Below, piece by piece: positions 1 through 64,000 of a DNA stretch of 64,000 bases (within the stretch, counting starts at the first letter, position 1; each line of letters begins with the position of its first letter). This stretch comes from Saccostrea echinata. Taxonomy: Eukaryota. The stretch covers positions 24,304,001 through 24,368,000 of the forward strand of contig NW_026889782.1 of the NCBI RefSeq assembly GCF_033153115.1. The letters are read 5' to 3'. A program made the translations under genes and the position numbers. The notes below the pieces were generated by a model, which was given only the letters and a program-made list of their open reading frames with translations, did not search any database and was not told the DNA's origin.

Positions 1-13289: not shown

Positions 13290-13506
13290 TGGGATGGGTG
13301 ACCTCAGACGGCCCTAAGAGAGTTGACCGCAGACGGCCCTAGGAGAGTTGACCTCAGACGGCCCCTAAGGGTGGTGACCCTAGACGGCCCTAGGAGTGGT
13401 GGGTGCCTTGAAAGTGCCCTCAGACTACTTTATGAGTGGTGACCCCAGACGGCTCTGGGGAGTGGCGGTGCCTCTAAGGTGCCCCCTGACTACCCCCCTT
13501 ACTACT
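13290..13506 (+). repeat. GC-rich ~25-bp tandem repeats ending in CCCCCCTTACTACT: candidate Maverick/Polinton terminus
   Basis: About five GACC(T/C)CAGACGGCCCT copies, then ACTACT (reverse complement of AGTAGT). The same ending occurs at 29580. Confidence 0.55.
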
Positions 13507-13609
13507 GTTGTTTGCTATATTTTAAACTTTTCAATCATTTTTTTTTTATTTAACAAAGTTCAAACACAGCGCATCTAAAGCAGTCATAATTTGGAATGTA
13601 AAAGCCGAG

Positions 13610-14610
13610 TTGTCACAACAAATTGATGATGATGGTGAAACGCCGTTGTTTGTAATAGAGAAGAATGATACTTTGAAAGGTAGGAAAGGACAGTACTCCA
13701 TCAAGATGTCCTATTACAACAGGAAGGTCTACTTCCACATTCAAGTTAAGTTTAAAACCTTATTAAATGGAGTTTTGTTTTATGGTAATTTATCAAGAAA
13801 ACTTCGTCAATCAAAATTATCATGTACTTTGATACCCCCTTTTTTCTTTTATTTTCTAAAGTATGGATCCGTCACCATGTTAAACATTTACGTTTACCTA
13901 TTATATCATATATCCATTATTGAATTTTTGTTTGTTTGTTTTGTTTTTTTTTACGTCCCTCTCGATGTTTTCGCTCATATGGAGACGCTTCCACTTGCCG
14001 GTGGAGGACTGCAAATTTTGACCTATACTCGCCAGTCAGGGCCATTGAGCAATGAGGGATCTTTTTCGTGCCAGCATTTCCTGCGACACGGGACATCAGT
14101 TTATACGGTCTTATCCAAAGGACCGGTCTCCACGTCCCGCGGTGGGATTCGAACCCGCGACGTAAGGATCAACTCCTTACTCCGCGACTCTAGAGCCGAC
14201 GCTCTGCCATTTATTGAATTTAGATCAGATTAAAGTGATTATTAAGTTCCTGGCGAGGCTTTAACGTGGAATTTTAACACATTTCTTTTTTTCTGTTCCC
14301 CCCTGACAGATAATGCAAGTGGGACATCAACTTCCCTTCCTGAAGAGGTCTTGCTGGCGATGGCAGGTTTGAGAAAGATATTTCAGCAGTTAGAGTCCTC
14401 CAACGGTAAGTTTTCTTACATTTTGTCTTCATGTTTAAACGATGATATGGATAGCCGTTTAGATAATCCATACTGTTGATATACCTGTATCTCGAACAGG
14501 CAAAATTCCACAAGTGCTATCCGTTTTTTAATATAGCTGAGAATCACCGCGCCAAAAAAAGGAAAGTAACAATAACTGAATCAGATAACGAAGATGGGGG
14601 AACTTTTTAA
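13610..14610 (+). pseudogene. Spliced PC4-like (ssDNA-binding fold) pseudogene with SV40-type NLS ('gene B')
   Basis: Exon 1 reads DGETPLFVIE...GQYSIKMSYYNRKVYFHIQ (TTG start; donor apparently mutated to ttaagt). Exon 14310-14405 reads DNASGTSTSLPEEVLLAM. The exon from 14500 gives AKKRKV after removing one T from a T6 run. Confidence 0.5.
13926..14210 (-). mobile_element. tRNA-derived SINE family A
   Basis: Reverse complement of the 43130 copy, with B box GGGTTCGAATCCC and the Deu/Nin-like core. Confidence 0.88.
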
Positions 14611-14744
14611 GATACATGTACATCTGCTGTACATACAAATTATTTACTCAAGAATGTATGTTAACCAAGAATATTGAATACTCGATCCAAGAAGCGGAAG
14701 AAGTTACCCTCATCCTATTTTTAATTATTTTAACAAGATCCAAC

Positions 14745-15066
14745 TTTTGCTGCATTCCCGCGTGGTGGAATTACAGAATGAGACGGTTAAACTTAAGTCT
14801 TCGGCAGATGTTCTTCTGGAAGGAATCGATAAAAAAAACAAGAGAAGTTGACGTAGACGAACAACAATTAGAAATAATCACAAATCGTATGACTGACATT
14901 TATTACATCCACTCTTTGCGGCATTCCTGCGTGGTGGAATTACACAATGAGACGTTAACCTTAAGTCGTCGGCAGATGTACTTCTGGAAGGAATCGATCA
15001 AAAAAAGAAGATAACATAGACAAACAACAATTATAAATAATAACAAATCGTATGGCTGACATTTAT
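14745..15066 (+). repeat. ~170-bp tandem duplication
   Basis: GCATTCC(C/T)GCGTGGTGGAATTACA...ACAAATCGTATG(A/G)CTGACATTTAT occurs twice. Confidence 0.85.
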
Positions 15067-15637
15067 CACTATCTATGTGTTATGGATTTTCATCTTGTTA
15101 AGCTTTGAATAAGGTCTAAAATAAAAAGTTTGTTTGCAGTTGCCTACCGACCGACTTGAAAATCTCTTACCGACAGGGCTTCAACCATAGCCCCCCAAAT
15201 AAGTTGTTCATATCAAAAACCCTAAGTAAACATTTGGTTTGCTTGAGTCATAGCTTTTCTCAATATAAGGTTGTTAACTTCAGCGTGACGTAATGTCATC
15301 ATTGCAACACCACCGCGCACGCCCCTTTCAATCATCTGATATTGCTCTATGTCAGTCGGTAATTATAATTCCACTCCAGTCATTTTCAAACATGCACACC
15401 AGCACATGCGCATTTGTATTTCTTTTTACCATATATAATATCAACGTTTAACTCTTACACTATGGTTCCCAACAAGCAAGTTAAACACTACTTTATTATT
15501 TCTATGGTGGTTTTCAAATTTAATGATGTTAGCTAATTCATAAAGTTTTGTTATACATGTGTTGATGGAAATAAGGTTTGTTATCAACTGAATTTTATGG
15601 TCTTTAATGATTGTGTAATGATTGTTTTTTTTTTCAG

Positions 15638-15896
15638 TGTTTCCGAGGTTTTGGATGTTATGGTTCCAGAAGATTTCATGGAACAACTAAACGAAGATGT
15701 GTATATTGTTAATTCCGAAGCGGGAGAATATGAACCTGTTCTTGAGAGCGAGTTACCAACAGAGGTGGAAGACAAAGAAGAAGAAGAAATTAATGGTAAT
15801 GAAGAAGAAGAAGCGATAGAAACAGCAGAAGAAGTGATGTTCGAGTTTTATCATTTATTAAAATGTGAGGACTATTTGTTAAAAAAAGACAGCTAA
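15638..15896 (+). CDS. Probable terminal exon of a Glu-rich acidic protein
   Basis: Polypyrimidine tract plus CAG acceptor at ~15637; open frame ...EVEDKEEEEINGNEEEEAIE... to TAA. Confidence 0.35.
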
Positions 15897-15923
15897 AACG
15901 TTACTACTATTCAGTAGCATCTG

Positions 15924-17212
15924 AGTAGTAGTGGGGTGGGAATACTAGCACACATCAACTCCACCCACTGTACTATATAATGTCTACCAGATATGTAAAT
16001 TAAACCAAAAGGCTCAGAGGCTAACCCCACCCACTGTACTATATAATGTTTACCAAGTATGTATATTAAATTAAAAGGCTCAGGCTAGCCTCGCCTACTG
16101 TACTATATAATGTCTACCAAATAGGTAGATTAAGTCAAAGGCTCACAAGCCAACCCCGACCAATGTACTATATGAAAACATACAATCAACTGAAGGCGAA
16201 GTCCTAAACTCCACCCATTTCTATCTTTGTTTATACCAATTATGTAAATAAGTCAGAAGGCTCGCAGGCTTACGCTATATTATCAACTGTCAGCTTAGTC
16301 TTAAAGAGGCTGGGGGGGGGGGGGGGGGTTGTGGCCATTTTTATACTATATTGATCTCCTTTAGAAGAAGAGCTCGATATGAAGATATATAGAAAATGAT
16401 CAAATTTTAAAACTAAAATTTTTGAAATTTTTCTTTGCCAAATGATAGTTGACAGCTTAAGATATCATATCTAAAAAATTAAGTTAAATCTGGTGGTTAA
16501 TTTGTTGACCCCCCCCCCCAGCCTCCTTAAACTCCACCCATTTCTATTTTTGTTCATACCAAAGACGTAAAATAAGTTAGAAGGCTCACATACTTACACT
16601 TTATAATCAATTGAAGGCTTAATGTTTTAATATTTATATCACTGTGTAAATGAACCAAAATCCAAAGAACTTCTAGAAGACTTTGAACTGTATGATTTAA
16701 ATGCATCCACAAATGACAAATGCAATGAAAATATAAATATGCAATAAACACATTCTTTGTTACAAGATTACTATATAATGTCTACCAAATATGTAGATTA
16801 AATCAAAAGGCTCACATGCCAAACCCCGACTCATGTACTGTATGAAAACATACAATCAACTGAAGGCTTAGTCTTAAACTCCACCCGTTCCTATCATTGT
16901 TTATACCAATTATGTAAATAAGTCAGACGGCTTGCAGGCTTACGCTATATTATCAACTGTAAGCTTAGTCTTGAACTCCACCCATTTCTATTTTTGTTTA
17001 TACCAAAGACGTAAAATAAGCTAGAAGGCTCACATACTTACACTTTATAATCAATTGAAGGCCTAATATCTTAATACTTACATCCCTGTGTAAATGAACC
17101 AAAATCCAAAGAACTTCTAGAAGACTTTGAACTGTATGATTTAAATGCATCCACAAATGACAAATGCAATGAAAATATAAATATGCAATAAACACATTCT
17201 TTGTTACAAGAT
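15924..17212 (+). repeat. AGTAGTAG-initiated block with ~63-bp tandem repeats and an internal duplication: candidate Maverick left terminus
   Basis: AGTAGTAGTGGGG at 15924; TGTACTATATAATGT(C/T)TACCA recurs; ~16100-16770 is repeated at ~16770-17212. Confidence 0.5.
16305..16526. mobile_element. Kolobok-type MITE
   Basis: TTAA TSD (16301-16304 and 16527-16530) with TIR (A/G)GAGGCTGGGGG. The empty site is visible in the duplicated unit at ~16971 (CTTAGTC-TTGA-ACTCCACCC). Confidence 0.85.
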
Positions 17213-17989
17213 TTATGAGGGGCATTGACTTTAAATAGAAATGTTTATATTCTCTCTGAAATAGGAGATTCATTTGAAAGGCTTATGAAGTACATGCAAA
17301 GATTAGATAACTCTTAGCAAAGTTTCAAAATTAGAAAACTCTTTTTTGGGGGGCTCTATCCTTATTAGAGATATTCATATCTAAGAATTTCAATACCGTT
17401 AAACAGGTTAACAAGAAACTTTGTTAGTCAAACAGCTTTTATGTTCATACCACACACTGATAATCCTTATCAGATGATCAAAAACTATTCATGACCTGTA
17501 TTTTGAGTGAAACAATGTCAATACCCTTTTGCTCAACATAATGCTATTTCAGTCAATACCTTTTAAGACCTCGTTTATTCAACATAAAAGAATTTTAAAT
17601 AGGGACATCATTTCAATCATGCTGAAGGATACAGAATACAGTATATCATTTAAACATTTATTCAAAACCATGCCATGTCAACAAAAAAATATATATAATT
17701 AAAAAATCATCAAATCACAGTACATGTATATACAAAATATTCAAAAGTATAATTCAATAAATCTTTGGCACATTTCTATGTAAAGGTGTAAACAAAGTAG
17801 TAATGAATCACAATAGAGAGCAACAACATAGGACAAAGAATCTGAAATCAATAATGTACATCAAATGATTATCACTGAATTAAATATTTAAAAGCAAACA
17901 TTTTATGAGGCAAGACTAACTTTGAACAAAAGAACGGAATCACTTTAAAATCAAATATGTACATCAAATAATTAGCACTTTATAAAATG

Positions 17990-18660
17990 TATATTATATA
18001 AATAGTGCACCTTTTTGAGGGTAACAGTTGAAATTGACACCCTTCGGAAAACCATTGTCAACCGACGCGTCAGCGGAGGTTGACAATGGTTTTCCGAGGG
18101 GTGTCAATTTCAACTGTTACCCGGAGGTTAACAATGGTTTTCCGAGGGGTGTCAATTTCAACTGTTACCCTCAAAAAACGTGCACTATTTATTTTATTAT
18201 ACTGAATGTCCTATTGATTTCGGATGTCATAAAAAAAAAATTCGGAGATCGTCGTTAAGTTCACGCTTAGAAAGCTTTCAAACTCCCCGCTTCTATTTTT
18301 CTCAATAAGAAAGCTTCGGAAAAGATTTACCAACCTCGTTATTGTTTGTTTGCTACTCAAAAAGTCCTTTATCATCTAAAGTTTGCACTTGCAAGAATGT
18401 TTCGTCTGTCGTATGTTGTTTTCAAGTGAGCTACATCGGACGCAAGCTTTTACTGACCTCGTTTATTCGGCTTCTTTCAAACACACAACCGACGTTTTGA
18501 GAATTCTACGGTGAACCGTACGCGCATGATTTGAACGCATGTGACATTTTCGTAATGTTACCCGTTGTCAAGTGTGTTGCTAACGCTGAGGGTAACATTA
18601 CGGATTGTTAAATGCGCCTAAACCAATCAGATTTTAGTATTTAACATGAAAGTATAATAA
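17990..18660. mobile_element. Non-autonomous Crypton-like element with a long terminal palindrome
   Basis: Palindrome at ~18000-18190 with one arm segment duplicated; TTATTATACT (~18195) and AACCAATCAG...AGTATAATAA (18660) form inverted ends. Confidence 0.65.
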
Positions 18661-19180
18661 CAGCAAATAAAATATGTTATTCATTAGTATAAGCTGAATC
18701 ATATGAATAAAAATATAAAAACAAAAACAAAGAAAACCTTACTTTCATTAAGGAAGGTAAAAGGGGATCATACACTACACTTAATCTGTGACAAGCTAGA
18801 TTATTTCAATACAAGGTTGTAGGCATGATATATAATGCATAATAAAAGCATGAGCAAACAGCTTCACGTGGGCTGAGAGGTAAGTAATAAGCATGATATA
18901 TAATGCATAAAAAGCAAACAGCTTAACATGATTTTAAAGGTAGGTAGTAAGCATTATATATAATGCACGAGAAAAGCATAAGCAAACAATTAACAGCTTC
19001 ACACAGGTTAAAAGGTAAGCATACCTTACCATTTATATTCCAAAGTAAACACATTTGGTATGAAATAAAAATATTAATAATGTATTGTACTATGATCTTC
19101 ATGATATAGTTGTGTAGAATCTTTTAAATATATCTGTATATACCTGCATAATCTAATTGAAGAGAACTTTTAAAGGAGTT

Positions 19181-19412
19181 TTAAACTAGAGTATCATTTT
19201 CTTCTCCAAACCCTGCAAGGCGATTTCGAAATCTGTAGGCTTCGTAAGTTTTAAACTGTTCATCAATGTATGCTTTTATATCTGAAAATGACCTTTTTCT
19301 ACGACGAGCTCGCAGCCAAGCAATGCTTTTACATACAAAATATATGATTTACCAGGCAGGATGATATTAATGAAGCAGCTGAAATAAAATGTTTTTCACT
19401 GATGGTTACAGC
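19181..19412 (-). pseudogene. Terminal exon encoding a TM helix and basic cytoplasmic tail ending ...ENDTLV*
   Basis: ttgtag acceptor, then AVTISEKHFISAASLISSCLV[1-nt shift]IIYFVCKSIAWLRARRRKRSFSDIKAYIDEQFKTYEAYRFRNRLAGFGEENDTLV*. Confidence 0.5.
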
Positions 19413-20068
19413 CTACAAAGATATTTTTAATTGATAAACAAACAAAGTTTGAAAATATATCATTCAAAGAGGTCAATTATTCTAAAGCTGCAAACTTGAT
19501 ACTGTATATAGTTGCAATGTATTCTTATGAATGACATGTTTCATATTTACAAAATTTAACAGGGTCACCATAGAAAACATCTGTTTTCTAACTCTTTGTG
19601 GATATCTACATGTATGTGCACCATTATCTTTCTGAATGTGCTGCACTGTTGGATTTTTGTAGCCTTTAAAAACTCGCAAAATCATTTTACAAAAACCTTT
19701 AACAATTGCATACAATTTTTTTGAAAATTGTTATGATTTCCATCAACTTCTTTATGTCAATAATTTGATTTCCAACATATATATGTAGTCCAAGAAAACC
19801 TACAAAACTAAGATTTTAATATATCATCATAGGTATTCATCATCAACATCCTCAAGAGCATTTTCACTGCTTTCAATATCTCTTTCATAGTAGTGCAACC
19901 TTGACACAACACACATTAGCAGATGGTGAGTATATATTTGAAGAGCATTCAGGAAAAAAGTTTTTAAGATTAATCTTCACATGTTAATTGAATACCAATG
20001 GAGTGCAAACAAGACTTGTTTTCTACAGAAGGAGACCAATAGCTACTACACAGCTAAGCATAAGCATA

Positions 20069-21109
20069 CGCAACTAGGTTAAGGACTCCCATATCTCCGT
20101 CAGCCTATGCAGAGGTTCGGGAAAGCTATTATGACGTCACGTTAAAACAGTTCATATGAATCTTGATGAATAAATATTATATTTTCTTTTCAAAACACAC
20201 TAAAATACTTCTGTTTCTCATAAATATTATAAAGATAAATGGATGTGCAACTTATCTTGCCAAAATAGCACTGTGAATATGTAGAATGAATGCCAACTTG
20301 ATCTCGCTGTACTTACTGATATGACGTCATTTCTTAGTTTGACACGCAGTTGCTTTGTACTTGAGGCGTGGATCAAGCTTTTATCATAGTTCGTAAAAAT
20401 GAAAATAAAAACGAAACAAGCTTATTTGGATCAAAATAAAGACATATTCTAAAATATATTAATCCACATTTTATTGCCAAACTAATTGATAATGTTTAGA
20501 CTTTATATATAGCCTTAGGAAGCACATTTGTACAGTAACGTGCTAGAATGAGGGGTCCAACCCCTAGAAAATATCAAAAGTTCAACGATATCCGCTTCAC
20601 TATAAATTCTGAATTTTTGAATACGTGTAGATATTATTCCTACTATTCTGAAAAGTGCTGGGAGCTAATTGTACATTGTTTATATGTTCCGTAATGTAAC
20701 ATTATTCCAGTGCGTATTACATCTTTGTATGGAGTTTATAGAAAGACGGCTAAATTTTACACAATTCCCGAGTATGAGGAAGTTGCTCCCAGCACTTTTC
20801 ATGTTAAGGAATTTGTCTCAAACAAAACAGAATAAATTTTATAGCGGAAAGATACCCGTATATCGTTGAACTTTTACGATCTTTGTAGTGGTACAGGTAT
20901 GTTCTAATTTTAAATCCGTCACGTGACAAACAGCTGATGTAAGCGATTTCGCTTTAGCTAAACTCAGTAGAGACCCGATATATACAAGTGCAAACACCAT
21001 AGTTCACATTCATCAAAACTAATGCTGTTAAAAAAAATCTTAAAATTGTATTCATTTTCTCTGAATATACTAAGGCGTATATTTCATGGGCGTCCTTAAC
21101 CTAGCTGCG
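20069..21109. mobile_element. Tc1/mariner-type MITE with an internal inverted repeat (~20577-20875)
   Basis: TA TSD; TIR CGCAACTAGGTTAAGGACTCCCAT / ATGGGCGTCCTTAACCTAGCTGCG. Confidence 0.85.
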
Positions 21110-22269
21110 TATTAAGTTGCTACCACAAGACACCATGACATGCCAGTGAAGTTATATTCTCTTACCACGATGAAGCTACTGAAATAATAATACATTATTT
21201 TCATTTTTATACTACAAGCACTTGATATGTTTTTCTTGTCACGAATAATACTTACTTAACACAATGGTCGTGAAGGTGCCCATCTCCCCATTTTGTATGT
21301 CTCCCTCACTTGCACCATTGTCAAATCCCACAATCTACAAAGTGATACATCTTCTTACAAAGGGATATTTTTCAGTCTACTGTTAACTAACTGAATTGTT
21401 TGTGTCACTTATTACCTACTCTAGAATCTTGAAATTTATTATTTATTTATTACGTTTTGAAGGGAGGGATGTTAGCATACCATATTCAAACAATTTTGTT
21501 TGTTATCAAGTCAATATATGTTTTATATTGGTTTTAAAAATCAAATATTAATATACAATGTTAAATCACCTCGCTGAATTCATTTAAAATGCTGCTACTG
21601 GTAGCTCGCGTGGTACCACTGGTTGCAGTATGGGTGGTGGGATGTTTGGTACTTTTGATACTGGCGGTGGGATGAGCGCTCCTAGATAAGAAGACATGCT
21701 GCAAAAATTGCTATTCAGAATTAGTGTAGCTTTATCACAAGTCAATACATGTTTTACATTGGTTTTAAAAATTAAATATAACATAAGGATACAAAGTTAA
21801 ATCACCTCACTGAATTCATGTGAAAAGTGTTTATAGCTACATCTTTAAAATTACAAATTTGATTTTAATATTTGATTTCAATTTAAATGCATTGCAATCA
21901 ATACTCTGTATTGTTTACACAAATGAATATAAATAAACAATTTTCTATATTGTATGTTAAATTATTAGTAGTACATTTTTCAAGCTATCTTTAATTTAGT
22001 ATGTATGTTTTTAGCATGCGATTTATTCACAGTCAATAACCCTCTGGAGAAGGACAAGGATAAAACAACAAACAAACAGGGTATTTCATTTTACAACACA
22101 ATTTACATCAGTGCTTATTACCTCTCAGGAAAAGGTACCAGTAATTTGTAAGAACTTGACATAAACAATAAAATATGATCAAATCAATCATATTTCTTAG
22201 CTCTTAATACATAGACATTTATTTTCGTAATTAAATACTCATTTGATGAGGTTAAAATAAAATACTTAC

Positions 22270-22584
22270 ACACATATCACCATTCAAATAAACAGCGGTC
22301 TCTGAGTTAAGAAGAATAGGTCTACATCTATACATTTCAGTGGTCTGTTGTCCACATAAATCACATCCACATGGCTACATCTCAAAATCTAGCATACCAT
22401 TTTAATCAAAATAATTGAATGTCAGCTGGTGGATAACCGTCTGCAGACATCCCCCGTATTTTCCTTCTCCCATCCAACTACACACACTAATGTCACATAA
22501 TTCGAAAAATTTGAAAGTATCAATCGCACTAGGCATAGCAGTCGTGAACAAGCAGAAAATGAATGTCGCCGTAATCACCCCCAT
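22270..22584 (-). pseudogene. First exon of a secreted Cys-rich protein pseudogene
   Basis: Signal peptide MGVITATFIFCLFTTAMPSA. The same frame continues through two stops (CDISVC...C...*...*PCGCDLC...C...C) to a gtaagt donor. A Pro-rich exon candidate lies at ~21584-21698. Confidence 0.5.
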
Positions 22585-23239
22585 CTTCTCAATGTACATG
22601 CTTTTAGAAGCTATTTTGGAAATGCCGATCTCGATGCAATTTATAATAAATACCTCACTTATTTTGAGAACATTAGATTGATATTAAAGACCAATCTTTA
22701 GAGATTCACACTATTTCTTTATTATTATTTTTTCTTCACTATTCAGTCTAACACATTTTTTGTTCAGTAGAAATTGATTTTAAAAATAACAAACAGACAC
22801 AACGGAAGAATTATGAATTTCGAGTTAGATATTTATTGTTTCAAAAGAATTTAAAGATAAATATTTTTTTTTAATTTGATTTTCATTTCTATTTAATTTT
22901 CAAGATTTAAACTTCATATCATTCGTTTGATTTTTATTAATTACACGCTCAAAGTTCTAAATTTATCATCTTTCAAAGATGATAATTATATTAAATTAAT
23001 TATTCATAATACCAATTCATAGTAATACTGAACTAATGTGTACATGTACCATACAAAGTTTTAAGTTTTAGGCAGTATTGTATCTTCAAGGATGCGTTAT
23101 TGCGTGAGAAGTTATTGTACATCATTAAAAAAAAACTAACTAAAGTTTTTCAGATGTAATTCATATAACCTGATGAACTATGGACAGTGGACTGTAAAGG
23201 TTATTTGATGATATGTTTGTAAACAAGGATCTTAATATC

Positions 23240-23737
23240 GAGATCTAGTTAATGTCTTTAGACCAACTTTTTGGTGCTAGATCCATTATGACGTCATAAT
23301 CACTGTCAACTTTCTTTCCCCCGTACTTTACGGCTCTAATAGAATTATGTAGAAATTTTCAAGGAATTCAATTTGAAATCACATGAAAAGTAGTCTCGAT
23401 ACCTATATTAAATTTTACATCGTTTTAAAGAAGAGGCCAAGAACATACAAATTTCCGTTTTCTGAAAGACTGTAGGCAATCTGGATACATTTTTTTTGTA
23501 TGATATGGAAAAAACTCCCATATTCATGACGGGTTTTCTTAATTTTTCATTGGAAATGACAGTTTAAAACATTATTTTTTGTCTTGTTTACCTACAAATT
23601 GTGCCCCGAAACACATCATTTGACCAAGCTAAAGTTATAAAGCATCATTAAAGGAATTTATTTCTTAAATTTGATATATTAGTATCTGTAGGGACCTTTC
23701 ATTTACTAGATCTTGATCATTTACTAGATCTTGACCT
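23240..23737. mobile_element. Degraded MITE
   Basis: CGAGATCTAGTTAATG is inverted relative to CATTTACTAGATCTTG (duplicated at the right end). Confidence 0.45.
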
Positions 23738-24047
23738 TAAGCAAATCGAACACTTGGTTAGCGAAGATGGATGTTAGTACTTTCATAAGTTTAACATCTA
23801 TTCAAATTGTATTTCATCTTAAGCGAGTCGGACATTGTTAGCGAAGATGGATATAAGTAAAGAAACAAGACTTGTTTACAACCTATCTTTCAAAAGTTTA
23901 GCATCTATTCAAATTACATTTTGACCCTACTTGTACGACCTTGTTTGTTGTTCACCCATAGATGTGAAGATTCAACATCCTAAAGGTGGTATATTTAAAA
24001 GAATAACACTATTTTCTTCTCACTCGCCTGCTAGCTTTCCTCCCAAA

Positions 24048-24391
24048 ATGAATGTAAAATTTGAAATTGTTATTGGAAGTGATGGGGAAACGCCATATTT
24101 CTTTAATGGGTGCACCAAGGAGTATCGGAAGGCGCAGTTTGCAATTCAACTTTCCCTCTTTAGAGGGAAGGTTTACTTACGATTGAAGGGGGTGTTGTAA
24201 TGCCCGACGGTAAAAAGTATCAGGATCCAATTCCTGAACTTGAAGCTGCTGATGCCCTTCAGCTCCCCGTGGATGATATACAAACTCTTGATGACTTTAA
24301 AGTAGAGTGCACGGAACCAACCAAGATTAGAGGCTCGGAAATATTCGCCACAGGACAGAGAGTTTTATATTTCAAAACAATTAACCCTTAA
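24048..24391 (+). pseudogene. PC4-like gene, paralog of gene B
   Basis: DGETPYFF...KAQFAIQLSLFRGKVYLRLKG. One extra G in the G5 run at ~24190 separates ORFs 24048-24200 and 24200-24391. Further small exon candidates occur at 24541-24582 and from ~24883. Confidence 0.5.
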
Positions 24392-25049
24392 GAAATATAT
24401 GTATATCATACAAGAATGTACTTTAAAAGAATACATTTTTTTTTCTACGACTACTTCAGGAAATGTACAGGTGAAAATATTTATCATAATAAGTGATGGT
24501 TTTTTTTTCTTTTAACTAATATTTATTTTCTTCATTTCAGGGAATTCAGTGAGGAAGACCAACAAGAGGTTACCATTCCTCCGTAAGTCTATACAATGTT
24601 TATTTTCTTTACATTTAATACTTTTCTTTAAATTCGTCACATTCCTTCTCTCACTCTCCATAGAAAAACAAGTACTCTGTATGTAAAAAAAAAATTGGAT
24701 TAATTTAGATGGAATGAAAAGGAAAACCTTATTTGGTCATACGATAGATTTTTCCTCTTTTTCACGAAAGTCGTATTTGTTTTCCCGGAGTAAACTGGAA
24801 TCCGTTTTATTTTCTCCGAAAAAAAATAAATAAATCAGTTTTACTTTATTTCAATTTATTCTTCATTTATTTCATTTCACAGATCCCAGATGCAAAACTA
24901 GGCGAAAAGAAAAGGAAAAACAACAAGACCAAAAAAAATTTGTTTTTTTTATGAAATTAAAAAATAGGGAGTATCCAATACTGTTGTTTTTCTTGTATAC
25001 AGAATTACTGAAACTTCTTCATTGTGTCATTAATTAATGGATTGACCTG

Positions 25050-25397
25050 TTATAGTATTTTCCATTGTGTCGTAGTCAGGTACAATCTTTTTATAGTGGC
25101 TTTCTTATTTAAGAAAACCCTCAGGTTCACACGCATAGTATTTCCATATAAGCATACGGTCAAAAATACATTTCCAGAGATTGAAAAAGATTGTATGAAT
25201 TCACACAGTGTGTAATTCGCTTTGATATCAATAAAGGATTCATTCTGATGTGGTGATTCCACTACGGATGGTCTTGTAGATAAACTGGAAATGGTTGTCA
25301 AAGTCACAATCATACATGAAGCTGCCAGTATTTCAAGAATTCCACTGGTTCGTAGCGCAGTACAGCGCTTTCGCAGAGAGCACATTTCCTCGGTCAT
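25050..25397 (-). CDS. PC4 (p15)-like domain protein with an N-terminal hydrophobic segment
   Basis: FSISGNVFLTVCLYGNTMRVNLRVFLNKKATIKRLYLTTTQWKIL fits the PC4 pattern F.IG..R.VSV..FKG...IDIR.Y....KGISL..EQW..L. A paralog lies at ~61282-61480. Confidence 0.65.
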   Translation of the reverse strand: MTEEMCSLRKRCTALRTSGILEILAASCMIVTLTTISSLSTRPSVVESPHQNESFIDIKANYTLCEFIQSFSISGNVFLTVCLYGNTMRVNLRVFLNKKATIKRLYLTTTQWKIL

Positions 25398-26225
25398 CTT
25401 CCGCTTGTCTATGGGGACACTAATCTAAATGCGTTGAAATGGATCATTTATAAGCAAAATCTTTACCAATAATTCACGTGATTGGACATTGCTTTTGAAA
25501 TTATAAAAGGTCTCTTTAAGAATGTTCTGCAGAGTAATTCGTCATGTCAAATCATATTACATTCCAAGAAAAGAAACTGAATTATGATCTTAAATTATTC
25601 TTAAATTTATTATAACCCCCCCCCCTTTTCAAAAAAAAGGAAGAAAGAAAACAAATAAAACTCTCCATAAGATGATGTACATTGTAAATTTAATTGTATG
25701 TGTGTGTTGAAAGAGGGGGTGGGTTTAACATCGATGAATTATTTCCTCTCTAAACGCTGACTTGGATTTTCCCTGAAATTAAATTCTCTGTCTTTCATTT
25801 CTATTTATGTACGTAATTTTAATCTACTCATTTCCTTTTTATCTCTATCCTCAGAGTCAATATTCAATATCATTTATCTGAAAATTAATCGATTCATGAA
25901 GGATGAACAAAACTACATGTCACCATTCAGTCGTCCTTATCTATATACTAATTCACAACGTTGCATACAATTAACCTTAATTAACCCCACATGTCAGGTG
26001 ACCTTGATCTTTTATCGATTGGGATCCCTAATTAAAAATAGATCCGGTTTAATGTATTCACCCCTCTGACCTTCATTTACAGAATTGACAGGTGAGCAGG
26101 TTTTAGGGGATGGCCAACAGACGCCTATACTACTGCGATGTACTTTTTAAAAAAATTCTAAATACCTCACCCTCCCAGTACCTGACTCTTGGGCTTTCAC
26201 ACCCCAAATGTTTCTGATCCAAAAC

Positions 26226-26317
26226 CATCTTCGCTAGCCAAGGGTTTCTGATACGCTATTCTCCTCATAAACTTATGAGGAGAGTAGCGTATCAGAAGCC
26301 CTAGGCTAGCGAAGATG
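26226..26317. mobile_element. 92-bp foldback mini-MITE
   Basis: Near-perfect palindrome CATCTTCGCTAGCC...GGCTAGCGAAGATG; flanks ATCCAAAAC / ATCTAAAAT are a possible degraded 9-bp TSD. Confidence 0.8.
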
Positions 26318-26326
26318 ATCTAAAAT

Positions 26327-26864
26327 GCGATTAACTTTTTTTTTTTAAATTTTCTGAAATGCCTCATGTCACGTTCACATTTTTTTGGTAGAGTATAAAT
26401 AGAGGGTTGACAAAATACCAGTGACATTGGCAGAAGCATTCCTTGAATATCTGTAAGTAAAAATATTCCTTTTTTGTTTTTAAAAATTACTTTAATTTTT
26501 CATAACTTATTTTTTTTTTACAAGTACATTACTTGTTAAGCTTAAGAGTTTAAGAATAAAATATTTAAGTATCTTTTCACAATTTTAAAACACCTAAATG
26601 CGGTGTGATAAGTGAACGAAACATAACAAACTAAAGGGTATTTGACAAATTCTAAACTGAGTAGGCATAGATTCGTTAATTATATTATTAAAAATATAAA
26701 GGCTATTGTATGCATTATTTTTGAAATGCCTAATATTTTGTACGAAAGTAATATAAAACATGGTTAAATGTATTTCCTTTTACCATGTTTACACTCATTT
26801 ATTTTTTTTTTATTTTCTCTATTACTGTATTTAATTAAATTCTTATACTGACAGTGAAGCCACA
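26327..26864 (+). pseudogene. Truncated duplicate of the gene A' promoter, exon 1, intron and start of exon 2
   Basis: Aligns by eye with ~27675-28229; TATAAATAG present; ATG changed to TTG (TTG GCA GAA GCA TTC); diverges after GAAGCCACAA. Confidence 0.7.
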
Positions 26865-27159
26865 AACTCCCCGGAAATGATTGTGCAAAAGGTTTGTCCA
26901 TGACTTGACATTCAGTTTGCATAGAAACAGTCCAATATTTTACGGTGTCTGGTGGCACTGCCCAGCACGGATTAGGGACAGAGACAGAGGTCACCCTAGT
27001 TTGGGGACAGAGGCAGAGGTCACTCTAGTTTGGGGACAGAGACAGAGGTCATTCTAGTTTGTATAGCAACAGTCGAAGGATAGAACTAAAAAACACTTTT
27101 TGATTCAAAATATCTCCTATAAAAAGATTAAGTTTGGAAATTCTATTCACAGCTTACCG

Positions 27160-27340
27160 TTCACGGTAGCTCAGTCGGTAGAGCGCTTGCTCCGTGATCG
27201 GGAGGTCGTGAGTTCGAATCGCGGCCGCGACAGACCTAAGTCGATAAAAAATGAGCAGCAACTGTTCCTTCGCCATGCGCTCGGCACTTTGAATTGAAAG
27301 TTGCGGGTCCTTCGGATGGGACCTTAAAAACCGAGGGCTG
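27160..27340 (+). mobile_element. tRNA-derived SINE family B (Meta-like plus Deu/Nin-like domains), 3'-truncated
   Basis: A box TAGCTCAGTCGG, B box GAGTTCGAATC, then GACAGACCTAAGTCG...CGCTCGGCAC and CCTTCGGATG...AAACCGAGG. Confidence 0.8.
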
Positions 27341-27798
27341 TGACAAAAAATGCTTGTTTTTTCTGATAAGCAATTTTAATAAAATTGGGATATTACTAAA
27401 CGAATTAGTAAAAGACCCGTTGCCCGTTTATTTAAGTACTGATATTAGGTCATATCGGGACATGTTACACAACCTGCACGCAGTCGTGAAATGCAAAATT
27501 TTAGATCGACATAGATATTAAATAAATCTACATCTATTCAGTGTAATGAGGTCAAGTCGAGCCAGAATACTTTTGCGCATCTAACCACGCCGGTATGTTA
27601 TGATCTTCAGCGCTTACGTCATGTTCCCGATTGAACGATATCAAAACTCCAGTTTAAAAACACCGATCTATAACGCGATGAACTTTTTTTTTTAATAATT
27701 CTTTTTCTAAATACCTTATGTCACGTTCATATTTTTGGGAAGTGTATAAATAAAGGGTTGTTAAAACCTGAATTATAATTGACAAAATATCAGTGACA

Positions 27799-28489
27799 AT
27801 GGCAGAAGAATTCCTTGAATTTCTGTCAAATATTCCTTTTCATTTTTAAAAATCACCTAAATTTCTCATAACTTATTTCATTTTATAAGTACATTAATTG
27901 TTAAGCATGAGAGTTTAAGAATAAAATATTTAAGTATTTTTTCACAATTTTAAAACTCTAAATGCGGTGTGATTAGTGAACGAAAAAAAAAAACAAATTA
28001 GAGAATATTTGACAAATTCTAAACCGAGTAGGCATAGATTCGTTAATTTTATCATTAAAAAATTTAAAGGCTATTATATGCATTATTTTTCAATTGTCTA
28101 ATATTTTGGACTAAAGTAATTAAATATGGTTAGATGTAATTTCCATTTACCATGTTTACCTTTAATTCATTTTTTAATTACTCTATTACTGTATCTAATT
28201 ATATATTTATACTGACAGTGAAGCCACAATCTCGGCAAATTCGTTTGAAGAGTTCGAAGACATGTGGTTAAAGATCGGAGAGGAGCTCGAAATGGAAGGC
28301 CTGTCAAAGCAGTGAGTCCACAAATTCTAATTTAAAAAAAAGAAAAAGAAAATAATCATATGTGAAATATTGCATTCTTTATGACTGTTTAGACGAAAGA
28401 ATCCCAAGAAAGCTGAAATGCTTGGAAAACGTCTGAGGGAGCCAACGCCAAATTATAAAGAACAAGTAGAGGTTGTGGAAAAATATTGA
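27799..28489 (+). pseudogene. Gene A paralog (A'); exons 27799-27824, 28219-28311, 28393-28489
   Basis: TATAAATA at ~27746. Spliced product MAEEFLEFLEATISANSFEEFEDMWLKIGEELE...RKNPKKAEMLGKR compares with gene A MAEAFF...SKTFGDSEKEWLELGKDFE...RKKPGKYEALEKR. It has no heptads. Confidence 0.6.
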
Positions 28490-28710
28490 AAGGGTTATAC
28501 AGGATGTTCAAAAGATAAAGATTATCGTAAATTATCTGGAAAACAATCTACAGCCCCCCCCCCCAAAAAAAAAAGAGAGTAAAATTTACAACTTTATAGT
28601 TGTGTAGAAATTCGATGGATTCATTTTTATAGACTTTTTATAGACTTGTCGTTACATGTACTTATTAACAATTTTTTTTAAGTACTCCAAAAGTGTTTTC
28701 ACAATATTGT

Positions 28711-29011
28711 TGATTGACTGATTGTATGTTGCTTAACGTCCCTCTTGAGAATTTTTCACTCATATGGAGACGCCACCACTTGCCGGTGGAGAGCTGCAAA
28801 TTTTGTCCTATACTCGGCACTTACGGTCATTGAGGTGTGAGGGATCTTTTTCGTGCCAGCACCTCCTGCGACACGGGACCTCAGTTTATACGGTGTCATC
28901 CGAAGGACCGGTCTCCACGTCCCACAGTGGGGTTCGAACCCGCGACGTAAGGATCAACTCCTTACTTCGCGACTCTAGAGCAGACGCTCTAACCACTGCG
29001 CCACGCAGACG
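28711..29011 (-). mobile_element. tRNA-derived SINE family A, full length
   Basis: A box TGGCGCAGTGG, B box GGTTCGAACC, Deu/Nin-like core, (CAAT/CAGT)n tail, and flanking CACAATA direct repeats. Confidence 0.9.
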
Positions 29012-29377
29012 CACAATAATATTGGTGAATTAATGATAAAAGTATTACTTACAAACTAAGTTGATTAAGAATGATGGCTGTGAATAGAATCTCAAAACTT
29101 GGCCTTGTTATAGTAGGCAGAAAAGAATACTTATTTAGTATCTTTCGTAGACTGTTCGGAAGGGCTCCTTATTTTTTTAACTGAATATTACATATTATAT
29201 TGGACTGTTGCTATGCAAATTTACATTAGTATTGGATTTTTATCTTACTATATGACAAACCTCAGAATGCTACTGGGTGTATGCTTCTAAATTTAGTACC
29301 ACATTTATATTATTGCTGTAGATACAGCTGTTATCTATAGTCTTAATATTATTTTGTATAGAATGTGTTAAAACTTC

Positions 29378-29580
29378 GTTGACTGTAGTCTCATTGCATA
29401 ACGACAGCGACTGTAGACTCTTTGACTGTGAACTATCCCCTGACTGTAGAGTTCCCTTAACTGTGATATACCCCCTGACTGTAGTCCCTCCTTGACTGTG
29501 ACCTCATATGACCAGGTATGGAAAAAAACCCATGACGTCATCTTGACTGTAGACTGACTGTTCTTTACCCCCTTACTACT
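29378..29580 (+). repeat. GACTGT-motif tandem repeats ending in CCCCCTTACTACT: candidate Maverick terminus
   Basis: About nine (T)GACTGT(A/G) motifs; the terminal 13 nt match those at 13506. Confidence 0.55.
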
Positions 29581-30182
29581 GTTATGCCGAAAATATACTC
29601 TCCTTATCAGAGAAATATTCCTCCTTACAAAGACTATCAAATTAATAGAGAGCAATGGTTTGCGCAGTCTTTACAAATTAAAAAAAATATTCCTCACAGG
29701 AGACTGGCTTTCCCATTTAAAATTGGTTGTGGATTAGCAGGAGGGGGCCGGAACGTTTATTACAATCATATTCACCATTTTGCCGCCTCTACGTCTGGGA
29801 AAAGCGAATTGATACCAGAACACGGCTAACTGAAGTTAAGGTCCATGTTGGGCGCTTTTGAATGATTTTACCTTTTGATAGTTTGGCAACCCAGATAAAA
29901 TAATTTGCGTTTTGAGGGATAAATCAGTGAGGCATATTACTTCGCAACTTTTATGAAATAAAAAATTTCAAGGGGCCATGACTTACCAAGAATGTCTGTA
30001 ATGAACAAATACATATTGATAACTCGGGAAACACAGAAACAGGAGACAATTTTTAAGGTCTGTTGCAAACAGACATAAATTATTGCACATATTTTTGATC
30101 TAAAAAAGGAATTTTCTTATCGTATGTTTTTTTTAAATATGAATGTTAGTTATGGAAGTTATATAAAGCTTATAGACAGTGT

Positions 30183-30550
30183 TTTTTAAGCACCCGCCAT
30201 AAAATGGCCGGGGCACGTAGTGTTACCCTGTTCCGTCATTACATCATCATTGACTTTCCGTTTATTATCTCGGCAACAGTTTTACACATTCAACTCTTAT
30301 TTGACGTGTAGATACGTCATAGGAATATCCTTCTTGAAATTAAAAAAAATAAGAAATTTTCAGTTTTCGGTTGAAATAAATTAGTATTTTTCAGTTTTCG
30401 CTATCTAGTTTTTGTAGGGATGTATGTTTAAGGTTGAAATGGCATATGCAGGTATTTTACCAGAAAATACAGGTGAAGTTCCAATTTGGTCCTGGTCCGA
30501 TGATTTTGGCTGACTGTGGGGTCATTCGTGGCCTTACGACATATCTAGTT
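30183..30550 (+). mobile_element. Short degraded Helentron/HINE
   Basis: 5' GCACCCGCCA...TGGCCGGGGC hairpin, CCGTCATT-type microsatellite remnant, and 3' ...CATATCTAGTT. Confidence 0.55.
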
Positions 30551-30676
30551 CTTTTTGGCATATGATGATTTTTAAAATTAAAAATACAAAATGACGACAA
30601 ATGTTAGGTATAAAAATGATGGAAATAATTTGTGTTTTCACACTTGCTCACTACCTGTCACGTCAAACTTTTCTAA

Positions 30677-31422
30677 ATGGCTGCCAAATCTATGACCAAG
30701 TGGAAATGCAGAGACTTAGAAACTCCTGGACAACATGGCCCTATAACGAAACGCTTATTCATTTATTTAGAAAACAATGACAAGATCTCAGACAATCAGC
30801 CTCTTCCAGCAATGAAACTAAAGCTTGACGATGACCAACGAGAACAGTTACTACTTTTTAAAGAACATTTATGCAGAAACTGGTACTTTGTCATTTCCGA
30901 GTATCAAGGGGAAACAAAGGTTCACTTGGGAGTGTATAGTATGAACAACGACAAAAAGATGGAACCCTGTATCCCACGAGAAAAGGAATATCCCTTGATC
31001 TAGAAAAATGGAAAAATCTGTCAGAACTATGCAGGGAAGATAAAGACGCCGCAATTGAACGCCACGAGGATTAAATGCCCGTCTCGTATAAAAGACATTT
31101 AGGAGAAAATTTCTATGTCACCATCAAAACAGGGTTTACCTTGATCAACGTAAGAAAAAGTTGGTGCCTTCAAAGAAGAAGGACATAGATCCGACAAGAC
31201 TTCGATTAGTGGGAAGAATTGAAATGTCTAATACCGCACGTAGAAGAAAAGACTGGACACCAGATACGAAAGGTGGAGTACTGTAAAAATTCGGAGAGCC
31301 ATCAAAATCAAATGGGATTCCTTCAGTGTCCCAGGTGCACACCACATGATGTTAAAAATATTGAAAAAGAAATGTCAAAGGCTTCATGGTACAGGGTATG
31401 TGCTATGTGTTTTATCATCTGA
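30677..31422 (+). pseudogene. Tandem-PC4-domain protein with a C-terminal C..HQNQ.G..QCPRC.P motif (Maverick/adintovirus-type accessory gene)
   Basis: Read across frameshifts and stops: KEHLCRNWYFVISEYQGETKVHLGVY...YPTRKGISLDLEKWKNL; YKRHLGENFYVTIKTG...WEELKCL; CKNSESHQNQMGFLQCPRCTP. TATAAAA at ~30609. Confidence 0.75.
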
Positions 31423-31949
31423 TTATAAGAACAGGAGTTTTGACAATAATGTATTTCATCTAAAATTCTGCAAAGTCACGACAAAAATAATCATATTTTT
31501 TTCCCATTGAAATACATAAACCTATATCAGAATTTACATGGGTATTGTACATAGAAATATATTATTTTAAAAAATCGATCAGTCAACTAAGTTATTGGTT
31601 TTCATAACTGATGTTTAGGTTTCATAACCAATATTTCATAAAGGTGCGTCCATACAATGTGAAAGTCTTCCAAGTCGTTGGTGTATTTCTGTACGGTACA
31701 TGTACTCCACTATAAAAGAAATTCGTGATTTTGAAGGTAATATCAACATTAGTTTAACAAATCTACACACGTCTATCTCGGTCAACTTTTTAAGAAAACA
31801 TACAGGGAACAAATACCCCCAATCACGATTATAAGAAACAAGGGAGGGGGATTATTATGAAATGAAGTATATCTAACCAAATTTTATCCTTCTACCACTT
31901 TGTTGGGGTGTGTGTAACATAAACGTACCGAGAGGAGCCTTTCTCGGAT

Positions 31950-32590
31950 AATGGTGATCTACGGAGGGTAGTTGCCAAGGGGATTCCCCCGGGAGCCGCG
32001 GACTTCATATTGCAACCCGATGTGGCCCGCGTTGTCGGGAACTGTCGGGCTAAGAATAGGATTACATGGGAGATCGGTCTGGATTACTCCGGATCGGCTA
32101 CTCAGAGATGCCCGAGGTTTGTCTTAGCGGAATTTTTCCGCCAAGTCAGTTTTAGTACTGGTATGATTTTGGTGGTTAGGGGACACGAGGATGATCCTTT
32201 AGGCCGAGTGCCCACTCAAGATTGTCTTACTTTACTGGATGGTATGTTTGTACCCACTTTGGTTCCGTTGTTCCTACGCAGTTTCTCGGGGGGGGGGGGG
32301 ATCGCAGCAGGGTAAGTGTTTGGTTGGATTCGGGTAGACCCGTGTTCTTCGGGATGAGCGGGCAGGTCTCTAGTATGTCAGAGGTCCAGTTGTCGGGTAT
32401 ACGTGCCATTCCTAACGACATGTTGGTTGAGTCGGATAGTCTGGATTCATCATGCGATGCCGGAAGTCCGATGTGCCCTCGGCACATTGGAGAAGTATAC
32501 AAGTTGGTGTACATACTTAGGGGGCAGGATGTCATCCTTCTTGCGGTAATGGTTTAACAAAACTTTAGAATGTTTTCGGGCCTCAGTTGA
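31950..32590 (+). pseudogene. tatD: TatD-family nuclease pseudogene at the 3' end of an LTR retrotransposon
   Basis: Collinear with TatD motifs: WEIGLDYS, ILVVRG, FLRSFSG, WLDSGRPVFFGMSG, GIRAIPNDMLVESDS, PRHIGEVYKLV, QNFR. Confidence 0.8.
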
Positions 32591-32996
32591 GGGGATCCTT
32601 GTAGTTTGCTTTTTGTTATAACCGGGATGACCAGATTTTGGTGTACCTTTTATCTATTTGTTGGTCGCACCGTAGATGTCGCACTTGATGTAGCAGAGCT
32701 TATCCATGGGTGATGTCAACGTTGGACCACGTGGTAGACGACAGGAGTCGGGAATCAACGAGATGCCACGTGGTGGACCGGGAAGACTCGGGGGGGGGGG
32801 ATTCTGACGAGTGATTGTGTTATGAACTGTGTTAAACTTATTATTATCCTATTATGGACATTCATGTTTAATTGAAATTGCTATTGTGTGCTTGTTTGTG
32901 TACATGTGTGGTAGGTCCTGCTAGGAATTAACTTACTTGATCATTTGTGTATTATAGATTGCCCCATTGCGTCGGGCTTGGACGCCCTCTTTTCAA

Positions 32997-33243
32997 AATG
33001 GGGAGGAATGTAGTGGACTTGGAAGTACCGGGCACGAATTGCCCTGCTACCTCCGGTCACGTGGTGCACTGCACACATTGTTTGACGTGTACCCGCATTC
33101 CTTCTCTCTTTTGACTTTTGCTGTTGTCTAGATCAGACACGCTGTTTTTGTAAGTCGTGATATCGTATTGTTTATAGGCGACTACTAGCTAGATAAAGGT
33201 GCGGATATTATAATATACTGTTGTTCTTGTTTCCGCCATCACA
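32997..33243 (+). mobile_element. PPT (AATGGGGAGGAA) and 3' LTR (33009-33243) of a TatD-bearing LTR retrotransposon
   Basis: PPT followed by TGTAGTGG...CCATCACA. The PPT plus TGTAGT is identical to that at 42883-42900 (minus). Confidence 0.7.
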
Positions 33244-33292
33244 TTTTATATATGTAGATTAAAAGAAAACATTATAAATCCGTTTAATTTTT

Positions 33293-33895
33293 TTAAAGAC
33301 CTCCGTCCCAGAGACATAATGATAAGTGCCATTCATTATGACGAATTGGACATGCCGTGTCCGTCCCCTTCCATACTGTAGAGGGCACGAATACCGCGGC
33401 CATGATGAGATCGTCCTCAATAGAAACGAGGACATCCCATTCGATTCCTCTTCTAGAGTTGACATTGGGAACCTGAAGTATACCCGGGATGAACGAGGGG
33501 TCAATCTCAAACATATCAAAGAAGATTAAAAAGAAGCACAAAAAGAAAAACAGGTGTCTCTTTGGAGTCACTCTCGTCACCCTGGCCAGTGCTTGAAAAA
33601 TTCATCCGTCGAGTTTCTGAAAAATCGAAGCTCTATATCCGACTTGCACTGCCGGAGAAATTCTCGTTCATATCACCCAATTCCTCTGTGGTATTACGCA
33701 ATACCAAAAAGGGAGCGCAAGACACCTTGACAATCGAGTCTGCGTGACCCTGGGTATAATCACCGAGGAACTCCTGACGTATGCCTACCTTCCGCATTTA
33801 GATAATATTTTGTAACAAACATTTACGTTGACAGTCCTTAGATGGGGAACGCCGTCTCGTACGTTAGTCCCAGCCACGATGAAGATTCTGTACAA
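33293..33895 (+). pseudogene. polB: Maverick/Polinton protein-primed PolB N-terminal fragment
   Basis: KDLRPRDI...HYDELDMP...IVLNRNEDIPFDSSSRVDIG...VCVTLG...LTYAYLPHL...MGNAVSYVSPSHDE, collinear with the 59010-60044 fragment. Confidence 0.7.
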
Positions 33896-35474
33896 TAACG
33901 ATAAGGACATTCATTATCTTATTTAATATTAAATACCTTTGAAGTGTATTCCAAACCATTATCGTGTTTGAAGTCAACTTTTTATCAAACATTTATTATT
34001 TATGTATTATTTAGGAAAAAATGACCTATTAAATATGGTATTCTATTGGGTTTTTTTCATTGAATTGTATTTTCCTTACCAATTGGAAATGAAATATAAT
34101 ATGTGATTGCTGTATTAATAATTAATTACGAGGGTTGTCCCAGAAAAACGCGAACTTTTCCAATATTTTTCGTTTCACTGATATTATATAGTTAAAAATT
34201 GGCATGCAGCATAATCAACATTTATTACATTATTCATAGAAATTTAAAAAAAAAATCTCTATAAATAACATTTTCTCTCTCTGATAAACGACTCGTTCAA
34301 AATAGCTCCTGGCGCAACACCGACGACGTCAAAACGTAGCTCGTAGAGATTTTTGGATTTGTTCAGGAATCGTGCGTCTTTAAAAATTCGTTCGAACAGA
34401 AATTCGATACTACATTTGTTTTCTTTTAGTTACCGAGTTATCCATTTCACACGAACTACAGTTAAGAATAAATTAAGGAATTAATTCTTTTAATAGACAA
34501 TTTCCCAACCCCGATCATAAACTTAACTGCTCTCATAGTTAACGGTGGTCTCCACGTATGACGTCCAGCTCTAGACTTTTCAGTTTTGTCGTCATTTTTG
34601 TTGGTCTACCAAACGCAAATATAAGCACAACTGTTAGGTAAGGGGCCAGTCGTTATCCTGTTAGGGGATAGTTAGAATACTATAAACAATTAAGGCTAAG
34701 AATGGTAAAAAAAAAAAGATATTTCCATATCTTGTGGTTCAGTAGATTCTGAGCTCTTTGTCAAATCATATGCTAACTCAACAGTACACTTACATGTTTT
34801 GACTTTAAGGACTTTTGTGCTAGACAGTCCTATACTACCAGCAGCATCACGCGTGTATTGCCACAAGAACAACCCCAATGCATTGTTTGTCAAATATAAC
34901 GAGCTTCCCCATCACCAAATGCTAGACAGAATTGTAGTTAAATAAGATTTCCAGATCCAATTTTCGATTACAACAGCCGACACGTAGAACAAAAAGTATG
35001 GGCCATAGATTCAACACCAATTAAACCTAACATACTTGAGGTATGTCAACTCATGTGCCTGATTAACATACGGTTCATTGTCATCTCTGGATTTTACAGT
35101 GATTTTCACTTAAATTATTCTTTACATCTGTAAATTTGTCATTGTCAATGTTATGGCACTTTAATTAGAAGATCATTTATAGTTCTTTCGTTCTACTCAG
35201 CAGGTTCTATTATAAAATATCTCATAACTCATAAGGTTTAATTCCATATTGACAGCATTGCCTTAGTAAGCATTCTGAACACTCAATCGTCAAAGTCTCC
35301 ATGAATTATGTTTTTTTTAATTTGGAAGTTAGTACTGATGCTTTTGCAATATAATATCATATTGAAAGCTAAGCCAAGCATATTTCTGGCATTGATAATG
35401 GTATATCAAATGATTTCTCTCGTAATCAGTGGGAAGATTCTGAGAACGTGCTCCAAAAGCAACACGGGTCCCAT

Positions 35475-35890
35475 TCAGGGTTAAAATTAATTAACCTAGT
35501 TCAGAAGGTTAGTTACGTGGCCACGTTAGACGATCCTACAAGATATTTACTCATTCACTGTGGGACCAATGATCTGGGTCAAATTATACTGTCGAGATTA
35601 TTGTTTACAATATAGTGGGATATTCAGTATGTTCATTAACAAAACTCTTGTTTGGTCTTTTCTCCTCCCCCGTATTTTTGGAGACACTCCGGTAACGTTA
35701 GAGCAATGGAGCAGGCAAGGGATAGGCTAAACAGGTGGGCAGCAAAACAGGTGTTTCAGAAGAAGGGGGGGGGGGGAATTATCAAGCATTCCAAAGTTAT
35801 AGGAAAACCTGCACAATTGTATCACTCGAACGGAACACACTTGTGAGAGTTGGAGAATTATATTTTCTTCAACAACATCCATGGGGCATG
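35475..35890 (+). pseudogene. SGNH hydrolase ORF of a Ngaro-type tyrosine-recombinase retrotransposon; the remnant continues to ~40950, split by the Gypsy element
   Basis: DPTRYLLIHCGTNDLG, LVWSFLLP/RIFWRHS, MEQARDRLN, LYHSNGTHL (degenerate DGVHL). Confidence 0.75.
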
Positions 35891-36197
35891 TGTTGCCATT
35901 GGAGATAAAGCAAAGAATTTTCTTGTAAATAATTAAATAAGCAATTCAGTCCATGGAGTTGAGTATTCCTTCTTGGGGACAGAGGCACAGTGGTCACCTT
36001 GAAGGTTCTTACCCCACCATGTGGCGGTGAGCAACCTGATTGTATGTCTGCAAATGCACACATTCATCGGGTTCCCATATGTCGTCACCTTCAAGTTGCT
36101 TGTGGAATCATGATGTTGACTGTTGATGTTGATTTCATAATGTTTTCATATAGACAATTTAAAGTAAAGAGATGTATATTAAATGATATGTTGATGT

Positions 36198-39100
36198 TGT
36201 AAGAAGCTGCTGCCGTGTGGCGTAACGGAAAAAGTCAGTTTCAACTAGACTACATTTATTAGAACATGTAAACAAGCATGGCGTAAATTGTAAGCATAAA
36301 TTGAACATCGAACCCGATCAAATATTGTTACATAACCTTTTCCTTAGTTAGAATAGTATGGACAATGAATAAATTTATATTATGCTTAAAAGTGACTAGA
36401 ATCAAAACATCTGTACTGCTTTACTGAACTGACTAGCAAAAAATAACAATATGACTAGACACTGGACTATGAGTATTATATGCAAACTTGTAAAATGCAA
36501 CATCGATGAAATGAATTAAGCGTTCCTAGCTACACTAAACAAAATTATCTTGGCATCTACTCAAGTTAAATGTCTATCAACAAATCATGATCTGACATAG
36601 TCATTGTATTTAACCGGCGGTTTCACTTCACGTCCAGAACGGGTAACTGTGTTCTTAGGGTCAGTTACTGGCTTTGGAACATCGGGTGCCACTTCCTTGG
36701 CCTCATTTGTCTCACACGGAAGATCACACGGAATGTCTCTTGACACCGGCAATTCATTTGATTTACGCAAATGTTTTCTGTTTCTCGTATAGTTTGCTCC
36801 GGCCTCGGTCGTTACCTTGTATGATCTCCTTTCCGGTATTGCTTCCGTAACCGTTCCTTTCTCCCATGGTCTATTAGGGGTTTTGACTCGGACAGTCTCT
36901 CCAACTGATAGTTGCGATAATGGGTGTGCAGATCTGTTGTAATATTCTGCTTGTTTTTGTTTGGCATTGTCGATCTTCTCTTTCTCAAATGGTGCATCTT
37001 TCGGCTGTAATAACTTTCCTTTCGTGGGTAGTAGTGTTTTTGTTCTCCTTCCCATAAGTCTCATGACTGGACTGGTTCCCACATGCTGTGTAGGTGTGTT
37101 CCTGAAATCCAACAATGCAAGGTAAGGATCAGATTTTGCATGTTTTGCTTTCTTTAGAATTTGTTTGGCAACTTTCACTGCTTGTTCGGCTTTCCCATTG
37201 CTTTGTGGGTAGTGTGGTGAAGATGTTACGTGTTGGAATTCCCACAGTTGGGCAAACTTAGCAAATTCTTCGGAGGCAAATTGAGGACCGTTGTCCGACA
37301 CACACAGGTCTGGTATTCCATGTCTCGCGAATTGTGCTCGTAGTCGTTTGATGATCTCATGGGATGTCATTCTGTCCAAGGCATCAATCTCGAAGAAGTT
37401 TGAGAAGTAATCAGTTACTATCAAGTAGTTACGTTGGTCGAAAGTGAAGATGTCAAGTCCAAGCTTTGCCCAGGGACGTGGTGGTACCTCGTGATGTTGT
37501 AGAGGTTCTTTTCCTTGGTTGTTGTCAAAAGTGCGGCATGTTTCACACTTTTGTATGAAGTCCTTAACTTCAGCGTTCATTTGTGGCCAGTACACAGATT
37601 CTCTGGCTCGTCGTAGGCATCCCTCGATTCCAAGTTGTGATGAATGTATCCTTGTCAGCATATCCTTGCGTAGTGCTTGTGGAATAACTGCTCTGTCTCC
37701 TTTAAAAATGACTCCATTTTGGATAGACAGCTCATCTCTGATCTCAAAGTAGGGAACTATGAGTTCTGGAACTAAGGTTTTGCAGTCTGGCCACCCATTT
37801 CTGATGGATGCGCCTAAACTTTGCAGGGTATTATCCTTTGCAGTTTCGTCCTGAATGTCTTTCAAACGGTTTGGTGCAATTGGCAGGAATTGTAGCATAT
37901 TTATCGCTTCTACTACTGACTCCGCCTTTGATGGTTTCTCATTGGGCAGATACGCACGACTTAAGGTATCCGCTAGCTCCATGTTCTTTCCAGGACGGTA
38001 CTTAAGATTTACTTCATACTTTTGCATCCTGAGCAGCATGCTCTGGAGACGCTTTGGCGCTTTGTAAAGAGGCTTATTCACAATCATCTCCAAAGGTTTG
38101 TGATCTGATTGGACAGATACTGGTCTCCCAAATGTATAAACATTGAAACGTTCAAGCCCGAATATCACTGCTAGAAGCTCCTTTTCTATTTGTGCGTAGC
38201 GGGTTTCAGTTTCGGTCAGGGCACGGCTGGCAAAGGCAATCGGCTTGTCCTCTTGCAACAAAGCTGCTCCAAGTCCTTTCTCCGAGGCGTCGCATTGTAG
38301 TATTAGTGCCTTTTCTGGATTGAAGTACTGTAACACAGGATCTGCTGTGACTAGATTTTTCACTTGTTTTACAGCTTCGTCATGTTGTGGGGTCCAGTGC
38401 CATTCAACATCTTTCTGTGTTAACTTGCGCAGCGGCTCGCAGATGTCACTAAGCTTTGGTAAGAATTTTGCTAAATATGTCACAAATCCAATAAATCGTC
38501 GGACTCCTGCAACGTCAGTTGGATTTGGCATATCCAGGACTGCTTTGACCTTTTCGGGGTCTGCCTTGAGTCCTTTATTAGTGATCGTGTGGCCTATGAA
38601 TTTTACTTCGGACTGTCGAAATTTCATCTTGTCCTTATTGAGTTTGAGCTGCTGTTCTCTACATCTCATCATGAGTCTGACAAAGTTTCTGTCATGATCC
38701 TCTTGCGCTTCTGCTTCTGTGTTTCCTTCTCCAAACACCAGAATGTCATCATGTATACTCTTGACTCCAGGCAGTCCTTCCAGTGCTTGATGCTGGCGAC
38801 GCTGAAATTCCTCTGGCGCAGTGTTGATACCGAATGGCATGCGGAGCCAGCGGAATCTGCCAAACGGACTGTTAAAAGTAGTCATAAGAGAGCTTTCGTA
38901 GTCCAGACGAACATGCCAAAAGCCATCTTTGGCATCTAGGACGCTGAAGCATTTGGCATCTGACAAATCTGGCAAGATGTCCTCTATTGTAGGCATAGGG
39001 AAGTGCGCTCGCTGCAGTCCCTTGTTCAGGTCTTGGGGGTCTATGCAGACTCTGAGTTTTCCACTTGGCTTCCTTGCTACAACCAAGCTGGAGACCCAAG

Positions 39101-40844
39101 GTGTAGGCTCAGTAACTTTGGCTAGAATTTCCAGTTGTACGAGTCTCTCCAGTTCCTTTTCTAAGTCATTCTTGATTGCGAGTGGAACTTTCCGTGGAGC
39201 ATGAACAACTGGTTTGACACTCGGATCAATCTGGAGGCTGTAATCTCCTTTCAGGTGTCCTAGGCCAGTAAACACATCATGGTATTCTCTGCAAATGTTC
39301 TCCTTTGTCAATGGTTGTTTTCTCACATTGATTTCAAGGATGTTTTCGTTCTTGACCGTGATCAATTTCAAGGCTTGTGAAGCTTTGGAACCAAGTATTG
39401 GTTGACACGAGCCATCCAGTATGACGAAATCCGCTTTGTATTTTTCTCCGTTCTTAGGATTTTTGAATTTTAGGTTGCACTTGCCCAGAGGTTTGATTGT
39501 CGTGTTGTTATACATGCTGAGTATTTGGTCTGTCTCTGTGATTGCATTGTTATCTGTCAAATACTTTCTTGGGAGTATGTTGCAGGTCGCCCCACTGTCC
39601 ACTTGAAATTTCACGTACTGTCCGTTGACCGACAAGGTGGCAAATACCTTGTTTACAGAAGCTTGGTTAATTGCATTTACTGACTCGCTGTTGTTTTTGA
39701 GATCTACACTATATATAGAAAAGTAATCATCAGAGTCTGATTCGGCACTCTCTTGGATTTGATGGACTGTTGACTTGGCGGAATTGCAGACATTTTCAAA
39801 GTGATGAAGTTTGCGACACTTCCTGCACTGATGGCCATAGGCTTTGCAATTTCGCTTTCCTTTGGCGTGGCGACTTCCACAGTACTTGCATTGACTAGGT
39901 TCTTGTCTCGCTTGTACCTGTTGCTGTGGTTTCTGGGACTTTTGTGGCTGTTTCTTGAAGCTCTTCTTGTGCGAGTTGACTGCATGCACAGATATTCCTG
40001 CAGCCTGTGGTTGAATTTCCTTGTTCTGCTCCTTGGAAACTTCAGTGGCTCTACACACATGAATGCATTTCTCCAAGTCTAAATCGGCCACACGTAGAAG
40101 CCTTTCTCGCAGCCCAGAATCACTTACGCCACAAACAATTCGGTCTCTTATCATTGAGTCTTTGAGAGTTCCAAAATTACAAGTGTCAGCCAAAATTCTA
40201 ACTTCTGCTAAGAATTTGTCAAATGTGTCACCTGTCTGCTGGTTTCGACTGTAGAATTTGTACCTCTCGACTGTTTCGTTTTTCTTGGGATCACAGTGTT
40301 TGTCAAATTCTGCGAGGATGAGTTTTACAGTAATATTTTTCTCTTCCATATTCACTTTGTTCCCATGCTCATCGGTAGTTTGAAACTGCATCGTGCTATG
40401 GATTTCTCTCCCCTTGCGTCCCAGAAGATACAGCAAGAGTTTCACCTTTTGTGGCTCTGGTTTTTTTCTCCATGCTGATATCTATGTAGAGTAACACCTC
40501 TTCCTTCCATTTCTTCCAGGTCTGAGAAAGATTTTTAGCATCGAAATCCATTGTTTCGGGCGGATGAAGTACGTTTTCCATTGTTGTCGATTTTGGCGCG
40601 CTCTCGAACAATAACAAAGGAAAATGTCAATTTGTCTCTAATTGTGGCTGGTTACACAATGTTTTCCATCCCCGTACTCACTAATAATGGTCCGACACTT
40701 CTGACACCATGTAAGAAGCTGCTGCCGTGTGGCGTAACGGAAAAAGTCAGTTTCAACTAGACTACATTTATTAGAACATGTAAACAAGCATGGCGTAAAT
40801 TGTAAGCATAAATTGAACATCGAACCCGATCAAATATTGTTACA
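36198..40844 (-). mobile_element. Full-length Ty3/Gypsy LTR retrotransposon (Mag-like)
   Basis: Identical 135-bp LTRs (36198-36332 and 40710-40844); 5-bp TSD GATGT; PBS TGGTGTCAGAAGTG (tRNA-Leu type, 40696-40709); PPT at ~36335-36345. Confidence 0.97.
36585..40581 (-). CDS. gag-pol: Gag-Pol polyprotein (two Zn knuckles, PR, RT, RNase H, IN) with a 1-nt frameshift at the T7 run 40461-40467
   Basis: CKYCGSRH/CRKCRKLHH, VDSGA, IHDDILV, CDAS, SDNGPQF, QSNGKAE. The upstream frame MENVLHPPETMDFD...WKKW joins if one A is removed. Confidence 0.95.
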
Positions 40845-41319
40845 GATGTGTCGGTAGCATGATAGTAATCATGCTACTTGCCGTTTCGGACGAGACGTAA
40901 AATATTGCAGGGGGTGAGCCCTGTTGTCCGCCGACCCCACAGTTGATGTTATTACATTTATCTGACCACTGTGGTCAATATCTGCCATATAATAAACAAC
41001 AAACTTTAAATGTGTTTTTAATTCTTAAAAAACACCAAAATGTTACTAATACAAGATAACTTTGAATTGCCCCCCCCCCCCCAATCAGGCCACAGGATTT
41101 TTTTATTGTTATTTCTGGGTTTACGGATTCGCCAACCTTAATTTTGGAGGAATAAGGAAAAAAAATAATAAAATGCAAATTTCTGATTGTTTTTAATTCT
41201 GCCGACTTAATTCAACAATCCAAATTGTTAATAAAAATAAAATGTTTAAGATTTTGAAAATGATACCACTAAATAATTAAAAAAGGAAAACGTTATAAAT
41301 ATTCCCCTGAAAAGCTGGT

Positions 41320-41422
41320 CTACCAAAAAAAAAAGTTATTAGGAAAAAAACCCAGAAAATTTGTGGACAGACAGACAGAGTGATTACTATAGGGCACCCG
41401 CAAATCCTTGCGGGGTCCAAAT
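41320..41422 (-). mobile_element. 5' end fragment of a Helentron (same family as 49738)
   Basis: Reverse complement of GGGCCCCGCAAGGATTTGCGGGTGCCCTATAGTAATCACTCTGTCTGTCTGTCC. Confidence 0.8.
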
Positions 41423-43087
41423 TATTTCTCTGGTCAGCAGTCGTGTTAACACAATCCTTAAAGGGCTATATTGTTCCTTCCATTTATCCCTCAATGGCTA
41501 TTGGGCAATATAATCAAGCTTCCTAGCAAAACTGATTTTGAATAAAGTCTAGAAAATTCTAAGAAGCTTATATCTGTAAAAACTTTTCATAAAAAGACGA
41601 CACGACACACAGTCTAATAAATAACTGCAATGACTGTGATCTTGGACCGATAAAAAATCGTATCAGAGAAAGGAAAATCACTGTCCTCAGTCACACCTTT
41701 AGTTATTAATCATAAGCCAACAAAACAATATCATCTCCTAACCCCCCCCCCCCCCCCCATTTCCAGTTAAATCTTTTCTAATTCTTTAATCTTGGTGTTA
41801 GCCCTTCCTAAAACATTGTTTTTTAAACCTAAGGTTTTGTAAAATCCTCATATCAGTTTGATCTTTTATACAGGCGTTTTCTTTTTTAAATTACCTGAAT
41901 ATGTAGATTACCGGAGTTTTCTATTACTGTTCAATCTTGCGTAATGACATAAAAAAGAGGCATAACATGGGGACTACGAAATGATTTTGTTTCTAAAATA
42001 TGAATTTAAATCCATTTATGTTATTTACATACATTTATGTATAAAAAAAAAGTTATAATTGTGATATCACTGTGATTTTTGATATCTCACATAGAACGCC
42101 ATAAAAATTAATTTATGCTGTAAGGAACAATAATACGGAAACGATAACTCCGTGATTTAATTTTGCATTTATGTTTAAATATTATCCCAAGATAAGTCAT
42201 ACTGAGATTATTCGATCCTCAAAATTGACTAGCTAAAGTGTACGCAAATCTCGAACTCAAAGGACGGCGTAGTTAAATGTCGGGGTTGACCTACAATTTC
42301 TGCCACCTGGGGCCCGTTTTACAAAAGAACTTACGACTAAGACCAAAAACTTTTATTGATTACAAAATTTTGCAAAATTAATTATTCCGTTTGAAATTGC
42401 TAGCATAAAAATAGCTTGTAAAATTACGTGCTTAATTGTCTGGTAGACAATTAAGCACGTAAGGAAAAATGGCGGAGGTACCTACACCACTCTATACAGA
42501 GCGGCTGAGTCACTTTTGTCTACATTCTAAAAACCCACACCAATGTGTTTATCGGTACTGTCGTGTTACCAAGTTAACATTGGTTACTATAACTCACAAT
42601 AGAGTAAAAAAGGCTAGCGTCTTACCTTAAACAGGCGACAGCATACATGGTTAATAAATATGGGATGAGTCCGGGCATACATGAACAATAACAACACACA
42701 AACAATACGTAGACAGGAAAACAGGTAAACGTGTTCTTAGTTAGACATCAGGACTATGACTGCAGCTTCAGTATGCCTAATACGAAGCATCACATGACAT
42801 GCCCAGTAAGCGGGAAGACCAGAGTCACAGGTCATGTACACAGAGAGTTGGGAAAATACAATAAGATATAAAACCTAATTTTACTACATTCCTCCCCATT
42901 CTGTGTTAAAGGACTTGATTATAGCACAATATATATATATATGATTCAGGGAATCAAACAGTGTTAACAGGTCGAAACAATATTCATACCTATGGTAACA
43001 ATGAGTAATTATAAACATTCCACAAAAATTTGGTCGGAAAATATCTAGACCTAAAATTCTGCAGAAACCGTCATTTGTTTGGAACAG

Positions 43088-44823
43088 CTAACAGTTTTTA
43101 ACATTATACAGTCGACGACTATTCTGGACGTGGCGCAGTGGTTAGAGCGTCTGCTCTAGAGTCGCGGCGTAAGGAGTGGGACGTGGAGACCGGTCCTTCG
43201 GATGAGACGGTATAACCCGAGGTCCCGTGTCGCAGTAGGTGCTGGCACGAAAAAGATCCCTCACTGCTCAATGGCCGTAAGTTCCGAGTATAGGACAAAA
43301 TTTGCAGCTCCCCACCGGCAAGTGGTGGCGTCTCCATATGAGTGAAAAATTCTCGAGAGGGACGTTAAACAACATACAAACAAACAAAAACTATCCTGGA
43401 CTGTCTGTTTCAGAAGTTGCTGTATGGGAACTTGTAGCTTTGCTGCAACGAGGCTAGCAACATCACCAATGAATCCTGGAGTGTTGGTATCTCCACCTCC
43501 TGGTTTCATATCTGTAGAATCTGTTTCCAGAAGAATTCGGTTCGAAGGAACGAACTGAAGGCCTGCAGTTTGGTCAGCACTTCAGTTCTCAACATCGCCA
43601 GTGAAACCAAAACGAACATTGGAGTAGCTGTTCATCCATTCCTGGACCAACTCCGTGTCTCCCATAAAGCAGTGGACAAGAATAGGCTGATCGTACTCGC
43701 AAAACCTCTGTAGAATCTGATGCAACATGCGTGCACATCCATGCCAATCCTGTTTGAAGGGGTTCCTCTCAGATGTAAAATCAACACCTTGTCTTTACGT
43801 ACAAGGGAGAATGCTTTCCGAAAAATATCTTCCTGGTGTCTCCACAGCTTTACAGGAACCGTACGATCCAAACCAATTTTCCCTAAACCATCAATACATG
43901 GCGAATCCAGTAAATTCTTCTTTTGGTGATATCTCTCCTCTGTGAGTTCGTCAGCATGTTTTGGATGTACGCCCAGGGCTATACCAAAGGGTCCACCAGG
44001 ATGCAAGTATTCTGGATGTGTTGAGGGCTCACTGTAAATAATCACACCTCGTACAAGTGTCACATGTAGATTAGGCTGACGCTCACTCTGATTGGAGTAG
44101 GATAGAATATCGTCCAGGGACTTTCCAAAGGAAAAGGGGCGTCTCCAGATTCGAGAACAGGTCCTGTCCAGATGGAAATGACTATCAAAGGCCTCGTCTG
44201 CAGTTGGACTGGTTTCATACACTTATCGCATGATGTTAACATCAGAATGGTTAAAAGTATGGTACGGGTTGACGTGGGATCTCTGCGTCGGAACCGTAGC
44301 TGACATCATCAACTGTAAACTCATCCTCTGTAGACGAATCCACGGTAGGGACCTAAACATCCTCTGTGTTTGGAGCAGATGATGTGTCGACTGTAACACG
44401 TCCATGTGCACGAAATTCTTTGGGCTGCAAAAGTGACAATAGGGCAACCAAACATCTCCAGTGAAAGAGAGCAGCTGCGGAATTGATTGGTGACAGCTTG
44501 AATCCCTCAGAGGGTTCTGTCCGTCCCTAATAAGAAAGAGTCTCTTCATGAACGTAACCGTGTCCGGATGTACAACTGCATTTGAAGGAATCATCTTTGA
44601 GGAGTTCAAGTAGTCGACCGCTGCAAATAACTCTGCATGATGTCCTAATGCACTGAGACGTTCCATCGTTGAGAAGAGCCAGATCGTACACTAGTCTCTT
44701 TGGATCGACTAAACTTCTCGATGATGTACTTCTCCTCACAAAGTCGACATAATGTTCACCTCGTTCCTGACGAATAGTTCTATTTGACCTCTCTGTTTTC
44801 CATGATCTCTTATAAGATGCCAT
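43088..44823 (-). pseudogene. tatD: TatD-family nuclease with a long N-terminal extension; stops, frameshifts and a SINE insertion
   Basis: AFDSHFHLDR, IALGVHPKHA, GLGKIGLDRT, QEDIFR, LILHLRG, NVRFGFTG, RILLETDS, NTPGFIGDVA, QNSRRLY. Confidence 0.92.
43130..43390 (+). mobile_element. tRNA-derived SINE family A with the B box deleted, inserted in the TatD ORF
   Basis: 11-bp TSD CTAT(T/C)CTGGAC, A box TGGCGCAGTGG and (CAAA)n tail. Confidence 0.92.
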
Positions 44824-44847
44824 TGTATCAATAATAATAATGATACC

Positions 44848-44849
<2 letters not shown>

Positions 44850-44906
<57 letters not shown>
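44850..44906. repeat. (TA)n microsatellite (another lies at ~7637-7688)
   Basis: Directly visible dinucleotide run. Confidence 0.95.
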
Positions 44907-44913
<7 letters not shown>

Positions 44914-45499
44914 ACAAATAATAAGGGACTATATAGACGACAGACAAAATATTGAAAATAATTAAATTGAAATGACCCAGGTCTATATGGTCCACTTCTT
45001 CATCAACTGAACAAAAAATCATAAGAACATAAGTATACTGAAACTTATCAGTAGTGCAAATGTCAGGCATATAACATTCTACTGATGTGATTAGAACCAT
45101 ATGTTATTTAGTAGTTAAATATTTAAACTCTTTAATATGAACAATTTACACCAGCAGTCTCTATGTATTTTATTTAGGACAATTTACATAATTGTTTCTG
45201 ATTATATTTATTCAACAACGTAATCATGACATACTTAAACTGCATGGTGTTCTAAGCACAGCATAGGGTAAAACATTAGTAATATTATTTATCTATTAAA
45301 ATTTATCTTGGTATTATTAAGGCAAGAATTTAGATTTGACAATTTAGATTGCACTTAAACACCTATGCTGTACTGCTATAACCACCAGAATAAGAATTCA
45401 TGGTAATACGCCCTTGAACAGTTTTATTGATCAGTTAACATAATTAACATAATCTGATTGGGAATTCTGAAGTCAGGAATTTCAATGAATTATGGCTTA

Positions 45500-47290
45500 G
45501 TGATCCTTCTCTTCCAAGGGCCACATTCATCTTCATGATGGACTTCATGTCAGAGTTTACTGAAACTCTGTTACTTTCTTCTACATCTCCGACTCTGTGC
45601 ATGATGTACTTGCACTCTGCACTCTACGCTAAACCAATCCTTTCTGGTAAGGTCTGCTCTGGTGATTCTGGTGATTCTGATTCCTGTGTTGGCAGAGCTT
45701 AAGTCGTCTGTCATATCACTGTCTGCTTCTGTTTTACGCCATAAGCTGCAGAGAATGAACCTCCTCGACTTTCAGTGGCACCAACAAAACCAAACCAGTC
45801 TCTGTTGAACATGTCCATTTCTTTGGCATCAACAGCACATATTTCAAGTTCCTCTTGGTCATTGGTGATATTGTTCCTTAGTTCTTTCTGGTCAATGGTT
45901 GTACAGTCCTTTATTACCTCTGCATATGCGAGAGTTTCTGGGTTTGGCTCTGGTAACATCTCTTTGGACTTATATCTTGTGTACGTATGTGATGTAAGAC
46001 TCTTTTCATTGAGACTAATTGGGTCCCCTGAAGATTCTTAATGCTCATCACTTCCCCTGTTCTTGTCAAAGTGATGAACCACATCTTCTTGTTGAAAGTA
46101 TGGTGATATTATGACAGAGAGTTTATCCAGGCCGTCAGGCATACTGTAAGACCTAATTAGAGGGTTCTTGTTCCTCTCTTGTCTTTTAATTTGCTCCAAT
46201 TGTGTCTGGACTGGATGAGGAGTAGACATCTTTGTGGAGCTGGGTTTTGGTTCATTATTGTACAGGCCTTCCACCTTCTTTGGTTTTTGTAAAGATGTAG
46301 ATTGTTTATCGCCATCCTCTCCAATGGGACAACCATTATCATCTCCTCTTCAGAATATATTACTCAAGTGTGATTTGAGTTCCTGCTTGCCAGTGCCAGA
46401 TGACTTTCTGTTTCACTGAAGTAATCTCCATTGATTCATCTATATCTGGTGAAGGGATATTGATGTCTGATGTCAATCTCTTTGGTTGAGGACACAAGTT
46501 CTGCTTTTTTACCACATTCCCAGAGAAATCATCAGCTGTCTTAGTCAACTCACTTCTGCAGACAAAACTGACATCTTCACTGGCATTCCATTTCATTCTC
46601 AAAGACGTGAGGTGGGTAGCTGGAACCTCCATGACAGAACTGCCATCAGAACACCTGGAAGCTGAGTCAGAGGAGTCTAAACTGGATTTAGATGTTTCAA
46701 ATGGATTGTCATATTGGCCTCTGACTGGGAGATGAGAGATACTAGTACTTACATTCAAGCTTCCACTGGGTAGCTGCACATTGTTCGGCATTTGACCCTT
46801 AGGTGGAGCCAAGTGGATAATATCCCGTTCACCTGACGGTAATGAACCACCCAGTGATCGGAATGTTCCCATAACTTGTTCAGGAGTCATGGATGCCTGC
46901 ATACTCTGAACACTTAACGATACCGAACCGCCTAGTGTTTGAGTATACATTCCTCCCCATACAGCAAAATGGCTGTTGCCCTCCATGGAAACATAAGTCA
47001 GGTTCAGTCTTCATTGCCATTGATGGTAAAACAGTTGGCTGATTTAGACCGGCTTGACCATGTAACCCACATTGAGGAAATGGTGGCATGCATTGGGGAT
47101 ACTGTGGGCAAGGCTGGTAAGGTCCGAAGCTGTACATACCATAAGGCACCATGGGATGCACATATGGTGGTATCATTCCCCACTGATTTGGATATCCACT
47201 ACTGGGTGGATAAGGGGACGTATGTGCCTGAGGGTATGACACGCTACTACATAAAGTGTAAATGCCTGGTTGCATTGCAGTCGTATTTGT
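45500..47290 (-). pseudogene. Degraded long low-complexity ORF (Pro/Tyr/Gly-rich, then Ser-rich) inside the TatD LTR element
   Basis: Overlapping minus-strand ORFs 46880-47275, 46360-46986, 46038-46274 and 45711-45959 with raised GC; no gag or pol motif recognised. Confidence 0.55.
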
Positions 47291-47296
47291 TTAAAG

Positions 47297-48368
47297 TGTA
47301 ACGATCGCTCCCCCCTTTTTCATGTGTTATAATGTGTTGAATGTCAAGCATCGTTATGTTATTAATTACACGTTTGTTGATCGTTTACGTGTACATACAT
47401 AGTTGTAAAGTTGTACGGTAATTTATGATTACCTCATGATTACCTTAATTGTCGTGTGAACGATGTATTTTAGCATCTTTCAGCACACGTGTTTTCCGTA
47501 ACTTCTGCCGCCGCCATACTTTGTTTACTTGTGTATTTTCCCATGATGCTTCACGGTGTATTGATCTATTTTTACCGTAGTTATTTTGGCGGAAGATTTG
47601 ATTGTAGATTCTGTTTAATTAAATGTTAAATGTGCTTTTAAAGTGTAAACTTATATTTTAATAATTTATTTACGTATTGTAATAATTTTATATACGATGT
47701 ACGAGAGCGAGATTTCATTACGGGATGATAATTATGTATGATTGGCTAATTATTAATTACGGGATGGAATTATTAATAATGATTGGTTATTATTGCGGGT
47801 TTTGGAAGTTCTATAAATACACAGACGCTGAGTATCGGGTGCTCTCTCGTTTCCTTTGCGTCCTAAAGAAAGGTCGCCAGATTTATTTGTCCAGATTAAG
47901 GTGTGTACTATTTCAGTATATATATATGTGACTGAAGTACATATGTAGTGCTAGGCTTAATTAATATTACTAGTCATTGTGCTAGTTTCATTTATTTTTA
48001 CTAGTTAAGAACTAGTTATTTCTATTCTCTTTAAGAGTTAGGAAATATTTCTGCTGTGTGCTAGTAGTTGAACTAGTAGCGGGAATATTTATTTGTAAAT
48101 TTAGTCATTTATAGGGAGCCTTTCCGTTTTAGTTTGGTCGGGGGAATTTATATATGAATGTTATACTGGAAATAGTGCCAGTTTATATCCGTCCGTATCA
48201 GTAGTTGTACTGATTTTTGTCTTTTGTCCCAAGGGTTGAGACTTGTCAATTTTACACACTGTTACTCATTTTCGCTGTTGAACTACCTCAATAAATTATA
48301 AACTTTATTTAGCGACTTGGTTTTTATTCCTAGCATTTGCGGGAGTGTTTGACATCCGAAGCGTTACA
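47297..48368 (+). mobile_element. Solo LTR (~1.07 kb)
   Basis: TGTAACG...CGTTACA termini; TATAAATA at ~47812; AATAAA at ~48290; flanks AAAG / ATAG (imperfect TSD). Confidence 0.7.
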
Positions 48369-48754
48369 ATAGAAAAACACTGATTTTATCTCTCTATGAT
48401 ATTGCTATAGTTAAGTTTTAACTTTATTAGTAAAAGCCTGAACTAATCATAGCTAACACACAAACCAGTTAAAGACAATATCTAACAATGTTCTTTACTT
48501 TGAGTAAAGTCAGAACACTGTAAAGAAAAAAAAAATTAAAGATTTTCTTTCAAACTGTACTTCACTCAATTGTTCTTTACTTTATTTAAAGCCAGAACAA
48601 CAAGTGTAGAAATAAATTGCAAAAAATGAAAGAGAAAAAAAATTCCAGTGCTCTTTCAAATGTTCAAGAACACTTGCTTGAAAATGTCTATAGATAGTCA
48701 AAAATAAAAAAAATATTTTTCTCATATGCAATGCCAACATGAAAAAGAAAGAAA

Positions 48755-49640
48755 CCAGAAGTCTCTGATGAGACTGTAGCTCTACTGGTCTGTACATATA
48801 ACAAAGAAAAAGTAGCACTTGGATTTGAAACTTTGCAACACGCAGCAATAAATAGAATAATGTATCTTAATGTAGTGTACTTGTGCGCCAAGTAATATTG
48901 AAATCAGACCAAAACTAAAGGAGGAGTAACGTTTTAAAGGATTTTCACAGAAATTTCTATTTTTAGTAACCATGGCAACACTGTTCATTGAAATCAAAAG
49001 CCGATGCACTAAATTATGTATCTTAGTGTAGTCTACTTGTGTGCCAAGTTATATTGAAATCAGACCAAAACTGAAGGAGGAGTAGTGTTTTAAAGGATTT
49101 TCACAGAAATTTCTATTTTTAGTAACCATGGCAACATCGTTCACCAAAATCAAAAACTGATGCACTAAATAATGTATCTTAGTGTAGTCTACTAATATGC
49201 CACGTTATGTTGAAATCAGACCAAAACTGTAGGAGGAGTAGCGTTTTAAAGGATTTTCACAGAAATTTCTATTTTTAGTAACCATGGCAACACCGTTCAT
49301 CGAAATCAAAAACAGATGCACTGAATTAGGTATCTTAGTGCAGTCTACTTATTTGCTAAGTTATACTGAAATCAGACTAAAACTGTAGGAGGAGTAGCGT
49401 TTTAAAGGAATTCACAGAAATGTCTATTTTTAGTAACCATGGCACCACCATTCATCGAAATCAAAAACCGATGCACTAAATGTATCTTAGTGTAGTCTAC
49501 TTGTGTGCCACGTTATGTTGAAATCAAACCAAAACTGTAGGAGGAGTAGCGTTTTGAAAAATTGTTTACAGACAGACGGACGGACTACGGACACCTTACT
49601 ATCGCATAAGCTCTTCTGGTCTCTGACCAGTAGAGCTAAT
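48755..49640 (-). mobile_element. Helentron with a 156-bp satellite array
   Basis: subTIR AGCTCTACTGGTC at both ends; (GACG/GACA)n; monomers at 48901, 49057, 49213, 49369 and 49521; palindrome GTCTC-tgat-GAGAC. Confidence 0.9.
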
Positions 49641-49737
49641 AAAAATCAATTGAAATTCTGAATTTAAAACAAAATTAATTTACAATTTTTTTTTTTTTTT
49701 TGTAATACTATATTCCTGTCTACTAGAAAACAATTTA

Positions 49738-50858
49738 TTAGGGCCCCGCAAGGATTTGCGGGTGCCCTATAGTAATCACTCTGTCTGTCTGTCCGTCTGT
49801 CATTCTTCCGTCCACAAATTTTCTGTTTTTTTCTAATAACATTTTTTTAGGGTTGACCAATTAAGTTCAAATTTGGTATGTTGGTTGAATAGGCAGTAAG
49901 ACACATGTTGATGCTAAGTTTGATTCTCTATGTCATCCGGTTTGGAGCTGGGGTGGTGGGATATATTCCGTAACTTTATATAAGAGTGAATGGACAAAGA
50001 GAGATAACTGCTGAGAATGTTCCTATTGTAAACTATGAAAGGCTGCAATAAGTCTCTTGGGATTAATTAACTTTCCTCTTGAAGAAAATCCAAAGCATTT
50101 ATCTTTATCTGCCACATTGAGATTAATTAACACCTCTGTGTGCAAATGAAGTTTGTTTTGAAGTTAAGGTCAATTCTGAATGATGTTTACATTCTCTGAA
50201 ATGTGGATTTAAATAATGTTCATACTTTATTTTGTTAAAATACACAATGAGTTATGATTTTATTGAATTCTAGAAACAAGATATAGATAAAGATACCGTT
50301 TTTATTATTATTTTCTTTTTTTCTGCCTTATGTAAATTCAAGAATACTAATTATTTTAACAGGTATTCAGATAATAACCTCATTCTATCATTGCTGAAAA
50401 AGTTCTTATTGTAAACTTAGAAGAAAAGGTTGAGAGAGCAGTATAATTAATCCCGTGGGTTTGATTATCTTGCTGGTTTGCAGAATATTTTAGAGGGTTA
50501 TCTTTCTGTCACTTTAAGATTAATTAACACCTTTGTCTGCAACTGATATTTGTTTTGAAGTTAGGTCAAGCCTGGGTGATATCTGCATTCACTGAAGGCT
50601 GGCATTTTAGAAAACACGTCCTTCATTCATTTTTAAATATACATTTAATTGAGTTATTATAGATAGGATGTTTTATACTGCCTTATGTAAATACAAGGAT
50701 ACTATTTACAGATTGTTGGATATTTAGCAGTTGCTGTTGCTTATTCTTTATATATTTTGAAATTTTTTGGAATCAGGTAAAATTCACATCCCCTAATCTG
50801 CACCCTTTCTATTTCTAACCCTCGTTGGGGACCTTGCTGACTGGTCAGATTTCTAGTT
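49738..50858 (+). mobile_element. Helentron/HINE
   Basis: 5' hairpin, (TCTG/TCCG)n, two ~390-bp internal repeats, and 3' CTGAC-tg-GTCAG plus TTCTAGTT. Confidence 0.8.
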
Positions 50859-52469
50859 TATTTTGCAATGTTGTAACTAGTGCTTTAATAAATAAATTGG
50901 AATGATAAAGGAACAGTTACCAATATACACAAGTAATAATATGTTCCAGTTTATTTATGAAAATTTCAATTGTAAAAAATTCAGAAAATTGCTTAGATGT
51001 TGTAGGACTAACAGTATTAAATACTGTGAGCAGTAATAGAGCAAATAAACTTTATAAAATAAACTTTACTTAATGTATATTAGTTTAATAAAGTTTTATT
51101 TCTCTTTGAAAATCTTCCAGAAAGCAAAACCGGATATTTAACAGACAATTACATTAAATATTGCGCCAAAACGTGAAAAAATGGCGTCCGACAAGACGAG
51201 TGACAAGAAAACAAAATGTCGAAAAAAATTCAAAAGCTATTCTAGAGAACAAATTAACAAAATTATCGCATCAACATTTATAAAAACGCCTGAAAACGAT
51301 AATATATACAAAAAATATACAAAATATCTATCAAATATATAAAAAATGCAGATGATATCACCCACGTGTTCATTGAAAACACGAGTGACAAGGAAAAATA
51401 TTAATTTGACACAAAAAAGTACGTAGGCGTGCAAAAAATATCACACACAACGTTTATTGAAATGCATGTGTAAGAAAATGTTGAAATATAGCAAAAATAT
51501 GACAAATTGTCGCACACAACGTTTTCTGAAAACTCACGTGTACGAAAATACGAAGTTTCAAACCTATGCGAAAGTACACAACGTTTATTTAAACGCTCGT
51601 GTACAAATATGTAATTGCTAAAATATAGCACACAACGTTTAGTAAAACGCACGTGTACTAGTTTCAAAGAAAAACAGTAGTTTATTTACAAACATTTCAC
51701 GACAAAAGGTTAAATAGACATGGCCGAATTGTTGGAACCTCGTGCTTCAACGTTTAAACAACGCCCGTGCACGACGAGTTTCCGTAAAAAGTGTCACAAA
51801 ATGACCGTGAATAATTTAACAGAATTTGGTAAATACCGAGTTGACCCGTGATGCCAAAATTGTAGTCTACAGCAATCGTACTAACGTTAAATTAACACCC
51901 GTACGACAAATTAATCTACTCAGTAATTTGCAGAAAAGTAGGACTATCCTACCCGCGACGCCAATTGTCGTGTAACCGAGTTAATATTGGTTACTATAAC
52001 TCACAATAGAGTAAAAAAGGCTGGCGCCTTACCGTAAACAGGCGACAGCATACATGGTAAATAGACATGGGATGAGTCCAGGCATACATCAACAATAACA
52101 ACACACAAACAATACGTAGACAGGAAAACGGGTAAACGTGTTCTAAGTTAGACATCAGGACCAGGACTAAAGCTTCAGTACGCCTAATACGGAGCATCAC
52201 GTGGCATGCCCAGTATGCGGGTAGACCAGGGTCAGAGGTCATGTACACAGAGAGTTGGGAGAATACAATAACATGTAAAACCTAATTTTACTACAGTACC
52301 ATTAGCAATTAATAGTAATCTATTATGAATGTAAATTTGTTCATCTTCAAACAAAGTTATATTGTGGAAAAATATTAGGAAAAAAAAATTTCATCAGTAT
52401 AGAAATATATACTTTGATTATTTACGTAATTAGCAGTCTGAAATGAAATGGATATAATCTGAATCAGCC

Positions 52470-53800
52470 AAAAGTCTTTGTATTTTGATTTCTTCTTCTT
52501 TGGTACACTTACAGACTTTACACATCTACTCCAAATGCTTTCTCCCGAAAATTCATGTGCATTTTTTGTAATTTTTCTTTTCATTTTGACTAGCGAGGCA
52601 TTCTGTGATTTTCCATACTGAAGTAAATTCCCTATCAAAATTTTCATTCCAGTGACAGACTACTAAGTAAGCTCTTATACTGTTCATCAGGAAATGAAAT
52701 TCTTTTGTCTTTCTATACATTTACATTATTAAAACTTTCAAAATTGTATGTGTCCCGGCATAGTAGATAGTTTTGAGGATTTTTAAATGTAATGGAGTTT
52801 TTATAACTCCCAATAATAGTTGTTCTGCAAGTAGATCTGTTATAACCTTTCCTGAAACTTTCATAATTTGAATTTTTTTCATGGTGATGTTGAGTGGTAC
52901 ATGTTTGCGTCATGTTTTTTTTAAAATAATGTTGAATAATATTTAAAAGAAGGGACCGAAGTTTCTCTGGATTTCCCTCACAGTTTTTGATAGCCCTGTT
53001 GAAATGGGTAGCTAAAGGTTCTACTTTGTTATCTAACTGTGATGACCAGGTTTTCCCTTCCAAATAAGCTGATTTACTGGAATTTTTTTTTCAAGGCAGA
53101 CTTCACGGATTTCACAGCATGCAAAGTGACATTCTGACTGTCGGAATCACATTTCTCTTTAATGAATTTATGAATGGATAAGTTCCTATCATGAGCATGA
53201 ACACCAACTGTTACATCTTGATCCTTTAGCTGTTGATAAATCGTTTCTGTTAAATTCCCAATCTTTCGTGCCTTTGAGTCACAATATCATCAGATTTGGT
53301 GACATGTTCACAGGATAATACTCTATGTGTCTTCTCTCCAATGGCCACCACACTTGTGTCTTAAGCATTTTTTTCTCCAATCATGTCCAGCGTCTGTCAT
53401 GTTTACTCTGCCAAGTTCTTCATTCTTATATGTAACTCCGTCCAGAACAGATGTATAATTTATATTGAGTCCTCATATTCGTCTGTGAATATTTCTTTTC
53501 TTTGTTGAGGAACTTTTGTGTGCTGTTTTTAAAACTCTGTAAAATGCCAGCAAAATCAAAAAAATAATAATGGGATGGTAGCATTTCACTGCAGGAAAAT
53601 GAGTGGTTTTCTGTGTTATTTACCAAATACTCCTTATTTGGTAAATTAGGGGAGGACCACAAGACTGATTTCCAGAAAATCTTGCAGAAAAAATATGCTC
53701 TTTGTGTTGCACTTTCTTAATTTTTTTATTGCCCCTGCAATATATAATATTTAATGGATGGCGGCAAGGTTTGGGGAGCCGTGGATTCACCATACTTACA
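52470..53800 (-). pseudogene. Kolobok-like DDE transposase remnant
   Basis: DAGHDWRKNA, VHAHDRNLSI, LHAVKSVK, HFNRAIKNCEGNPEKL, DTYNFESFNN...KRISF, WNEN. Confidence 0.7.
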
Positions 53801-53852
53801 AGCATAAGTATTAACTGTCAGTTATGATGAAAATACAGTCCATAATACATAT

Positions 53853-54151
53853 AGATTGATTGACTGTATGTCGTTTTACGTCCCATTTGAGAATTTATAT
53901 ATACTCATATAGAGACGTCACCATATACCGGTGAAGGGCTTCAAATATTGACCTTTACTCGGCACTTATGCCATTGAGCAGCGAGGGATCTTTATCGTGC
54001 CAACGCCTGCCGTGACACGGGGCATTGGTCTCGAAGGTCTCATCCGGAGGACCCGCAACTTTCACTTCAAAGTGCCGAGCGCATGGCGAAGGAACAGTTG
54101 CTTTCATTTTATATCGACTTAGGTCAGTCGCGGCCGAGATTCAAACTCATG
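53853..54151 (-). mobile_element. SINE family B (5'-truncated)
   Basis: Same Meta-like middle as the 27160 copy; the same Deu/Nin-like core and tail as family A. Confidence 0.85.
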
Positions 54152-54949
54152 ACGTTTAAGAAATGAAGCCCAGTGAAATTTGCAATATTGACAGAATCAT
54201 TATCATCTAGTTTTGTTAAAACTGACAATATCGTAGTTCTGACACACATTTTCTAAATCTGGTGACCTGAGCTTTTGACTTTAAACCACAAACACTTAGA
54301 GTCAAAAAAAATTTAAGCGACTTCTGGAGTTGTAAGCAGCATTATCAGGTGGCGGCTTTCCAGTACAAGGCCTAATCCTTTGTGGTCAGTTTCATTGAAG
54401 CCAATCTAGAACAAATCATCTGGGGATTTTATTATTGCTCTGTTCCAAATTTTCATAGCGACATGGATTTTCCCTTCACGGGTATATGCACTTCTAACCT
54501 GTTCGTTGTTTCGTATCATATGGAACATTCTGCATCTCAAGTTGGTGAGATTTTTTTTTCCACATTTCCCAAACCTATAACACTAAAGATGATATATAGG
54601 ACAGCTACCAGGGATGGGGCCCTGACTAAGCTCCCTCTATAACAATATATAATAATAATCCCTACAGCACCACTCAGGGTGCTAAATATCTATATCTAAA
54701 CACAATGTCTCACATAATTTATTCATATCATACATTCAATATGTATATTAAGTAAATTGTATAATATCTAATATCAAAGAATATTTATCCGGATGCAATT
54801 TTGGTTCTTAATTTCTTGTTCGTATTTGCAATCCGGTGCGACTCATGAATGTGTTCCAATATAATGAATAAATGGGAAAAAAACCCATTGAACTTAATTT
54901 AAATCTGGACTGTGGAAAACAGGTAACAGTTCCTCGAATTCTGTTAATA

Positions 54950-56940
54950 CAGTTAACGTTAAATTCATATCTCCCTTAAAATTGCGTTTATCATTTCTTA
55001 ACAATTGAAAAATTAATTTCATTTCTTTCGTGAATGTTTTTTGGAGCAATGAGGTAGTTATTTTTTTATTTTCATACTTGATACTGTTTCTTGTTTTCCA
55101 TATTGACCACTTATATATATATAAATCAAAGTGTTAACACAAATTCGAACATTTTTGGGTTCACTGGCAAATCCCAGTAGAACAGTACATGCATCAAATT
55201 TAATTGAATCCTTTATAGATATTAGTAAAATTATTCTTTGTACCAATTCTAAAACTGGTTTGACGTGTTTACATTCAAAAAATAAATGCTTCTGGCTCTC
55301 AATATTTGCTTTACGAAAAAGGCATTTGCCATTTGATAAACCCATTATACGTAGTTTTTCCTCGGTGTAAAAGATATTTTGCAAACATTTCCATTGGAAT
55401 TCTTGAATTTTTATATCCCCGCTCCGAAGGAGAGGGGGGTATACTGTTTTACCCTTGTGTGTCCGTGTGTCTGTCCGTTACAAATTTTCGTCACAGTTTT
55501 CTCAGCAACCACTCATCATAGATGCTTGAAATTTTAGCACAATCTTTGTTTAGGCATGCCATATGATCGGATTCATTTTTGTTCAAATCCGATGTCAACA
55601 TCCTGTATATCCGTACGTCTGTCCGTACCAAATTTTCGTCGCACATTTCTCAGCAACTACTCAGCGCAGATGCTTGAAATTTTAGCACAGTCTTTGTTTA
55701 GGCATGCCAAATGGTGGGATTTGTTTTTATATGAATTAGATGTCAACTTCCTGTTTATCCGTGTGTCTGTCCATAACAAATTTTTCGTTGCAGTTTTCTC
55801 AGCGACTACTCATCACAGATGCTTGAAATTTTAGCACACTCTTTGTTTAGGCAGGCCATATAGTGGGACTCATTTTTGTTTAAATCTGACGTCAACTTTC
55901 TGTTTATCCGTGCATCTGTCTGTACCAAATTTCCGTCACAGTTTTCTCTGCAACTACTCAGCGAAGATGCTTGGAATTTTAGCACAATCTTTGTTTAGGC
56001 ATGCCAGATGGTGGGATTCATTTTTGTATGAATTAGATGTCAACATGAGAGGGTAACCGTATATTCACATCAGAGCGGGGGTATTACTAGTGAGCATTCG
56101 CTCACAGACTTCTTGCTTGTTTTAATTTAGCTTTGTAAATTGACTCCCAAATTCTTTCCCTTGTAATGTCAATTTGCAGCAAATTTTCCCATTTTTCTTG
56201 CGATTTGGGAGTAACATTTTTGTTTAACACTCTTTGTAGGTCTTTATATCATCAAAATTTGATGTCCAATCCTCCCTCAGCTTTCCTGAGGCAGCAAACA
56301 TTCCTATCTACTTTGTTTACTTTCTGATCCCATATATAAGACCAGATAATGTCATTTATCTTTTTACTATAAATATTTGGTATGCCTCTCATTTCAAATT
56401 CAAATCCAATAATAGGAATTACTAGGTTTTTAATTATTAATGTTTTTCCTTTAAATGTTAAATTTTTAGTTTTCCAAACATGAAGACAATTGGTATTTTT
56501 TTTTCTATTTTTTCCATCCAAATAGCTTTTATGTCAATATCATATCCATGGTTCACACCTAAAGTTTTAACATTTGTTGTTGTCCACTGTATTTTATTAA
56601 ATTTAGGTTTTTTACCCTTTGATCTCCCAATGTATATACCCTTTGTTTTAGCAAAATTTATTTTTGCTCCTGATGCCTTTTCATATATTTCTAAAACTTT
56701 AAAGAATTCTTCTATAGATTCTTCATCCTTAATAAAAAGTTGTGTATCATCCGCAAACATTGATTTTGCATTCAATATGCTGGATATTGTTAGGAATATG
56801 TATACCTTTAATGTTTGAATTTAGGCGTATGGCACAAGCCAATGGCTCTATTTGTAATACATATAACAAGGGAGCTATTGGACAACCTTGATAATGTAAA
56901 ATATTTGGATAGGAACCCATTTGTGTTGGTGAGATCTTCA
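54950..56940 (-). pseudogene. L1/Tx1-clade LINE ORF2 3' remnant (RT plus C-terminal zinc finger)
   Basis: [52 protein letters not shown]. Confidence 0.88.
55409..56115 (+). mobile_element. Helentron with ~150-bp repeats, inserted in the LINE
   Basis: 5' ATCCCCGCTCC/GGAGAGGGGGTAT, (TGTC/TCCG)n, four monomers, and 3' GAGCGGGGGTAT plus GTGAGC-attc-GCTCAC. Confidence 0.9.
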
Positions 56941-56942
56941 GT

Positions 56943-57188
56943 CAAGGCCGCAGGAACCGGGAGGGCACGGGGGGCCGTGCCCCCCCTTCCCCCCTGCCCA
57001 ATAATTTTGCAGATATATAGATTACTAAAGAAAACATAGCTACTATATGCTTGTGCCCCCTCAATAAATACGTCTGATGACCTTTTTTTTTTTTTGCTTG
57101 TCAAGAAATTTTAGGTAGTTGATAGTGCCCCCTCAACTGAAAATGTATGGCTGTGCCCCTCAAATTGAAATTGCTTCCTACGGGCCTG
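56943..57188 (-). mobile_element. MITE, second copy of 2449-2704
   Basis: Reverse-complement similarity over the whole length, including the TIRs. Confidence 0.85.
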
Positions 57189-58289
57189 TATTGATGAGTG
57201 CTATGCAACTGCATCAACATTTTTGACCTTGACCTTATTTTTCTTAAATTAATGTTTAGCTCAGTTTTAAAGATACCATTCAAGGCAGTGTAATCAAAAT
57301 TCATGTGTTGATACATACTGATGTGAGCTATTCAACTGCATCCACATTTTTCGACCTTGAGCTTTCCTTTGACCTTGACCTCACTTTTCTTAAATTTGTG
57401 TTTAGCTCAGTTAATACAGTGTTATCAAACTTCATATGTTGATACATACTGATGAGAGCTATTCAACTGCATCACCATTTTTTGACCGCCACATTCCTTT
57501 GACCTTGACCTCACTTTTCTCTAATTAGTGTTTAGCTCAGTTTTAATGATACCATTCAATACAGTGTTATCAAACTTCACATGTTGATACATACCGATAG
57601 GAGCTATTCAACTGCATCAACATTTTTTTTACCTTGACCATTCCTTTAACCTTGACCTCACTTTTCTTAAATTAGTGTCACACTTCATATGCTGAGACAT
57701 ACTGATGTAAGCTATTCAACTGCATTATAATTTTTTGACCTTGACCTTTCCTTTGACTTCACTTTTCTCAATTTGTGTTTAACTGAGATTTAAAGAAAAC
57801 ATAATATTTTTATCAAAATTCATATGATAATACATACTGATGTAACCTTTTCAACTGCATCAACATTTTTTGACCTTGACCTTTCCTTTAACCTTAATTC
57901 ATTTATCTTGAATCAGTGTTTAGCTCAGTTTAAAATAAACCATGCAAAGTACTTTTATCAAACTTTAATATGCTGATACCTATTTGTGGGAAGTATTTAA
58001 CATTTGACCTTGAACTTTCCTGTAACATTGACCTCACTTTTCTTAGGTTTGCATTTTGCTTAATTTTAAAGAAACCATTTAAGATATATTTATGTAAGTT
58101 TATGCACTTATACATAATTTGGTGAGAATATATCATCTCGTATATCCAACTTTTTAGATTTCAATTTCAATTCTAAAGAAACTATTCAAGATATTCTCAT
58201 CAAATTTTATACACTTATTCAAATTAACATGTTGCATTAGTAATATACCCTCGGCGTGGCATTCATGTCCTATGGACATAGTTCTAGTT
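57189..58289 (+). mobile_element. 5'-truncated Helentron with degenerate ~120-145 bp repeats
   Basis: TGACCTTGACC-rich monomers; 3' ATGTCC-tat-GGACAT palindrome plus TTCTAGTTT. Confidence 0.8.
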
Positions 58290-59009
58290 TAATTTGGGTC
58301 TGATCTGGGACATGTCCAGATATCGAGTCACCCAAGTGCAATATATGCTAACCGATGTAAAATTCCGCCATGTTATATTATGATGCCCATTATAATAATC
58401 ATTTTTATTTTTTCATTACACATTGATCTGTTATATCACCGTAATTACAATATTAAACAAAATTTTATACATAACGTTTTAATTCTGTTGATTTCAAAGT
58501 TCAAAAACGGTTACATTACATACCAAATGGCGGTGAAACGCCTAACTTGGTAGGCTGGTTGGTATTTTATCAAGGATAAATTAATTATTAACTTTTATTA
58601 AAAAATTTTACAGGTCTTTGATGTAACTTTTTTAATGAACAATAAAATGGCATACAACTTCCAAAATCGAACAAAAAAACCAACATCCAATTTGAACAAA
58701 AATATAAGCAATGCGATACATGTAAGTAAATTGTAAAGTTTAAATAAAATGCAAAAAAAAATTAAATAAAATAAACATCAACGTTTTAGAAGTATTTTAA
58801 AATTTCCGTACCTAAAACATCCTGGTCTCTTATGTATCGCTACTAGCATTCTAAGATGGAAAATAAATTTAGAGTAAATTATTTTATTCATTTAATTAAG
58901 AATTCAAGAAAAAGAAAATAGGAAAATTGGATTAAAAAATGTTCTTCTGTTGCACGGGACAGTTGTCGCAATAATTTTGACGTTGATGTCCATATCATTT
59001 CTCCTATTG

Positions 59010-60044
59010 TTTTTAAAACGAACTGCAGGATCGAGATCGGCAAAAGAAACCTGCCAGCGACGTGATGGGATGGAAGTGTTCGGCCTCCTCTGTGTCGTCG
59101 TGGAGTAAGAATATCTTCTTTAGTTCCTCGTCGTGGTTGGTTGGAACTAATGTGAGAGAAGGTGTTTCCCATCTTAACACTGATGACTGAGATGTTAACA
59201 CCGAGAAATTCTTCTAAACAAGGGATGTACATGTAAGTCAGCGGAGCGTCGTCGACGAAGTTCATCGTTGTACACACTCATTTCTTCAAATTGTATTGAG
59301 TTTCGTTATGGTTTTTACACAAATCTTAGTAATACAAGAGCGTACACTGCTCATATAAAAAGGAAAATTTCATCCGGTGTTGAGAGTCGGATGACGAGCC
59401 TTGACTTTTCCAAATTCGACATCGTGGGTTTTACAGATGTTGGCTAACAGACGAGAGTCGCGCAGACGAGACACTCGTTATCGGTATTTTGTATCTTTTT
59501 GATGGATTTTTTGTCCGCGATGGCTTTGGCGACGGAAGACATTTTTACTACCGTACCACCGCGGGGATTTTTGAGGGCTCCGATGTCGATTCGACCGGAT
59601 GAATCGAAAGGTAAGTCTTGGTGACTGTTGAAGACGATCATCAGACTTTCTAACATGGCGTCCGCATCCATCTCCTCCATGGGTCGACAGGGGACAAACA
59701 CCGGTAGGTCCAGATGGTCGTTGTAAATGACATCCCCCAAAGGTCCCCAGGTCAGAGATCTTTCTTCACGTTTTGAAGCATTTGATCGAAGGCATCTTTG
59801 AGCAAGCTCCTGACTTCGATCATCTTTTTTCCCGGAAGAGGCGATCATTAAATGTCAATTCGTAATTGACGTCCACAGCTCCAGCTTTTTTTTTTCAGAT
59901 TATACGACCGGTATTACCTTGGTTTGCAAAAAAGTCGAAGGGGTCATCTTACACTAACAGAGAATCTGCTTCGTGGAAAGTGACATCGGTAATCTCTCTG
60001 AAGTCAACAAGAACAAAGCCCGGGTCCCCGTCCATGTCCTCCAT
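59010..60044 (-). pseudogene. polB: Maverick/Polinton protein-primed PolB N-terminal region
   Basis: AFDQMLQNVKKDL*PGD...IYNDHLDLPVFVP...VFNSHQDLPFDSSGRIDIG...PRGG...KKSIKKIQNTDNECL...EEFLGVNISVIS...KIFLLH...HFHPITSLAGFFCRSRSC. Confidence 0.8.
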
Positions 60045-60459
60045 GTGAAATGTACAACCGAGTATGTTGACTTTTAATGAATTAAACTAAAACTATAGTA
60101 TCGATGTCTGTTTAGAACTATTGCATTGTAGATAGAGTAATGCTCTGTACTACAGGTGTTAATTTAAAAAAAATGAATTTAAGAACTAACACCACATCAT
60201 ACTATAAATATTGAATGAAGTTACTGAATTTTTGCAATACTTTGCACACCAAAACACTTCCTTAGCATGATTTTTTAATATTGAAAACAAAAATGTAAGT
60301 CTTAGACGTTTTTGTGAAAAAAAACGGACTACTGATAGTTTACACTTTACGAAAAGAGGAGTCAATGTGTACAGATAATAACATTTATTAGTAACACAGT
60401 ACAGGACACAGGATTTCAAACCGGTCACGTACATAGTTATATTCAACCCCATTAATTAA

Positions 60460-62570
60460 TTTTATGGAAAATAAATTAATATAGATTTTTTTTAATTTTA
60501 ATTATACAAGATGATATTAATTGAAACTTTTTAAAACATTAATTTTAAAACGAATCATTAACAGTATACGTCGTTTTTTTCCGTTACTTACATTTACAAA
60601 CTATCCTGTTTTTTATCCTTTGAGAGAAGGTTGTATCGTGTACCTTCGCCGGCACTGGGATCTTGCTCTTCACCCGAGTTGACTTGCTGGCAGCGGAAAG
60701 CAGGGAAGTCTCCTCAATCTCGAAAGAAAATTAAATCTCTTGCTGTCTGCAATGAATGCAATAAAAAAAATTAGTAACAATAATTGAAAAACAGCTGTAA
60801 ACATACTGAGAATTTTATTATAGTTATTTAATAAACATACTTCTGTTAAATATTGAATAACGAACGCTATTTACTACAAAGCACTTTCGTATTCGTATAT
60901 AGTTTGCCTTGTTGTTCTCATTGTCATCCTCTTTCTTTTTTAATCGTCTCTACAGTCAAATAATAAAAGATCGTTTTTTCCTTTGGTAATATTTCAATAC
61001 ACATATACATGCTAAAATAAATATTGGAGTAGTAAAGACGTTTGATGGCCACCCCTAACACCTGCACACCTGTCAATTAAGTTCAGGGGGGTTAATGCAT
61101 TAAACCTGATCGATTTTAATTCGGGATTTCGATCGTTAAAAGATCAAGGTCACCTGTCGTATGGGGTTAATTAAGGTGAATGGAATGCAACATTGAAAAT
61201 TACTATATATATAAGGACGGCTGAATTGTGACGTAAAGATTGTCCCTCCTTTATAAATTAATTTATTTTCATTTTCAATCAGAATGAATCTTTTATTGAT
61301 ATCAGAGCAAATGACACTCTGTGAATTCATACAACCTTTTTCAATCTCTGGAAATGTATTTGTGACCGTCTGCTTATATGGAAATATTTTGCGTGATGAC
61401 CTGAGGGTTTTCTTAAATAGGAAAGCCATTATAAAAGGTTTGTACCTGACTGCGACAGAATAGAAACAGACTATTACAGAGCATTCCATTAATTAATGAC
61501 GCAATTAAAAAGTTCCAGTAATTCTGTGTAAAAAGAAAACAATTTTATTGGATTCAATATTTTTCAATTCTTCAAAATGAAATTTTAATACAATTTTTCT
61601 AGTTTCTGAATCTGTGACCTGTAAAATAAAACAAATGAAGAATAAATGACAAGAATATAAACCTGATTTATTTATTTTTTTCTGAGAAAATGAAACGAAT
61701 TAAAGTTTACACCGGAAAATACAAATACAACTTTCGTAAAAAAAAAAAAAAAAAAAGGAAAAATCTATCGTATAAAATAAATTAATGTAGATTTTATTTT
61801 TATTTTAAGCATACAAGATGATATTAATTGAAACTTTTTAAAGTATTAATTTTAAAACGAATCATTAAAAATATACGTCGTTTTTTCCGTTACTTTCATT
61901 TACAAACTTTTCCGTTTTTTTATCCTTTGAGCTAAGGTTGTATCCTGTACCTTCAGCCGCCACCGGGATCTTGCTCTTCACCCGAGTACCCTTTCTGGCA
62001 GCGGAAAGCAGGGACGTCTCCTCAATCTCGAAAGCAAATGTCCTGCTGTCTGCAATGAATACACTTTAAAAAAATTAGTAACAATAATTAAAAAACAGCT
62101 GTAAACATACTGAGAATTTTCTTATAGTTATTTAATAAACATTAATATTAATTGTTAAATATTCAGTAACGAACGCTATTTACTACAAAGCACTTTCCTA
62201 TTCGTATATTGTTGCCTTGTTGTTCTCATTGTCATTCTCTTCGTTTCTAATCATCTCTACAGTTAAATCATAAAAGATGGATTTTTTTCTTTGGTAATAT
62301 TTCAATATACATATGCTAAAATAAATATGGGAGTAGTATAGGCGTCTGTTGGTCACCCCTAACACCTGTCAATTATGTTAATTAAGGTCAGAGGGGTGGA
62401 TACATTAAACCTGATCGATTTTAATTAGGGATCCCGATCGACAAAAGATCAAGGTCTCATGTCTTGTGGGGTTAATTAAGGTTAAATTAATGCAACATTG
62501 ATAATAACTACATAGATGAGGACGGCTGAATTGTGACGTTAAGATTGTCCCTCCTTCATGAAATAATTTT
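60460..62570. repeat. ~1.3-kb-period direct duplication (60460-61260 vs 61770-62570), with inverted homology to 24700-26134
   Basis: ATACAAGATGATATTAATTGAAAC occurs at ~60503 and ~61811. 61028-61760 and 62332-62975 are reverse complements of parts of 24700-26134. Confidence 0.9.
61282..61480 (+). pseudogene. Truncated copy of the PC4-like gene at 25050-25397
   Basis: NESFIDIRANDTL/EFIQPFSISGNVFVTVCLYGNILRDDLRVFLNRKAIIKGLYLTATE*. Confidence 0.7.
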
Positions 62571-63300
62571 CATGAAGGAGAGTTAAAACAAATAATGAAT
62601 ATTGACTCTGAGATAAAAAGGGATTTGTAGATAACAATAAAGTACATAAATATGAATAAAGTGACAAAATTTAATTTCAGGGATATCCAAGTCAACGGTT
62701 AGAAAGGAAATAATTCACCAATGCAAGTCCAACCCCCTTCTTTCATCACACACAAACACATACACACATTTTTTTATGATAATTCCAGGATTATGAAAAG
62801 TCTTAGGGTTCGAAATTGAGCTTTTCTTTCTTTCTTTCTTTTTTTTTTGGAGGGGGGGGTATAAAAAACTTGAGAATAATTTAAGATCATAATTAATTTT
62901 CTTTTCTTAGATTCGAATATAGTTTTACATGACGAATTACTCTCCAGAACATCCTTAAAGAGACTTTTCATTAATACTTTTATGAAAACCTGTTCGTTCT
63001 AGATTCATTTAAGGATATCCGATCCTCAGCCAGGAAGGATAACTCTTAAATTTATTATTTCATTTAAAAGGTCTCGGAATGAAGCTTGAAATTTAAATCT
63101 TAGTTTTCATTTTATGCACCTTAATATGATTCAAAGTCTTAAAAATGTTCCTGTAAAAAGTTGACATTTGTACCCCATAAAAGAAAAAAAATGAATTCAA
63201 TTTTAGAGAAATCTAATTTTCTTTAGTCTAGCCTAAGATACCACTGCTTATTAGCATGATATGAAATTAGATGTGATGTCTAGCGATGATAGCACAAGCT

Positions 63301-64000
63301 TTTTATGCCCCCGGATCGAAAGATCCCGGAGGTATATTGTTTTTGTCCTGTCTGTCTGTTTGTCCGTTTGTCTGTCTGTCTGTTGTCAACTTTAACCTTG
63401 CCCATAACTTTTGATTGGTTGAAGCTACGACTTTCATATTTCACATGTGTATTCCTTGTGACAAGACCTTTCTTTGGGTACCATCATATTTGACCTTTTG
63501 ACCTTGACCTTGGAGTTTGACCCACTTTTGCAAAATTTTATGAGACTTTAACCTTGGCCATAACTTTTGAATGGTTGGAGCTAGGGCTTTCATACTTCAC
63601 ATATGTAATCCTTGTGACAAGACCTTCCTTTGAATACCAACGACTTTGACCATGACCTAGGAGTTTGACCTACTTTTGAAAAACTTTAACCTTGGCCATA
63701 ACTTTTGAATGGTTGATGCTAGGGCTTTCATACTTCACATATGTAATCCTTGTGACAGGACCTTCCTTTGGATACCAACAACTTTGACCCTTTGACCTTG
63801 ACCTAGGAGTTTGACCTACTTTTGAAAAACTTTAACCTTAGCCATAACTTTTGAATGGTTGTTGCTAGGGCTTTCATACTTCACATATGTAATCCTTATG
63901 ACAAGATCTTCCTTTGGATACCAACCACTTTGACCTTGACCTTGACTTTTATTTAAAAGACTTTAACCTTCACCATAACTTTAGAACAGTTGTATCTAGG
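63301..64000 (+). mobile_element. Helentron with ~140-150 bp repeats (runs off the window)
   Basis: 5' CCGGATC-gaaa-GATCCCGG hairpin, (TCTG)n, and ACTTTAACCTT..CCATAACTTT monomers. Confidence 0.9.

Follow-up and report, generated by a model that had tools for sequence, protein, structure and literature searches.

The locus designated copy B, which lies in the 64-kb stretch of DNA analyzed here (the window), preserves, in decayed form, the 3′ end of a Ty3/Gypsy-type LTR retrotransposon, made up of an ORF3, a trailer, a polypurine tract (PPT), and a probable LTR. We consider it likely that B is a Gypsy-type remnant from a group of elements with a TatD ORF3 and a common origin, an assessment that covers identity and common origin and not mechanism. 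This group of marine-invertebrate LTR elements, with a TatD-type ORF3 as the third gene, is widespread and apparently undescribed.

Copy B and its PPT/LTR junction

The features of copy B are as follows.
31896..32604, + strand: ORF3 remnant with a TatD-like TIM-barrel domain, 5′ part missing (from tblastn of P0001 and motifs)
32605..32996, + strand: 3′ trailer between ORF3 and PPT, about 390 bp
32997..33008, + strand: PPT AATGGGGAGGAA, identical to the PPT of element A
33009..33243, + strand: probable 3′ LTR, TGTAGT...CATCACA, 235 bp (from its place after the PPT, its termini, and a drop in GC)

When the Saccostrea gene model P0001 was compared with B by tblastn, it matched at 81% over residues 25 to 155 and at 56% over residues 135 to 251. 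Homology begins at about 31896, in the middle of the domain and without the first barrel strand, and this onset replaces the start at 31950 proposed in an earlier, sequence-only reading of the locus. The four peptide motifs named in that reading were all recovered on the + strand (WEIGLDYS, 32067-32090; VFFGMSG, 32342-32362; IPNDMLVESDS, 32408-32440; HIGEVY, 32483-32500). They are split over two frames, one giving way to the other within 13 consecutive G at 32288-32300, and the ORF is broken further by stops at 31920 and 32555 and by another frame change near 32575. A search with the 5′ half returned three matches among 232 candidates, all of them Saccostrea proteins with PF01026 (84, 70, and 59% identity). 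By themselves, the halves of B matched no Pfam family, no PDB sequence, and, by tblastn, nothing in element A, so we assign B to TatD because its relatives P0001, P0002, and P0003 carry PF01026 (37-65 bits with a gathering cut-off of 27; 54-75% identity to B). Each of these three represents one single sequence. In the trailer, one frame near 32770-32812 resembles by eye the C-terminal tail of P0001.

The sequence AATGGGGAGGAA occurs exactly twice in the window, at 32997 (+) and at 42900 (−), and in B it directly precedes an LTR that starts with TG. That B and element A have the same PPT/LTR junction, as had been proposed, was borne out: 18 exact nucleotides are shared, and resampling the downstream region 2000 times under a dinucleotide model gave no shared word longer than 15. 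The B junction is also identical at 20 of 22 bases to that of the intact element L004, and the distance from ORF3 to PPT (about 390 bp) falls inside the range found for A, L002, and L004 (190-650 bp). These observations all speak against the reading of B as a host gene, decayed or domesticated, with a PPT/LTR likeness by chance, which the lack of a second LTR, gag, pol, and target-site duplication in the window might favor and which we find hardly credible. The PPT junction word recurs a third time, over 15 nt, within an ORF inside element A (46946-46960, −), where it is either a central PPT or due to chance.

The right end of the B LTR was placed from the TG...CA termini, an end like that of element A (CATCACA vs CACGACA), and a fall in GC from 0.38 to 0.15. 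The LTR bodies of A and B are not similar, as had been noted (local score 21, reached by 44 of 200 shuffles), and alignment of the two trailers was at chance level. The sequence-only reading had made its case depend on LTR-like copies of 33009-33243 elsewhere; within the 64-kb window, to which this comparison extended, there is no second copy.

Neither an upstream domain nor gag, pol, a primer-binding site (PBS), a second LTR, or a target-site duplication was found for B within the 64-kb window, and the region upstream of B gave no gag or pol match by Pfam or by tblastn of the L004 gag and pol. Since gag and pol are absent, we file B as a remnant only and not as a complete element. Decayed ORFs flank B on both sides (30677-31422, +, and 33259-33815), with no Pfam or PHROGs identity; the part at 30677-31003 recalls what we take to be PC4-like genes of Polinton-type elements, with no Pfam or PHROGs support. 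Copy B may sit inside another mobile element.

Element A and an intact relative

The second TatD-bearing copy in the window, element A, has the following features.
51966..52295, − strand: 5′ LTR, 330 bp (matches the 3′ LTR in 302 of 330 aligned columns)
51946..51963, − strand: PBS TGGCGTCGCGGGTAGGAT, 2 nt past the 5′ LTR
43084..44823, − strand: ORF3 remnant with the N-terminus, part of the upstream helical domain, and the TatD domain (PF01026, E 4e-10)
42889..42900, − strand: PPT, identical to the PPT of B
42559..42888, − strand: 3′ LTR, which pairs with the 5′ LTR

Paired LTRs, PBS, PPT, and target-site duplication (GTAC on both flanks) are thus all present. The PBS, which is presumably tRNA-Ser-like, has similar counterparts in L004 and L002. 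ORF3 of A has suffered an internal deletion, stops, frame changes, and the insertion of a SINE (43130-43389, flanked by a 12-bp duplication with one mismatch), past which the ORF tail continues; five pieces of it are 49-67% identical to Saccostrea P0008. Searches of A with Pfam, PHROGs, and the L004 proteins detected neither gag nor pol, and A is a decayed or non-autonomous copy. The gag/pol place is occupied by several ORF remnants of 103-216 codons (45500-47290, −), one of them rich in Pro, Tyr, and Gln, which gave no Pfam, PHROGs, or L004 match. A segment of about 1.07 kb inside A (47297-48368), which has the termini TGTAACG...CGTTACA and occurs only once in the window, is probably a solo LTR of another family.

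The DNA of the window is eukaryotic, AT-rich, and repeat-rich; since the proteins nearest to B come from Saccostrea oysters, the host is probably an ostreid oyster. The window contains a young, compact Gypsy element without TatD (36198-40844, −; identical 135-bp LTRs, a GATGT duplication, and a 1298-codon gag-pol frame), whose pol and that of L004 are 31% identical across RT/RNase H. A tRNA-derived SINE is present at 43130-43389, 28714-29010, 13959-14205, and 53970-54102, the head of one copy being tRNA-Ser by ARAGORN, and short satellite-like arrays, their units roughly 130-170 bp long, lie at 10028-11030, 48856-49563, 57204-58065, and 263-1474. An Rfam search over 28-54.5 kb of the window found nothing.

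A GTDB scan with the alignment of A-type relatives yielded six loci from 26 pattern matches. The four strong loci (L001-L004) are on contigs in Sedimenticola bins and are probably animal DNA co-binned with bacteria; L005 and L006 are from Acidobacteriaceae (E 2e-4 and 4e-4). L001-L004, together with P0049 and P0051, are eukaryotic-type retrotransposon DNA in bacterial bins annotated as "TatD family hydrolase." L004 is intact, in the order LTR-PBS-gag-pol(PR-RT-RH-IN-PHD)-ORF3(TatD)-PPT-LTR, with an LTR pair identical at 209 of 216 positions and a contig that ends inside both LTRs. Its gag carries zf-CCHC, PNMA, and Retrotrans_gag, and its pol a protease, RVT_1, RNase H, Integrase_H2C2, rve, and PHD. 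ORF3 begins 30 bp past pol, has 716 codons (PF01026, E 1e-34), and is followed by a trailer of about 650 bp up to the PPT. Within 1743-9085 of L004, we also observed a weak helix-hairpin-helix at the N-terminus of gag (E 0.003), the PHD finger at the end of pol, and, separating RNase H from integrase, a Cys-rich segment along with a short tandem repeat.

LTR context was seen at three of the four strong GTDB loci, clearly in L004 and L002 and weakly in L001, where the junction is weaker; the contig of L003 ends too soon. L002 has an RT piece upstream of ORF3 and a PPT, LTR, and PBS downstream, and L003 a pol PHD tail (70% to L004) 5′ of ORF3. In L002 (2560-2930), the PBS directly follows the post-ORF3 LTR, as in tandem elements with a common LTR. 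Of 165 proteins compared with L004 pol, two gene models, P0035 from Mytilus edulis and P0017 from Magallana gigas, join pieces of L004-type pol to TatD. When 6250 candidates were searched for long gag-pol-TatD fusions (1555-4440 aa), the one match was the host Mercenaria protein, and no pol domains were present in 30 scanned ORF3 proteins (27 long element-class and 3 B-clade), which fits TatD as a separate ORF. LTR context was shown for none of the named mussel, clam, and sea-urchin proteins, and no member of the B clade was seen beside a pol gene.

Relationship of A and B within the family

Relatives of the element A TatD numbered 52 among 519 candidates, with lengths of 346-1176 aa, and the 18 that are labeled by organism come from Saccostrea, Crassostrea/Magallana, Mytilus, Mercenaria, Dreissena, Strongylocentrotus, and Diadema, plus two bacterial-bin labels. 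In the longer members (500-1500 aa), ORF3 consists of a disordered N-terminus, a C2H2-zinc/helical domain of about 140 aa (pattern CxxxxC..H..H plus a helical part), a linker, and a Group II (HxH) TatD domain. Their TatD domains score 46-128 bits against TIGR00010, with a cut-off of 206, and carry the family-private motifs AFDSHFHLDR or DxHWHP. With a profile of three B relatives, a search of 1.84 billion protein representatives yielded 542 clusters (50% identity) at E ≤ 0.001. Among the best 150 of these 542, 144 were new, and of the new ones 126 were nearest to A-type, 18 nearest to B, and none nearest to the single host reference. One of the 18 B-nearest matches, P0195, was rejected as a repetitive false positive.

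The domain upstream of TatD is common to relatives of both window copies. Its B-clade and A-type versions align by hhalign at 98.5% (E 2e-15); it was recognized in five of five B-clade proteins at 9-35 bits, with 100 shuffles at no more than 3.9 and the host protein at −0.9, and in 43 of 46 element-class matches of at least 500 aa. From window copy B itself this part has been lost. The domain is modeled at pLDDT 89.9. A structure search over 48,161 chains gave a best hit of only Z 3.5 (rmsd 3.8, 69 aligned), Foldseek found nothing in PDB and BFVD at E 0.001, and an Atlas feature search gave matches below 0.9, with C2H2-like leads, or none. The model thus has no clear structural match, from which a new fold does not follow.

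The window proteins A and B are identical at 50 of 216 positions (23%), about the same distance as separates each from YcfH (22-25%). The main tree comprised 38 rows (30 element-type, 1 host from Mercenaria, and 7 bacterial or phage; LG+G4 without mixture), with host sampling of one TATDN2-like protein and no TATDN1/3; QatD, Tritonibacter, P0146, short B fragments, and most 50%-cluster matches were excluded. The TATDN2-like label of the Mercenaria protein is our assignment from its motif and length. The 30 element-type rows, including both window copies, formed one clade (95/98), which was sister to the Mercenaria host protein (100/99 against the seven bacterial/phage rows), and the B clade (100/98) was nested within the element clade on weak branches. 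A 68-row quick tree agreed, save for the long-branch P0146, which grouped with cellular TatDs. In AU tests, placement of B with the host was rejected (p-AU 0.004), and placements of B with bacteria (0.155), outside the other element rows (0.19), and as sister to the branch of A (0.26) were not.

The sequence-only reading would have failed had the two TatD proteins derived from unrelated clades; they fall in a single clade (95/98), with the AU tests rejecting only one alternative placement. A scenario in which TatD entered this slot twice, independently and from different cellular donors, would accord with the low identity of A and B, with the B-with-bacteria and B-outside trees, and with the thin outgroup sampling. 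We nonetheless judge it very unlikely, given an upstream domain that is common to both and missing in the host protein, and a B-only profile that returned element-type proteins first from 1.84 billion (best 150 of 542, with 0 of 144 new matches nearest host). The common upstream domain is stronger independent evidence for the unity of A and B than the tree.

Another reading accepts one origin and lets ORF3 pass as a mobile module from one element family to another (an "ORF pool"), in which case its presence in two diverged families would be no proof of vertical retention. The accessible account of the DEDDy ORFs of bdelloid retroelements provides a precedent (PMC5408684), deep branching among the element TatDs is poorly resolved, and window copies A and B carry no RT. 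On the other hand, the PPT/LTR junction and PBS type common to A, B, L004, and L002 (B being without a PBS in the window) suggest one element lineage, as do four ORF3-linked pol pieces that all resemble L004 pol and not that of the window's unrelated Gypsy C, and we regard swapping as unlikely.

Taken together, the single clade, the upstream domain in the relatives of both copies, and the architecture of L004, an intact Gypsy with ORF3 between pol and the same PPT junction, uphold the proposal that the TatD is a family trait and not a one-off capture.

Active site, possible function, and known systems

Across 126 unfiltered matches with a mean identity of 35%, conservation at eight active-site positions is 92-99% (75/76, 71/75, 100/103, 107/113, 113/119, 121/126, 122/126, and 116/126 covered rows), and 26 of the 276 columns of this alignment reach 90% identity. 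For the family, this pattern argues for purifying selection on catalysis. B belongs to a deep sub-clade with the DxHWHP motif and, inside it, to an oyster branch in which several metal-site His are gone. In copy B, the metal-site Glu and Asp are kept and three His positions are occupied by Pro, Val, and Arg, the HxH being in the missing part; P0001 and P0002 have non-His residues at the same three positions, and P0003 lacks three other His (Leu at the first) plus the final Asp. Ligands were lost separately in P0067 and P0108, and all are kept in P0057 and P0061. We do not file B as an active Group II TatD nuclease because several of its metal-site His are absent; to judge from these replacements, its oyster branch is probably a pseudo-nuclease. 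The earlier claim of long-term retention under selection therefore stands for the family, by virtue of its active-site conservation, and is not shown for the B sub-branch, where several metal-site His are lost.

The TIM-barrel fold of TatD is kept in the B clade, as modeled for the relative P0003: AlphaFold gives its barrel with high confidence, and the model superimposes on YcfH (1yix) with E 2.8e-11 and an rmsd of 3.3 over 277 columns. If ORF3 in this oyster sub-branch were free of selection, as decaying cargo, the loss of three His from P0001, P0002, and B and of three others and the final Asp from P0003 would be expected, and the three named relatives are one sequence each. Against this, the same replacements recur in at least two Saccostrea species among copies with 55-75% identity, P0001-3 have 89 invariant columns, and the P0003 barrel is confidently modeled; together these look like a fixed change followed by continued constraint, and we consider free decay somewhat unlikely.

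How the protein would act is a separate matter. We propose that a host TATDN2-like domain was captured once, long ago, into the ORF3 slot and would have been kept because it benefits the element. Human TATDN2 strips the RNA strand from R-loops (PMC10711561), Group II TatDs are 3′-exonucleases and AP endonucleases (PMC10085689), and TatDs act on RNA and ssDNA (PMC10085689, PMC10711561). By analogy, ORF3 could be an auxiliary metal-dependent nuclease on the element's own RNA:DNA hybrids, either R-loops at the transcribed element or reverse-transcription intermediates, a role that we rate at a little short of even. The zinc/helical domain may bind nucleic acid or a partner, and any function of ORF3 in the B branch would be that of a non-catalytic binder.

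As the main rival, next in likelihood, ORF3 could be an anti-silencing effector that degrades or binds piRNA/siRNA or their precursors, with the degenerate branches as RNA-binding decoys. Metal-site residues were lost separately in two B-clade branches in which long ORFs are still open (P0003, 627 aa; P0067, 800 aa), piRNA pathways have the inactive-nuclease RNA binders Maelstrom and EXD1 (PMC5408684, as far as accessible), and the use of RNA and ssDNA by TatDs also fits. Such an action would be a better account of retained dead variants than processing of the element's own intermediates, but the upstream domain matches nothing known, and we hold this role to be doubtful. A fuller scenario, which is tentative and which we lean against as a whole, is that a TATDN2-like nuclease was taken up a single time by an old Gypsy lineage, which is spread over molluscs and echinoderms and fused it to the zinc/helical domain, with ORF3 as an effector against R-loop- or small-RNA-based host control and at least two branches, B included, now being catalytically dead binders.

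On present sequence evidence, the family would represent a new class of accessory protein for animal LTR retrotransposons, with natural active-site-intact and dead variants to compare, and it touches the question of why some env-less Gypsy elements retain enzymatic third ORFs. Its size (542 clusters, with nearly all of the best 150 element-type) suffices for tests of selection and of tree congruence. Where bivalve and sea-urchin genes carry the annotation "tatD" or "metal-dependent hydrolase," many are probably retrotransposon ORFs, and a TatD ORF of this kind in a bacterial genome bin is probably a sign of host DNA. A TATDN2-labeled gene is shown among the non-Hox genes of the giant squid Hox cluster in a figure legend (PMC6962438), and we would guess that it could be an element ORF3.

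Our search of titles and abstract beginnings found no paper describing TatD in retrotransposons; Repbase and Dfam entries and subscription journals, which lay outside it, may hold earlier annotation. In the accessible portions, the main text of a survey of mollusc LTR elements (PMC6238403) does not contain TatD, ORF, or PHD, and the accessory domains listed in PMC6338049 do not include TatD.

The closest precedent in the accessible literature is the Juno/Vesta LTR elements of bdelloid rotifers, in which ORF3 encodes a DEDDy exonuclease or a GDSL esterase (Rodriguez, Kenefick, Arkhipova 2017, PMC5408684). Like these, the TatD elements are Gypsy-like, have an enzymatic ORF3 in the env position with 3′-5′ nuclease-type cargo, and carry copies nearer to each other than to cellular homologues. 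Unlike them, they encode a TIM-barrel TatD and not an RNase-H-like DEDDy protein (no DEDDy-type family was among the Pfam matches of the scanned ORF3 proteins, the fold being TatD), have an extra C2H2/helical domain fused in ORF3, and have named relatives that span bivalves and sea urchins, whereas bdelloids are one class. For Juno/Vesta, no significant departure from neutrality within genomes is described in the accessible part of that study (PMC5408684).

Compared with the Group II (HxH) TatDs TATDN2, TATDN3, and E. coli YcfH, as presented in the available text of PMC10085689 and PMC10711561, the element proteins have PF01026, a predicted YcfH-like fold, and, in most family members, the HxH and other active-site residues, and their C-terminal TatD domain behind a long N-terminal region recalls TATDN2. 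They differ in being element-borne and below the TIGR00010 cut-off, in their private motifs and upstream domain, and, in the B branch, in the absence of several His ligands. QatD of the QatABCD anti-phage system belongs to a bacterial defense operon according to the accessible text (PMC13434339), unlike the element TatDs, which score 25-60 bits against NF041926 (cut-off 230); QatD fell outside the element clade in the 68-row quick tree. CopiaMBD, to go by the portion available (PMC6673714), is likewise a host-derived domain retained long-term by one retrotransposon lineage, although there a methyl-CpG reader with demonstrated binding resides in a Copia family, and here a predicted nuclease is encoded by a separate ORF in Gypsy.

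Follow-up and report, generated by a model that had tools for sequence, protein, structure and literature searches.

A decayed Gypsy retrotransposon of the oyster Saccostrea echinata whose relatives carry a TATDN2-related TatD domain in a third open reading frame

Arthropod Copia elements reportedly carry a captured MBD domain. They resemble the elements described here in that a retrotransposon family took up a host protein domain and retained its function; however, these are Copia elements, and the domain binds DNA and is apparently not a separate enzyme ORF. Enzymes encoded by a third ORF (ORF3) are already known in kind from rotifer elements. In Juno and Vesta, LTR retrotransposons of bdelloid rotifers, the ORF3 encodes a DEDDy exonuclease or a GDSL/SGNH esterase (PMC5408684). 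As in the oyster elements, the ORF3 of these Gypsy-like elements is a non-env enzyme gene after pol with intact catalytic residues; its type varies by family, and an SGNH type occurs in both systems (PMC5408684). The oyster nuclease, however, belongs to the TATDN2 clade and has a TatD TIM barrel in place of a DEDDy domain. No DnaQ-like DEDDy domain was found in the oyster ORF3, and TatD was the only enzyme domain found in the TatD-type ORF3. The oyster ORF3 also has a constant zinc-finger-plus-helical (ZH) module, and an MBLAC1-like version exists. Env-bearing Gypsy elements (errantiviruses) have a third sense ORF between the integrase and the 3' LTR too (PMC5408684); whereas the oyster ORF3 encodes an enzyme fold, and a simple hydropathy scan found no segment of transmembrane strength in any of six ORF3 proteins (top 19-residue Kyte-Doolittle mean 0.97-1.54). 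The 'env' position named in the initial annotation is thus correct in the positional sense, but ORF3 is not an env gene.

The mollusc Gypsy clades named in PMC6238403 are MolGy1-16, the C-clade and CsRN1. The word TatD does not occur in the main text of that paper or in the main text of PMC5408684. No paper describing a TatD-carrying LTR element was found in a search that left Repbase, Dfam, GyDB, subscription journals and supplements outside; the ORF3 may already be recorded in Repbase under oyster Gypsy families. New here are the ZH module before TatD, the MBLAC1-like and SGNH-like swaps, the loss of ORF3, and a copy without LTRs.

The window is a stretch of 64,000 nucleotides of contig NW_026889782.1. 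The element in it is a dead, pol-less, non-autonomous Gypsy derivative, with the following features:

52296..52299, no strand: outer-side target-site duplication of the 5' LTR, GTAC
51966..52295, minus: 5' LTR, 330 bp, 91.5% identity with the 3' LTR
51946..51963, minus: primer-binding site, tRNA-Ser(AGA), 17/18 bases
48407..51945, minus: 5' leader and later insertions; pieces align at 76-94% with sister copies C9a, C88a and C9c
48856..49563, no strand: inserted 156-bp tandem repeat array, which sister copies lack
47297..48368, no strand: insertion resembling a solo LTR from a different family, TGT...ACA, about 1070 bp
46360..47290, minus: gag remnant, Pro/Gln-rich N-terminal part, in two frames (tblastx against the C13 copy E 1e-41; probe gagN E 0.001)
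45212..45424, minus: short protease-region remnant
43088..44823, minus: broken ORF3, with an N-terminal piece, an internal deletion at 44654/44655, frame changes, 2 stops and a SINE
44395..44654, minus: surviving half of the ZH module, its zinc finger lost by deletion
43378..44204, minus: Class II (HxH) TatD domain spread over two main frames; Lys replaces the first catalytic Glu
43130..43389, plus: SINE, 260 bp, with an (AAAC)n tail and a tRNA-like head as read from the sequence
42889..42903, minus: polypurine tract
42559..42888, minus: 3' LTR, 330 bp
42555..42558, no strand: outer-side target-site duplication of the 3' LTR, GTAC

The paired LTRs, the GTAC duplication at both ends, the tRNA-Ser-like priming site and the polypurine tract (PPT) of the initial annotation were all found. 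The LTRs lie on the minus strand, begin and end with TGT...ACA, and differ by a K2P distance of 0.09. The primer-binding site corresponds to the 3' end of the tRNA-Ser(AGA) encoded in this genome, with CCA added, and such a match was reached by 0 of 100 shuffles. The TG...CA LTR pair, the short target duplication, the tRNA priming site and the PPT agree with a Ty3/Gypsy element, as does the pol order of the family. A 14-base PPT-like match at 46949-46962 was taken as chance; it lies inside the gag remnant, and the C13 copy differs there. The inserted solo-LTR-like repeat has 12 further near-full-length copies (85-96%).

The coding content is strongly reduced: gag and protease remnants remain, and no RT, RNase H or integrase was found in the window copy. 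The TatD_DNase profile (PF01026) matched three consecutive frames with E 4e-10, E 0.024 and E 1.4e-5, and the best fragment scored 40 bits against a gathering cut-off of 27 bits, which bears out the TatD assignment. An intronless ORF with ordered TatD motifs had been proposed; the motif order and the E>K change in GxIGLD hold, but the deletion, the frame changes, the two in-frame stops and the SINE show that it is not a single ORF. About 260 codons are missing relative to a full-length relative. The SINE sits in the last ORF3 codons and is flanked by a 12-bp duplication (11/12 bases). The proposed end of the ORF about 190 bp before the PPT is true of the last codons past the SINE; the SINE itself cuts the ORF near its end. 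The pol-less interior is common to the window copy and C88b, C9b, C46a and C46b (68-89%). A single splice-like junction in the pol-less copies is unsupported, and the upstream breakpoints differ in C9a, C9c and the window copy.

Because the window copy has no integrase, the position of the TatD gene after the integrase comes from sister copies. Their complete order is gag, PR-RT-RH-IN, a separate third ORF ending in TatD, PPT and LTR. The pol order was seen in C88a, C13, C33b and others by Pfam and tblastn; C88a shares 87-93% identity with the window copy in the LTR and ORF3. Six or more deeply divergent families of the genome share this layout, as does one element on L213, a contig from another source. 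The integrase lay upstream of TatD on the same strand at 14 of 19 loci in one set and in 9 of 27 stretches in another; LTR pairs, 86-100% identical and with 4-bp duplications, enclosed the TatD ORF in 17 of 37 stretches. The genome-wide TatD homologues sit in LTR elements, and in many copies and families ORF3 lies between the integrase and the PPT. Viral contigs contained no relative of P0045. The proposal of a retroelement lineage with an adopted TatD module between integrase and 3' LTR agrees with the profile match, the homologues in LTR elements and the lack of a recent retrocopy, and the TatD ORF3 is very probably a functional cargo of the whole lineage.

Across 15 copies, the RT tree and the TatD tree resolve into identical sets of six families, with one deep split in common (Mantel rho 0.61, p 0.0005). 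A separate RT clade of TatD-bearing elements was rejected, since the TatD label would have to change state 4 times on a tree of 34 rows. In a TatD tree of 60 rows, which sampled spiralian TATDN2, TATDN3 and bacterial TatD but neither TATDN1 nor vertebrate TATDN2, the element TatDs and TATDN2 formed one clade (support 100/100) against TATDN3 and bacterial TatD; the element-only clade had a support of 92/76. A metagenome scan with the ORF3 alignment gave at least 80 matches at 26-35% identity, which were treated as bacterial TatD and used as outgroup only. The element gene and the host TATDN2 both encode a long protein, disordered over much of its length, that ends in a Class II HxH TatD with the same catalytic motifs. 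The host gene (oyster P0219), however, is spliced and has no ZH module; the element genes are intronless and multicopy, their TatD shares about 30% identity with TATDN2 on a separate branch, and their conserved motif is DSHFHLD, whereas that of the host is DSHCHID. The TatD domain probably came from TATDN2, and the identity of about 30% indicates an old capture, neither a recent retrocopy nor env. The opposite direction, in which animal TATDN2 descended from a domesticated element ORF3, is highly improbable. An AU test left the nesting of TATDN2 among the element TatDs unrejected (p 0.37, for a group picked after the tree was seen), and one ORF3 seems to have been domesticated in oysters; however, the best tree puts TATDN2 as sister and not nested, the host gene is spliced and without ZH, and TATDN2 reportedly occurs across most groups of eukaryotes and has relatives in prokaryotes (PMC10085689).

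The bacterial YcfH (1yix) was the nearest solved structure by sequence (E 1e-16) and the top Foldseek match of the TatD model (E. coli YcfH, E 1.5e-14, TM 0.80 on target). A TIM-barrel fold is predicted by AlphaFold2 (pLDDT mostly >90 across the barrel). YcfH has AP-endonuclease activity (PMC10085689), which counts against an RNase; the YcfH-type TatD, however, is a single-domain cellular gene outside the clade of element TatDs and TATDN2. The suggested exonuclease or AP-endonuclease class holds for the TatD family as such, but the nearest host clade is TATDN2, an RNase, and not the AP-endonuclease paralogues.

The TatD of the element families is under purifying selection. The dN/dS between subfamilies was 0.09-0.15 for pairs with estimable dS, which was near saturation (2.3-3.1) and inestimable in 2 of 5 such TatD pairs. 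Between close copies it was 0.3-0.9, and RT behaves likewise; near-neutral values of this kind are expected from decay after insertion. All 7 metal and catalytic residues were kept in 166 of 188 database relatives. P0001 scored 132.6 bits with TatD_DNase and has an intact Class II HxH and Glu, His, His, Glu and Asp ligands. A passenger origin, by which a host gene was recently retrocopied and carried without benefit, could appeal to the close-copy dN/dS and to the broken state of the window copy and many others. It is barely credible, since it is contradicted by the TATDN2 tree, the co-descent of RT and TatD, the low dN/dS between subfamilies and the residue conservation. Moreover, the motifs are kept between families at 20-40% TatD identity, the identity to host TATDN2 is too low for a recent retrocopy, and TatD is fused to a ZH module that host TATDN2 lacks. 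One family has lost most metal ligands from its TatD at a dN/dS of still 0.09-0.29, which indicates that catalysis is not always the selected trait.

The ZH module precedes the TatD of ORF3 and is constant among the TatD, MBLAC1-like and SGNH-like versions. A sister family in the RT tree has the same module joined to a domain matching human MBLAC1 (E 1.5e-30). The third partner is SGNH-like by a weak Pfam match (E 0.009); it is not a nuclease, so an RNase is not common to all ORF3 types. Other subfamilies, with pol 95-96% identical to that of a TatD-bearing family, have no ORF3, and a separate ORF3-less family has several near-identical copies with open frames of 2357 codons. ORF3 was gained, swapped and lost among sister families.

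This pattern bears on a role inside the particle, where ORF3 would help reverse transcription or integration by cutting back 3' ends or clearing the cDNA of primers or abasic sites. TatD enzymes act as 3' exonucleases and AP endonucleases (PMC10085689), the 3'-5' DEDDy exonuclease ORF3 of the bdelloid elements has been proposed as an auxiliary in replication (PMC5408684), and in two copies (L201 and C33k) gag/pol shares its frame with the ZH module or with ORF3. ORF3 is usually a separate frame, however, pol already encodes an RNase H, and human TATDN2 barely acts on plain RNA:DNA duplexes (PMC10711561). The close sister subfamilies and the family with long open frames, all without ORF3, argue against an indispensable part in cDNA processing, a use that had been suggested, and in-particle help is quite unlikely.

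Conflict genes are often gained, swapped and lost, as ORF3 was between sister families. In a counter-defence role, the ZH module would bind a host silencing factor or chromatin, with the enzyme domain secondary and possibly a decoy of host TATDN2. Such a role would suit a constant ZH module and a degenerate TatD kept under purifying selection. However, the partner is putative, the catalytic residues are complete in most database relatives, and no solved structure clearly resembles the ZH fold. The ZH model (pLDDT 93.6) had a best match of Z 4.0 (rmsd 3.6, 70 aligned) and no Foldseek match at E 0.001, which is not proof of a new fold; no Pfam match was found, and the ESM Atlas clusters were unnamed (top score 0.86). 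Counter-defence is therefore unlikely, though the ligand-poor family fits it. One ORF3 copy has no LTRs and looks domesticated in oysters.

The preferred reading, held at a probability of about 0.5, is that the window holds a dead Gypsy copy from a lineage whose ORF3, with ZH and a TATDN2-related TatD, would be a dispensable RNase of the nucleus that cuts structured RNA or R-loops where the element itself is inserted. As to function, an accessory RNase is slightly favoured, and an action at element loci or transcripts is put forward more tentatively. The catalytic domain of TATDN2 would have been captured once, anciently, via an RNA intermediate, as the host gene is spliced and ORF3 is not. 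The ORF3 protein would be translated apart from gag-pol and, judging from the basic clusters that precede its zinc finger, would be nuclear. ZH would bind the substrate in place of TATDN2's own N-terminal region, on which the binding of the human enzyme depends (PMC10711561). The substrate would be RNA and not DNA. The human TATDN2 enzyme breaks down RNA hairpins and the RNA strand of R-loops, with little DNase and very weak AP-endonuclease activity (PMC10711561); by motif, the counterparts of its E593/E705/D707 in P0001 are E470/E588/D590. Human MBLAC1 is also an endoribonuclease (PMC6303110). The element would benefit from the clearing of R-loops or silencing-related RNA at its loci. At 30% identity to TATDN2, the substrate may have shifted. 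A wider version is speculative: an ancient Gypsy clade found in molluscs and sea urchins might have kept ZH as a constant targeting module of undescribed fold and captured TATDN2 and MBLAC1 in separate events, as host RNA nucleases that would rid element loci of R-loops or silencing RNAs. Oysters, in turn, might have domesticated a double-module copy without catalytic activity, which could serve as an antidote.

Many bivalve and sea-urchin annotations such as 'TATDN2-like', 'YcfH-like' and 'uncharacterized' are probably transposon genes, as are some 'TatD hydrolases' in bacterial bins from animal hosts; this was shown for the present genome and L213 and is inferred for others. The TatD and MBLAC1-like nucleases join a short list of third-gene enzymes of LTR retrotransposons, with one adaptor module re-armed with different host enzymes inside a single clade. 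The active, dead, swapped and lost variants are natural material for asking what accessory genes do.

The element in the window spans 9,737 bp of the minus strand. Paired 330-bp LTRs, a GTAC duplication, a tRNA-Ser PBS and a PPT had been described in the initial annotation, and all are present: GTAC stands on both outer sides of the LTR pair, an 18-base stretch following the 5' LTR agrees, but for one mismatch, with the 3' end of a tRNA-Ser(AGA) gene of this genome plus CCA, and a purine tract lies just ahead of the 3' LTR. The TatD gene proposed for the env position (ORF3) was recovered as a domain but not as a single ORF. TatD_DNase was matched by three frames of the window; compared with a 755-residue relative, ORF3 lacks ~260 codons, changes frame several times, and contains two stops and a SINE within its last codons. 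What is left of gag-pol is confined to a remnant of the gag N-terminus and a short stretch of protease. Database proteins that are identical or nearly so carry Saccostrea annotations, which makes the host a rock oyster.

Features of the window
42559-42888 and 51966-52295, minus strand: LTRs, 330 bp each, TGT...ACA ends, 91.5% mutual identity
47297-48368: solo-LTR-like repeat of ~1070 bp lying within the element, flanked by AAAG and ATAG, with 12 or more further near-full copies in the genome
45000-45030, minus strand: pyrimidine-rich tract with a terminal AG, lying upstream of ORF3
36585-40481, minus strand: separate Gypsy element with a single open 1298-codon gag-pol frame, ~2 kb from the studied element

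The solo-LTR-like repeat and a 156-bp repeat array were later insertions into the element. The interior at 45212-47295 is nearest to the pol-less sister copies C88b, C9b, C46a and C46b, and the LTRs and ORF3 are nearest to C9a and C88a; the window copy may be a recombinant. The pyrimidine-rich tract, common to the window, C9a, C88a and C88b, could be a candidate splice acceptor; similar tracts also precede ORF3 in other families.

The genome contains at least 33 matches to the window's TatD piece and at least 67 to the Pfam family, and the surrounding DNA was examined for the majority of these loci, though not for every one. Integrase and TatD share a strand, with integrase upstream, in 9/27 stretches of one set, the others there being pol-less copies, LTR-less genes or fragments. 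A second set shows this arrangement at 14 of its 19 loci; one more locus is pol-deleted between LTRs and four have no retroelement domain. An LTR pair surrounds the TatD ORF in 17/37 stretches (86-100% LTR identity, 4-bp duplications in most); with the integrase counts, this bears out the proposed genome-wide position of TatD after integrase in LTR elements. The Pfam domains of the family include CCHC gag, protease, RT and RNase H, as well as integrase, with pol ending in a PHD finger in only part of the clade. The gag N-terminus in several families is a helix-hairpin-helix DNA-binding motif (L153:1-1821, plus strand; L156:8121-9644, minus; L213:1650-3962, plus), with Pfam HHH_3 matched in L153 and L156 at E 1e-6 to 2e-5. 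The 11,691-bp contig L213 holds a complete element with the same layout (LTR, PBS, gag, a 1425-codon pol including PHD, a TatD-bearing ORF3, PPT, LTR). It is filed in a bacterial genome bin (Sedimenticola MAG) with its ORF3 annotated as a bacterial TatD hydrolase; we infer that it is animal DNA within that bin. Several further MAG entries resembling it were seen among the database protein matches. At the protein level, homologues are annotated in molluscs (Magallana, Ostrea, Pinctada, Pecten, Argopecten, Mizuhopecten, Mytilus, Dreissena, Haliotis) and sea urchins (Strongylocentrotus, Diadema, Lytechinus). One Dreissena cluster of 47 members would fit a multicopy element. At L039:4259-9854, the neighbours of a TatD fragment are ORFs matching PC4, chromodomain-integrase and double-jelly-roll, a combination typical of a Polinton/Maverick-like element.

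The ORF3 protein P0001, an open 639-codon frame from one copy, begins with a disordered N-terminal region and continues with a compact module (ZH, residues 153-300), a linker and the TatD domain (372-638, E 2e-38). Its AlphaFold2 model is confident over both ZH and TatD, and the predicted barrel matches structures of YcfH, TatD, TATDN1 and TATDN3. All seven metal/catalytic residues are kept in 166 of 188 database relatives with a full TatD domain. In the ZH module, a Cys and two His are invariant and a second Cys nearly so, and a helical bundle comes after them. The module is modelled at pLDDT 93.6, and comparison of this model with known structures gave no clear match. ZH is present in 180/215 family proteins; 10 host proteins of TATDN2 type lack it (best E 0.1). 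No transmembrane-strength segment was found in the six ORF3 proteins tested.

The non-element TatD genes of the genome are a spliced TATDN2 (P0219), a second spliced gene, which by its motifs we take to be TATDN1-like, and an intronless tandem pair outside any element (L151:1501-2319 and L151:8670-9515, both minus strand), presumably TATDN3-like by motifs. An LG+G4 tree was reconstructed from 60 rows (33 element-type, 7 TATDN2, 2 TATDN3-like and 18 randomly picked from 80 outgroup loci). Element TatDs and TATDN2 formed one clade (support 100/100), and the element TatDs a clade by themselves (92/76). With this support and 30% identity between P0001 and host TATDN2, the homologues are not recent retrocopies of a host TATDN gene, the alternative raised at the outset. 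The AU test did not reject nesting of TATDN2 among the element TatDs (p 0.37). Because PMC10085689 reports TATDN2 across most eukaryotes, the simpler assumption is that the elements captured theirs from the host.

For 15 copies with both domains, the RT tree and the TatD tree agreed on six families and on one deep split, some rows having out-of-frame tails that lengthen single branches. Pairwise TatD dN/dS between subfamilies, rough values because of a simple counting method and a local identity filter, was 0.09 (C13-window and C13-C88a), 0.12 (C13-C9b) and 0.15 (C13-C117), with dS near saturation; two further pairs were not estimable. Close TatD copies gave 0.3-0.9, as did RT in most such pairs.

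Twenty further RT loci, taken because no TatD was listed nearby and therefore giving no frequency estimate, contained no TatD within the 6.5 kb fetched; several of these loci are close kin. By RT, the family sister to that of the window copy (support 95/95 and 88/89 in two RT trees) has an ORF3 of ZH plus a metallo-beta-lactamase-fold domain matching human MBLAC1 (E 1.5e-30). About ten such loci either carry frames of 526-527 codons or sit at the matching distance from RT hits of that family.

Other ORF3 versions and LTR-less relatives
L196:1791-3366, minus strand, and L195:2-1351, plus strand: ZH plus MBLAC1-like domain, intact THGHLDH motif
L194:2260-3231 and L203:1460-2110, both minus strand: ZH-like zinc-finger start and SGNH/GDSL-like end in two related Gypsy families; weak assignment (one at E 0.009, the other without a Pfam match)
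L168:2454-4151, minus strand, with L167 and L175: young degenerate-TatD family, most metal ligands missing, LTRs 96-99% identical
L050:4468-7800, plus strand (contig C77): LTR-less, intronless P0002 gene, 1111 codons, two ZH modules and a TatD without several ligands
L165:2489-4399, minus strand (contig C20): LTR-less open frame, 637 codons, kin of the degenerate-TatD family

The degenerate TatD (dN/dS 0.09-0.29) is predicted to be a conserved pseudo-nuclease. These degenerate versions and the SGNH-like ones argue for the main rival account of ORF3, that binding via ZH may weigh more than cutting. ORF3 is absent from subfamilies whose pol is 95-96% identical to the degenerate-TatD family. An RT tree of 26 rows, after 9 of 35 had been dropped as near-duplicates or short, joined TatD, MBLAC1-like, SGNH-like, degenerate and ORF3-less kin in a single clade (100/100) against seven other Gypsy families; in several of those seven, the third ORFs have zinc fingers only. 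TatD was found on either side of the clade's main split, and therefore it was likely the ancestral cargo, then swapped, inactivated or lost; ORF3 cargo is modular and optional. In more distant Gypsy families (L204-L209), a third sense ORF with one or two C2H2-like zinc fingers follows the integrase, and no enzyme domain was found in these ORFs.

An Ostrea edulis protein shares 53% identity with P0002 over its whole length, and the two paired on short branches in the TatD tree. Judging from sequence, the P0002 gene is likely domesticated, and the C20 frame is a possible second case.

No description of TatD or MBLAC1 cargo or of the ZH module was found in the literature searched (Repbase and supplements lay outside its scope). 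In PMC5408684, third ORFs that encode enzymes, among them a 3'-5' exonuclease and an SGNH esterase, are described for bdelloid LTR elements too. The anatomy and history of the TatD-bearing elements are real and well supported; the function is predicted. According to PMC10711561, human TATDN2 cleaves hairpin RNA and, in R-loops, the RNA strand; it shows little activity as a DNase, and its binding is poor when the N-terminal region is missing. MBLAC1 is described as an endoribonuclease in PMC6303110. The capture of RNA nucleases twice independently onto one adaptor suggests that the ORF3 substrate might be RNA, and its job may be accessory because ORF3 was lost in thriving sister subfamilies. 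On these two grounds, the favoured reading is that ORF3 is most likely a separately made nuclear RNase, which ZH would target to element loci, where it would clear R-loops or silencing-related RNA.
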